Below, in pieces: positions 1-64,000 of a stretch of DNA of 64,000 nt. The notes below the pieces were generated by a model. That model searched no databases. It saw nothing but the letters and a program-made list of their open reading frames with translations, and was not told the origin of the DNA. Both the position numbers and the translations under genes were made by a program. This DNA comes from Azolla caroliniana (taxonomy: Eukaryota > Plantae > Polypodiophyta), in assembly GCA_043228905.1 (NCBI GenBank), contig JBHGNT010000007.1, positions 3,472,001-3,536,000 of the forward strand. Direction: 5' to 3'. Within the stretch, counting starts at the first letter, position 1. Each line of letters opens with the position of its first letter.

Positions 1-273
1 ACATGGACAAACAAAGACCGATAGCCAAACAGGGACAAGTATAGAGAAAGAGGACACATAGGCGGTGGACTGAGACCGAAATGGGAATAGAGACATGCAA
101 AGACGTAGACCTAGATGCAGAGGTAACGATATTGGAAGCCCCGACCAACCGAGGTATGAATGAACACACAAAGACTCGTAGCCAAACGAAGACTAAGGCA
201 CAGAAAGAGGAGAAATTCGAGGACCACTGGCGAAAATGGGAACATGGAACAAATGTAGACGCCAGAAGGCCAT

Positions 274-276
<3 letters not shown>

Positions 277-312
<36 letters not shown>

Positions 313-328
313 AAGAAAGAAAGAAAGA
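277..328. repeat. (GA)n followed by (GAAA)n microsatellite
   Basis: Direct reading. The (GAAA)n part reads (TTTC)n on the minus strand, directly after the 3' end of the adjacent LINE fragment. Confidence 0.95.
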
Positions 329-1596
329 TATATTAACGTCTTCTAAGGCCAAAATTGGCCCATGAGACAAATGGTGTACAACAAAAATGGGATATTTACC
401 CATTCATCGAAAGTAAAAATAAAAATAAGATAAAATAGAGTTTAAGCTAAATAGTTCTAAGAAAACAACAAACATGTTCTATATAAAAAACATGTTCTAC
501 AATGAGAATGATTCTATACTAGGCCTAATTTCATTTCCATCCAAGTCTCTCGAAGAGAAGCGGGGGGTCAAAGGGTTGCCATGATGTGGATGTGGCCCGT
601 GGTCCCCATGTAAGAGGTACCCCAACCATAGCTTCGAGTCGGCGTAGCTCACGTTCCCTTATCTTCTTAATCTTTTCTACTCCACGTTGACTTGTGTTGA
701 AGCCCAACATCCGAGGACGTTTGGTTGCTCTTTGTATTTCTGCTTCCTCAAGGGAGAGGCCGAGCGGCATAAGTGTATCCACATTCATCGTCTCCCCATG
801 TTCCTGAAAAATTACACTAGGTACATGTTGATGAGTAGTAAAAGGGTTATGATTAACACTTTGTAATTTATCCTCCCTATGTTGTTTTAGCTCTAAGATA
901 TACCTGCCTAGTCTCTTTACACTCGGGGTATCTAATAGTTTGGAGAGGGTGGGAGAGGGTCCTAGTATGTCTTGGTATTCCGCCCGTATCTCGGCATAAG
1001 TTGGGCACTTGCATGTGAAGTGATACTCATCCTCTATCTCTATGTGGCATAACCTACATAGCCTTTCCTCTCTAGGGACTCTATTAGCTCGACCATTCTC
1101 AATCTCAAGTTGGTGAGATGATATCCTAAGTTGTCCAATGGCCACCCTTAGTGCATTTGATAAGAAAGTATCTAGGTATCTTGGTCGTGTAATAAACCCT
1201 AACTTAGAGAAGTGCAAGAAGTGTTCCTTATAGTACACCATTTTAGATGGGAGTGGCTCTCGTGGGGTGATCCATTTGTATCGAGTGTAGATTTGCCATA
1301 TTTCTTGGCGTATCACTTTATTACGATCTTCACGAGAGATTAAAGTTTGATCAGTCCCATGGTTGTACTTAAGGGGAGGTAGGTTATTAATGTCTATGCC
1401 ATTTGCAAATAACCAACTCACCACAATGCTATACCAAGAGTTGGTGTCTCCAGACACATGTAAGGATCGGGATGCCTCAAAGGCTCGACGGGATATCCTA
1501 TCTTGTGGTTGACTATGTATCCGATGAATAAAAGCTACCACTTGAAAGAGTGCTTCTACTAACATCGGGGGTAGGCTAAACTCCGCTCTAATAATG
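329..1596 (-). mobile_element. 5'-truncated non-LTR retrotransposon (RTE-X/RTE-like LINE), 3' end of the ORF plus 3' UTR
   Basis: ORF 531..1643(-) contains 'IIRAEFSLPP...AIGQLRISSHQLEIENGR...PREERLCRLCHIEIEDEYHFTCKCPTY', the CCHC-type C-terminal region found after the RT domain in RTE-X-like LINEs. No RT or endonuclease core is present. The ORF's first ~15 codons come from flanking low-complexity DNA. Confidence 0.75.
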
Positions 1597-1654
1597 ACAG
1601 AGAGCAAGAGACATGATAGAGAGAGGGCGAATGGGAGCTCCATCTCGCTTCATT

Positions 1655-1688
1655 ACATATACATACATACATACATACTTATTGACAT

Positions 1689-1735
<47 letters not shown>

Positions 1736-1950
1736 CATACATGCATACACACACACATATACATATGTACATACATACACACATATATACATACATACAT
1801 ATGCATACATACACACACATACATACTTAACATACATACATACATACGTAACATACATAGATACATACGTAACATACATACATACATACATACGTACGTA
1901 CATGCATACATACATACGCATACATATACGGATAGATATACACACAGATA
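1655..1950. repeat. Compound (TACA)n/(CA)n microsatellite block
   Basis: Direct reading. It explains the spurious H/T/Y-rich and V/C/M-rich ORFs at 1588-1965. Confidence 0.95.
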
Positions 1951-2100
1951 GAGCGCCTCACTCAACTCTGTTCATCGAAGCAACGGTCTCTCTCTCTCTC
2001 TCTCTCTCTCTTCAATTGTGTCCTGTGAGAGAGAAGTACAAACGCTCCTATGCGTTTTCCCCCAAAAAACCCTAGCATTTCTCTGCACCTACCTCCCTTA

Positions 2101-2130
2101 CCCTAACCCTAACCCTAACCCTAACCCTAG
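2101..2130 (+). promoter_or_regulatory. (CCCTAA)4 CCCTAG telomere-like/telo-box tract upstream of the DEK gene
   Basis: The sequence ccctaaccctaaccctaaccctaaccctag lies ~490 bp upstream of the DEK ATG, and a further AAACCCTA lies at ~2067. A regulatory role is inferred from known plant telo-boxes. Confidence 0.55.
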
Positions 2131-2615
2131 CCCTTCTTTCACTCCTTCTGTTCCCCCCAGGAAAGCCTCCCTAGTAATAGGAGCTGAGTTCAAACTAACT
2201 AAACCTTAGCAGAGACCCCCCTTAGAGAAATTACCACATTTCAATTCACTCTAGCAGAGACCTTCGAAAAAACCCAGAGTCTTAATTAATCCGATCAGAG
2301 AGACCTCTAGACTAAATTACTGTGTCCAATTAACCCTAGGAAAAATAACAGAGCTCATTCAATTAAGCATAGCGCGAATCTTAAAAAACCACTGTTTTTG
2401 AATTCTAGCCAAAAATCCGAGACAAAACCGGGTTCAATTGAGCCTCAGAAACCCTGGAAGAAAACCACAGCGTAAAACCTAGCCAAAACCATATAGTTTC
2501 TTTTTAGAAAAACCACCCTAAACTCTAGAGACCCTCCTTTCCATCGCTAACCCCAAATTATATATCTTAGTTTCTCTAGCGATCTGGGAGCTTTATTCAC
2601 TATCTCTCTCTGGCT

Positions 2616-5600
2616 ATGGAGAATGGAGAGAACAGTCCTGCTGTGCTAACAGAAGAAAAAGCAATAGAAACAGAGGAAGCAGACTCAGAAGCTCAAGTTG
2701 AGGTCAAAGAGGAAACACCAACTAAGGTTTCTTTGAAAAAGAGGAGGAAGAAGAATAATGATAGTATTAAAGAACCCGTCACTCCGAGTAGTGAAAGGCC
2801 ATCTCGTGAAAGAAAATCCATTGAACGCTTTTCGAATACGATTGAGAAGGAAAAAATCAAAGAACTCAAAATTGAAAAGGTATGTGTCTGTCCTTATTTT
2901 TGTGGAGTATTAATATATTCATGCCATGATTTTGAAGTCAAGAAGTGAAATTAAGGATGAAAATGTTTTTCAAATTTAATATATTTGTGCTATGGGTTTT
3001 GGAATTTATACATGAACGTACGAGTAAAAATTCCTTTAGAGTTTAACCCGTGCAATTCATGATTTTAGAGTCCAAACATGAACTGGAGGATGAATTTGGC
3101 TTAATTCGTTTGTTGGATTCATGTGTTTTTGGATCCTAACGTATTAAATTTCATGCCATCAACTTTGCAGAATTTAATGATACATTCATGCTATGATTTT
3201 AGAGTTAATACATTAAATTAAGGATGAAATGATTTTGGAGTTTCATTCGTGCATGCTGTGATTTTGGAGCAATTCACAAAGTCAAGGATATCATTTGTTT
3301 CATTCAATGATGAATTCTGTGTAGATTCTCAGATGTTTTTGGGTCTGAAAAATATGAATTTAATATGAAAAAAACTCATGGTCATTTGAGTGGTGCATAC
3401 ATGGAGGGGGTCACTAAATAAGCTTATATTTTGGTTTCAGGGTAATGGATATTGTCTTAAAGATATTCCCAATGGTGAGTGAACTCTATAAGTCTCTCTA
3501 ATTTACAACTTCTTTGTATCATGGCATAATTGGAGACATGTTTTAGTGAATGTTTTATTCCCTCAATGCGGATTCTCTTTGTATATGCATGTATAACTGC
3601 ATAAATAGCTCCGATTGATTGATATAAGTAATTTGTGGGGCAAAAGAAATCCCAGAATTAACTCGTCTTCTCTGTAAAGTGTAATGTGTGTCATCTTGTG
3701 GTATACTATATGTGTACTTGTACTATTAAGACATTGAGATTTTAGTAGCAATCCTTATTAGAAGTATCATTGCTTAGTGAAAGGGCAAAATAAGAAAATT
3801 AAATCCTAAAATGATATGATAAAAGGTGTAATATATGGCTTCGTCTATGGAACATGCATGCCAAATAATATTTACGAAATATTTTATTTATTGTATCAAG
3901 ATAATTCCAGGTAAATAAGAGGCACCATCTTTAGTGGGATTGTATGTTTTGGGTTTCTTAGGTGTGCTTTATTTTTTGTGGAATTACGTTGTGTTACATT
4001 GCACCTGAAGCTTTGATTGCATCTACTTTCAAGTTTCTTTGAGTTAACACATCACGTGACCTTGGCTTATCTATTTACTAAACTTGAGTTACAGTTGTAT
4101 TTAAACTCTCCAAGCGGAAAAGGAATGATGAATCGATGCAACTTTTGCACAAGTTGATTTATGGAAAGCGTGTAAAGGTGAATATCTTTGAGCAACTATT
4201 TTATGATGATTACTTGATAATGCTAAACATTAGATATGATGGGAGTCATATATGCTTCTTTACATGTAAACATATCATTATTATTACTATCATTGTTAGT
4301 AGATATGTTGTACAACTATAGTTTGTGCTTGTTTTGTACTAAAATGTTAAACTCAAAGAAAACTTTGAACAGGAATTCGGTTTTAGATACAGCTATAAAT
4401 CTTCGCTATAATACTGTCTCTTTAGAAGAGAAAAATGATAATCATCACGATTTTCAATTTATAAAGATTTTCTTCTTTTTGAAGGCAATATCGCACTTAG
4501 AAGCATCAAAGGAAAAATTTCTATCTTCATCTGAGTATTGGATACTTCCTATAAAACAATTGAAATTGTTTTTCTCTTATTTGATATTTCTTCTCTCTAT
4601 CTTCTCTAGTGTATTGCAGTCTACATTATTGAAACCTAGTGTCTATGAATAGAAAGAGCTAATCAATAGATATCTCAATCACTAGCACTTCTAGATGTAA
4701 ATCCTATTGTACATACTTTTCACGTCTTTTTATCAATGCAGTAATGAAGTTTTATATCTATCTGCTATTTCTATTTGTCATCTATTATTTTCCTTATAAT
4801 TTGCCTCAGAATCTCTTGTCAGTCACATTTGATCATTTGTTTTTTGTATTTTCTAACGCCAACAGTTCCTGGTCTTACAAAGACATATCCTGGAATTAAT
4901 AATCAGGGTTTGTTTCCATACTTCATACGACTGCAAAGTTCACAATGGAATTGTACAGATGTGGTTGACATGTTTCAAGCTAGGCGCAATGTCTCCTTTT
5001 TCAAAAGCTTTAAAGTTGACCTCATAAATTGAAAAAAATGAATAAGCTTGGCCAACTATTTCCACACATTTCCACCCTGGTCTTTTTTGCTGCAGCACTA
5101 AATTTTCCTATTCGTCTTCCTGATTCTAATTTCAAGGTCTACAACACTCCTCTTTCTCCTATCTAATTCAGCGAAGTTAAGAAACATTCTATGACTCTTG
5201 GATGTTCTAGGAGGATTTTGGTCATTTTAAAAATCTATGTCTACTTTCTAAATACTAAGTTTTTGTTTTGTTAATCTAGTCTATAGAAGCTTAATGTTTG
5301 GGATATGTTTGGGCATTCGAGTGGTAGATGTTCCAGCTACATTCCCCTAGGTTCGAGAATCAGTTTGTCTCTTCATTCTTGATGTCAGTTTGTCTCTCAT
5401 TGTGAAACAGTTTCACATTTGTCACTTCAAAGTGTCAGATTTGGTTTTGTCTGAAAAATGTGATATGTTCCACCTTATTGCTTAAGGCTAGTACAAGCTC
5501 TTCAGCATTAACCTTTAGGCTTTTTAATCCATGTTCAACCTCACTCCTTGCTCTAACATTTGAAATTCATGCTTCTAATATTGTTCTAAGCTAAATAAAC

Positions 5601-8600
5601 ATATATTAGAATTTAACTGTTTAAAAGACTTTTTTTTATTGTTTGACTGTGCTTGTTCAGAAGAGAACAGGCGAAATTGTTGGTATGAACTTGCTATGAC
5701 TTTGATCTGCCTCTTCATTTTGACCTACCTGTCCATGAATCCATAGTACCTATAGTTTACGATTTTAGCATTTTCTTTCGAGGCTTCCTCATCTCACAAC
5801 ACACAACCCAGGGTTTTTTGCATGTATCCAAATTCAATTTGTCTTCTTGGGAAACCGCTGTAGCCACATCTGTAGCTGCGGCAGCTTAAATCTTCTTAAG
5901 TTTCTTTGATGACTTGTTGAAAGGAGATTCATTTGTCATCTGCAAATACAAAGTGCTTTTCAAACTCATACTTGTTTGAGAAACTATAATCTCACAAGTA
6001 GAAACCTTAAACTTCACTATTTTGATGTTGTTATAGGCTTCTTACCTAATGTTTAATTTGTCGGGTAGCTGTATATAATTGTTTGGAATAACAACAGAAG
6101 CAAGAAATGAGACAGAAGACATAAATGACCTCGCAATAACCAGGGAGAGAAAAAAAAAAGGCTATATTAGCAGCATGTCTGAGGTTGAGAAGCCTAGACA
6201 GGGGTTGTAGGAAACCTTGAAAAATAAGGATTTGATTGGTCTTTCATTGTCCAATTGGCATACTAAAGAGATAGAGTATATGGTGGAAATTAGATGAAAG
6301 CTGCTTAAGAACATGACTAGACTATGGGCCTTTAATGTAGGCCCCAATTGAGAGTAGTTGGCTGGCTATAAGACTCCTTAAATGGGGTGAATAAGATAGG
6401 TATACAATCCCACCTAACTCCCAAAATTGAGGAAAAGTAATTGAGTCTGGTATCCAAACCTAGCTCCACAATCAACTGAATATATAAGCAGTTAATATGG
6501 CAGGGAATATCCTTATTAGCTTGCTATTGTAGCACTTTAGCTCATTGGGTGTCAATTCTTGTAACAACTGCCCCAGTAAAAACGCAGACATTGTGCTCAG
6601 ATATACTATATAGGATAAACCACTGTGGTGGTGAATATCCTCAGGAAATGATACCAATTTTAAATTAAAGAACAGGGGCTCCCAATCTATCTGGAAAAAC
6701 TGCCTTTTTTCTGAATTCCAATGCCCAGAAGAACATGAAGATACACCTAGTCACCCTTCATAGGTGCAAGGCAAAATGGACAAAGTCTCTAACCAATATT
6801 AAAATCAAATAACAGGTGCTCCCAATCTATCAGGAAAAACTGCCGTCTTTTCTGAATTGCCCATGCCCCAGAAATGGAAGATGCATCCAGTCATCCTTCA
6901 TAGGTGCAAGCCAAAATGGACAAAGTCTGTAATGTAGTCTGGTAACTGCTGTTCACCCAATGACATTAGCACGCAATTATTGCGGCATCAATAAAGGGGA
7001 TTTTCAGATTTTCTACCACAGATAACATGTATTTATGCATATATTATATTTGTTGTATTTATGGAAAATTAAAATTTCAAAGCCACCTGTTTGTATATAA
7101 TTTGTGTTGAGTCTTCATTACATTTCCTTGGGGAAGAAATCATCATTGTCCATCAGCTTGTCCAAATGAACAAGACTTTGCACCCTAGTGCAAACTTAGG
7201 CCAACCATAATAATAAACAGAGAATCTTGGTTGGATATTCAATGCCATAAGATCAGACAAAAGAATTGTCATGCTGCAGCTTGGAATCTGTCTCCATGTA
7301 CAAAAATATCAAATAAATAAAGAAATATCACAGGGGTACCAAGGTTTGGAGTCAATTAGTTCCTGGAACTGTGTATGTTAAGGGTGAAAACTCTATTTCT
7401 GTTCTATGTTGGGGACTTATTGAAGATTGGTGTCTGATTTAAAATTAGCATAATCTCTTGAGGATGCTGCCACTTAGAGATTCCCGTTTTAGAAGACTTT
7501 GGCAGTGTTAGGACTCCATGTACAGAAATTTGAAATAAATTAAGAAATATCATTGGGGTACTGAACTGTGGAGCCAATTATTTGCTGGAATATGGTGTAG
7601 ATTAAGGCTGAAAATTATGTTTCTGTTCTATGTTGGTAGATGTAAACTTAAAAATTAGCACAGGTTGTCGAGGATGTGCCCTATTAGACATGATTATTTT
7701 ATAAGATTTTAATAGTGTTTGTGTTATATGCTTGTAAATCTAACTGAACTCAAATACCTCTCTGAGTTTCTAAAAATGCCATAAATGAAGAAAGATAAGA
7801 AATGAGAGTCAAGAATGCTAGATGAATTGCTGGTTAGTGTCCCCAAATGGTACAAGCACATTGTGGTCTGCTTCACATGTATTAGACAACCATTGTAGGG
7901 ATGCACATGGCATCCTATAGTCATGCATATGTTTATGACCATTTTGGTGTTATGCATTTTGGAACCCTTGCATGGTCAAGTTAGTTACCTCAACAGCATA
8001 TTACTGCCTGTCACACTATGGAAGCTGGACATGCTCGGAGTACTCTTATTTGGCTGGTGTTCAAGCTACTGAATTCCATTCACAGCTTTTGTACGATGCT
8101 GTTTTATGTGGATTACATTCTATGTTTAAAAATAGCAATATGGCATCTAAAAAACGAACAAAAGAAAGGAAATTTCGAAAGACGACTGATATTGAATTAT
8201 CTATTTATTTTGTTTTGTTTCTTGTATCTATCAAGGCACTAATGCACATTTTCTCATTATTATTCTAATCGACTGATCTATGATTGTCTATATCAGAAGC
8301 ACATTTGATGTATATCCTGTATACATCCATTACACTATCATTAAAAAATTAATGTGTAATGGTGTAAACTACTTATACTCTTTTGACTTTCAGTGATTTG
8401 AAGAGGAAAAAAACTCTACGTTACTGTAGAGTCTTTGAGATAATTAAAAAACAAAATAAATAATCCCTTCTGACAACATTTGAGGAATTTGGGTAACCTC
8501 AGTCTGTATATCTCATTGCCACTACGTATATTTCAGGAGTCAAGCAAATTCATATTATTCACATGTTTCTGTCTCGGTTTTAAGAGTTACTTGCTTATTA

Positions 8601-11326
8601 TAGATCAACAAAGTTGATAATATTATCAATTGACTAGCATTATTAATATTTTCTACTTTTTGTAGCCAACTCTTGTGAAAGCGAACTTGCTTGAGTTTTC
8701 AGGTTGTGTCTGGGGTGCCAATGAGGTATGAAATCTCCGAAAGATATTTATAGTAGGACTATTTAAAGACATTTATACTAGGAATATTTTCATGTAAATA
8801 GATGCACTTTCTCTCTCTCCCTCTCTCTATATCTCTCACTGCTGGAATGGTTGGAACCCTCTAAGGGAAGAGAGAGTGATAATGAGAATTTGAACACATC
8901 CTTGTTTCTGCATATGAGTTTTTATGAGGTTTTGATGGATTTCATCTGGTTTTTCAGGAAAAAGAGAAAGCTCGAATGAAAGAAAAGCTTGAGAGGTGTG
9001 TTAAAGACAGTCTTTTGCAAGTTGGTGAAATCTTGGACTTAAATTTACCAAAAACAAGTAAGAAGGTGAGAGGTGTATTCTTGTCTGGTGAGCACTGCAG
9101 TTTATTTATGTTCTAAATATTTTGACGATCATATCATTGTCTTTTCGATTTCAGGAAGATGTAGTGTTAAAAATGCTAGACTTTCTCGATTCTCCTCATT
9201 CGACAACTGATAAGCTTCTTGAAGAGAGAGAACAGGTGTGTTCTTTTGATTTCTAAAGTTGACATTTTTATTTTAAGAGTATATGTCTCTAACTTTTATT
9301 CCCTATTTGTGAGAAGTTGAAAGACAAAAGGCGTAAGAAGACACCTATCAAAGGAACAAAAAGAAAATCATCTGGAGGAACACCTCGCAAGGTACGTATT
9401 TGCTGTACCTAATCTTTGGATTGGAGTTCATAATAATAATGTATATCATATTGAAGATCTTGCTGATGATATACAATTTTTCTTTATCAGAGACAAAAAG
9501 TTGAATCCATAGATCAACCTGATGAGGATGAAGATGAAGAGGAAGAGGAGAATGACGATGACGAGGAAGGGGTTGAGGAACCTGAAGAAGAGGAGGCAAA
9601 GTTGGAGAAGAAAAAAGCTTCAAAAAGAAAATCAGTGAACGGCCCCAAAAAGGCTGTTCAGAAGAGATCTGCAAGAAAGAGTTCAAGATCGGAAGATACT
9701 GAAAGTCAAGAAGACCTAGAAGTAGAGGAGGAGGAAGAGGAGAAAGAGGACGAGGAAGAGGAAGAGGAAGAGGAAGAGGAAGAGGAAAAGGGTGAAGTAG
9801 AGGAAGAGGAAGAGGAAGAGGATGAGGAAGAGAAAGACGAAGAGCAAGAGGAAGAGCAAGAAGCAAAGGAAAAGGAGGTTGGGTATTCAAGAAGCAAGAG
9901 GTCAGCCCAAAAGCCTGCAACAAATGATGCTGAGCTAGAAGACAAATCTGATAAAGAAGAGACAGAGGGGCCAGAGGAAGAGGAAGAAGAAGCTGAAGGG
10001 GAGGATAATGATGTGGCTGAAGAGGATTCCGAAGAAAAATCACTGAAGAGAAAACAGATATCCAAGTCTGCAAGCAAAGCAAGTGATGGAAAATCTAAAA
10101 CCCCTAGAAAAGGCAGAAGTAAGCCCCTTCAAAAGAAGTCAGTCTATGATCCTGATGAAGACTTGGAAGACGAAGTAGAAAGTAAAAGCGCAAAACCCAA
10201 ATCTTTAATGAAAGTATCTAAAAAGCAAGACTTGAAAAAAGAGGGTTCCTTCACAAATAAAGACAAGAAAAAATCAGCGAAATTGTCTAAGAAAACAAGC
10301 GGAGAGGAAACTGAAAAAGAGAATAAAAGAATAAAAGAGGGGTCATCGAAGAAGGCAAAAGGTTTGGGGTTCTTTGCATAAAATCAAATTAAACATATAG
10401 TTATCAACTTATGGATAATGAATTTACCCAAACATTCATTTCCAAGCACAAACTTTTGTCATGACCTCCTATCAACAGTCGTAGGTTTCACAATCTTTTG
10501 CTTGTGCACTGAACTCATAGGCTTTCAATTATGAGATAACCTTCTTTTGTTTTTGTTTGCTGATCTGCACTGCAATTTTTTGTGTTTGGAACTATCTTTG
10601 AGCATCGACTTGCATCCTTCTTCTGTGTCCACATAACGAAGATGTACTACTGAATTGATTATGTGCAGAGGAGACTAAACCAGCCATACCTTCAGATGAT
10701 GATCTACGTTCAGCCATATGTGACCTTCTTCGTGATGCTGATTTTGGCACGGTACTAAATTGTTTGCAAAATATATATGGAACACAGCATAACATCCTTA
10801 AATTGTAGGATACTTAAAAGATTACCTCTGAGTACCAAAAACCACCAGAATACTTCTGAAGCACTTTGTCTTACTGAGGTGTTTGGAGTTAATTTTGTGA
10901 AAGACCTTGGGGGTATGCTGGTATTTTTTGGCATTTTGATCAGTATTCTTATCATTTTATTTTTCATATATTGTATTGTTGTATTTCAGATATCCTACAA
11001 TAATTTATAACTAATCATATTGGATTTATCTTTTGCCTCTCTTTTATCATGCAGGTCACTTTTACAGACGTCGTGAAGCAACTAGGTATAATGCTAAATG
11101 GCAATTACTGTGATGTGTGTCTTGAGTTGTTTTAAGTGACGCTTCTGACTTCTTTGATGATATTATAACTTTTTTGGTGTATGTGATGATTTTTCAAACA
11201 GGAGCCAAATTCAATGTTGATCTATCTCAGAACAAAGCTCATGTCAAGATCCTTATACAAGAAGAGATTAGCAAACTTGTTGACGAAGATGATGAAGTTG
11301 AGGGCGAAGAGGAAATGGATGGTTGA
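2616..11326 (+). CDS. DEK: DEK domain-containing chromatin-associated protein, 11 coding exons: 2616-2879, 3441-3474, 4095-4177, 8666-8725, 8958-9065, 9155-9235, 9314(or 9317)-9391, 9491-10361, 10669-10751, 11055-11085, 11202-11326 (~605 aa)
   Basis: GT-AG splicing keeps the frame open. The product has plant DEK motifs: 'PVTPSSERPSRERKSIERF', 'IEKGNGYCLKDIPNVVFKLSKRK', 'LLHKLIYGKR', 'KANLLEFSGCVW', 'KEKLERCVKDSL', 'KMLDFLDSPHSTTD', a long acidic E-rich tract, and a C-terminal DEK_C domain 'PSDDDLRSAICDLLRDADFGTVTFTDVVKQLGAKFNVDLSQNKAHVKILIQEEI'. Confidence 0.93.
6671..6932. repeat. Two diverged ~140-bp direct repeats in DEK intron 3
   Basis: 'aacagg.gctcccaatctatc.ggaaaaactgcc...taggtgcaag.caaaatggacaaagtct' occurs at ~6671 and ~6811. 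Confidence 0.85.
7292..7715. repeat. Two diverged ~220-bp direct repeats in DEK intron 3
   Basis: 'ctccatgtaca.aaat...aagaaatatca...ttctgttctatgttgg...aaaattagca' occurs at ~7292 and ~7514. Confidence 0.75.
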
Positions 11327-14159
11327 TGGATTTAGGTTTAGAAGTATATTCTTAGCTCAAAAGCTAAGGAGATCATGTAGCAACAAACTAACATTAGACT
11401 AATGAGGCGATCAGCGTGAGTTTAATGGGCCACTTGATCATGCATAGATAGGATTATAATACTCTCGACATTTGAAATGTCAAGAATCAGTTGCGATGAT
11501 TATATGGAACCATTTCTTGTACAACTTTGTTCAGTTCTTGTACAACTTTGTTGTGTTCAAGGGAATTGAGAGTGCACCTTGTTGGGGTGAATCACATTGA
11601 AATGTCTTAACGAGTAAATTTAGCTCTTGTTTTGAGTTATTCATGGTGATCACAATGGGTTTCTTGCTGTATATTTCCTCTGCAAATGAAATCAACTGTT
11701 ATGACCATTGCACCGATTTCAATACACATTGTCATATATAGCTTTCAGTTATTGATGATTGTGGTATTATATATTAATGAGTTTGGGAGCTTAATAACTT
11801 TGCATACAACTATAATAGAAATAGTACGCTTATTAAAATAGCCTGGATCTCTGTTACCAAGCTTTATGATGTGTTCCCAATTATATTTGGATTTCTTGTG
11901 GCCTCTATTTGTAGTGTATCCATCATTGATCTCTATTAACAATATTTGTAATGTGATCACAATAAGATTTGGATGGCTTACGACCTCTATTTGTAATGGA
12001 TCCATCATTTATCTTTGGAAAGGATAAATGATGAGAGAGAGAGATTCGAAATCATATACTTGTGGATGCTTGTATGGTGGGGTCTTACTGGCATCACCAC
12101 AAGTGGAATAAGAGTAATATGCTAAACAACTAGAATAGTCTCTTTTAGTGGTATGCAAAAATAATAAGAGATCTTATTTGACATAATTTGCTACATCAAC
12201 GAAGATTCAAACTCAAATCTATAAGTAGAGAACTTTGTAACCTGATCCTTAACATATTTGAATGCCTTAATGACCTCTATTTGTGTTGTATTCATTGATT
12301 GTAGCTCTCCAAAGGATCCATGAACAAACGATAGAGAAGACAAGACAAAGCTAATGATTTTGGCAAGACAACATGATTTAGGATAAAAATATGCATGATG
12401 ATGAAAATAACTAAATTGCATATTATTTTCCTCTATAGGCATTAAGATTTGATGTGGTATTTGGAAATTCCTCTTGATTAGTAGCTACTAACTTGCTCTT
12501 ATTTAGATATGTTCAAAGCAAGTAGTCTCATAAACTCTAAATCTCATAAACAAACATTCCTTAGAGGCTTTCCGATAGGGCTAAATTAAACTCTAAGATG
12601 ACTTGAGTATCTATTTAACCATTTCATAGGAATCTCTTTTTGAAAACCTATACAGGCATGTGCAAGGCAATGCTATATAGAGATTGTTATTCGTGTTTTG
12701 GTGTCTCGACAACACTTTTGGCAATTGTGATGATATTTCCACATATTGGATTGGTAAAGTAAATGGCAACATGTATTAAGTAAATAAATGATCCTTGGTT
12801 ACAATATTATCCTCTTATCACATCCAAATTCTAGATATCTCATGTTTATGCTCCATCATGCTTTGCTTCAATCTTGTGCAAAAGCTTTTATTGCAAAGGA
12901 AGAAAACACATGTTTTGACATGATAGAAGACCTTAGACAACGTTGTAGATGAGGATCATTCAACAATCTTGGAAATTGGCACAAGTAACTTTGCACATGT
13001 ACTTGATTCCTACTGTAAGAATGTCTCTGATTTCCATGAAAATGTAATAGATTGTCACATAAAGTGAATTGAAGAAAGTGTGTGAGTACCAAATGATCAA
13101 AGGTGAAAGATCAAACAAGTGAACAACCTAAGGGAATTGATGGAAGGACTTTGATCCTTGCTAGAAACAACAAAAAAGATGCAATAAGAAACCATTGTGA
13201 TAGGTTGTGGCAAGAAAATGGAATTAGATTGCACAAAAGATACATTGGAAATGTTGAGAACTCCTAGTAGATGGCTAATTGTTCCCATACATGCGATTCT
13301 CGGATCAAGAGGATTTGAATGAGCATGCCATGATTTCTTTGAGTATCTGGGAATCTAATCATAAGTTTCAAATACTTAATACAAGGGAGTTCACACTTCA
13401 AAGAATCAATGTTCTTGTTATTTAAACTAGCAAGCAATGTGTTTGATATAGGATATTTGCCATAATCTCAATAATGTGGAAGCGTTAATATATCAAATAT
13501 GTTAGGAGCTGACTAACTTAGGCACACTTTCCTAGGTAGAAACTATAAATGATCAAGATAACAAGAGAGATTTTGCAACGTTGGGATTGTCACCCATGGG
13601 GTCCAACTTCAAAGTATGTAATGGTTGTAACTCACCAAGTCATGCCATGTGTTAGGACTTAACAAACTTGGACTATATTGGGGAAATATGTTATGGTTTT
13701 ATATCTGTTATAAGGAGTAATTTTGTGGCTTTGAAGTTATGCTAAAAGATCAATATTGGTAATTTAAATACTTACTTCTGTATTGTTTGTTATTTATTTT
13801 TTTCACATATATTCTTTCTATTGTGAAAAAACCAGCCTAGTTAGCTTCTTACTTCTTACTCAATTTATAGTTGATATAAAGGTACCCATTTGGGTTGGCT
13901 TAGCTAAAAAGGGTATGCTAAAAGGGTGGGTCGGCTTAGGTACATGCATCCTAAAAAGGGTGTGCTAAAAGGGTGGCACAAAGGAATACATGCACACCAC
14001 ATTTCCCCCCTAAGAGAAACAAGAGTCTGAGGAGCAGGAACAAGAACAGGAGCAGTGGCTTGTCATAGGAATAGGAACACGAACAAGAGCAATGGCTTGT
14101 TGAAGGAGGGGGGCATCTGTTGGAGATAGAGCTCCCAAGTGGCACGATTCATGTTGACA

Positions 14160-14490
14160 AGTTTTGAGTAGACATCAATGGACGATTCTGGTGGGAGGCG
14201 AGGGTCACACCCATAGAGTGCTCGAAAAGGGTTGATCAGTGTCGACGCCTGTAAGGATGTATTCTAGGCGTGAGTGACGAAATGCAAGATTTGATCCTAG
14301 GTTTTGTTGCATGGATCGATGTAAGCGGCAATCTCCTTCTTGAGGGTCTTATTGAGGCGTCCAATGAGGTCATTTGTCTGAGGATGGTATGGGGACTTAA
14401 GCACCTGTTGGACACCTAGTTGAGTTGCAACGATGTTGAGGACATCCCTGTGGAACTGACGGCCCTGATCAGATACTAGTTAGATGGGGC
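14160..14490 (-). pseudogene. Gypsy integrase core remnant inside the small LTR element
   Basis: Minus-strand translation with stops: 'LVSDQGRQFHRDVLNIVATQLGVQQVLKSPYHPQTNDLIGRLNKTLKKEIAAY...NPFRALYGCDPRLP'. Confidence 0.85.
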
Positions 14491-14764
14491 TAGTGACGGA
14501 AAACGGACTAGCAATTGGCAGATAGAGATCAATCCCTCCTGTGGACTGAGGGCCACTTGGACTTGGTTGAGGTGGGGGACAGGAGGACTATAGGCGGATA
14601 GAGATCAATCGCTCATGTGGTCTGAGGGCCACTTGGACTTACCTGAGGTGGGGGACAAGAGGGCTATCGTGTAGGAGTGGGATTGAGGAAACTCGTCGTA
14701 CAAGAAGTTAGTGGGCAACCTAAGGTGCGGGGGAAGAGGTGGATGCTTGGACGGGGGGCATTGG

Positions 14765-14782
14765 TACCCCGCGTCTCCACCA
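14765..14782 (-). promoter_or_regulatory. Primer binding site complementary to the 3' end of tRNA-Ala
   Basis: TGGTGGAGACGCGGGGTA lies 3 nt inside the LTR. It matches the recalled plant tRNA-Ala 3' end (...TACCCCGCATCTCCACCA) with one mismatch. Confidence 0.8.
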
Positions 14783-15939
14783 ATATGTGAAATGCACATA
14801 AGAGATCAAAACCAACCTAGTTAGCTTCTTACTTCTTACTCAATTTATAGTTGATATAAAGGTACCCATTTGGGTTGGCTTAGCTAAAAAGGGTGGGTCG
14901 GCTTAGGTACATGCATCCTAAAATGGGTGTGCTAAAAGGGTGGCACAAAGGAACACATGCACACCATACTATCTATATCTCATTACACTATCCAAATATT
15001 TTTTTTGTCATTGGTATCTCATTACATTCTAAAACTATTCTTTATGTTATATGTATCTCTTCAGTGTGAGAAAATTAAATTTTCGCTAATGGAGAATATT
15101 ATCTTCGAATCTCAATGCTACTTATTAGGTTAGAGTTCCATCGTGTTAGATGGTTTGTAATGTTGATAAGTACCTTAGATAGTATGACACAACAATCATA
15201 AATCATCCCTATAACACCAATATGGACAAGTTTATGTTCAATTGATTTCTCAATGATATCGTCAAAAAACTCAAAACACCATGATAAATATTTAAACCCA
15301 TGGCCCCTTAAATGAGGATGTGTAACCTTGACCATTAAGACATAAATGTATTTTATAAAATATTGTACATCATATGGTTTGGTGTCTTCATGATTCCTAC
15401 CCTACTAACTGCAACCTTTGCATTCATGATTGCTTTCGTCATAGAGTGCGATACATGTTAAACGTCGAAGGGGAAAGCATGCACATGTCCGAACCATCCT
15501 ATATAAGCATGTGTTTGAGCATTGATGAACCATTTGGGTTCAAAGCTTGTCTTCATCATATTCTTGTATATCTTGTCTTTCTTGTCAATGCATTGTCGAT
15601 CTCCACTTATTTCTCTTCTCATTCTTTTTTTCAATTTTACCTTGCACTTGGCTACAATCTTGATAGTTTGAACTAGAATAAACCCTTCTTCTCTATTTCT
15701 TTCCCTTTAGATTTAGAAACTTCTCACCTATCTTGTCATAACCATGACAACAATAAGTGAACAAGAATATATGTGTGTTCTAGTTTATCTAGAATGTTTA
15801 ACAACCAAGATCACGAGGAGAAAGAGAATCAAAGGCTTCTTAGGGACTTACAATAAGTGAATGATGAGAAATCTCAACATGAGGAATTCACTAACTTGAA
15901 CCTTATGACAACAAGCTCGGAGCACCATGTTTGCCAAAA

Positions 15940-16233
15940 TAACCCATGATAAATCTCCCAACAAAGTTTGATGGTACTCGGTCACAATTTTGAGTATTCC
16001 TAAATCAGGTGCGACTAGTTTTACAAATGTATCCCACTTGATATTCAATTGATACGACACAAGTAGGGTTGGTTTGAGAGTCTATTGACTAGTACAACAA
16101 TAGGTTGATTTGCGCTATTTATCGAGAAAAGTTACCCTATATTAGATAAATTTGATGAGTTTATGAGGAAATTCAAACTTGTTTTGGAGATACTAATAGT
16201 TTGAGAACCAATATCAATGAGATTCGAAGTTTA
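15940..16233 (+). pseudogene. Degraded Ty3/Gypsy (chromovirus-type) gag fragment
   Basis: Translation 'INLPTKFDGTRSQF*VFLNQVRLVLQMYPT*YSIDTTQVGLV...ILDKFDEFMRKF...INEIRSL' resembles the 'LPEKFDGTRSKFRGFxNQVRL' gag motif. It contains stops and frameshifts. Confidence 0.7.
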
Positions 16234-17149
16234 ATGGTCATATTATAACTTGTGGAGAACTATTAATGGCCAACGGGCTTGCTATGTGAAAGGGTCCTAT
16301 TAAGGTTTTCAACTTGTATAAAAAGGCAAGAAATCCCGTGTGAAAGGGGCCTTTGATGCCTCAACTTTGGGCTACCTTTTCGTCCTCATTCTCTCCCCTT
16401 TGTGTTTCTCCTTGCAGCTTTTCCCTACTAGTTAGTAATTATCCATTTATTAAGACTAATATATTCCTTAATTATTATAGTCATTAGGTGTGTTAATTCC
16501 ATATTAATTGTAGAATCATTTGAAGCTTCTAAAGTTACATGGGATCGGGAAAAAAGTACTTTTATGTGTTGATGTATGACTTGGTGTTTGCCATTGGGAG
16601 TGATGTCTTGTGATCCCTCGCTTAGCCCAACAAGAAGAAGGTGCCCCCTTGGAACACCAATGACCATTGGAAGTGCAAAATTCCAAGGTATGAGTTAGGG
16701 TGGTCCCTTGTGGAAAACACTAATATCTCGTAAGTATGACGACCTTTATAGTTCTTTACAAAAGGCTTTGTCTCCTTTCACATTGGGATGACCCTAAAGC
16801 TGTAGATTTATAGTACTGCATGTATCCTCCTCTTTTGGTCCCACATTTGAGTCCTTGGTACCAATGTTGATTATCATTGAGGGTGTGTTACATACAACAA
16901 ATACTTAACACAACATTTCTTCAAAGAAGAAGACCTTAGATGGCAAGTTGTCGTGAATAGGTGAACTATGTAGTAGTCTATTATGTGAATAGGCATGAGT
17001 TTAGCTAAGGTGGAAGTGTGTTTAGCTCGCCAATCCAAACTAATAGTATTACCGCCACCGAACTCCTACCAGGTCATCTTAGTCATCATTTCCTCACGTG
17101 GAATTGCATGCATGGGAATCACCAAGGGGTTCCTCTTGCCTCAAAGAAG

Positions 17150-17225
17150 AGGACGTTTGGAGGCTCATAAGCTCAATGGAACCAACTTTGTGGTATGGAG
17201 ACTATGCAAATGCAAAGTAATCCTT
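17150..17225 (+). pseudogene. Possible Ty1/Copia gag N-terminal remnant
   Basis: 'LEAHKLNGTNFVVWRL' resembles the Copia gag 'KLNGxNFxxWK' motif. The match is very short. Confidence 0.35.
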
Positions 17226-17230
17226 GCTTC

Positions 17231-17373
17231 ATTCACATCTTGACTCTTGAGCTGACAACGAAATAACCAAAATTCAAGTTAGCTACATTGGCACTTATCC
17301 CTGCTTCTTTCACCTCTTGACTCTTGAGCTAACAACGAAATAACCAAAATTCAAGTTAGCTACATTGGCACTT
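17231..17373. repeat. Near-identical ~65-bp direct duplication
   Basis: 'ttcac.tcttgactcttgagct.acaacgaaataaccaaaattcaagttagctacattggcactt' occurs twice. Confidence 0.9.
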
Positions 17374-19255
17374 TGGTTTAGATTAACGATTCTTGTATAA
17401 TAATTCATGAATATTCAAGCCTTCTTAAATGAGGTATTTTGTTTGATTAGCTTTGACCTTTTATGAATTTCATATATATTCCCAAATGATTTTCTTTCAA
17501 CCAATAGGGAAAAGGCATATTTTGGGGAACTTTTGTTCTTAAGTTTTAGAGAAGGACAAACCAAGTTTACACTAAGAACTCTAGATGCTAATTGAGTGGT
17601 CCTTGGTGTATGATAATCCTCGCACTAAGAACTCTAGATGCTTTAGATTTCAGAGTAAAAGGGGTAGGGGGTTCCTAGGGGTTCCCTAAATGTGATATAT
17701 ATGTATTGCAATGGCTTTGGAAAACAAGGATATTTGTTTCTTTTCTCCATTATTTTCCTCAGGTAGTAACTATTCACCAATACGAACTCCAAACATATAT
17801 TATACATTACACAATACAAAAGTGTATAATCATTATATACACAAAAGGAGCATGTTTAAATCAATGAACATATGGAAAATTAAGAGATAATTATTTACAA
17901 CGGGGATCACCTTGACAATGGAGGCACGTAGAAGAGAAGCAAATTTATTTTGTGAAAATTGATGAACAATGATTTTTTTAAGAAAATCTTTGAAATTTAA
18001 ATGTCACATTTTTATGGCAAGGCATATTTAGTCTTTATTGCCTTATTAGTTGGTAAATATAAATTTAATGTTTCCTCTACGATCAGGTGAGAACATTCTC
18101 TTTAGGCCTCCAAACAAATTTGTAAAAAACTAAATAGATTGACTTTGAAAAACTAAAGAAATGTAGGCAATGCTTGAAACAAGGATATATATACATATAT
18201 ATTGTTCATACATTCATTATTCTATGTTTGGTGGGATTCTTAATAACCCATTGAGAGATGATTTGCAAATGTGTTATCTCCTTATTTATGTTTTGGTTTG
18301 TTTATAAGTAGGATATGTGTACGTCTCATTGTCCCTTCAAATGGAACATGACATAATTACTTCCTCCCCCAACTTATTGAGACAACATGTATTTTGTGCT
18401 TAAAGCCATATTTCCGTGTCTCCAATTTAAGTGCTGGATTTTGGAGTTAGTTGTGAGCGTAAAAACATTGGCGCTTGTAAACTCACTCTTTACTTGCTTC
18501 CAAATTTCCTTCGGGAGGTATTAAGTATCCTTGCATACATGCATTGGTGTTTGCCCAACACTGGCTCTTGATGGATTCACACTGCTTAGAAGAGTCATGA
18601 GCTTGAACAACGTTAGAAGTTTAATTCAATCATCGTTACATGTCTTTTAGATTTTAATAGGATTTCATTTGTCATCAAGGATGAATGAATCTATTGACAC
18701 TTGGTTTCTCACATACAATAGCTCAACTTTTGGTGTTTCTAAGCTAGTCTCATTGTTTTGACACTATATATTTGAATTCAACTAATAAGAAACATGAAGC
18801 TTTGCGGCTTCTTAGACTTGTTCACATATTTGCTATTTACTTGACAAGTACATGTTACCTAAGTAGTTATAACACCTCTTTGCTTGACCTTGTGCCTATA
18901 ATATATAGTAGTATATGCTTTGGCACTGTCCCACATTTCCTATATTTGTGTTGCTCTCCATAATGTGTATTCCCCATCATTCTAACCTCCAGAATCCTCA
19001 AACTCCTACCAAAACCGAGGTAATTGTTCTCTAAAACTTAGTCCCATAGGCCAGAGTGTTGGCCCAAGGATGTGAAAGAAATATCTCAGAGGGTAATAGA
19101 TCTCAATAGATCTCTCCGCCGTGCTAGACTCCATCATGTGGCTACTCACCCCATGGTTAGCATTTCCACCACCCTATTAAAACCTATGGAAAAATCATTA
19201 TGTCTTCACTTGATTACATGGACCACATTTCGCCTCATCAAATGATGCAAGTAGA

Positions 19256-19359
<104 letters not shown>

Positions 19360-19751
19360 GTATATAATTCATATCAAGGAAGATAATAGGGTTTATCTAT
19401 CCATCTCTATGACTATGTAAAAAGTTGCATATGACCTTGGGGAGATGCTCCTCGAGCAGAGTTATAGAATGAAGATTGAGGTTTTGGGATAGATAAACCG
19501 AATGTGAACCCCAAACCTTCTTTCTAATCACAATTAAGTGCTAGCTAAAACATTTTCATTTCTCGAACAAGCGAGACCACATATCGAGAGTGTTTACGAC
19601 AATTATACTGTATTGTTTCGGCCGGATGACCTACACTCTAGGCCTCGTGGCCTCTCTCTTTTGGGCGCCCGGACATACACTTCTTCTTCTTCTCCATTTA
19701 TTTTCTAGTTCCTACTATACTTTCTTTAGGATTGATTTTCTAGTTTCTAAT

Positions 19752-19782
<31 letters not shown>

Positions 19783-19804
19783 CTGCATCTCTTTGTCTCT
19801 CATC

Positions 19805-19828
19805 TAAACCCTAAACCCTAAACCCTAA
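19805..19828 (+). promoter_or_regulatory. (TAAACCC)3 telo-box array just upstream of the first OFP gene
   Basis: taaaccctaaaccctaaaccctaa lies ~55 bp before the ATG at 19883. Confidence 0.65.
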
Positions 19829-19882
19829 GAGCTCCACCCCACCATAGCCCACCAAATCTCCCATTTACTGTCGAAGCGTATA

Positions 19883-21274
19883 ATGGATCGGAATCCATCC
19901 TCAGAGCATCCAACCACCCCTTCCTTCCTCTCTAGCTTCCTTCAATCTTGCAAATGCTTCTCCATCCTCCGCAACGACCAGGATGATCCCGATGACGATG
20001 CCATCTCACCCTCTGCTCGTCTCTTCTACGATCCCCACCCAATCTACTCTGACGAGACGACAAAATTTACGCAGCTTCATCTCTGCAGGTTTAATGGTAT
20101 CTTTGAGGAAGAGAAGAAGAAGAAGAAGGCCATGAAAGCTTCCATTTCGTGTCATTCTCGCCGTGGCAAAGCTAGGAAGATTCTATTGGATAGTAAAGAA
20201 AGATTATTGAAGAAGAAGGAGAAGCAGAAGAAGATTGGTACAAAGGAGGGGGATCGTTTCTTACGGAATCTATGGTCTCAGAATGAGAAGGATTGTTCTA
20301 AACCTGCATGGGACATCGTGAAATCCAAGCTTTCATTAGAGAAGAAGGAATCTGACAACAATTCGAAACAACGTTGCCATATGAAGCATGAGGCCATGAG
20401 GTGCAGGGTTTTGAAGGAGATGGAAATGACAAGGAAATGTTGCTACCACGAGAATGGGGCTATTATTGGAGGTTTCATGGATGAATCAAGGGATGCATCA
20501 TGTGATTCTGCTAAGCAGAACAAGAATGGGGTTATCATTGGAGGTTTCATGGATGAATCAAGGGATGCATCATGTGATTCTGCTAAGCAGAACAAGAATG
20601 GGGTTATCATTGGAGGTTTCATGGATGAATCAAGGGATGCATCAATTGATTCTGCTAAGAAGAACAAGAATGAGGCCATTATTGGAGGTTTCATGGATCA
20701 ATCAAGGAATGTATCATGTGATTCTGCTAAGAATGGTGGCACTCAGTCATGCTCTTTGGAGGAGGAGGATCGTAGTCATCGGAGGCGTCACAAGGTGAAG
20801 CGCGGGAAATCTTCGAGAGCTTTGGGCAAGTGTGAAACGGACGCCGGACACTGGTGCACACATGATGGTGGGTTCGGAGTATCAAATCCGATGATTAGCC
20901 GGGCCGGGTGCACACATCCCGAGGAGGACCACACATATCGGGGGTTCGGATCGGACCACGAGCCCGAGCTTGGGCCGAGCCCAATGAATTGCTTGAAAAC
21001 CACTAGAGCTTGGGGGAACTGCATCCCCATGGTGAAGTATTCTTATAGAGCCTATGATGATTTCTACGAGTCCATGTGGTGTCTTGTTGTCCGAAGGCGG
21101 AGCCTCGCGAAGAAGACGGACCTTGGAGACTTGAAGGACTTGTTTGCTTGCTACCTCCTTATCAACTCCCCAATGCATCACCACCTCATCGAGGAGGCCT
21201 TCATTAACCTCTTAACCTACATTTCACTACATGCAAACAGCCCACACTCCATGGATCAACCTTCGAAGCATTAA
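19883..21274 (+). CDS. OFP: OVATE family protein (OFP), intronless, 463 aa, with an internal 24-aa repeat
   Basis: C-terminal OVATE domain: 'CIPMVKYSYRAYDDFYESMWCLVV...DLGDLKDLFACYLLINSPMHHHLIEEAFINLL' (family pattern VKxSxDPYxDFxxSM...LxCYLxLNxxxHHxxIxxAF). Confidence 0.85.
   Translation: MDRNPSSEHPTTPSFLSSFLQSCKCFSILRNDQDDPDDDAISPSARLFYDPHPIYSDETTKFTQLHLCRFNGIFEEEKKKKKAMKASISCHSRRGKARKILLDSKERLLKKKEKQKKIGTKEGDRFLRNLWSQNEKDCSKPAWDIVKSKLSLEKKESDNNSKQRCHMKHEAMRCRVLKEMEMTRKCCYHENGAIIGGFMDESRDASCDSAKQNKNGVIIGGFMDESRDASCDSAKQNKNGVIIGGFMDESRDASIDSAKKNKNEAIIGGFMDQSRNVSCDSAKNGGTQSCSLEEEDRSHRRRHKVKRGKSSRALGKCETDAGHWCTHDGGFGVSNPMISRAGCTHPEEDHTYRGFGSDHEPELGPSPMNCLKTTRAWGNCIPMVKYSYRAYDDFYESMWCLVVRRRSLAKKTDLGDLKDLFACYLLINSPMHHHLIEEAFINLLTYISLHANSPHSMDQPSKH
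20451..20735 (+). repeat. Coding minisatellite: ~4 x 72 bp (24 aa, NGVIIGGFMDESRDASCDSAKQNK)
   Basis: Units start at 20451, 20523, 20595 and 20667, all in frame within the OFP ORF. Confidence 0.95.
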
Positions 21275-21559
21275 GTAGATGTTAATTTTTTCCAAGGTCT
21301 TTCTAACCCACGAAACATGTCATCCACGACCACCATTTGCTTAGACCTTGTCGAACCACTAAGTAGTACTACCCCCAACAAAGTCTCTTAAATTCTTCTT
21401 ATGTGCAATGCATATCAAACTCAAATTTCTCGACAAATAGTCCTGCTCTATGTTTTTCTCTCTTTGTTCCACTACCCACCCACATGACAAATCTTTCAAA
21501 TGCTTACAAATCGCCACATAGTATTTTCTAAGGTCTTAAAATTTACCATAATGCACATA

Positions 21560-21750
21560 GGTTTGTTGTTCCTTCCTAATGCCGTGCATTATCATGGTTT
21601 TGAGTGCATCTTGGTGGTGATCGAGCAATTCGTGAAAGTGACACATTTCATCAACCAACAAGAAATCATTTCCCAATCTTACGTTGTCTCATAACACATT
21701 TACAAGTATCACGATCCTCTTGCCTTATCATGACACTTTTAGACAAAATA
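21560..21750 (+). pseudogene. Degraded Gypsy integrase fragment between the two OFP genes
   Basis: 'HYHGFECILVVIEQFVKVTHFI...HIYKYH' resembles 'GFDxILVVVDRFTKMAHFIP...IFKxHG'. Confidence 0.55.
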
Positions 21751-24208
21751 TTATGTCAACTTAACTAGAAAAGATACTTTTACATTGAATTTAGGAGGCT
21801 TCAAAGATAAATCTTGATATACATAGCTAATGATCCTTAGGATGATGATATTGTACTCTTTGAAAAGAAAGATAAGTTCTCAAAGCATTTCAAGAAAGGG
21901 TGATAATGCAAGAAACATCTTAGATATCGTTTTCGTGTCCTTAATCTTAATTTTCGTGCAATTTAGCCTAATTAACATTATAATTAGTGCTAATTACCAC
22001 AATTTGTATTGCAAATAGCAAGTTAATTTGGGTGGTTAGTGCTACACATTGTTAAATGCCATAGTAATCACGATATTACTTGCAATAAGTTGCAATTGCA
22101 TCACTAATCACAATGTTAATTCCTGTTTTTTTTACTATAACCATCATTTCTTTTTACCAATGCATACTGCCTTATTTTAAAAATTACACACGGTGGGCCA
22201 AAACATTTTGTGTAATATATTATGGGTAACATTGATATGATTCTCATTATAACAATGTTGGTATATTATACATTTTAGATAATAGTTGGAAATTTATATC
22301 TTCAGTTAAAAGTTGTATAAGTTGCAATGGGATACAATTTAGTTAAGTTATTATAGGAGACAAGTATATTTGGTATGGTTCCTGACCCCAATGACATCAT
22401 AATGGTAAATTGTACAACTAGGATAATCTTTAAACGCCACTTTTGTACTTCTACTTGGATAAGCAAACATGTTGTCCCTATTATTTCCAAACAATAACTT
22501 CACCTTTTTTGTATTGCTTGTCTTATTGAATTATAGACCATTGCTGAAGTGAGAGAGTAAGAGTGCTAGGCGACAACATATTTCGGCAGTTAGTTCAAGG
22601 AAGCTACATATATTTGTAGATAACTTGCTTTGCATACCAATAAAAAGATATCTTCTATTTCCTACCCAATAAATGTTCAAGTTACGTAGCCAAGGAAGCT
22701 CCAATAGTTCTTAGATAACTTGCACTCCAAATAAAAAAAGGGATATCTTATATTCCCTAGACCATCCATAAATAAAAATCTCCAAAGGTCATAAAAAACT
22801 ATAGAATTATTGACCAATCACTACCGAGAGGTGTTCCATGTTTGGCCATTGTCAATGTGTCATCCTTAATGAATCATGGCCTGGTGAGGAATGGCTAGCT
22901 ATCCAGTTGAAGGATGAGTTTAGTATCTTATACTAGGAGATCGACAACATTGTCTCATGAATGTATAAATATTTAAAACATCTACAATTCTCTAGTAGCT
23001 TTTGATCTTAACAAAATGGCTAGTCCAACAACTTTGAAAATAGTTTCAATCAATGGGCTTGAGAGATAGGAAAGACTCGGGACTCAAGCTTGCTACTAAA
23101 GATACGGAGAACAATGGGCATGTATGAGAAATGCGCAACTTGGATAAGGAAAAATTGTTAGTGAAGAATCATAATTGTCAAGACACACATGGTAGCAAAA
23201 CATATTGTAGATTGATGTGTGCTTTCACATCGTAGCAATGCATTAATTGCCATTGAGTTATGTTAAGCTAGTCTTAACTAGTTTTGTAAAAAAAAGGAGT
23301 CACAATTTCTTTGGCTCCAAGATATCTAATTAAAGAGGCAATGGTGTACACATTTGATTGAATTGCATAGGAGGCGCATGCCTTCTAAAGTAAGGAAAAT
23401 GTTTATGTTCAAATAACATCATAGGGATAAACCCTAAGGAACAAGGAACATACAATAAACCATCCAACCATGTTCATGGTACTTTGAGTATATAATGACA
23501 CAACAATTTACATACTTTGTACTTATTACACATCAACAATACCCAAAGGTGTGCATGTCATCTACTTGGAGTCACTAAGTTCTTATAAAACATACTAGAA
23601 AAAATGTAATGTCTCAGTAAGAGAGGAACTTGCACAAAGGGCTATCATTGGCACACATTCAAGTGAAAGGATGATAGTCAGAATAGGAGCCAAAGTTTGA
23701 TGACGAGCATTCGATCCAGTGAATGTTGTTGATGGTCATCTAATCAAAAGATTCAACAATACAATAGAGATCCATGCCAAAAGACCGCCAATAGGCCTAC
23801 AAGACAAAGGTTCTTGTTGAGCATTCGAGCTAAACGACAATCAACACACACCCACACGTTGAAGGTGTTTGTTGAGCATCACCCAAGCCAAAACACCATG
23901 CTCTTGGTCGAGAATTTGAACCAAAGTCGAATGGGGGGGCATCCATTTGAGTGAGGCGCCATCTTAAAAAACAAGGGTAGATCATGGGCACATCATCATA
24001 CAATAGCGAGGCGAAAAGAGTCACCAACCAAGCGAAAAGAGTCACCATCCAAACATGAGAGCCAATGGATCATTCACAAATAAGGAGCCAATGGACTATT
24101 CACAAATAAGGGCTCCATACCAAAAATGTACATTGGTGTGTGTCTCTCTTTGTTGGTAGCCAAGTTCGTGTTCATACTAGTGGGTCTTGTCGGCCAAAGT
24201 GTGGGAAT

Positions 24209-25111
24209 TCATATAGGCATATGGAGGAGATGAGAGATGAGAGATGTGTATGCCACTTGGATGTGTGGGTGATGGTTGGGTGAATTGAGGGCCACATAGC
24301 AAGCCAACATGTCCTCCATGTCTTGGAGGTGTGTGAGCTCCATGTCCATCACCATGTCCACCATGGACATATAGAACTCCTCAATTGGCTCATATGTGAA
24401 CTTCACCTTGGTCACACTCCCACCCATCAATTCCCTCATAACCCTAATCTCATCACTCTCCTCCTCCTCCTCCTCCTCCTCCTTGCCTTCTCCCATCAAA
24501 TCCTTAACCCTAATCTTGCCCTTGTTAGTGGCTTCTTTCATCACTTGCCTAACCCTAATCACATTGTTATTGTTGGTCTCATCCTTCTTCAGTACCCTAT
24601 TCCTTATCTTCTTATTCTTTTTCTTGTTCTTGCTCTTGCTTTCGTCCATCATCATATCCCTAACCCTAATATTACCCCTTCCGCTGTCTTCCCCATCAAA
24701 CAAAACCCTAGAAGAAGCTACATTCCCTCCTCCTCTTTCCTCCTTTCCCTTGCCCGAAACCCTAAAACGCCCCCCCCTGTCAGGCTCAGGGTTCTTGAAC
24801 TCAGGCTCGCTGTGGAGAAGTGTCAGCTCGGTGATCCTCGATCGAACGTCATCGTCTGAGAAGCAGCGCCATGATCTGAGGCAGCGCAGGAAAGGATGGA
24901 AGAAGTCATGGCGGGAGTAAGAGGAAGAGGAAGAAGCAGAAGAAGTGGAAGTGGAAGTGGAAGTAGTAGAGGAGGAGAAGGAGGAAGAAGAAGAAGAAAT
25001 CAATGCCGAAGAAGAGCAGGAGAAGGATGAAGATGAAGAAGAAATTAGTACAGAGGAAGAAGAAGAAGAAGAAGAAGAAGAAGCCATGGATGAGCAGAAG
25101 GAAGCTTTCAT
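24209..25111 (-). CDS. OFP: OVATE family protein (OFP), intronless, ~300 aa from the ATG at 25111
   Basis: C-terminal OVATE domain: 'SVTKVKFTYEPIEEFYMSMVDMVMDMELTHLQDMEDMLACYVALNSPNHHPHIQVAYTSLI'. Ser-rich N-terminus. A TATA-like sequence lies at 25151-25160. The ORF-track start at 25120 is a GTG. Confidence 0.85.
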   Translation of the reverse strand: MKASFCSSMASSSSSSSSSSVLISSSSSSFSCSSSALISSSSSSFSSSTTSTSTSTSSASSSSSYSRHDFFHPFLRCLRSWRCFSDDDVRSRITELTLLHSEPEFKNPEPDRGGRFRVSGKGKEERGGGNVASSRVLFDGEDSGRGNIRVRDMMMDESKSKNKKKNKKIRNRVLKKDETNNNNVIRVRQVMKEATNKGKIRVKDLMGEGKEEEEEEEESDEIRVMRELMGGSVTKVKFTYEPIEEFYMSMVDMVMDMELTHLQDMEDMLACYVALNSPNHHPHIQVAYTSLISHLLHMPI

Positions 25112-26019
25112 GGTGAGCACGGGAGAAGCAGAGGGTGTGAGGGGTGGGACATATATATAAATTTCTGAAACAATAAGAGAGGAGTTTAGCCTCTTCTAAG
25201 GTCTAAAACCTTAGGAAATAGATAGATAATACATATAAGAGAGAACAACACATTTGAACCAAATAAAAAGATAAAAAAAGGAGATTTTATTATAAAAAGC
25301 TAGCTAAGGACCCCCTTCACCTTACAAACACCTTTTATTTTTTTATGAGGATAAAATATCACGAGGTTTCTATGAAACTTTGCACCCCTTGGTTTGTTTT
25401 GGCCTTGTTTCTCTTGTTTTTTTCTCGTCCGCGGTTTTTCTGCTTTCGGCTTCACACACACATGAAACTAAATGGTTTCATCTTCACATTCGGCTTTCGC
25501 GGGGGGGGGTTTTTTCCTCTCTTTCTTTTTGGTTTCTGAAGCACATGATCGCAAACCACATAGGATTTGTTTTTCTTGCGTTAGAAACTCTCGGTTTTAT
25601 CTATCTACTCTTAAAGAGCGAGCAAATTCTTGGCTTTACCACCCCCCACCTTGGGAGTGCTCCTTTACACTTCCAACTGGAGAGTACATATTAGTTTTTA
25701 GTTAGTTTGCGTCGATTTACTTGTGGGCCAAGTACGTGTCAATTTGGGAAAAAGCGAATCTTTCATTGTGCCAAGAATGTGAATGCCTAAGCTTGTGTAT
25801 TGTCTGATTCCCTACATTTGGAAGAGGCAATTCGAGAGCCTCCTTTTGAGTAAACTCTTATTTACCCATTGGCAAGGAGAACATGAGCATTATAAGTCGT
25901 GATTTATTGCAAACAACACTTATAATGGTGTAACATATATTCAAGATGTCATGAATCGCAATAGATAATGATCAATTGATGCCACTTCTCTTGATACTTG
26001 GAAGATACAATGCACATGT

Positions 26020-26220
26020 TCAATGCCAAACTATTTGCCATCAGATGGATAGTGGATAGAAGAATGTTGTTCCTTATGAATGTTCTTTTGATGTCAAACT
26101 ATTCGACATAAGATGGACAATGGATAGAAGAATGTTGTTCCCTACGAATGTTCTTTCGATGTCAAAGTATTTGGCATAAGATGGATAGTGGATAGAAGAA
26201 TGTTGTTCCCTATGAATGTC
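26020..26220. repeat. ~3 x 67-68 bp tandem repeat
   Basis: 'agatgga.a.tggatagaagaatgttgttcc.ta.gaatgt' occurs at 26043, 26111 and 26178. Confidence 0.9.
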
Positions 26221-29042
26221 CTTACTTTTCTTACAACACACTCCCGACTTGGAAATTACAAAAGAGTTTAAACCATTTTGATAGCATGTATGGTATACAC
26301 TTTCTTCTCTCATCATGGACACTTATTGTGGAACATGTGTACATTAAATGTGTGAAGGAGGTAATGCTCAAGAAGTGAAGAAAGAAATCCACATTACTAT
26401 TAAAAGATAGTTTTAAGTTTTTGCCTTACTTTTGGTTTATTTGTTCTCATTTGTACGACTTTCTAACATATAATAAGATTGCCCCAACTATAAACAAAAG
26501 ATTGTCGGAATGCCTTGAAATCATTTCAAAAAACATATTATGGCTATGTAAAAGTACAAAATATTTCTTGGAATGATATGGGATCATCTCTACACCAATT
26601 GATGGGGTTCACTTACAGAAGAAGTTTTGAAAGTCCAAGTCAAAGAAGTATTGATAAGTTCTTAAACCACCACATTGTCTATCGTGTCTTTTGTCTCTCT
26701 TAAGCATAACATTGCATCTTATGTATTTGAAACCTTTTGCGGAGTTTTGCGGCATCATTTGATTTCTCAATAGTAATATAAGTGTTATCCATTACAAATC
26801 ATTTGTGGTAATTTACCTCATCATTTTGTTTCTCAAACATAATATAAATTGATATTGAAAAAGCCAAAGGAACATATAAGCAACCTCATATTATGGTTAC
26901 AAGCAAAGTGATAAATTGTAATGTTTATAGCCTTCTAGTCTTTTGTAATGGTTGTAGGCTTAGTGGTAAACCTCAGTGTTTGAAACTTGACAATCTTTTA
27001 TAGTCGTTGTAGGCGAATTATTAAATCATACCATAGTCTTGAAATAAATTTATAATGGTCTTAGGCTAAGTGCTAAACCATAGAGTTTGTGATCAAAAGC
27101 TCCAACCTAATAATTACAAATATTGGTTGGGATATAATCATATATTCTACATGTAAGTACATTTTATGTTGCGATACATTTTACATGTTCATAGTATAGA
27201 CATCCAGTTTAAGGTTTTATGTTATTCAAAAGGATGAAAACCAGTAATTCTTCCTCAAATGGGGCTTTATATGAAATTCAATTTTCATAACTCGAAAATT
27301 AATGCCTTTCAATTTCTTCATGTAGGCTTTCACCCCATGTCTATTATCAAACATGAAAGCATTGCGCATATTCCAATTGTGTTGTAGTCCCCAAATACTA
27401 TAAAAATTGGAACAATATCTTTAGCTTGTCATTTGGACCATTTTGAACATACTAAGAAAAACCCATTGTTGAGGCATCAAATAACAATGGGTTTAAACTT
27501 GTCAAATGTCCGATAAGTACTTCCAAATAATACATGTTTTAGGACATTTAATGATCCTATGTGTATTGTCCTCAACATAATGGTGCAAAAATAGCACATA
27601 CTTGACCCTAGTCCTCTCTCTCTCCCTCTCTCTCTCATACAAGAACACATTTGAGTCTTTAGTGGGCTTTTCCCTTTTGATACTAACATCCCATGCTCTT
27701 AAATTTGTTGTTTCCTTCTGATTGTTAATGACTTGTCCCTCCAATAGTGACCTTCAATACCCTTGCATGATTTCCTTTCCTCTTGTTTCATTCCTTTTTC
27801 ACAAGCTCCCAATCACCCAATCTCCCTCATGTTTTCAAAAGTTCCTCCCATAGTTCATTTTCATGGTTATAGGAAAGTGTTTTTTTTTTCTATCTTGTTA
27901 CTATTTCCCCCTCCCCCCCCAAAAAAGAAGAAGAAGAAGAAGAAGTGACTTTCCCATTAGTTAGGAAAGATTATTACATACATACTATACAATGTGACTT
28001 ATACATAAATAGGGGAATCACCCTCCGACCAAGTTCAAGAATATTAGACTACGTACATATCATTTCAAACTGACTACTTAATGTAAGTTGGTACCTATAA
28101 CTATAAACTAGTGCCCTTCATCACCGGCCAGTACAAGCCGGATCTTGTGGCCTACAATGAAGGGAGGGAGGTGAGTAGGAAACAACCATCATGGGGGTTA
28201 GTAGTTCCACCTCGGGCTTCTGTCTTGTTAGTATGTTACTATTATTTGTAGTATTATCTAAAAGTAGAATGCTTGTACATAATCATACAAAAATTTTGTT
28301 ATGTCGGTGGAAAGCAAACAACTTGCACGGAAAATGTAATGAAATTTTTTGTGGGGGTAAATCCATTGTACTAAATTTTAATCGATCAAAGGTTTTGGTA
28401 AAAATCAATCATGTGACCTAATTAACACTTTATTGAACCAACTGTCCAAGTGCCTTTATAGTTACGACATTTGCTCTTCAACGGTAAATTTCTTTTAACA
28501 TTGATTTATGTACTACGATTGTCACAATCATGCTTGGTCTATGAAGCTCAACAAAATTTTGCAGATTCATTGATATGGTCCACGAAGTTCAAAAGAATTT
28601 GGTAAGTTCATCGATATGGCTCATCACTGCAAAAGGACGTTCCAAATTGTTGGTCAATATGTTCATGCTATAAAGAATCAAGTGTATATATGCATCAAAA
28701 GAAATTAAGATGTGTGTGTCTGTGCGCGCACCCCAATCATTAAGGAACTTTTGTAGTGTAGAATTGTACAATACGTCAACTAGTCAATGCATAAGTTTGT
28801 TTTATCGTTCATTTTGTCAATGTCTTCACATTGATTATAGCAAGTTTTGTTACAAAGTGTTGTGTATGTCTATGAATGAAAGCAATAACTAAACACTACG
28901 AAAATAATATCAATGAAACATGAAATGACAAATCTCATGGCACGAGGATGATGAAATATAGATGCGTTTCGAATCTAGAAAAACCCCTATATGCCTAGGG
29001 TAGCACAAGCATGAAATGCAACTAAAATATTGCTATCAATAT

Positions 29043-29238
29043 TGTGAAATGCACATAAGAGATCAAAACCAGTCTACTTAGCTTCTTACTTCTTACTCAA
29101 TTTATAGTTTATACAAAAGTACCCATTTGGGTTGGCTTAGCTTAAAATGGTATGCTAAAAGGGTGGGTCGGCTTAGGTACATGCAACCTAAAAAGGGTGT
29201 GCTAAAAGAGTGGCATAAAGGCATACATGCACACCACA
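29043..29238 (-). mobile_element. Solo LTR (196 bp) of the same family as the 13822-14968 element
   Basis: TG...CA ends, high similarity to both LTRs at 13822 and 14786, and ATAT on both sides (29039-29042, 29239-29242). Confidence 0.9.
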
Positions 29239-30875
29239 ATATAATATATATATATTGAGAGAGAGATGAAAACAAAATGTGACATTAACTTCTACAAAAG
29301 TTTCAGCATATATAACCTCAAACTTTCTTCTTCGCCTCTTGTTTTAGAGGGAAGAGTTGGTCTATGGCGTTCAACTTCGCCCCTTTTTTTATGAGTTTGT
29401 CAAAAACTCTTCTTTATGTCAAGGAAGTCACTCAAAAATTGTCTTTAGAAGTGTGTTAAACCAAACTCCAGCTTGGTCTTCTAAAGTTAGACCAAGTATG
29501 ATTTTTAAAATCCACTCGTCCCAGTAGAGAGCGGTGTCATGTTGCCAATGGCACACATTGTAAAATCGTCTCCAACAGGAGGAAATTATTTATTGTAAAA
29601 TATGCATGAGGTAGAGTTCCAAATCTGGCTCTTTTTCTTTTTAAAGAAATGTAAATACCACTAGATGAACCATTATATACTAAATAAAGAAATTCTTATA
29701 AATCTACACATTTAATTATTGTATATAAGATTAAGCATGAATTCTAAGTGGGGACATACTCTTTGCCCTTAGTGCATCTGACATCTTAGTAAAAGGTAAT
29801 CTTTTAGATAGGTGCAAGGGAGAATACAAGTGCAATGGGGCTGACAAATTTTAGAGAAGAGGGAAAATATGCTAAGATGTATGTCATTGTAAACTAATGC
29901 TTCAAATAAATAAAAACACATTGTTTTCATTCATGCAAGTGTTTTCTAGCATATTGGGTAAAAGTAATCTTACTTGCTGAAATTTGTCAATCTTTGATGT
30001 ACTTTGTTTGCTAACTAATGCTAAGTAGTGTTTTTTTGGGGAAAAAATAAAAGAAAAGAAGTAATCTTATTTGCATTAAGGTCGTGGATTAATCATTTAA
30101 TATGCATAAAGAGTTATGTTTGTTTAATCATGTGTTATGCTCCATTGATGGAGCATATATAAACTATCTTAAAGTTCGTGGTTTTAATACATAACTCACA
30201 AATGGCTTTACAGATCATCTTCTCACTCCTTGAATCTCCACTTGTGAATAGAGGCCCAATGCCTATCTACATTCATGCAGCGTGCACTTCGCTACGGATG
30301 GCGCATTGGCTCGTGTAATTTGCTTGAACCTCTCTATAAGGTCATAACCACTAACAATTCCAGTAAAGTAGGGTATGAGCTTGCCTATTTGGGTAGGATT
30401 GATTGTTACTACCATTTATACTACTAGGAGATTATGCAGGTCTTTCCTCTCTCTCTGCCAAAGTTTGCACCATTTGAATGGATTGGAGTGTGGCAACTAG
30501 TTTTGGGTTGGGGAGTCAATATTTCTTGTGTTTGTGTTACATGGTTAGGATTAGGTCGCCTAACATGAGTTTGTGAATGTCACAACATAGTGACATCAAA
30601 TACATAATTGGGGAGGATTAAACTTGCAACCTCACATCAACAAGATCTCATGCTTGACCATTTTGATATGAACATGTATTTGCATATAATAGTTTTATAT
30701 CGTATAGTCTAGCACATGATAAATTTTAGAATTAGAATATTCTAGTTGTTAATATATTCTAGAAATATTGTACGGTATATTCTAGAGATATTTCTCGAGT
30801 ATATTCTAGAGATATTCAATCTCGAAACTTGTATAAATACTTGTAACCTCTTTAATCCCTTTCAGGGGATTCTAA

Positions 30876-31017
30876 AACAGAACCCATACTACCTCCCATG
30901 AATTAAAAGTCCATGACACCAAGCGCTATACTATACCCCATTGAAATATTCTATACTTGTTTGAATAACATCAATTAAACCTATTCTTCTCTAGGAAGCA
31001 GTAATACGATTCTGAGT
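30876..31017 (-). pseudogene. accD: Nuclear plastid-derived fragment of accD
   Basis: Minus strand reads '[25 protein letters not shown]' then, after a frameshift, 'IALGVMDF*FMGGSMGSV'. This matches the AccD motif 'TGLxEAVQTG...VAIGVMDFxFMGGSMGSVVGE'. Confidence 0.8.
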
Positions 31018-31119
31018 GGTATTCGCGAACCCGTGTCTGGTTCCTTGCTATACGGAAACAACATCATCTCTGGTGCTATCATTCCTACTTCTGCAACTAT
31101 CAGGTTACACTTCTACCCT
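31018..31119 (+). pseudogene. psbA: Nuclear plastid-derived fragment of psbA (D1)
   Basis: Translates '[34 protein letters not shown]', compared with D1 '[34 protein letters not shown]'. Confidence 0.95.
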
Positions 31120-34100
31120 TAATGCTTTTTCGGCACTGTGGTCTTATACTTAAAGTTCCAAGCCTGGAAACGGGAAAATTCATAATCTAACTGATGGGAT
31201 TCTATCCCGGCGCAACGCCAATCATTGACACATCAATCTAGTATTATTGTTTCATTCCATCTTGTCTCGTTCTTCATCTCTGTCTTCATGCTCTTGTGTT
31301 GTTCCCAGCTTCTTAAGTTCCACACTCGTAGCCCCATCATCCATGCTCTGTCTGAGTCTGTTGTGGGTGTATCCGTGACAATGAATTGCAGACCCTACTT
31401 GAGGTTACTCTTATCTTTTTGAAGTGCAAGAGAAATTGAAAATGGACCTAATTATGGTAATGTTTGGTGTTCACGAGCCTTGGCTATTCCAGTGTTCAAC
31501 ATTTCTATTTAGGATAACAAACTATTGTGAGATCCTAGAGAGTCTCCTAAGATTGGACTCAATCTCATCTAAAATTTCCTTAGGATGGTAGCCCTTAGCA
31601 AGCATCTTTAACGAAAGAGCAATTTCTTTGTTTAAAAGCTTTAACCTCTACAATTGCATGTTCTTTGTTTTGTAGTAGGTTTTCTAAGGTAAACTTTGAC
31701 CATCCCTTTTCAAAGGAAGGAAAAGTTGAAGTCTTGATTTCTTCTCATTTGGTTTCCAAGGTTCATTGAGGTCTACCGATTTTTACCAACCCTATAGGCC
31801 ATCACCTACTTTCTTATGGGTTACTATGATGGCCAAATTAGTGTGGTGGCCATGTCAAATGGAAAATTGAAGGGAGAACCTTTACACGATGATCAATGGG
31901 TCATTATGATGGGAATTTTGTATCTCCACACACTGTTAGGTATTTGTAGGACATCTCAGACACAAAGTTTTGGATTGGGGATACATTCAAGATTTTTGTT
32001 AGAGGTTAACTAATTATTTAAGCAAAACATAAAATTTTATGGATCAAAGGTAGAAAAAAAAGATGCCATACCATCTGACCACCCCTATTGATGACGTGAG
32101 ACAAACTCGAACCTCCTCGATGTCCCATACCATCAAGTGTTGATAAAAGTCATCCTTAGGTTCCACGAGGATCGCACATGCTTAGCTAACAAGAACCACA
32201 AACACAGTGACATATTCTCAACATAGGCCTAGTCTCTCTTGATAAGAAGGTATATAGCCAAAAACCATAGGCCCTAGTGTATTCGCACATTTGACTACTT
32301 TATGTCAAGTGGTCAAGCGATAGCACACTTACTAGTTACCTCACATTGTAAAGTTGCAATTCAATTCATACCATCATTCCTTTTGGGATTAACCCATGTC
32401 TACTTATCATAAGACCAAGTATTAAAACGATAGAAAACCTATCTCATGATTATTTATGGTCATGCGCATAATAATATCTAATAGAAGTACAACAATAGAG
32501 ATCGAGACACTAACATTGCAAATGGGATATAAATATTAAATCCATAAAGCTTTGTATTGTCCTAGTGTGAAAGAGACATACGCCTCATGTCAAGGTGTGC
32601 ACTATCGAGAGTATGTCTATGGATCAACGAAGTTTTACCTCCACACTGATATCATGAGCTGAGGGAGTTGAAGTAGGCAACAATGGTTATCAATCACCCT
32701 CGAGCCTCTAGATTCCCAACCTATAATAGTTTACAACATAGATACAAGAGAATGGGTGATTAGGGTGTAGCTAATTAGCACATATTTATTGATATAAGGG
32801 TTTACAAATGACATACAAGAGGATGAATGATTTTGGTGTACCTAATCACTTACTAACTTAAGTGAATGATTAAGAAAATGAGATGAGAGTGCTCTGGCTT
32901 AAATTATAGGAAGAGAGAAACTCAAGAGGGAAGAAGAGCCGCAAAAGACACCAGAAGTTTATTTTATAGCATTTTACGAGGTTTGGCCTCTTTCACATTC
33001 GGGTGGCCCTTTAACATAAACCATTGAGGGGAGTTTTATTTACTCCTCTTTTCCCTATTGTTCCATTGAACTCGGTGCCTACCTCTGTGGTACAACATAT
33101 ACTTAACAATGTAGTTATAATTTCACTACATGAAGGGGGAAGTATAAAAGTGAAACTATAGACTATTTACAAGGGTTCTTCCTCTTTGTAACTCCCTAAT
33201 GCAAAAACTTAAGCTTTTCTCTCATTAATCAATTTCTTAATCTCAAGCCCTACACCTAATTCTTATAATATATTTATGCTTGTATTTCATTACATAGACT
33301 AATAAAAGCTATACCATGTTGGTATTTCTAAGTGCTTCATTGTTATATTAAATTTGAAATTGTGTCAAAGTTTCATCATAAGTACGTGTTCAAGTCTCGT
33401 GATTATAGCTTGCTTTAGTTGTTAATCTACATGTTAGCAACTCGAGAGTGATTGAAACCCACAAAAGTCTATACACTATTACTTCCAACCAAAACAACAT
33501 TGAGATGGGTCTCAAGAAGAACTAAGATTTTGGTACAGGCAACAAGAGACATTATGTGATATAATTAGTTGTGTCATGAGATTCTAATATGAAAACTTTC
33601 CAGGGCAAGTTATGAAATTCTCTTCTTGGCATTTTAGGTTTAAAACATCAACATCATGATTCATTCGCACGTGCACATATTTGATTAAAGTTGGCATGTA
33701 AAAACCTCAACATGATAGCATGGAGTGCTTTCTACAATATTGTTGCTAGTCAATTTCTACATCCCTACACAATGGTTCACAAATAGATTTTTGCATCAAT
33801 TTTAGGACCATCACACAATGGGTGAAAATACTAGTCACTATTACAAAATAGGGTTTTATCGATGAGAAAACATGACACCATACACGTTGCTCACTACTTT
33901 GCTTCCATACCATGGTTTTGTGACGAGTTTTTAATCATTTATTATTTTAATAGTTTATGAGTTTTTAATTGAATCTTTTAAATTTAGTTCCATGCATTCC
34001 CATAGTTATAGGGTCACATGATCTAAACCGAAAACAAGATGCACCATCAAAGCCATCAAACAATCTTATAACCACATAGAATGAGAGTGTCGTGGAATTG

Positions 34101-34312
34101 GAACTTTCTCTTTACATTCTCATAGAGTCCATTGCATCCAATCTGTGTTTAGAATAAAGAGATCTCCCTAATTGTCAGTCTCTCATTGGTTAGACCACCA
34201 AACACATAAACCTTTTCTTCCATGGCAACTGCTACATGCCTATGTCACCCCAATTTGAGGGTATTGCCATTGCATTTTATCAAGCATAAGCACAAAAACA
34301 TCTCCTCATGGC

Positions 34313-34338
34313 TTAGGGTTTAGGGTTTAGGGTTTAGG
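34313..34338 (+). repeat. Short interstitial telomeric tract, (TTTAGGG) x ~3.5
   Basis: ttagggtttagggtttagggtttagg. Confidence 0.9.
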
Positions 34339-35874
34339 TAGGATCCTCCCTACCTCCAATCATAACCATCTTATTGCCAACAAGAGATGTTGTATGGCCC
34401 ATTCTTGGAGTGGGTGAATTGTTTTGCATTAATAGACTGCACCACACTATCTTTAAGTGTTTTGACGTCCTTGCCTGAGAGAGCCCCCAGATCCACCAAA
34501 ACTCAGAACTGATTTCATTTGACGTACCACCAAAACACTAAAAATTTGTACCATCAAATCTGTGCATTAAGGAGAAACTTTGGATCCAATATTTACCCAA
34601 ACACTTGGTCTTATGAGGATTTTGTTTGTAACTCATTGAAACAGTCTGTTTGAACAGTCTCAATCTTGTGGAAATAGAGGATTTTGCAACAAAATTTATT
34701 CATAGTAATATGTCCATATATATCCATAGTAATAATAGGTAGCAGTATTTATGTAGTGTTCAAATCAACAAAATGAACAAAGAGAAAACACTAGTTCCTA
34801 ACGCAATGTTGCATCAGCACTTCTAAATAGGCAAATAATGAAAATCTGACTAGTTTGATTGTCAGCATAAGAAAACTAAAATATGCCTCTAACCACATAA
34901 AATTGAAATCCTTTACTAAAACGTTATCCATCAATGATGAAGAGTGAAAATACCTACCTCTCTTTCAGAGACAACTTGAAATCTGGTCAGATTGTCAATC
35001 AATAGTAATACTCCCTGATCCAATTTTCAAATAAGACAATTCCTCCATACCTTGTTTAGATTGTCAGTCCCTTTTCAAGTTCTCTCATGGTTTCTCTCAT
35101 ACCTTGAAAGCTTTCTCTCGTTGAGTTCAAACCTTGTTGATTTACTATTGGATTTTTCTGAAAGGTAACTTTTTTTCATGGTTTAGGTGTTTTTGTTGCT
35201 TGAAAGAGACAATGGGCTCAATTCCTTCTCCCTGTAAAGTAATCTCAACCTACTTAAATACACCATGAAAAAGCAGAAAAAATGTCATTAAGAATGTCTT
35301 CTTGACGAGAATAATAAGCAAAGTGAAAACTTTTGACACCTCTTGGATGGAAGAAGATAAAACATTGCTTGTTTTCTGATGATTGCTCATCAGTTTAGAC
35401 TTGGCCATATGATTACAGTAAAGCTTATGTAATCTTGAGTAACAAGAACAGGGTATCCTACTACAGTAGGAGCCTCAATACACATTGGACATCAAAACAT
35501 TATGTGTTTTCTCATACTGGTGATACCTAAAAAGCCATTGTATACAAGGTTAAGAATCCCTTTGTTAGTCATTTAGAAATTAGAACACAAACATCAAAGG
35601 AACCGAAGAAGTCATAAACTTCATCTTAACATCACATAAACTTAAGAAACCTCATCATTACATAAGCCACAAGCCACAAGACTTAACTAAAAGCGAGATT
35701 TTGGACTTAATGAACAGAATAAGCTCCTGATTGATATTAATATAGAGCATGAGTGGACAGTAAACCAATGTACCGACAGGAAGACCAAGACACATTTCAA
35801 AACCTGTTGCCAGAGGAGCATCCATGCCCTCGTTTCGACATAGCTCTTGCAGTAGCTTCTCATGGAAGCGCAGG

Positions 35875-35918
<44 letters not shown>

Positions 35919-36384
35919 CGTTCCATTAAAGATTACATTTGGGACTTCACACAAATTTAGAAAGGTCTTCAAACATTTATCGACTTACAAAGATGTAAAC
36001 ATAGTAAAGTTTGAAATAGGGAAGGTATGTACTGAATAGTTGTCCTCAAGATTACTAAGATTTGTTGATATTTATGTAAAACCCAAACTCGAAAATTCTT
36101 TTTTCGGCCCCAAAAATGGTGTGCATATTAGAGCACATCTCTGGAAGTCCTAAGTTTTCTCAAAACATATGACACGAGACACATGAACAAAATAGAGGAA
36201 ATTCCCTTTGTGACTTGGAAACACTCTTCACTTGAAATTAAAGAACAAAATTGGATACCACTCACATCCAATTGCATTCACACCATGATATTAATCACTT
36301 GGAATAATATAATTTGAAGCCACAAGCTTCCCACCCTCGGCTCTTAATATGGCTCTTGACTTGGTAGCATATACAAATTTGGGC

Positions 36385-37434
36385 CTACTTTACTTTGCCT
36401 TTTGACCCAGATTTCTTACCATGTTGCTTACCTGAAGGTCTTGAGAATCCACCCTTCTGACCTTTGTTCTTCGGATTCCATTTTTTCTTATTCATTCCTG
36501 TCATATTTGCCTTATGTGCTTGCCTCTCTTCTTCAACATTCAAAACACTCACAGCCTTATTCACATCCACAATTTCATGGCTACTCTGTGCCAGCAGTTT
36601 ATTTAGAACACGTTCAAATTGTAGTTTTTCTTGTTGTCCAATCCCTGAACCTTCTACAACTGGGAGGAACTTTCTATGCTTCCCAGGGTTCTTTGCAGGT
36701 TTTTCTCCATCTAATTTGCGATCAAATTTTCCACCACTTGCAGTTGCACTGCTAGCAAGACCTGCTGCGAACCCTATTTCACCTTTTCCTATCTTTCTAG
36801 GTGCTTCCTTAGTACCAGTGATAGGCAAACTTGTTGCAGCCAATTGTACAGTGCTTGGCAATGCTCCTTTGCCCCCAATCTTTGCAGACCTCTTCAGATT
36901 TTCCAATTGATTCTTCTCTTGTTTTGCAACACGGGATTTCTTTTCACTAAGCCGTTGAGCAAATGGATCTGAACCGACTTCATCTGATGCCTTTGCTTCA
37001 ATGATGGGAATGTCGTTCTCGTCCCTTACTCTCTTGTAGCCATATCGCCGCCTCCAATCATCGGTCTGTTCATCAAACTCAAGCTTGCTCCGCTTTCTCT
37101 TCTGAATCCCTTTTCTTTGAGCAAAAATCTCCCATTTGGTAGGGGGCCTAGGTTTAGGCAGAGGCTTCTCCCGAGGTAGCTGCATCAAGGGAGACGGAAG
37201 CTTCACGAGACGTCCGATCTTCTCTGGAGTGGAAGGAAGCTTGAAAAGCCTCTCAGCCAAAGCCTGAAGAGCTTTCGCTCCTCTTTCTAAGCATTCCCGT
37301 GAAATATCATCTCTGGAAGATGAACAGGTAATGGCGGTGTCGCGAGAATCAGAGACGAGAAGATTTCCTACGTCCACGAAGAAGAAGACTCCCTGTTCGT
37401 CCTCCTCCTCACGCTCAGCCTGCAAAGCTTCCAT
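36385..37434 (-). CDS. RRS1: Ribosome biogenesis regulatory protein RRS1, single exon, 349 aa
   Basis: Family motifs 'DVGNLL', '[30 protein letters not shown]', 'WRRRYGYKR', 'DPFAQR', '[12 protein letters not shown]', and a Lys-rich C-terminus. Confidence 0.95.
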
Positions 37435-37483
37435 TATTTCTTTATTTCTTTCTTCTGGCTCTGTGTCTGTGCGTCTGTGTGTT

Positions 37484-37557
37484 AAACCCTAGACTGTGTC
37501 TCTGTGTTAAACCCTAGACTGTGTCTCTGTGTCTCTGTGTCTCTGTGTTAAACCCTA
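37484..37557 (-). promoter_or_regulatory. Three telo-boxes (AAACCCTA) immediately upstream of the RRS1 ATG
   Basis: AAACCCTA at 37484, 37509 and 37550, inside 'ctgtgttaaaccctag' repeats. Telo-boxes are known in plant ribosome-biogenesis gene promoters. Confidence 0.75.
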
Positions 37558-37606
37558 GTCTCTCTCTCTCTCTCTCTCTCTTTCTGTGTCTATTGAAACT
37601 CTGAAC

Positions 37607-37923
37607 GAACTATTCATAATTAGCCTTAACTAACTATTATTAGCAACAAACTAACACTTATTTTGCATTAGTTTGCTTAAGTAGCTACAAGCTTAAAGTT
37701 AATTATAACAATTAGGCTTCCTAATGACCCTCGAGCTCGGATTGTGAGACTATTTGTGGCCTTAATTATGGGAACTATTCATAATTAGACTTAACCAACT
37801 ATTATTAGCAGCAAACTAACATGTAGCTTAAGTAGCTACAAGCTTAAAGTTAATTATAACAATTAGGCTTCCGAATGAACTTCGAGCTCGGGTTGTGAGA
37901 CTATTTGTGGCCTTAATTATGGG
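37607..37923. repeat. ~160-bp tandem duplication in the RRS1 upstream region
   Basis: 'gaactattcataattag...cgagctcgg.ttgtgagactatttgtggccttaattatggg' occurs at ~37607 and ~37772. Confidence 0.92.
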
Positions 37924-37927
37924 ACGG

Positions 37928-38733
37928 TGTCGTGAAGAAAACCGTCCATAGGCGGAATCGGAGCACCTAGGCGTGGGAACCGGTTCTTCACGCGCGCGAG
38001 CTCCAAGTTGTACATAGAAGCGAGTTAGGAGGATAACCGGCAGGAACGGGCCCTAACACAAGTGGAGACTAAGACCGCGCGAACAGTCTTTTCGGTCGCG
38101 CGCGCGAGCGAAGGAACTGTACGAGTCGGCGGCGTAACTACGCGGACGCGTGAAGGACGGAGCGGATCCCTGTCCAAAAGGGACAGGGGAATAACGCTGA
38201 CAGGACGGCCTGCTCGTCGGGCTATAAAAAGAGGAGGAAAGAGCTGTTGCAGGTATCTCACGCGGAGAGGACGAAGTGCTGTCGGACCGTTCCTGGACGC
38301 TTCTCTCCCTGTTTCCTTCCTTCTTGAGCTCCATAGCTTTTCTGTGCAGGGTTCCGAGGAGGCTCGTGCTGTTTCGAGGAACGCCCGAGCGCTTCCGGCA
38401 GCACCTCCGACCTGCTTCCCCCCCCCCTTTTCTTTTGTGCATCGAAGCGAACAAGTATCGGCATCTGTTCGCCGGCTTGTTCGGTTGTAACCAACCTGAG
38501 CCCCATCGAGGGTTGTAGTCGTGTTAGCCATTTTTGTTAATATACATATTTAGTCGTTCGCATCTGTCTGTGTCGGTGTCTGTTCGCGTTCTCCGTGCTG
38601 GAGGGCCGTGTCCCTGTGTATCCCCGGCCCTGCGTAGCCGGTTCTCTCTCTTTCTCCTCCCTCGCTTGCTCTTTGGTTCGAGACCCCCGCGGTCCCGCCT
38701 CATATCCACACGCACTTGCGAAATATCTCGACA
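37928..38733 (+). repeat. 5' LTR (806 bp), TATA-like TATAAAA at 38223
   Basis: Matches the 3' LTR except for two visible substitutions and one poly-C indel. Confidence 0.96.
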
Positions 38734-38737
38734 TCTT

Positions 38738-38755
38738 TGGTGAACCCGACGTGAA
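38738..38755 (+). promoter_or_regulatory. Primer binding site complementary to tRNA-Trp
   Basis: TGGTGAACCCGACGTGAA is the reverse complement of the recalled plant tRNA-Trp 3' end TTCACGTCGGGTTCACCA. Confidence 0.88.
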
Positions 38756-38777
38756 AGAGGCGGCAGAAGAGCAGAAG

Positions 38778-40904
38778 ATGAGGGGGTCGGATCTCGCAGA
38801 GGCCATGGCTTCGGCCGTGGATCGGATTGTAAACGCGCGCGAGAGCACCGGTGCCCTCGACAGAGCTATTGAGGCGGTCGTCGGCACGATCGGCCGGTTC
38901 GACGGGAAGGATGCCACGAAGTATTTGGCGTCCTACGGTGCAGAGATGCTGATGCGGGACATTCCGGAAGAAAGGCGTCTTGCCGGATTTCCCCGAGTGG
39001 CGATGCCGAGCATCCATGCGGAGGTGCTCGAGGTGCGGACGGAGAGCCGTACCTGGGAGGAGTTTGAAGGTCGGCTCCTAGAGAAATACGGGCTGGACGA
39101 CGCGCTCCGGCTTTCGAAGCGAAGATTCATGGAATGGGTGGAGTCCCCGGGGAAGGGAAGAAACGCGTCGGCGCTCCTCCGGGAGTTCGAGGAAAACTTT
39201 GCGCGCCTTTCGGCGCTCGACCGAACCATCCTGGACACGAGCCGGGTCTTGCTGTTTGTCAAGTCGGTCGACGAGCGGGATCGGGAGCAAGTGGGCCTCT
39301 TGCTGGAAACCGAAGACGGGCTCACTACCGACTGGGCGGCTGTCAGGAAGGTCTGTGGCCGTTTCGACAAACGGCGAGAATGGGCGGATAACGGGGCGAC
39401 CGGGTCGGACTCGGTCGCAGCAAGGAAGCTCGAACCGGCGCCACAGGTGCGCATGGAAGAGACCTGGGAGTGGTTGGAAACCGGTTTGGCTTCGACCGGC
39501 GTAGTCAGAGGCTCAACCGGAGGAGCGGCGCTGGAGGAATTGACGAAGGCGATAAAGGACCTCCAAATCGCGCAGGCCCGAAGGGAAGGGGGCGAACCGG
39601 CTCGTGACCGACGGCCGGCGGCAGGAAACAGGTGCATGTGGTGCGATGAAGTCGGCCACATTCGGAAGGACTGCGGCGACTTCGCGGAGGCGCTGAGGAA
39701 CAGGGTGGTGTACCTGTGGGAAGGACGGGTGCATGCCAGCGACACCCGAAGGACCCTGAGCCGAAACGACGGAAAAGGTGGTATGAAAGGGTTGATGGAA
39801 GAGGCGGCGGCCCGACACGCGGAAACCGTCCACTACTCGGCGTCGGCCGGCATTCGAGTCGGGGGCGGCGAGGCCCGAAGGGAAAGCAAAGCCGGATTCT
39901 GGCCAACGATGCTGGAAGGCCTTGCCGGTGCAAGGCTTAAAGGGGAGCAATTGGACCGTGCGGAGAAACGGGTACGGGGGATGACCGGGTGGAGCGACCC
40001 GGTCGAGGAAAGGACGGGCTTCGTGGAAGCCGCTTGCCAGAACTACGAGGCTCTGGTAGAAGAGAAGCGGGTGGGGAGACCCGGGACGACCGGGCCCTCA
40101 CAACGATACGAGACCCGGTCCGGGCCACGACGGGACGAAGCCGGCGGGGCCGGTACGCAAGATAAACCGCAGAAGGGCGGGTACCGTCTGGGGACGGAGA
40201 TAGAAAGGACCACGGACTTACGGAAGGTCCTGGAGGAACGGATCCTCGACAGCAAGGTGGAGCTGTCGTTACGAGAGGTGCTGGGAATCGCCAAGAAGGA
40301 GTTCCACGACTCCATCGTGGACTTGGTGAAACGGAAGAGGCTGTCGACGGAGACAGAACCGGAAAGACCGGTGGAAGTGCGGACGACGCACCTAGACGAC
40401 ATGGCGCTGGGAGACGAGTGGGCGGAAAGCCACTATTCGAGACCACACTGGGCCCGAGCGACCACGGAAACCCCGGTGAAGATCGGCGATGTCCAGGAAC
40501 CGGTGGTAGCTTTGGTGGACCACGGATCGGAGATCAATTTGATGTCCATGGACTTCTATAAGAAGGGCAAATGGCCGATCAACACCAAGCACGGGTGGAA
40601 AATAAGGGCAGCAACGCGCGCCACCGAGGAACTGCACGGGGCCTGTCCGAATGTGCGAGTCAAGATCGGCGACGTCGAGATTGACCAGCACTTCTTCGTG
40701 CAGGAGACGTCTTCGCATCCGGTCATTCTGGGAGAGCCGTACATCACGGCGGCGCGAATGGAGACCAAAGTGCTGGACAATGGTTCGGCCTACGCGAGGG
40801 TCAAAAGCCAAGACGGGCGCCATTCGGTCTAGTTTCTGACGGTACGACCGAACCACGAACGTAACCGCGATTCCCTCGGTTCCGAAAACCGAGAGGATTT
40901 TTAG
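38778..40904 (+). CDS. gag-pro: Gag-protease ORF with an in-frame premature TAG at 40830-40832; the presumed natural stop is at 40902-40904
   Basis: CCHC knuckle 'CMWCDEVGHIRKDC'. Aspartic protease 'ALVDHGSEINLM...VILGEPY'. The frame continues past the TAG as 'FLTVRPNHERNRDSL...EDF*'. Confidence 0.85.
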
Positions 40905-40960
40905 AGAGGACTGCCAAGGCGTGGGGCCGCGACAGTCCGGATGCTCCGGGAAAACCCCAC
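40895..40960 (+). promoter_or_regulatory. Candidate programmed -1 ribosomal frameshift signal (slippery heptamer plus predicted pseudoknot)
   Basis: G_GAT_TTT at 40895-40901. The pol frame is -1 relative to gag and open from here. Stem GGACTG/CAGTCC starts 6 nt downstream, and loop GTGGGG is complementary to CCCCAC at 40955-40960. Confidence 0.7.
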
Positions 40961-43900
40961 ATCTGTACGATAAAACCGTGTACAATAGGTAGGGAATTTT
41001 GCTTCTCCGACAGCGGAGCATGTACGATGGTCGGCATCACCGGCCGAGAGAAAACAAAGACGGAGGGGAGACTTCGGGCGTGCGGAGTTCTCGGCCCTGA
41101 CGAAGGAATCAACGGAGCCGTGGAGGCAGTCTCTTTCGACGACACCTTGGGAATGCTGGGGAAGGTAGTCGAAGAAGACCTTAACGAAGACCGGACGATA
41201 CCGGTATGTTCCGAAGAAATGTACGAAGTCATCGCGGACTTCGGTCGAGGGCTCGAGTCGGAACGGACGGCCCGAGTGAGCACCAAGTACAAGACGGTGG
41301 ACCGGAAGGTGAGGCCAGTTGCGGCGCCCTTACCGGAGGGCAGTGAATCCCGGATTAAAGGGGTTGCATCGGACCCCTGCTTACGAGATCGGGCCTGCAT
41401 AGGACACACCTTCACCAACGAGACGCTCCGCGAGCTGAAGATCGGTGGGGGCAGGTTCCTACTGCCGGCGGAGGAAGACCGGTTCCGGAGAATGCTCGGA
41501 AGGCACGGGAAAGCCTTCGCATTCTCGCCGGAGGAAATCGGGTGCGTGGACCCGACGATCGTAGAGCCGATGGTGATATTCACGGTACCGCATGTACCGT
41601 GGAATCTCAAGCCAATTTCGGTTCCGAGAGCTCACATCCCGAAGTTGATGGAGCTGTTGAAGCAGAAAGTTGATATGGGCATTCTCGAGCCGTCGAGTGC
41701 CCCGTATTCAAACCGCTGGTTTACCGTGCCAAAGAAAAACGGATCATTGCGCTTCATTCAGGACCTGCAGCCGGTCAATAGAGTGACCATTCGGAACGCA
41801 GGGATCGGACCGACCATAGACGAGTTCGCGGAGGCCTTCGCCGGAAGGTCGATTTACTCGGTCGGTGATCTATACTCAGGGTACGACCAGTTCCAGCTAG
41901 CCGTGGAAAGCAGAGACATTACGACGATGCGAACTCCCCTCGGCCTAGTGCGGATGTGTACGCTGCCGCAAGGAGGGACCAACTCGGTGGCCCACATGGT
42001 GAATGCGATGAACAAGGTGCTGAGGGACTGCATCCCGGACATCACCATGCCGTTTCTAGACGACATCCCGATCAAGGGATGCCCGGTAGAAGAGAAGGAC
42101 GAGACGGTCGGGCCGGACGGATGCCGGCGATTCGTGATGGCGCACATCGACGACTGCGAGAAGGTGCTGCAAAGGCTAGAGGATGCGAGGCTCACCTTCT
42201 CGGGGGAGAAATCAGCCTTCGGATAGTCGGAAATCATGGTGGTCGGACACTTATGTGGACCATATGGCCGGAAACCGTCTCCGGCAAAGGTAGAAGCCAT
42301 CTCCGCGATGAAGCCCGACTGCAGCTCGGTCACGGAGGTACGAAGATTCCTGGGGGCATGCGCATTCTACCACATATGGATCCCGCATTACGCCCATGTT
42401 GCGGAGCCGCTATACGGATTATTGAGGAAAGGGCGAAGATTCGAATGGCTAGACAAGCACAAGGAGTCGGTCCGGAAGCTGAAGGAGGCTCTCTCGGCAG
42501 CACCGGCGCTCCGAAAGGCCGTCTACAGAAAGGGCACCCCAGTGTACATAACGGTTGACACGAGTCCGACCGGAATCGGGTGGGTCGTCAACCAAGAAGA
42601 CGAGGACGGCAATCGGTTTCCGATCCGATTCGGCGCGAAGGTCCTCAGCGAACGGCAGCGAGGATACGCCCAGGTTAAACGCGAACTCTGGGGTATCGTT
42701 TCGGCGGTGAAGGCCGACAAGGACTATCTGATCGGGACGGAGGTAATCATAGAGACGGATTGCATGCCGATTCTCGGCATGGTTTCCGGATGCGCGACGC
42801 CGGACCTGGCAATGCTCAGGTGGATAGCGTACATCAAGTCCCTAGACCCGGTAATGCGACACATTTCCGGGAAAGACAACGCCATGGCCGACATGCTTTC
42901 AAGGGCGAGATTCGATGACGAGGGCGGCATGGTTTCGGAGGATGAAGAGGTCGGCGTGGACTTCTTCGAGACTGCGTATGTAACAACCGACGGGACAAGC
43001 ACTCCGGCGCTTAACGACTTCGACGCGAGCAAGTACGACGGGGAGTGGCTGCAGATCGGTGGGTTTTTGAAGACAATGACGCCCGATGCGTCATGGACGA
43101 AGGACGAGGCCAACCGGATCCGGAAGAAAGCGTACCGGTTCTTTCTCCGGGATGGCTATCTATGGAAGCACCCGAAGAAGAGGGACGGCGCTCCGCTCCG
43201 GGTAGTGGCGATGAAGGAAGAACAGGAGGAGCTACTGATGGCTTACCACGACAGCCCTTGGGCTGGACACCGTGGAACATGGGCTACGTTTGAGAAACTG
43301 AAGGGGAAGTATTGGTGGTCGGGGCAGTACCAGGACGTGCATCGGTTCGTGACAACTTGCGAGAGCTGTCAGATGCACTCCATAGTCCGACATCGAGACG
43401 AGCTTCACCCTACGTACCCTCCGGCCATCCATTTCAAATGGATGGTAGATCTGGTAACGATGCCAATGGGAGTAGGACAGATGCGGTACCTGGTCCTAGC
43501 GCGGGAGGATCTGACGAACCAGGTGGAAGGCCGGGCCCTTCCGAACAAAACGACCGCGGCCGTGTGTCGGTTCCTAATCGAGGACGTGGTATGCCGGTAC
43601 GGGTGCGTCGGGAAGATCGTGGCTGACCGAGGGGAGTTGGACGCCGAAGAAGCCGCGGAGCTGTTCGACCGGCTGGGAGTCAAGCTCTCGCTCACCACTG
43701 CGTACAATCCGGAGGCGAATGGAAAGGTGGAGCGCGGACACGGACCGATCGTCAAGGCGTTGGTTCGGGCATGCGGAGGCCGAGTCGGTAACTGGCCGCG
43801 GCTGCTACCTTATGCTTTGTGGGCAGACCGGACCACGCACAGTTCGGTAACCGGGTACATGCCGACGGAGCTCATGTTCGGCCAGAAGCCGATCATGCCG

Positions 43901-44461
43901 ATGGAACGGACGATCTCCTCATGGGCAACGGTCGATTGGAGGGACGAGATGAGCCGGGAGGAGTTGTTGGCCGCGCGTATACGACAACTCGAGCGGAGAC
44001 CGGAGGACGTGGAACTGGCTACGGAGAAGCTCCAGGTGGCGAGGACAAAGAACAAAGCCAGGTTCGACCGAATACACCGGCTCCGACCGAAGAAAATCGA
44101 AGAAGGTGACTGGGTGCTCGTCTACGACAGCAGCCTCGACAACCAGCACCGAGCCACACGGAAGTTCGCACGAAGGTGGTTCGGGCCTTACGTGGTACGG
44201 AGCGCCAATGACAACGGGACATATCACCTGGCGGAACTCGACGGCACGAGAGTGGCGATACCGGTTGCAGGGAAGCGGATCAAAGCGTTCAAGAAGCGAC
44301 ACGACGACGAGCCAGACCCGGCTCTTCTAGTCAGCAGTGACGAACGATCCGAAAACGAGGAAGAACCGGCGGGCGAGGAACGAAGACAGGCCGGTTTTCT
44401 CCGTCCCAACTCTCTGGCGCATACCGGAGGATGCGCGGTTAGGTGGGGGCGGATGTCGTGA
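40895..44461 (+). CDS. pol: Pol (RT, RNase H, integrase), interrupted by one in-frame TAG at 42224-42226
   Basis: RT 'DLYSGYDQ...LPQG...FLDD'. RNase H 'VDTSPTGIG...ELWGIV...ETDC...NAMADMLSR'. Integrase 'HDSPWAGH...CESC', 'VDL...ADRGE...NGKVERGH', 'WFGPY'. ORFs 41027..42226 and 42236..44461 share one frame. Confidence 0.93.
44441..44453 (+). promoter_or_regulatory. Polypurine tract
   Basis: AGGTGGGGGCGGA lies directly before the 3' LTR. Confidence 0.75.
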
Positions 44462-45260
44462 AGAAAACCGTCCATAGGCGGAATCGGAGCACCTAGGCGT
44501 GGGAACCGGTTCTTCACGCGCGCGAGCTCCAAGTTGTACATAGAAGCGAGTTAGGAGGATAACCGGCAGGAACGGGCCCTAACACAAGTGGAGACTAAGA
44601 CCGCGCGAACAGTCTTTTCGGTCGCGCGCGCGAGCGAAGGAACTGTACGAGTCGGCGGCGTAACTACGCGGACGCGTGAAGGACGGAGCGGATCCCTGTC
44701 CAAAAGGGACAGGGGAATAACGCTGACAGGACGGCCTGCTCGTCGGGCTATAAAAAGAGGAGGAAAGAGCTGTTGCAGGTATCTCACGCAGAGAGGACGA
44801 AGTGCTGTCGGACCGTTCCTGGACGCTTCTCTCCCTGTTTCCTTCCTTCTTGAGCTCCATAGCTTTTCTGTGCAGGGTTCCGAGGAGGCTCGTGCTGTTT
44901 CGAGGAATGCCCGAGCGCTTCCGGCAGCACCTCCGACCTGCTTCCCCCCCCCCCTTTTCTTTTGTGCATCGAAGCGAACAAGTATCGGCATCTGTTCGCC
45001 GGCTTGTTCGGTTGTAACCAACCTGAGCCCCATCGAGGGTTGTAGTCGTGTTAGCCATTTTTGTTAATATACATATTTAGTCGTTCGCATCTGTCTGTGT
45101 CGGTGTCTGTTCGCGTTCTCCGTGCTGGAGGGCCGTGTCCCTGTGTATCCCCGGCCCTGCGTAGCCGGTTCTCTCTCTTTCTCCTCCCTCGCTTGCTCTT
45201 TGGTTCGAGACCCCCGCGGTCCCGCCTCATATCCACACGCACTTGCGAAATATCTCGACA
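44454..45260 (+). repeat. 3' LTR (807 bp)
   Basis: Starts TGTCGTGAAG, ends TCTCGACA, followed by the TSD ACGG. Confidence 0.96.
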
Positions 45261-45359
45261 ACGGTAGTGGAATATAATTCATCAACCCCTACAATGCATG
45301 TGCCCGCTCATCAAAAGCTCCCCGTTACTACCTTATGTTCATCGACAACCCCTTCAATA

Positions 45360-45600
45360 ATTAGCGTGATTGATTCCACATTGTTTCTTACGAAGATAGC
45401 CCAACTTTCATTCCTTGTTGTCTAGCCACCAGAAGAAACGGCATATCTGATACTCCAAAAATGTGAGATGAACTGAACCCCTCAAAACCTCTGACAAAGC
45501 TCTCGCCAATGTTTCAAATTTCAATCCTTAAATTGATGGTCAAATAGAGTGGACAAATCAAATTCTTGAATAATACCTTTGACGCGTCATTCGTATAAAA
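45360..45600 (+). pseudogene. Old degraded Gypsy integrase remnant (different, AT-rich family)
   Basis: 'VIDSTLFLTKIAQL' and 'FNP*IDGQIEWTNQILE*YL' resemble '[21 protein letters not shown]'. Confidence 0.65.
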
Positions 45601-46119
45601 GTCAACAAGTTTAATGTGGATATCTTGACAACATTGGTAAACCCTTCTATTGAGGAGCAAGAGAAGATAATCGAGGAGGTTTTGTGCCTCCATTGCAACT
45701 TGTTTGGTCAGATGGTTTACTTGTATCATCTAATGAGAGCAAGATAAAATAAGTGGGCATTGTAGTTGTTCTAACCTTATCACAATGCAACAATGTTGAG
45801 CTATAATAAGAATCCTATGGCTAGATATCAATCCACATCGTCAACTTCAAAGCTCTTGTTTACTAGTAATTGCATCTCATGTTGTACAATCTTTGTCCAA
45901 GTGATAATAGTTTTGATGTCCTCCAAACTATGGTTGGAACTTGGGAGCAATTCAAGAGTCATATACTGCTTTGTTGACATCTTGTACACTTAGTCATAGT
46001 TGATGTGTTTGACTTATTTGTGTTTTCCTCTAGTGTTATCATCTACAAGACTGCCCCCTCAAAATAAAAACATATGTTATATTTGGCAAGCTTGAAAAGG
46101 AAATAAAAATAAAAATAAA

Positions 46120-46625
46120 AACAGTCAATGATATTCCGTTTGAGATGTGGTCTCTTGGATGTATGCTATGTGTTGATCTCTATTAGATACACATGATATA
46201 TTTCATATTCTTGCAAACAGAGATGTTCTCTTGTGGAATGCATCTATTACAGGATAAGTGGACCATGACTCAGCAGAGATTTTTTGTGGTTTATTTGGTG
46301 AGGCACAAGAAATATTTTCAACTTTGATTTCGAGATACAAGGATGTGGGATGCAGTTATTTTGGCCTTGAGAAGTTTGCCAAGGTGGCTGTGAAAGAGTG
46401 ATTGACATGCATAGAAAATCACATTGAAATTATGAGTAAGAGGCTGTTAGAAGACAATATTGAGCTTGGGAATGCTTTGTTGGACATGTATGCTATATGT
46501 GGCAATCTTGAAAAAACACAAAAAACAGTTGATGATATTTCAGTTCGAGATGTAATTGATATTCTTGCAAACAAACATGTTCTGTTGTGAAATGCATCTA
46601 TTACAATATATGTTGAGCATGGCTC
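46120..46625 (+). pseudogene. PLS-class PPR gene fragments
   Basis: 'HIEIMSKRLLEDNIELGNALLDMYAICGNLEKTQKTVDDISVRDV...LL*NASITIYVEHG' and 'RDVLLWNASITG' resemble 'LGNALVDMYAKCG.LE.A..VFD.LP.RDVVSWNALI.GY..HG'. Stops and frameshifts are present. Confidence 0.8.
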
Positions 46626-46699
46626 AATGGAGATTGGTAGTGTAAATGCGGAGCAATAATTGAAGCTTGAGCATAGTTTGAGATTTCATTACTACTGGA

Positions 46700-47140
46700 A
46701 AGAAATGGGTGAACCTTAGGATGTTCGTGAAAGTAATGCTAATAGGAAGGGTCAAGGTTTTCATTTCCAGCAAGGAGTGGATGTGGCAGAACGAAGTAAA
46801 TTGAAGAATGTTCTGCATGCTATGGGTCTCTGAAATTGTCTAAGCATACAAATGGTTCATTGTCTTCATGCATAGAGGGTAGTTTCAAGAGAATGGAGGG
46901 AATATAGAACCAAGTTGGAAGCTTGTTTACTCATGAGATACAAGACGTTGTGAAGCAATGATTGAAGCTTCGATTGGACCTACGGTTTTAATACATGATG
47001 CAACTTTTGATGATAGCATACATGGTGGAGCGATCATGAATAATCATGTACGACAAAAGAAGCACTATAAGTTGCAAAATCTTCTAGAGTGTATCGAGTC
47101 GTTCTCACACATTTCAGTCAATGTAACCCAAAAATTTATA
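46700..47140 (+). pseudogene. tRNase Z (long form, ELAC2-like) C-terminal fragment
   Basis: 'PSWKLVYS*DTRRCEAMIEASIGPTVLIHDATFDD...NH' then, after a frameshift, 'TTKEAL*V...VYRVVLTHFSQCNPKI'. This matches tRNase Z 'GWKxVYSGDTRPC...LIHEATF...HST..EA...LTHFSQRYPK'. Confidence 0.85.
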
Positions 47141-49374
47141 TTTTCAGTGACTGAAATAAAAGCAACTCGGGATTGAAGAGAATAGAAGGATATTAAAACC
47201 TGGGTAGTCATACCTCCATGGCTAGTCATTGGGATAGTCATTTTTCCTCTTCTTTTTCATTTCTTTTGTAGTTTGTACTTGATAGGTTTTTTTAAAACTA
47301 ATGGAAGGAAATTTTGTTTTGGAAAAAAAAAAAAAAACTGCCCCCTCAAGACTTGTATGTCTAGTTTCCCCAAGAAAATATCATCCTCAACCTCACCATG
47401 TTTCCCCACCACCATGTAATCTAGTTCAAACTTCACAATACAACTATAGATTTGTAAACTCATTCCATCAATTTCTAGCATGGACAACCAGCTCTTGTTC
47501 ATGTTTCTAGGAGCTCACTATATGTTCTATTCCTTCTATCATCCTTGTTTGGACCACTAATCTAGCTAATTTTATTTCCATGAGCCCATAAAAAACTTCC
47601 CCACCTTTCACAAACGAGAGGCATTCTAGAGTCTCAACAAAACCTTCACCTCAGTCCTAGAAGCCATCCCAATTTGACCAAACCCCTCATCATGGAACCG
47701 AATGCACTTAACTTTGACCTAGCATCGCCCTATAATGGTAAAATTATTATGGTATATCCTATACATTTTTGTATATTAACCCAAAAACTCACCCATACAA
47801 AGATCAATTACCTAGTGTATGATAAGGAATAAGTGGTTAAATTTTCCAAGATCAAGGAATGATATCCCTATTTGGTAGGGGCCAAATCAAGTCCAGGTTG
47901 TAAAAACCCCAAAAAAACTTGTTTACTTTAGCATCACCTCTTGTTAACAAAGATTTTTGGTGCATCTTCTTAGTTCTGACTGCGATATGACTTCAAAATC
48001 TTGTTCTTACTAGATATCACAAGGTGAAGTAGACACTTGTTTGTTGTACAAAGTTCATGCTTCCGTGGGAAAAGATGTTAGAAACCAACAATTATAGCTC
48101 CTTCTCAAACAAGAAAAGCCAAAATATGTATCAAATAGAATTATCAAAGGTATTATCACAAATTAAAAGGTTTGTTGGATCCAATAAAAAAATCTTCTAC
48201 TCTAGAAAACCTGGCCTACATCTTCGATAGTTCTAGTTGGAATAAGAGCATAGCAAAGTGCCATTTTAGTGTCACAAAGGCCCTTAAACTTGTATCATGA
48301 AACTATTTGTGGCCTCAACGGTCGAAGCTAGTGAGAGAATTCATCAACCCTTGGGATGGATGTGCGCACTCAAAAAAATGCTCCCCACCATCACCCTGGT
48401 CCCCAATAGTGGATGGCACAATAGCCCTTTCTTCTTAGTGATGTCATAGCCAATCATTACACATCTAAATGTGTCCCTTTTGAAAGACATACATTTTTGA
48501 TTGGGCTCATTATTATTGCCTCCGACTCCTACTCGTAACTCCACATATCAAGTGTGGATTAGAATTGTTGATCCCTTCTAAAGGTTCTTGCTAATCCACA
48601 CTAGTCATAAGCAAGGTGTAAGCGCTAACTTAGGCCCATGCCAAAACCCTTCATTTGCATAATCCAAAATCCTAGTTTGTCCTAGGATACGTAACGGTCT
48701 TCTAGGCTTTCTCCTTCCCGAAACATGGAGTCCGTGAATAATAACTAGATGACAAATTCATAGCAGAGACCACCCAATACCTTGAAGCTTGTGCCCAAGC
48801 CCCACCTCGACCTCAATGGTGGCCACCATGCATCACGCCTTACCACACTCGCATATGTCAAGTATGCACTAGACAATCTCCCCCCCTCCCCCCAAAACAC
48901 ACACACACACATGAGGCCAAGGGAAAGGATTTTGCTTTCTTTTAGTAATAATATATATCATTACATGAAAATGACTACAAACAAATGATGGGCGTTATGC
49001 CCAAGGAAAATATCAACATTATCCCTCTTATTAGGGGTAATATTGGTCCTACCCTTTGTATTTATTTAAATATCAACTCACGATTTTGGTCAAAAAGTGG
49101 AGATGCCCTATTTCATGCTCCAAGTTCTTATTTTGATATTTCCAAAATCGTTCTTTGCATAGTCACAAATTTTAACTAGGATAGATGTAGTATTTACGAG
49201 GCAAATTAGTGTTGTGTTTAATGCTTGAGACGTATCAAATACCATTTGTGGATAGTGCTAATTATAATGAGCATTTGATCTATGACATTGTGGTTAGCAT
49301 TCATTATTAATAGTTTGTATTTTGATTACTCTACTAATGATAATACACTCATTATATTAGCCTTAATTATAATT

Positions 49375-49962
49375 CTAATTACTTTGATACGTTCCTAATC
49401 ACTCGTTAAAACACTAATCACCATGTTAATCTTAACTTATGTGACTATACAATATTATGACTTAGTGTTGGAGTTATTGATTAATTTTTAATAAACACAA
49501 TTAAATATACAAGCTCTCTTAGTACACCTCTCATATTGAACTACTTGGTTTTGATTGAGCAAACGGCACATGATGTGTAGACATTATTGTCACTTGGTTC
49601 ATAACTCTAGACTTGGAAGAAAACGCAACTAAAATCATCAGAAAATTGAAACTACTTAATAATGACAAAAAAACTTATCATTTTAGCATGAACCACTTTG
49701 CTAATTACTTTGATAAGTTCCTAACCATTCGCATTTGAACATTAACCACAACATTAATATTCACTTATGTGACTAGACAATATCGTGACTCAATGTTAGA
49801 GTAATTGATTAATTTTTAATTAACACAATTAATATACAAGCCCTAACGAACTCCTTGATTTTATGATTGAGAACATGGCACATGATGTTAACACATTATT
49901 GACACATGGCTCATAACTCTAGTCTTCAAAGAAAAAGCAACTAAAAACATAAGGAAATTGAG
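49375..49962. repeat. Two diverged ~280-330-bp direct repeats
   Basis: 'taattactttgata.gttcctaa...cttatgtgacta.acaatat...ggcacatgatgt...cataactctag...gcaactaaaa' occurs at ~49375 and ~49702. Confidence 0.85.
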
Positions 49963-52900
49963 ACAAGCAAAGGAAACATTGCTCAAAATCTCCATGATGA
50001 CATCCAAGTATGATCGCTAACGAAGTTAGTATATGCTCATTAAAGTTGTAAATGTAAACTTTGTTTAATATAGGACATGTATATAATGCCCTTGGAAGGT
50101 TTTAGATGTTTGATCAAACTTTATACATTCTGATATCATGCATTTCCAAACATTACATGTCTCGTGAAATTCTAAGGTGTACGGGGTTTATAGATTGATA
50201 AAACTTTACATATTCGAAAGCCGTTCGCGTTAAAACCCCCGGTCATGCCCTAAGGATCGACCAACTTAAAAGTTAAAGGTCTCATGAAATTTGAAGGTGC
50301 TTTTATTTCACCTTCATCACTCTTTGAAGTTGTTTGCTTTCTCTTTCCGACTAGACCTAATCTAATCTCTAATGTCATCGTACACAACCAAAACCTTTTT
50401 GAAGGAAGGTCCACATATTGTGTCGAAGATTTGACATTGTCCATGCTTTGCTTATTCTATAGATTAAACAACATCAAAGGATTCCCTATAAGCTTTCTCT
50501 AATCACTTATATTCACTTGTTTTCCACCACCCTTGTCTCTTCTTGTACCTTTGCCCTTGCCTTCTTGAACGAGCCATTTTTGAGAAACAATCAATCCTTG
50601 TTGTGTAAAATCATTGTCCAATGCCACAATCATTGATACTATAAACATTTTCTAGTATAGAACTTAAGAGTAGCATTACTCATGGAATCCAATACAAGTT
50701 CAAGTACAAGCATTGTGAAGCGTGCAATGTGCTTATAAGATCATTCATGTTTTGCACTATCTTGTTAGCACAATCCTATGATTGCAACATGTTCACAATA
50801 TGCTCACTTTCATGATGATCATTATTTTTGGAATGATACTTGATCAGTAATGTAGCTTCTAAAAATGCACGGATATCATGCACACAATAAAAAAAATGGT
50901 ATATCAGCTACACATACAATCAATCTTTTATCATTGGTATATTATTTGAGATTGTTGGCACAATCCATGTCGAGGAATTCCTACATGTGCACAAATAGAG
51001 GATCAAGTAGGATGACAAATGGTCTTCATGGCACAAGATGGAATATGAAAAAAGACAAGCTTACATTGAAACCTTGACCCAATGCGTTTCGTAGAGGTAA
51101 CAAAGGAATGCTTCTTATCTCAAAGGTACATTTCTTGTGTGTGAAACTAGAGCAATGTGTATGTCCATGAATGCAAGGGTTCGCCTTTTTATCATGCATG
51201 TGCACCCAAATAAATAGTTGTGTGCTTGCGTATTATCTAGCATGTTATTATTATGGATGAGCCCACCTCACTTTATTCCAATCGATGCATGTCCATAAAA
51301 ACATTAATTGTGATTGTAAAATAGTCTTATGTCACTCAAAAAGAGCTTGCAAGCATATGCCAACAAATTACTTATGTTTCATCTCTAAAGTTTTTGAGAT
51401 AATACAAGTACAATATTCAATTTGCATCTTAAGCATAAGTGATAAGGTTCATAGGGAAGATGATAAAGGTGTTGGATCGATCTTTCTAAAAAGACAAATT
51501 GTTCCATATAGCTTGTCAACCAAACAACCAAACATAGAAAATGAGACCCATACGATGTGACCACATTGTTGTCGTTGTCATTGCCAGGGGAAGATGACAT
51601 TGACATGTATTGTTATTTTATGTGAAAAGACATATGTCACTGAAAAATCATTATTTTATGATAGAATTCCTCCTTCGAAGATTCATCATCTTCGTAGAAC
51701 ATACATGGTTATTACCTACTCCATTGAGTTTGTTTCCTTAAAAGTTTTCTTGACGATTCAAACCAAACTTTCACGTCGAAAGTCGAGATTTACCATTCCA
51801 ACTAATGTTTGAAGGAGTGTAAGAAGCCAAAATGTTCATTTTCTAATTTGTAACCTGTAAAACTTAAGGCGAAGGTGACACTATTTGATTCAAAGGGTTA
51901 AATCCTTGGTGGGGAATGGGCAAGCAATTGTAATTTGTTTTCTAGCTCTACTACCGAACCGAAAGTATTTCTAACTAGTACCCATTGATTGTAAGGTTAA
52001 AAAATGAAATCCAAAAACTACTTGATCATACAGCTATAAGATAGTCAAAGTCCTATAACGTCAAATAAAGTCAAACTCTAGTTCGATTAGACAAGATGTT
52101 GTTATTTAGGACAACCAAGTTGTACAAACCCAACTAAGTGCGAGTAGCAGATACGGCCAAATTGCACATTTACTTTATGAGGGAGCAATACCCCCAACTG
52201 GCATACACATCCAATTGGTACATTTACTTTGTCAATAAAAGTTGTGGCATTGGACACATCCACTCGGTTTGTTTCTAAGACGCCCGAAAGGGGAGTTTAT
52301 TTTAGCACGAGCAATGCCACACGCTGATTCCAAACACCAATTTGTGTGCAACAGGTCGCTCACTTATGGTTACAAACAACCAATTGTGTTCACCTTACTT
52401 TGGCATTGCCCCATTCTCTCTCTCATATGCACACACCCAGGTGTATGTGCGTGCACATCCAAAGCATTTGATTAATTACATATCTCATGTACGTATGTAT
52501 GTATTGTTCAAACTTGTATCACCACAATGGCAACACTAGAATTGATTCATACACACAATATGAGTTCTAACAACACATACATACATACATGTTTTTGTGC
52601 ATAGATATGAGTGTGGCTCTATGAGTTCCCGATAATACATCCATTCATATGTGCATACCTACCTATATACATACATACATACATACATACATACATGTGT
52701 GAGTGTTTGTATCTATTCGGAAATGCTTTAAAAAGCACCAAGAGAGTGTAGTGAAAAAGACTTCTCTCTCACCAAGCAAGGGGCTAGAATAAGAGGATGT
52801 TTTAATTTAGCTATAAGCTCTCTCTCTCTCTCTCTCTTCTTTCCTTTTTCTTCTACTGCTAAAGTTAGAAGAAGCAGAAGAAAAAAAGCAAAAAAGAGTG

Positions 52901-53165
52901 AAGTGAACTCATACCATTTAGATCTGTGAGAAGTGAATGTGAAACACTTCTTCTTCTTCTCCTCTCCTCCTCCTCCTCCTTCTATAGCTAAAGATTGTTA
53001 TTGTTTTGGTTCTTTGCTTTTTGCCTTTCTTCTTCCTTCTGGTTGTTGTGAAGTCTCGAGTCTGATACCCACTGATTTTTAGTACCTATTTAAAGAAGAA
53101 CTAAGTATCTAGAAAACAGAGGTAGAGACAATTAGTCACTCACTCCTTCTATTTCCACATATACC

Positions 53166-53475
53166 ATGCTTCCTCTTCAAAGATTCAATGCTAACCTTCT
53201 CTTATTATATACCTTCTTCTTCTTCTTCTTCTCCACTACCATATCACTGGCTCAATCCAACAATGGCCACCAAATATATGCCCAGAACAATGATGTATCC
53301 GACCAGCCGAGACAACAATTAGCTCGGCTCCCATTACGGCATATCAGCTCGATGCCGTCACATTCACACCTAAGCCGATCGGCCCTCATCCAAGAGTTGC
53401 GCCTCTCGGATGAGGCCCGGTTCCATACCATGGTGTCGTCCCGCCTCAAATTCTATAGAGCTTCCATGGCTACTA

Positions 53476-53509
<34 letters not shown>

Positions 53510-54818
53510 TTCTTCACCGGCCTCTGGCCTCCAAACTGCCGTGACTTCGGGCGCGTCGGTAGGAGCTGGACAATACTTTGTGGAGTTTGCACTAGGGACC
53601 CCACCCCAGAAGCTCATGTTGATCGCCGACACGGGTAGCGACCTAATCTGGGCCCGATGCTCCCTATGCAAGACAAGCTGCACTGGGCCGAGCTCGAGCC
53701 CTAGTAACAACAATGATACCTCATCGGTTAGTTTGACCACTACTTTCATTGCGCGCGCCTCGTCCACCTATCGCCCCATCCCTTGCCTCTCTCAAGATTG
53801 CCTCCTCGTGCCCGCCCCACCGAACTTCTCGTGCAATATCCGCATCCCGGGGGGCAGCACATGCTCCTATGACTACTCCTACTCCGACACGTCCGAGAGC
53901 ATCGGGGTCTTCTCGCGTGACTCGGTATCTCTCGGTTTTTCGTCCGAGAGCTCACCACTAGGAGGAGGAAATCCATCAACCAAACCTCCTCCGTCTTCTT
54001 CGGGCAATGGCGGGCTTGTCAAGGTGTTGCCGGGCATTGCATTCGGGTGCGGGCTACACAACCGGGGCCAGAGCTTTGTCGGCTCCGACGGTGTTCTCGG
54101 CCTCGGGAGAGGCCCCATCTCCTTGGTCACTCAAGTCGGGACCGAATTCTCGTATTGCCTCGTCGATTTCTTCAAGGTCCCGGCTCGAGAGAGCTATCTA
54201 ACGATCGGGGCTGGCGGCTCCTCCGTAGCACTACCACCACTACCGAATGCGTCTTCCCTTTCTTTACAATACACTCCAATGTTGCAAAATCCGTTCGCCC
54301 AGACCCCATACTATATTGGCATAGAGGGTGTCCGCGTAGACGGGAAGCTTCTCTCCATCCCGGCCGAGGTCTGGCGGATCGATCCAGCGGGTAACGGGGG
54401 CACGATCCTCGACTCGGGCACCACGCTCTCGGCTTTCTTGCAGCCCGCGTACGCCCCGATCTTGGCCGCCATGTCCGAGAGCCTGGCCGTGTCCAAGCTC
54501 CCCAGGCTCGCCCCGCCCGCCCAAGGTTTCGACCTATGCGTCAATGCCACCGGGATCGAGCAAGGTGTCTTGTCCGAAAGGCTTCCCAAGCTCTCCATCG
54601 CGATGTCCGGGGGTGCCACGTTCGACCCCCCGCCCAATGGGAATGTTTTCATTAGTGTGGACCCAAGTGCCGAGATCAAGTGCTTGGGGTTACGGGGTAT
54701 CCAATCGACCGTCGGGTTCTCGGTCCTCGGAAACCTCATTCAACAAAACTTCATGTTCGTGTTCGACAACCAGAATTCCCGGCTCGGGTTTGCGGGCCCG
54801 ACCGATTGCCATTCATGA
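53166..54818 (+). CDS. Secreted A1-family aspartic protease (nepenthesin-like, TAXi_N/TAXi_C), single exon, 550 aa
   Basis: Hydrophobic signal peptide, 'GQYFVEFALGTPPQ', catalytic motifs 'ADTGSDLIW' and 'ILDSGTT', a Cys-rich insert, 'AFGCG', and 'VLGNLIQQNFMFVFD'. Confidence 0.95.
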
Positions 54819-57800
54819 CAATTCATTTGCTTTTTGCTATTTAGCTCAACCCACACTCCCTTCATCATTTTCTTTCTTTCTTTTCCTTTTTTATTTTTTA
54901 TCCATTCTTCTCTCTTCTTCCTCTTTCCCTTCCTCCCACATGTGTATTATACCCCAACAAGTGTAAAATTCCAGTCATAACCCTAGAATTTTAGCATCAT
55001 TCCTTTCCAATCCAATCCAATCCAATCAATCAACTTCCCACGGGAAGAAGAGTCGAGCAATCCAGTGAAATCCAACCCATCCACCCATCAGATAATGCAA
55101 TCCAATCCAATCCATCAATTGATCAATCAGATTTCCAAGCCAATCCAACATAGGGTCGATCACTGCACTCCTATCCCATCCGATTTCCCTTATTGCATAG
55201 TAACACATTTTGATTTAGATGAACATGGATTAAAAATGTTGTTAATTTAAATTCTCGTGTGTGTTTGTGTTTGGATGTTTTGCTTATCTAGATTCTAACA
55301 GCTAAGATTTGCTTATATGATAATAGTGATGTGATTTTATTTGTAGTTACGTTTGAGATCCATAGGTTTGTTTCTTTGTGTTTCTTTGTTTTTGAACTTG
55401 ATTCATGAATTGGTTTCACATTAGCCCAAGAGGTTTGCTTAAATGTGTATAGTTAAATGTGCTATTCTTAGATATTTAGCCTGAGAAGAGATTGTGTCTA
55501 AAAATATCTCAAAATTTTATCAATGCCTAAATCAAGAGAGTTTGTGCTACAATTTTGCTTCATCCATTTTTAGTTGTGTCTATGTGAGAGTCCTTTTACC
55601 CCTATAGATGTAAGTTTCATCTTCATATGAGCGATTGAGATCCTTCATCTCTCAATCTCAAATAATCTTTGCACTCCAATTCAAGAAGGTAGCAAAAATA
55701 GTACACCACATTCAGTGTTGCTTGGTCTCCGAAATTTTCTTATAACCACCTTTGAATTCTAAAGTTTCAAAATAAAATACATTTGTGTGGTTTTTGCTAG
55801 TTGAGGTCTAAGTAGTGGTTAAACTCCAAGGAATCTCCCAAGAAATAGCTAGTATCCTTTTTATCAATTCTATTGATGTGACAATGTGGATGTTCATGTT
55901 CCTCACCTCTACGACATTAAAATGATAGAGCCATTAGCAATGGTTTACTAGACACTTGTAGTTAGTTTTTGTGCAGCCTTTTTAAAAATAACATGTCATA
56001 CGAGTCCCTTTGAGTGAGTGGGGAGTATTATCTAGTATTGTACTGTTGGTCATGCTCATGATCGAAGTTAACTTACACTAAGTAATCAAGTACTCAATTC
56101 AATATAGATTGTCTCTTTGTTTTTCTTGTAAAAATACTCACTCTCACCCTCCCCTCAAATGTCAATGACGAGTCAAATCATCAATAAATGCAAAAGACAA
56201 CCACAAGGTTATAGAGAACCAAGAGTTGCAAGCATGGTGACACAACATCTCTGAGGACATGTCATGACTCATGAGTTGTCAAGTATTTTGGAACCAAAAA
56301 TTTAGTATGCGAAAGAAAGGTTTGGCCTAATAAGCGAAACAAAAATGAGAATGGCATATCGTAATGAATCCCCTTCAATGTCACCTATTTTAATTAATCA
56401 ATTCCTTTGACAACATTCTATATCACTTGCACATACATATCTCTCATGTAAGTTTTTACCACCTTGGGCCTCATGTCTAATAGTTTCGTTAAGACTTACA
56501 TTTTTCGTTTAGTGCAACTTGTTCTAGTAAATGTGTAATTTGAGTAGCCACTACTGAAAAGATATATTTAATTCTAATATTAAAGGAATCATGTATACTT
56601 TTGAAGCCGGTTAAAGTGTTTGGTTGGTAGGGTTCCTATTAAGTGTTGGATGGAGTATCCTATCAATGTTGGCATCAATGAATTTGCTCATTTGGTGGTG
56701 ACCACATGATGGTCTTCCAATACATTTATTTCGATGTGTTCTAAAAGTTAGTTGACATTATAAGGGTAGTGTGTGGAATGCATATGAAAGATTTTGCGTC
56801 GTACATAATGTATTCATTTGTGGTGGCCATATTATTCCCTCCCATTACATTTAAGTTGATGTGGTCTATTAGGGCATTAACCCTCCTCATCAATATTGAA
56901 GCATCCTACTAATGTCTTCATAAACGTAATAGGAACAAAATGTAAACATAGTAACATGTGCCACTTTCATGACGAAATAAGCAACCGTATTTGGAAGTTA
57001 GAATGGACTTAACAAATATAATTGGCGTTCAAATACAAAATATCATATCTAATTTATTAATGTGAACTGCAATCTAACTAACAATGTAACCATTAGCCTT
57101 CTTACCGGCACTCACACACGCACATGTGCACGGACTTACTCTTGAAAAAGTTTTATGAAAAAAGAAGCTTTTCTTTGAAGTCCGTCATCCCATACATTCA
57201 TAAGGGCAAGTCATTAATCCCACAATGTCTTTAACTGGAAAGTATGTACTTCCAAGAATCCACCCTACTAATTGTACAATTACCACATATTCGGGACTCA
57301 AGGCACTTGCAATGGCATTTTATGGCAATGGAGTCGAGATATGTGCAAGACACTTTTGTCTAAAGTTGAGTTTGGGTAATTTTATAACCATTAGTTTTTC
57401 CTTTGTTTTAAAAGCATAATAATGTGTTTGGTCATAACATGTGGTCACACAAGAAGTGGCTTGCTTTAATGACAACTTACTTCGCACATTGTCTAAAAAT
57501 TATTGCATTTTGTATAATATATGTGGTTTTCTAAACCAAGCAATGGTTCCCATTTACTACCCTTCAAAGTAAAGAAAGAACCATTCTTGTTCGAGGACAT
57601 TATCGTGACATTCGAGAATGATTCAATGATTCATGGATTAAAAAGAAACCTCGAAGAAAGGTTTGGAGTCAATTCTTTCGAGCTCGTATAAAATTTGATG
57701 CATTACAAATTTTTAAATAAATAGATTTTCCATGTTAAATATCAAAATATCAAAAAGTAAACATATCATCAAAATCATAAGCTCTATAAAAATCAGAAGC

Positions 57801-59330
57801 CGGCACAATTGTGGAATGGCAACTAGAGTGTAATTACATGTTTAAATTTTACAAAATAAAAAACAGAAAAATAAGATCATGAATTTTATTGATAAAATTT
57901 GTATTCATTTACATGTGTTTTCAAACGCATTTTATATAGCACCAACATGGATTTTTCTGTTCCATGCCCAAAGTTGAGTGTCTTAGCTTACAACCATGTT
58001 AATGTATAATAAACCCAAAATTAAAACTCCTCTCTTTGGAACTTGCAAACCCCTCTCTAATCTATAATATATCAAAACAAGTACACAGGTGTATTAATTG
58101 TTTCAAGAAAAGTCATGTACTTATTTCGTTTTTAAATACATATCCCTTTTGTATTGTTAAGTCCTTCAATGGTTACCATTTCCATCTAAGCTTATCACCA
58201 CCATTAAAACACTTTCGCTTTCCCACTATAAATGACAAATTTACTAATAGCAGTTATTAGCCTTGCTCTTTGGATGGTGACACATAAGAATGAAGCAATA
58301 AGGCAAACATTAAACCAAGTTTCTGTTTAAGAATTGATTTTGCAAAAAGACACGTATAATTCACAGTCGTAATCTTTCATTTGATAGCTCTCACTTGACT
58401 GATTTTGCAACGAGTTTGACATGCATAATTCATAGTAGTAATCTTTCATTTGCTAGCTCTCTATTCAACTTTTAAGTAATACCAGTTCTTAAAAAAATTA
58501 TAATTATTCAAAGCTTCCTGGACAATTCACTGTTGTAAACAGAACTTTTCACACTTCCTAAGTTGTACATACTGAATCATCCTACATAAAAGAATTCAAT
58601 ATGTACCACAAAAATTCAATGTGGTAAATGCTACATAATTAATATTGAATTCATACATGTTAACGTATCCTAGAGGCTAGGATACAATGTTCCAAAAGAT
58701 GCAATTGTTGTAATTAAGTATCACGTTGCTTACCTACCTATATGTTATGAGTAATGGTTGAATTTAAGAGAAGTCCAACACAGGTAATAGTAGAATTCAA
58801 GAGATGTTTTAATGCCTCACTAAAGTCTCTCCTTGATGATAAGGTGGAGCTTTATAGGTAGCAGTAGAATTTAAGCACACAGGTGGAGCTTTATAGGAAA
58901 CAGTAGAATTTTAGCGCACAATACTGGAAGATGATACTTCACTGAACTTCTTAGGCAAACTTATAATTTGTCTTGCATGAGTTATTCTGCAATTTTCTTG
59001 TGGCAAAATTGTTTGAAGTATAGAATTGAATTATACACACAACAATTGACATAAACATTGAAATGTAGAGATCTAAACAGATACAACAAAGAAACATTCT
59101 GATATCTTGACTGACAAGGCATGCAAGTTTCACCTTCAATGAAACTTGATGGCTGAACACAATAACTGACTACACCCGACTGTCAACTTTTTCAGCAAGC
59201 ATACAAATCTATTTTTCTCAAAGATGGCATGAATCAAAATTTAAACAAAACTCATAACCTCACCCAGATAATGCTCAAGAATGAAAAATAGAGAACAGAA
59301 TCCAAAGTGAGGGAAAGTCCTTTCCAGCTC

Positions 59331-62300
59331 CTATCGCCGTAAGTGGAAATTAACAATAGCAGGCTGCATATATGCTTGCTGAATTGTAATAGCAAATGGG
59401 AAAATAGGATGAAAGAAGAAGGATGCTAATCTCCTACTTGGCACATCACCAGGTCCAAATTCATTACCTGCATTTAGAAAATTTGATTCATATAATTAAT
59501 GCAAATTTCCAGAAGCATCATAAAACATTGGAAGGCAAGGCAAAAGTACTGTACCTGGATTAATCTTGAACTTCAACACATTTGGTTTGCGTCTCGATAT
59601 AAATTTTATTGGAGGCTCTAGGCATGGTCTGCATTGATCTGCTGCAGAAATAAGCTGCCATGATAACATGGAAATCAATAAAAACATACCACCTTTACTA
59701 TACAATAGCGTGCTTATGATTAAAACATTTTACAGCATCAAATCATGCATCGCTGAAGTTCTTAATTGCTTGATTTTTGTTAACATGTTATTGACCCTTC
59801 ATAATAGTGGTCTTCATGTACGTCTTCACAGACATGAATAAGGTCTAGAATTTGGGAGGTTCGTGTAAAAAATAAAAAAAAAACTGAGACACAAATAAGT
59901 CATCAAATCATGTTTGCTCTAGAGTCCACTTTCCTTTGTAGTAGTAGTCTTCATGTATGTCTTCACAGACAAGAGTATGCCTTGCAAAGGTAATAAATCA
60001 ACAGCATGCAAATGGCATCTACAGTACAAAGAATTTGGCATCAACAAATTTCCATGTGCACCATTGCAACCTGCAGGTAACCATCCTTGACTGGCTTCAG
60101 TGTCAGTGCTCACCACTGCTAGAAGAAATATTCTGTCGTTTTGCAAGTTTAATCTGTTCATATTTGAAATACCCAAAATCTGAATGCATGAACACTACAG
60201 AAGGTACAAAACATGACAAAGGAAAGTAGACTATATAGTCTATAGCAAACATGGTTTGATGGCTTATTCGTGTCTCAGTTTTCTTTTATTACATGAGCCC
60301 CTAAAATACCAGACCTCATTCCATTGTCTACATACCTACCAGTTCAGTTGTCATTGGTTGCAACTCTAATTTTGTAAACATCATATCGCATTTTACACAG
60401 CACAGACTTGGTCACACTTTGAGCTGTCAATAGGTTTTAGGCATGTTGATATTTGTGTGCAGGTACACGAGATCTGAAAATGCATGAATCCTTGCAATTG
60501 AGGAAAGTTAGTGTCATCAAATAGCAGGGAGACAATCTCCACATCAGCAGATGGATGTCTACCTACATCAGGGAGATCATGCCCATCTTTAGAGGACAAA
60601 TGTTCCGCTGACAATGGCAGTACTAGGACTAATACGGTTTCAAGCTTGAGATCAATGGTCATGTGTGGACAGAATGACATCAAAATTCATGGTACGAGGA
60701 AAGACCTCTTGCTGTACCAGGGAACTAAATTGAAGTAAGAACCACATCAAAACTTTTGTTACAGCAATAGAAAGTACAAAAGCCCTCATGTCAAAAAGGA
60801 GTATTTGGAATAACCTTGGATTTTTGCAGCCATAGCAGGGTTTTTATAGAGCAGCCAACAAGGCCATAGGAGAGTTGATCTGTTAAGAGTAGCTTTTCCG
60901 GATGTAAAAGAACAGTTTAAGACAAACAAGGATTGAAGGGCTTAAATGTAACTAACCTTAACATCCTCATATTTGGATGTATTGGAGATAGTGTGGTAAA
61001 GACCCTAATAGTTTTTGCTGGGGGTAATTTCAATGCATCCAGCAGCAAAAGATGAATCAAATATGTAGAGATGGCACAGCTTACGTTGATTCATACATGC
61101 AAACACTCTGATGTATGAAACCAAGGGAAAAATCCAGGACGACACCAGGGCAAAGGAGCAAGCAAACCAGTAGTGTGATCAAAGGAGATGCTGATAGCCA
61201 ACAACTTTATCAGTGTTGGCATGGATGACTGGATGATATCATCAGTTGTGTAAAATAACCAGCATGGAGAAACAGCAGTACGTCTATGAAGGTTCCTGAC
61301 ACTGCAAATTATTGCCCATTTCTCGTGTATACCAGCAGTAGTGAGTGCCATACTGCATATTTTATACAGGAGTAGCAATCAGAAACAGTTTGGGTTGAGC
61401 CAAAACCGAACCATGAAACCTTGGATTAATAACTTAAATGGTTGGTTCTGTTCGGTTTTTGGTTCCAAATTTGGAAAACTCTTTCATTTGGACTGGTTAG
61501 GCTTGGGGGTTCATGGTTTGGTTTGATTCAGATTAAATTGTATTGGTTTTATGGTTTACAATTTATCAAAAGCTTGAAAATGTGGCTTAAACGGCTTATA
61601 GAGTCAATTTTATTATACAAATTAATATAAAAAACCCTAACATATTTTTAGGTTGATGATACTCAATATTTATGTTTAAGTTTGACAATCTCTTAAATGG
61701 TTTGCTTTACGCTTTTGAGGATCTTTTAAATGGTTCAGATTAAACAGTTCCATGGGTTGCTTTTATCTTTCATTTCTTTTCAACAGATTCAGTTTGAGAC
61801 TCCCAAACCGACTTGAGCCAAACTGAAGCATTGCTGATTGCTATATTAGGAGACTGATATCATTATTCACCATTCATAGATAGAATAGGTGACACTGGCG
61901 CAGCAAAGTCTACAGGATTGCTTTCATGATGGATGTTTGCGTAGCATGGAATGGATTTCCCGCAGATATGTCAACATCACCATATGGGTTGAAGATGAAT
62001 AGACTGCTACATTCCACAGAAATGACCGTGATAAGGCAATTATAGCACATAGACAGGGGAAAGAAATAATTAATGGACTAAGATGTCAGTGAGGATGGTT
62101 GAAAAAAGCACTATCAAGAAGAACGCTGAAAACTACTGCTGATAAACAATATTGGGCACTCAAAGCTATGTCTACAACCAATGACAGTCAGCTCCTAACA
62201 CAAAGTTGAAAGAAAATTTACAGTGGTTCCTGTCATCATTTTCAAATCTGTAACATCTTATGCATATCAGGATTAAGAATGAAGTGTTATACACTTCATT

Positions 62301-64000
62301 TAGAGTTTTTATAATCACAATATTGTTTATCAAGAAGAACACTGAAAACTACAGGTGATAAACAATATTGGGCACCCAAGCTATGTCTAGCAACAATGAT
62401 AGCCAGCTCCTAACGCCAAGTTGAAAGAAAATTTGCAGTGGTTCCTGTCATCATTTTCAAATCTGTGACATCTCATGCATATCAGAATTAAGAATGAAGT
62501 GTTATAAGCACTTCAATTAGAGTTTTTAATGTTATAATAGAATTCTTCCAATACCGGGTTGTTATACAAAATTGTTACAATCAGCCTATACACAATTAAG
62601 TCTGTTACTTCCTCAAACCAAAATGCTTTATTTCAAATAACACAATATAAATACGTGATGGCCCACAATCTTCTCAGATAACAAGATTAGTAATAAAACT
62701 GAGCTATTAACGTTGCATACCTTTTCATCAAATTGGAAAAGAGATTGGTCAAAATATGCTGCTGGACTAAGTGACTGTGAGTTACAAGGAAGGGATCTCT
62801 TGATAACCTGCAACATACCATTATTCTTTGAGTGAATTAACATTCCAGACTTAGTGAACTAGTCAATTTGCTGTAAACTTTCAAACAGGAAAGTCAATAC
62901 AATTCATTCAGAACAAATGTTGTCAGTTCTGTGATGTTATTGTGATCCAGTATCAATTCAAAACTCAACAGTGTACCTGAGCAGAGCTATTGGACTTTGT
63001 ATTGTTACAAACAGTTTTCTGTTTTCTGAACTGTTGTCTTGCAAAAATATTATTTGAATATGAAGAGATAAATCTCATGTACAATGGATACGAGGGCGCA
63101 ATTCGAAAATGATCATGATAGTTCTCAAATAGTTGCAGAAGCTCTTCATAGGAGTTCTGCACCACAAAACTAAAGTAGGATGTAATATGTCCTTCCAAGA
63201 AACACATGCTATCATTGAAGAACTATGTACCCCCAAAGCAATGCAAACAGATGCAAGTACAGTACCTGGAAACCAACTATCTCTGTTGATTCAATATTGT
63301 ACACAGCAAAGAATACAGTTTGATGAGAAACATCCAAGTTTTGTGAAATCTGAAACGTGGCACAATTCCGTGTAGTTTTTGTGTTAAAAAACTGCAGTAG
63401 AGAAATCAGCAGAAAAATATACACCTCCTAATGCCAACAATAGAATGCTATCATTTCAGTTAATGATGGAAGCACCTACCACACCATCTAAGCTCCCAAA
63501 CTTGATCATCAAGTGACATCTATCCAAAAACTGCACCTGTCAGCCGAACATAAAGTGGGAGTTTCGTAAAGCAATGTCTAAAACTGATTATCAACCTGTA
63601 TGTGTGCATTCACGCTCTCTCTCTCTCTCTCCTTCGTTTCCCTGTGCTTGTTTTTACTTTTTCTTTTCACCTTTTTTTGGGTGGGGACATCTGGTGTATG
63701 AGTATTTCCTTCCAATAACCAAATCTCCCATTACCTTCCACATGACGAGATCCACATAGTGTTGGAAGTTGTAGTAAAAGCGTTTCAGCTTATTTGCTTT
63801 CTGTGTGCACAAAGATGAATTAAACATATAATCAACTAGCTGATGGTTTAGAATAGTCCTGGAGAATAAACCATCACATCGAAACAAGTTTCAGACTCAC
63901 AATAACAGGATCAGTGTCTTGGACTTCAATGCTACGGAATACATAAGATAGCAACCGTTGCTTCAACCCACCCAACAAGTGATCCCTTGTCTCACTGCGT
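59331..64000 (-). CDS. DET1: DE-ETIOLATED 1, 3' portion. Exons (minus): 64000-63901 (partial), 63800-63735, 63536-63480, 63349-63266, 63156-62977, 62807-62721, 59654-59555, 59467-59331
   Basis: The spliced product 'KRFYYNFQHYVDLVMWK|VQFLDRCHLMIKFGSLDGV|...FFAVYNIESTEIVGFQ|NSYEELLQLFE...|...SQSLSPAAYFDQSLFQFDEK|LISAAD...PIKFISRRKPNVLKFKINP|G...SFFFHPIFPFAITIQQ...VNFHLRR*' matches the plant DET1 C-terminus. All introns are GT-AG. Confidence 0.95.
61373..61843. mobile_element. Putative MITE in a DET1 intron
   Basis: Terminal inverted repeat TAGCAATCAG...CTGATTGCTA, followed inward by CAGTTTGG/CCAAACTG. The interior has AAACCG-like and GGTTT motifs. The TSD is not clear. Confidence 0.55.
62112..62530. 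repeat. ~215-bp tandem duplication in a DET1 intron
   Basis: 'tatcaagaagaac.ctgaaaactac...gtggttcctgtcatcattttcaaatctgt...aagaatgaagtgttata' occurs at ~62112 and ~62328. Confidence 0.92.

What the first reader, a model, noticed from the sequence alone, without database searches (positions are those of the whole stretch)
40890..40965. Candidate virus-like -1 frameshift cassette (slippery heptamer + pseudoknot) between gag-protease and pol in a plant Gypsy element
Seen: the gag-PR frame ends ...GAG GAT TTT TAG (stop 40902-40904). The pol frame is -1 and runs open from GGA TTT TTA GAG into the RT-containing ORF. G_GAT_TTT (40895-40901) is followed after a 6-nt spacer by stem 1, GGACTG(40908-13)/CAGTCC(40933-38). 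Its loop GTGGGG (40921-26) can pair with CCCCAC (40955-60) as stem 2. A third hairpin, CCGGA-TGC-TCCGG (40937-49), lies between them and overlaps stem 1 by 2 nt. Established: G_GAU_UUU is a known -1 slip site in some plant RNA viruses, and a 5-9 nt spacer followed by a pseudoknot is the canonical layout. Many plant Gypsy elements instead use a single gag-pol ORF. Inference: this family sets the Gag-PR to Pol ratio by pseudoknot-stimulated recoding, with the shift placed after the protease.
Basis: partly seen in the sequence, partly recalled or inferred. Interest (0 to 1): 0.85.

Follow-up and report, generated by a model that had tools for sequence, protein, structure and literature searches.

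The report
Moss-type retrotransposon frameshift switch with pseudoknot
A family of plant jumping genes keeps a conserved slippery sequence and a predicted RNA knot that likely make ribosomes slip back one letter to produce the copying enzymes, and a sister family in the same genome has a re-tuned signal that likely slips back two.

Summary
The element is a 7.3-kb Ty3/gypsy retrotransposon with the hallmarks of the Phygy lineage (4-bp NCGN target duplication, tRNA-Trp primer). Pol lies in the -1 frame of gag-protease in 116 of 121 informative loci. In 30 diverged families the heptamer, 6-nt spacer and stem 1 keep their positions. Stem 1 shows 50 two-sided changes (0/500 shuffles), and stem 2 re-pairs with changed letters. 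The third hairpin is limited to the window's subclade. This copy is itself broken by two stops. A sister clade nested among the -1 families (97 exact motif matches in this genome; two copies with identical LTRs and open ORFs) has pol in the -2/+1 frame. It carries G_GUU_UUU, the arterivirus -2 site, and a spacer one base shorter, so a natural -1 to -2 switch is likely. No frameshift product was measured. REXdb lists Phygy's coding layout as undetermined, and my open-access searches found no description of this signal.

The parts
37924..37927 (+). 4-bp target site duplication (NCGN type), left copy; the right copy is 45261-45264
   Evidence: 11 of 12 other copies with resolved termini also have an exact 4-bp NCGN duplication
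37928..38733 (+). 5' LTR (TG...CA)
   Evidence: two substitutions and one 1-nt indel against the 3' LTR, so a young insertion
38738..38755 (+). Primer binding site complementary to the 3' end of tRNA-Trp
   Evidence: the complementary stretch lies in the host's own tRNA-Trp(CCA) genes (3 of 3 loci checked)
38778..40904 (+). ORF1, gag-protease: CCHC knuckle 39633-39674, DUF4100, protease-like DHG motif 40518-40526; broken in this copy by a stop at 40830-40832
   Evidence: named relatives carry the aspartic-protease Pfams PF13650/PF13975; the protease call for this copy rests on motif and relatives, with no Pfam protease hit
40895..40901 (+). Slippery heptamer G_GAU_UUU, in frame at the end of ORF1
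   Evidence: G_GAT_TTT/C in 113 of 121 informative loci
40902..40907 (+). ORF1 stop codon plus three bases, together the 6-nt spacer
   Evidence: stem 1 starts at the same alignment column across the families
40908..40938 (+). Pseudoknot stem 1 (40908-15 with 40931-38; 7 of 8 pairs here) enclosing the 5' strand of stem 2
40921..40960 (+). Pseudoknot stem 2 (40921-26 with 40955-60)
40937..40949 (+). Third hairpin, limited to the window's subclade; competes with the two bottom pairs of stem 1
40865..44461 (+). ORF2, pol (RT, RNase H, integrase; no chromodomain or extra RNase H hit) in the -1 frame; broken in this copy by a stop at 42224-42226
44439..44453 (+). Purine-rich tract next to the 3' LTR
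44454..45260 (+). 3' LTR

Best explanation
The site is a conserved slippery heptamer, 6-nt spacer and predicted H-type pseudoknot at the gag-protease/pol junction of a Phygy-like Ty3/gypsy lineage, and it likely drives programmed -1 ribosomal frameshifting in intact copies. Shown: the frames, the position of the heptamer just before or shortly before the ORF1 stop, and conservation with compensatory change of stem 1. Inferred: the RNA folds as the pseudoknot, ribosomes pause with GAU/UUU in the P/A sites, and a minority slip back one base to make Gag-PR-RT-RH-IN while the rest stop with Gag-PR. Protease would therefore be made at Gag levels and only RT-RH-IN rationed. A nested sister clade has changed the heptamer to G_GUU_UUU, shortened the spacer to 5 nt and moved pol to the -2/+1 frame; it likely shifts -2.
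For: Frame: -1 in 116 of 121 loci holding both protease and RT. The cassette head has 3585 exact matches in this genome against 2 for the reversed control. In 30 non-redundant families (RT identity 65-100%) a sequence-only alignment is almost gap-free through stem 1. Stem 1: 81.8% of cells pair, 50 cells changed on both sides (shuffles 19.8, 0/500), slid registers 30-42% paired. Pseudoknot score: p<=0.05 in 30 of 30 against shuffles and 29 of 30 against other windows. Stem 2: own-loop/own-tail score 16.0 against 13.1 for swapped partners, 0/10000 permutations; changed but paired letters in L044, L052, L072, L083, L086, L093, L094. Pol frame is open from the slip site to RT in 29 of 30 while each other frame holds 3-24 stops, and the first in-frame ATG lies anywhere from codon 3 to 111. 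62 of 120 gag-PR relatives end exactly in Asp-Phe, the zero-frame reading of the heptamer; 24 more have DF/GF 4-5 residues before the end. Atkins 2016 (PMC5009743, passages) gives G_GAU_UUU as the pea enation mosaic umbravirus shift site and 5-9 nt as the usual spacer.
Against: No frameshift product, ribosome profile or structure probing was available. G_GAU needs a non-standard P-site re-pairing (GAU to GGA), so efficiency may be low. The nested-fold z-score is only -0.78, and stem 2 plus the third hairpin forms a competing nested fold (-15.3 kcal/mol) in this subfamily. In the stem-2 swap test the own tail was best or tied in only 5 of 30, because many families share G4/C4 strands. Neither shuffle control removes relatedness, and 'pairs with a two-sided change' was not significant (131/500). 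The site in each family was picked as the best-scoring of several candidate heptamers, which inflates somewhat. Most metagenome loci come from one series of assemblies, and their hosts are not given.
Confidence: 0.9

Rival explanations
1. Pol is reached by splicing of the region between protease and RT, as in Ogre elements, and the structure has another role.
For: [quoted passage not shown]
Against: The ORFs overlap rather than being separated. The 115-152 codons between the slip site and RT are stop-free in the pol frame in 29 of 30 families but not in the other frames, which an intron would not need. A splice would not explain a heptamer fixed 6 nt before the stem.
Confidence: 0.04
2. Pol is translated separately by re-initiation or internal initiation after the ORF1 stop; the pseudoknot serves packaging, dimerisation or initiation.
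For: The stop codon sits directly before the structure, and every family has some in-frame ATG upstream of RT.
Against: The first ATG ranges from codon 3 to 111 after the site with no conserved position. The stop can move up to several codons (L071, L086, L092, L095) while the heptamer-to-stem distance stays fixed.
Confidence: 0.03
3. Polymerase slippage on the T run adds a base and restores the frame at the RNA level.
For: There is a T5 run at 40897... 40898-40902 in the window.
Against: The run is short, and 5 metagenome loci have G_GAT_TTC with a still shorter run and the same frames and stems.
Confidence: 0.02
4. For the sister clade only: the shift is +1 (for example at UUU_G or UUU_U with the pseudoknot close behind, as in antizyme) rather than -2.
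For: +1 and -2 give the same frame. Two related copies (L191, L199) carry A_GAU_UUU, which fits a tandem -2 slip badly, and one of them has pol open in that frame. Atkins 2016 notes a 3-nt spacer for antizyme +1 shifting.
Against: 71 of 74 copies found with that codon left free have GUU_UUU, which allows perfect A-site re-pairing at -2. Most copies have G after UUU, a poor +1 re-pairing. The heptamer equals the PRRSV -2/-1 site, and -2 is favoured by a spacer 1-2 nt shorter (PMC3458567, abstract). The two odd copies could have been moved in trans.
Confidence: 0.3

Closest known systems
Phygy lineage of non-chromovirus Ty3/gypsy elements (REXdb; Neumann et al. 2019, PMC6317226)
   Same: 4-bp NCGN target duplication, tRNA-Trp primer site, no extra domain detected, compact internal region; Physcomitrium patens proteins are among the gag-PR relatives.
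   Different: REXdb gives Phygy's coding organisation as 'ND'; here it resolves to GAG-PROT overlapping RT-RH-INT in -1, a layout listed for no lineage in that table. The element is 7333 bp, below the listed 7656-9968 range. No tree with REXdb reference sequences was built.
-1 frameshift signal of pea enation mosaic virus RNA 2 (umbravirus)
   Same: Same heptamer G_GAU_UUU with a zero-frame stop close behind (PMC5009743, passage).
   Different: The viral stimulator is a stem-loop that pairs with a distant 3' loop; here it is a local H-type pseudoknot, in a retrotransposon.
-1 gag/pol frameshifting of animal LTR elements, retroviruses and PEG10/PNMA3
   Same: Heptamer, 5-9-nt spacer and pseudoknot rationing Pol.
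   Different: The shift lies after the protease. In the 2003 survey as summarised by Atkins 2016, the only plant elements with split frames had pol in +1. REXdb lists overlapping GAG:o:PROT ORFs for Tcn1 and Selgy without giving the direction.
Arterivirus (PRRSV) nsp2 -2/-1 frameshift site
   Same: The sister clade has the same heptamer, G_GUU_UUU, and its downstream ORF is in the -2 frame.
   Different: PRRSV uses a protein complex on a C-rich motif 10-11 nt downstream and no RNA structure; the sister clade has a pseudoknot 5 nt downstream, inherited from -1 ancestors.
Ogre and Retand elements
   Same: Expression boundary between protease and RT.
   Different: They use an intron-containing gap or an in-frame stop, not overlapping frames; they have an extra RNase H and 5-bp duplications.

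Membership tests
Phygy lineage | 4-bp NCGN target site duplication | tested here: met
   window and 11 of 12 copies with resolved termini, out of 20 fetched
Phygy lineage | tRNA-Trp primer binding site | tested here: met
Phygy lineage | GAG-PROT-RT-RH-INT order without chromodomain or extra RNase H | tested here: met
   Pfam scan
Phygy lineage | Length 7656-9968 bp (range in P. patens) | tested here: inconclusive
   window 7333 bp and its family about 7.3 kb, below the range; sister families 7.8-7.9 kb, inside it
Phygy lineage | RT/RH/INT tree placement with REXdb references | not tested
   no REXdb reference sequences were in hand; P. patens gag-PR relatives at 45-66% identity are only a lead
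Canonical -1 PRF signal | Heptamer X_XXY_YYZ or a known tolerated variant, in the zero frame and within the ORF overlap | tested here: met
   G_GAU_UUU is not strict XXX but is a documented viral site; A_AAU_UUU occurs in L093
Canonical -1 PRF signal | Stimulatory structure 5-9 nt downstream | tested here: met
   predicted and covarying; not probed physically
Canonical -1 PRF signal | Downstream ORF in -1, open from the heptamer | tested here: met
Canonical -1 PRF signal | Measured -1 product that depends on heptamer and structure | not testable with these tools
   needs a reporter assay or ribosome profiling
Arterivirus-type -2 PRF (sister clade) | G_GUU_UUU heptamer with the ORF in the -2 frame | tested here: met
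Arterivirus-type -2 PRF (sister clade) | C-rich protein-binding motif 10-11 nt downstream instead of an RNA structure | tested here: not met
   a pseudoknot occupies that place; it may work like a -2 site but is not a member
Rfam frameshift-element families | Match to a curated covariance model | tested here: not met
   0 matches at E<=10 for 40800-41050

The most novel reading that the evidence does not exclude
A seedless-plant retrotransposon lineage rations Pol with a virus-type pseudoknot frameshift placed after the protease, and one nested, recently active clade has switched the same device from -1 to -2 by one change in the heptamer and one base less of spacer: a natural, pseudoknot-driven -2 frameshift sitting beside its -1 relatives in one genome.
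Probability: 0.6. Interest if true: 0.85.

Novelty: new variant of a known kind. Interest (0 to 1): 0.74.

Why it matters
It gives a concrete mechanism for a coding layout that the reference classification left undetermined, in a family with thousands of copies in this genome. It also gives gene predictors the reason these loci are mis-modelled as spliced genes. Plant LTR elements were known to ration Pol mostly by splicing or from single ORFs; this is a pseudoknot -1 signal with about 30 natural structural variants ready to assay. The -1/-2 sister pair is a natural test of the mRNA-tension model, which predicts that a 1-2-nt shorter spacer favours -2 and was derived from engineered constructs.

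Tried and rejected
Private indel: rejected. Third hairpin as a general part: rejected; among 30 families only the window's and L034 have the full 5-bp hairpin and L036 a 4-bp one. It is kept in all 9 metagenome loci with RT >=85% plus L107, with one compensated pair in L034. Nested MFE folding was uninformative. Rfam: no match. Viral contigs: 51 pattern hits, none a relative. Expression: no RNA holder listed. Contigs of four runs of guessed or unknown type cover the stretch, and no listed joint skips the junction, but library types are not on record, so this is not used for or against splicing. Earlier scan findings: none. Rows dropped: 19 of 140 loci lacked a protease upstream of RT; of 33 clusters, L033, L066 and L107 (broken copies) were left out, and L102 had no candidate site; the site in L093 was moved by one codon by hand to the heptamer next to its stop. 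The 2003 survey of gag/pol recoding in LTR elements could not be opened and is cited only through Atkins 2016. Literature searches for a prior description were read as listings and showed none; subscription journals, Repbase reports and bioRxiv supplements were not visible, so priority is not established.
Full report
Observation. The site lies in a GC-rich, 7333-bp LTR element (37928-45260) in a land-plant genome; neighbouring genes include Ovate, an aspartic protease of the TAXi type and RRS1. The LTRs differ by two substitutions and one indel. ORF1 (38778-40904) has a CCHC knuckle, DUF4100 and a protease-like motif; ORF2 (40865-44461) has RT, RNase H and integrase and lies in the -1 frame. 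This copy has a stop at 40830 in ORF1 and one at 42224 in ORF2, so it cannot itself use the site.

What the element is. The target duplication is 4 bp of NCGN type in the window and in 11 of 12 other copies whose termini resolved, out of 20 fetched. The primer site is complementary to the host's tRNA-Trp. REXdb gives exactly these two traits for Phygy and lists Phygy's coding organisation as not determined (PMC6317226: passages and supplementary table read). Named relatives come from Physcomitrium patens, Riccia and Adiantum. Tree placement against REXdb references was not tested.

Is the frame break a family trait? All 30 close copies fetched (the window included; the best of 40 scored among 2450 candidates, so chosen for similarity) keep heptamer and stop with no indel in 40880-40975; 27 of 30 have ORF1 open to 40902. 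Of 140 loci from three searches, 121 hold both protease and RT: pol is in -1 in 116, in +1/-2 in 3 and in frame in 2. Both in-frame cases and one +1 case are damaged copies (L030, L107, L066); the other two +1/-2 cases are treated below. The cassette head has 3585 exact matches in this genome against 2 for the control. Of 120 gag-PR relatives, 62 end in Asp-Phe, the zero-frame reading of the heptamer, and 24 more have DF/GF 4-5 residues before the end.

Is the structure real? Cassettes were clustered at 85% into 33 groups and 30 intact ones used (RT identity 65-100%). A sequence-only alignment puts stem 1 at columns 14-21 and 37-44 almost without gaps. Over 11 pairs, 81.8% of cells pair and 50 change on both sides (shuffles 19.8; 0/500), while slid registers pair 30-42%; the count of pairs with a two-sided change was not significant (131/500). 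A simple pseudoknot score beats dinucleotide shuffles at p<=0.05 in 30 of 30 and other windows of the same locus in 29 of 30; the site was chosen as the best of several candidate heptamers, which inflates this somewhat. Stem 2 does not align in register because loop 3 varies, so loops and tails were swapped between families: own 16.0, swapped 13.1, 0/10000 permutations, but own was best or tied in only 5 of 30 because many share G4/C4 strands. Families with different letters still pair (L044, L052, L072, L083, L086, L093, L094). These controls do not remove relatedness. The third hairpin is confined to the window's subclade, where it offers a competing nested fold with stem 2.

Mechanism. From the heptamer to RT (115-152 codons) the pol frame is stop-free in 29 of 30 families, the other frames hold 3-24 stops each, and no ATG position is conserved. 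That argues against an intron and against re-initiation. The heptamer-to-stem distance is fixed while the stop can move. G_GAU_UUU is the pea enation mosaic umbravirus shift site, and 5-9 nt is the usual spacer (PMC5009743, passages). The best reading is pseudoknot-stimulated -1 frameshifting that yields Gag-PR in excess and Gag-PR-Pol as a minority (confidence 0.9). Folding, pausing and slippage are inferred, not measured.

The sister clade. L080 and L081 carry G_GTT_TTT, stem 1 five bases downstream, a -1 frame that closes after 2 and 7 codons, and a -2/+1 frame open for 1154 and 1101 codons. This genome has 97 exact matches to that motif, control 0. RT is in +1/-2 in 17 of 20 of them, and in 27 of 29 usable loci among 30 chosen by 501-nt similarity rather than by motif. 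Two copies have 100% identical 1087-bp LTRs with both ORFs open, so the layout accompanied recent transposition. The three representatives form one branch (100/100) inside a supported group otherwise made of -1 families (midpoint root, no one-clade test run). G_GUU_UUU is the PRRSV -2/-1 site (bioRxiv 2021.11.17.468997, passage). It allows perfect A-site re-pairing at -2, which GAU_UUU does not (sequence logic), and -2 was optimal at spacers 1-2 nt shorter than -1 (PMC3458567, abstract). With that codon left free, 71 of 74 copies have GUU_UUU, 2 have GAU_UUU and 1 GUG_UUU. The two GAU copies are each other's close kin, which counts against a strict -2 need unless they moved in trans. A +1 shift remains possible (0.3).

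Comparison and novelty. -1 frameshifting by heptamer and pseudoknot is well known. As summarised by Atkins 2016, the 2003 survey found plant elements with split frames only in +1; a 2025 review names frameshifting for plants, animals and yeast in one general sentence and details only splicing for plants (PMC12786077, passages). REXdb has overlapping ORFs for Tcn1 and Selgy, but before the protease. No Rfam family matches. Nine searches of the open library (listings) showed no description of this signal; closed journals and repeat-database reports were not seen. Verdict: a real, lineage-wide recoding signal, a new variant of a known kind, with a likely natural -1 to -2 switch as its most surprising part. 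Interest 0.74.

Noticed in passing
L080:2836, L081:2498, L141-L160, L169-L176, L184-L213: Sister clade with G_GTT_TTT, a 5-nt spacer and pol in the -2/+1 frame; 97 motif matches in this genome, some with identical LTRs.
   Followed up: yes
L191, L199: Two related copies of the sister clade have A_GAT_TTT at the site while keeping the 5-nt spacer.
   Followed up: partly
window 40518-40526: The protease-like motif reads DHG rather than the usual D-T/S-G (usual motif recalled); a similar DxG motif recurs in the Riccia relatives.
   Followed up: no
proteins P0019-P0120 named from Riccia; P0123-P0231 from Physcomitrium and Adiantum: Public gene models join protease to RT at varying points across this junction, which looks like predicted introns standing in for the frame change.
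   Followed up: no
L092:1569, L093:529, L094:1467, L077:2766: Natural heptamer variants in the -1 families (G_GGU_UUU, A_AAU_UUU, G_AAU_UUU, G_GAU_UUC), all with intact pseudoknots.
   Followed up: partly
window 44454-44461: In this copy the pol stop codon lies inside the 3' LTR; other copies fetched end pol slightly earlier.
   Followed up: no
G000 C5:10.10-10.11 Mb, C8:17.80-17.82 Mb, C16:4.99-5.11 Mb: Clusters of matches to the tRNA-Trp 3' end spaced about 0.9-1.3 kb apart, possibly tandem tRNA arrays.
   Followed up: no
window 9470-10381 and 24890-25100: Two related Glu-rich low-complexity stretches with 9-12-nt periodicity; no Pfam hit for the first.
   Followed up: no
window 19829-21274, 36385-37488, 53136-54818: Host genes: Ovate family protein with a 72-nt triple repeat, RRS1 about 440 bp from the 5' LTR, and a TAXi-type aspartic protease.
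   Followed up: no
window 37675-37773 and 37826-37924: A 99-nt direct repeat (96% alike) ends right at the insertion site.
   Followed up: no
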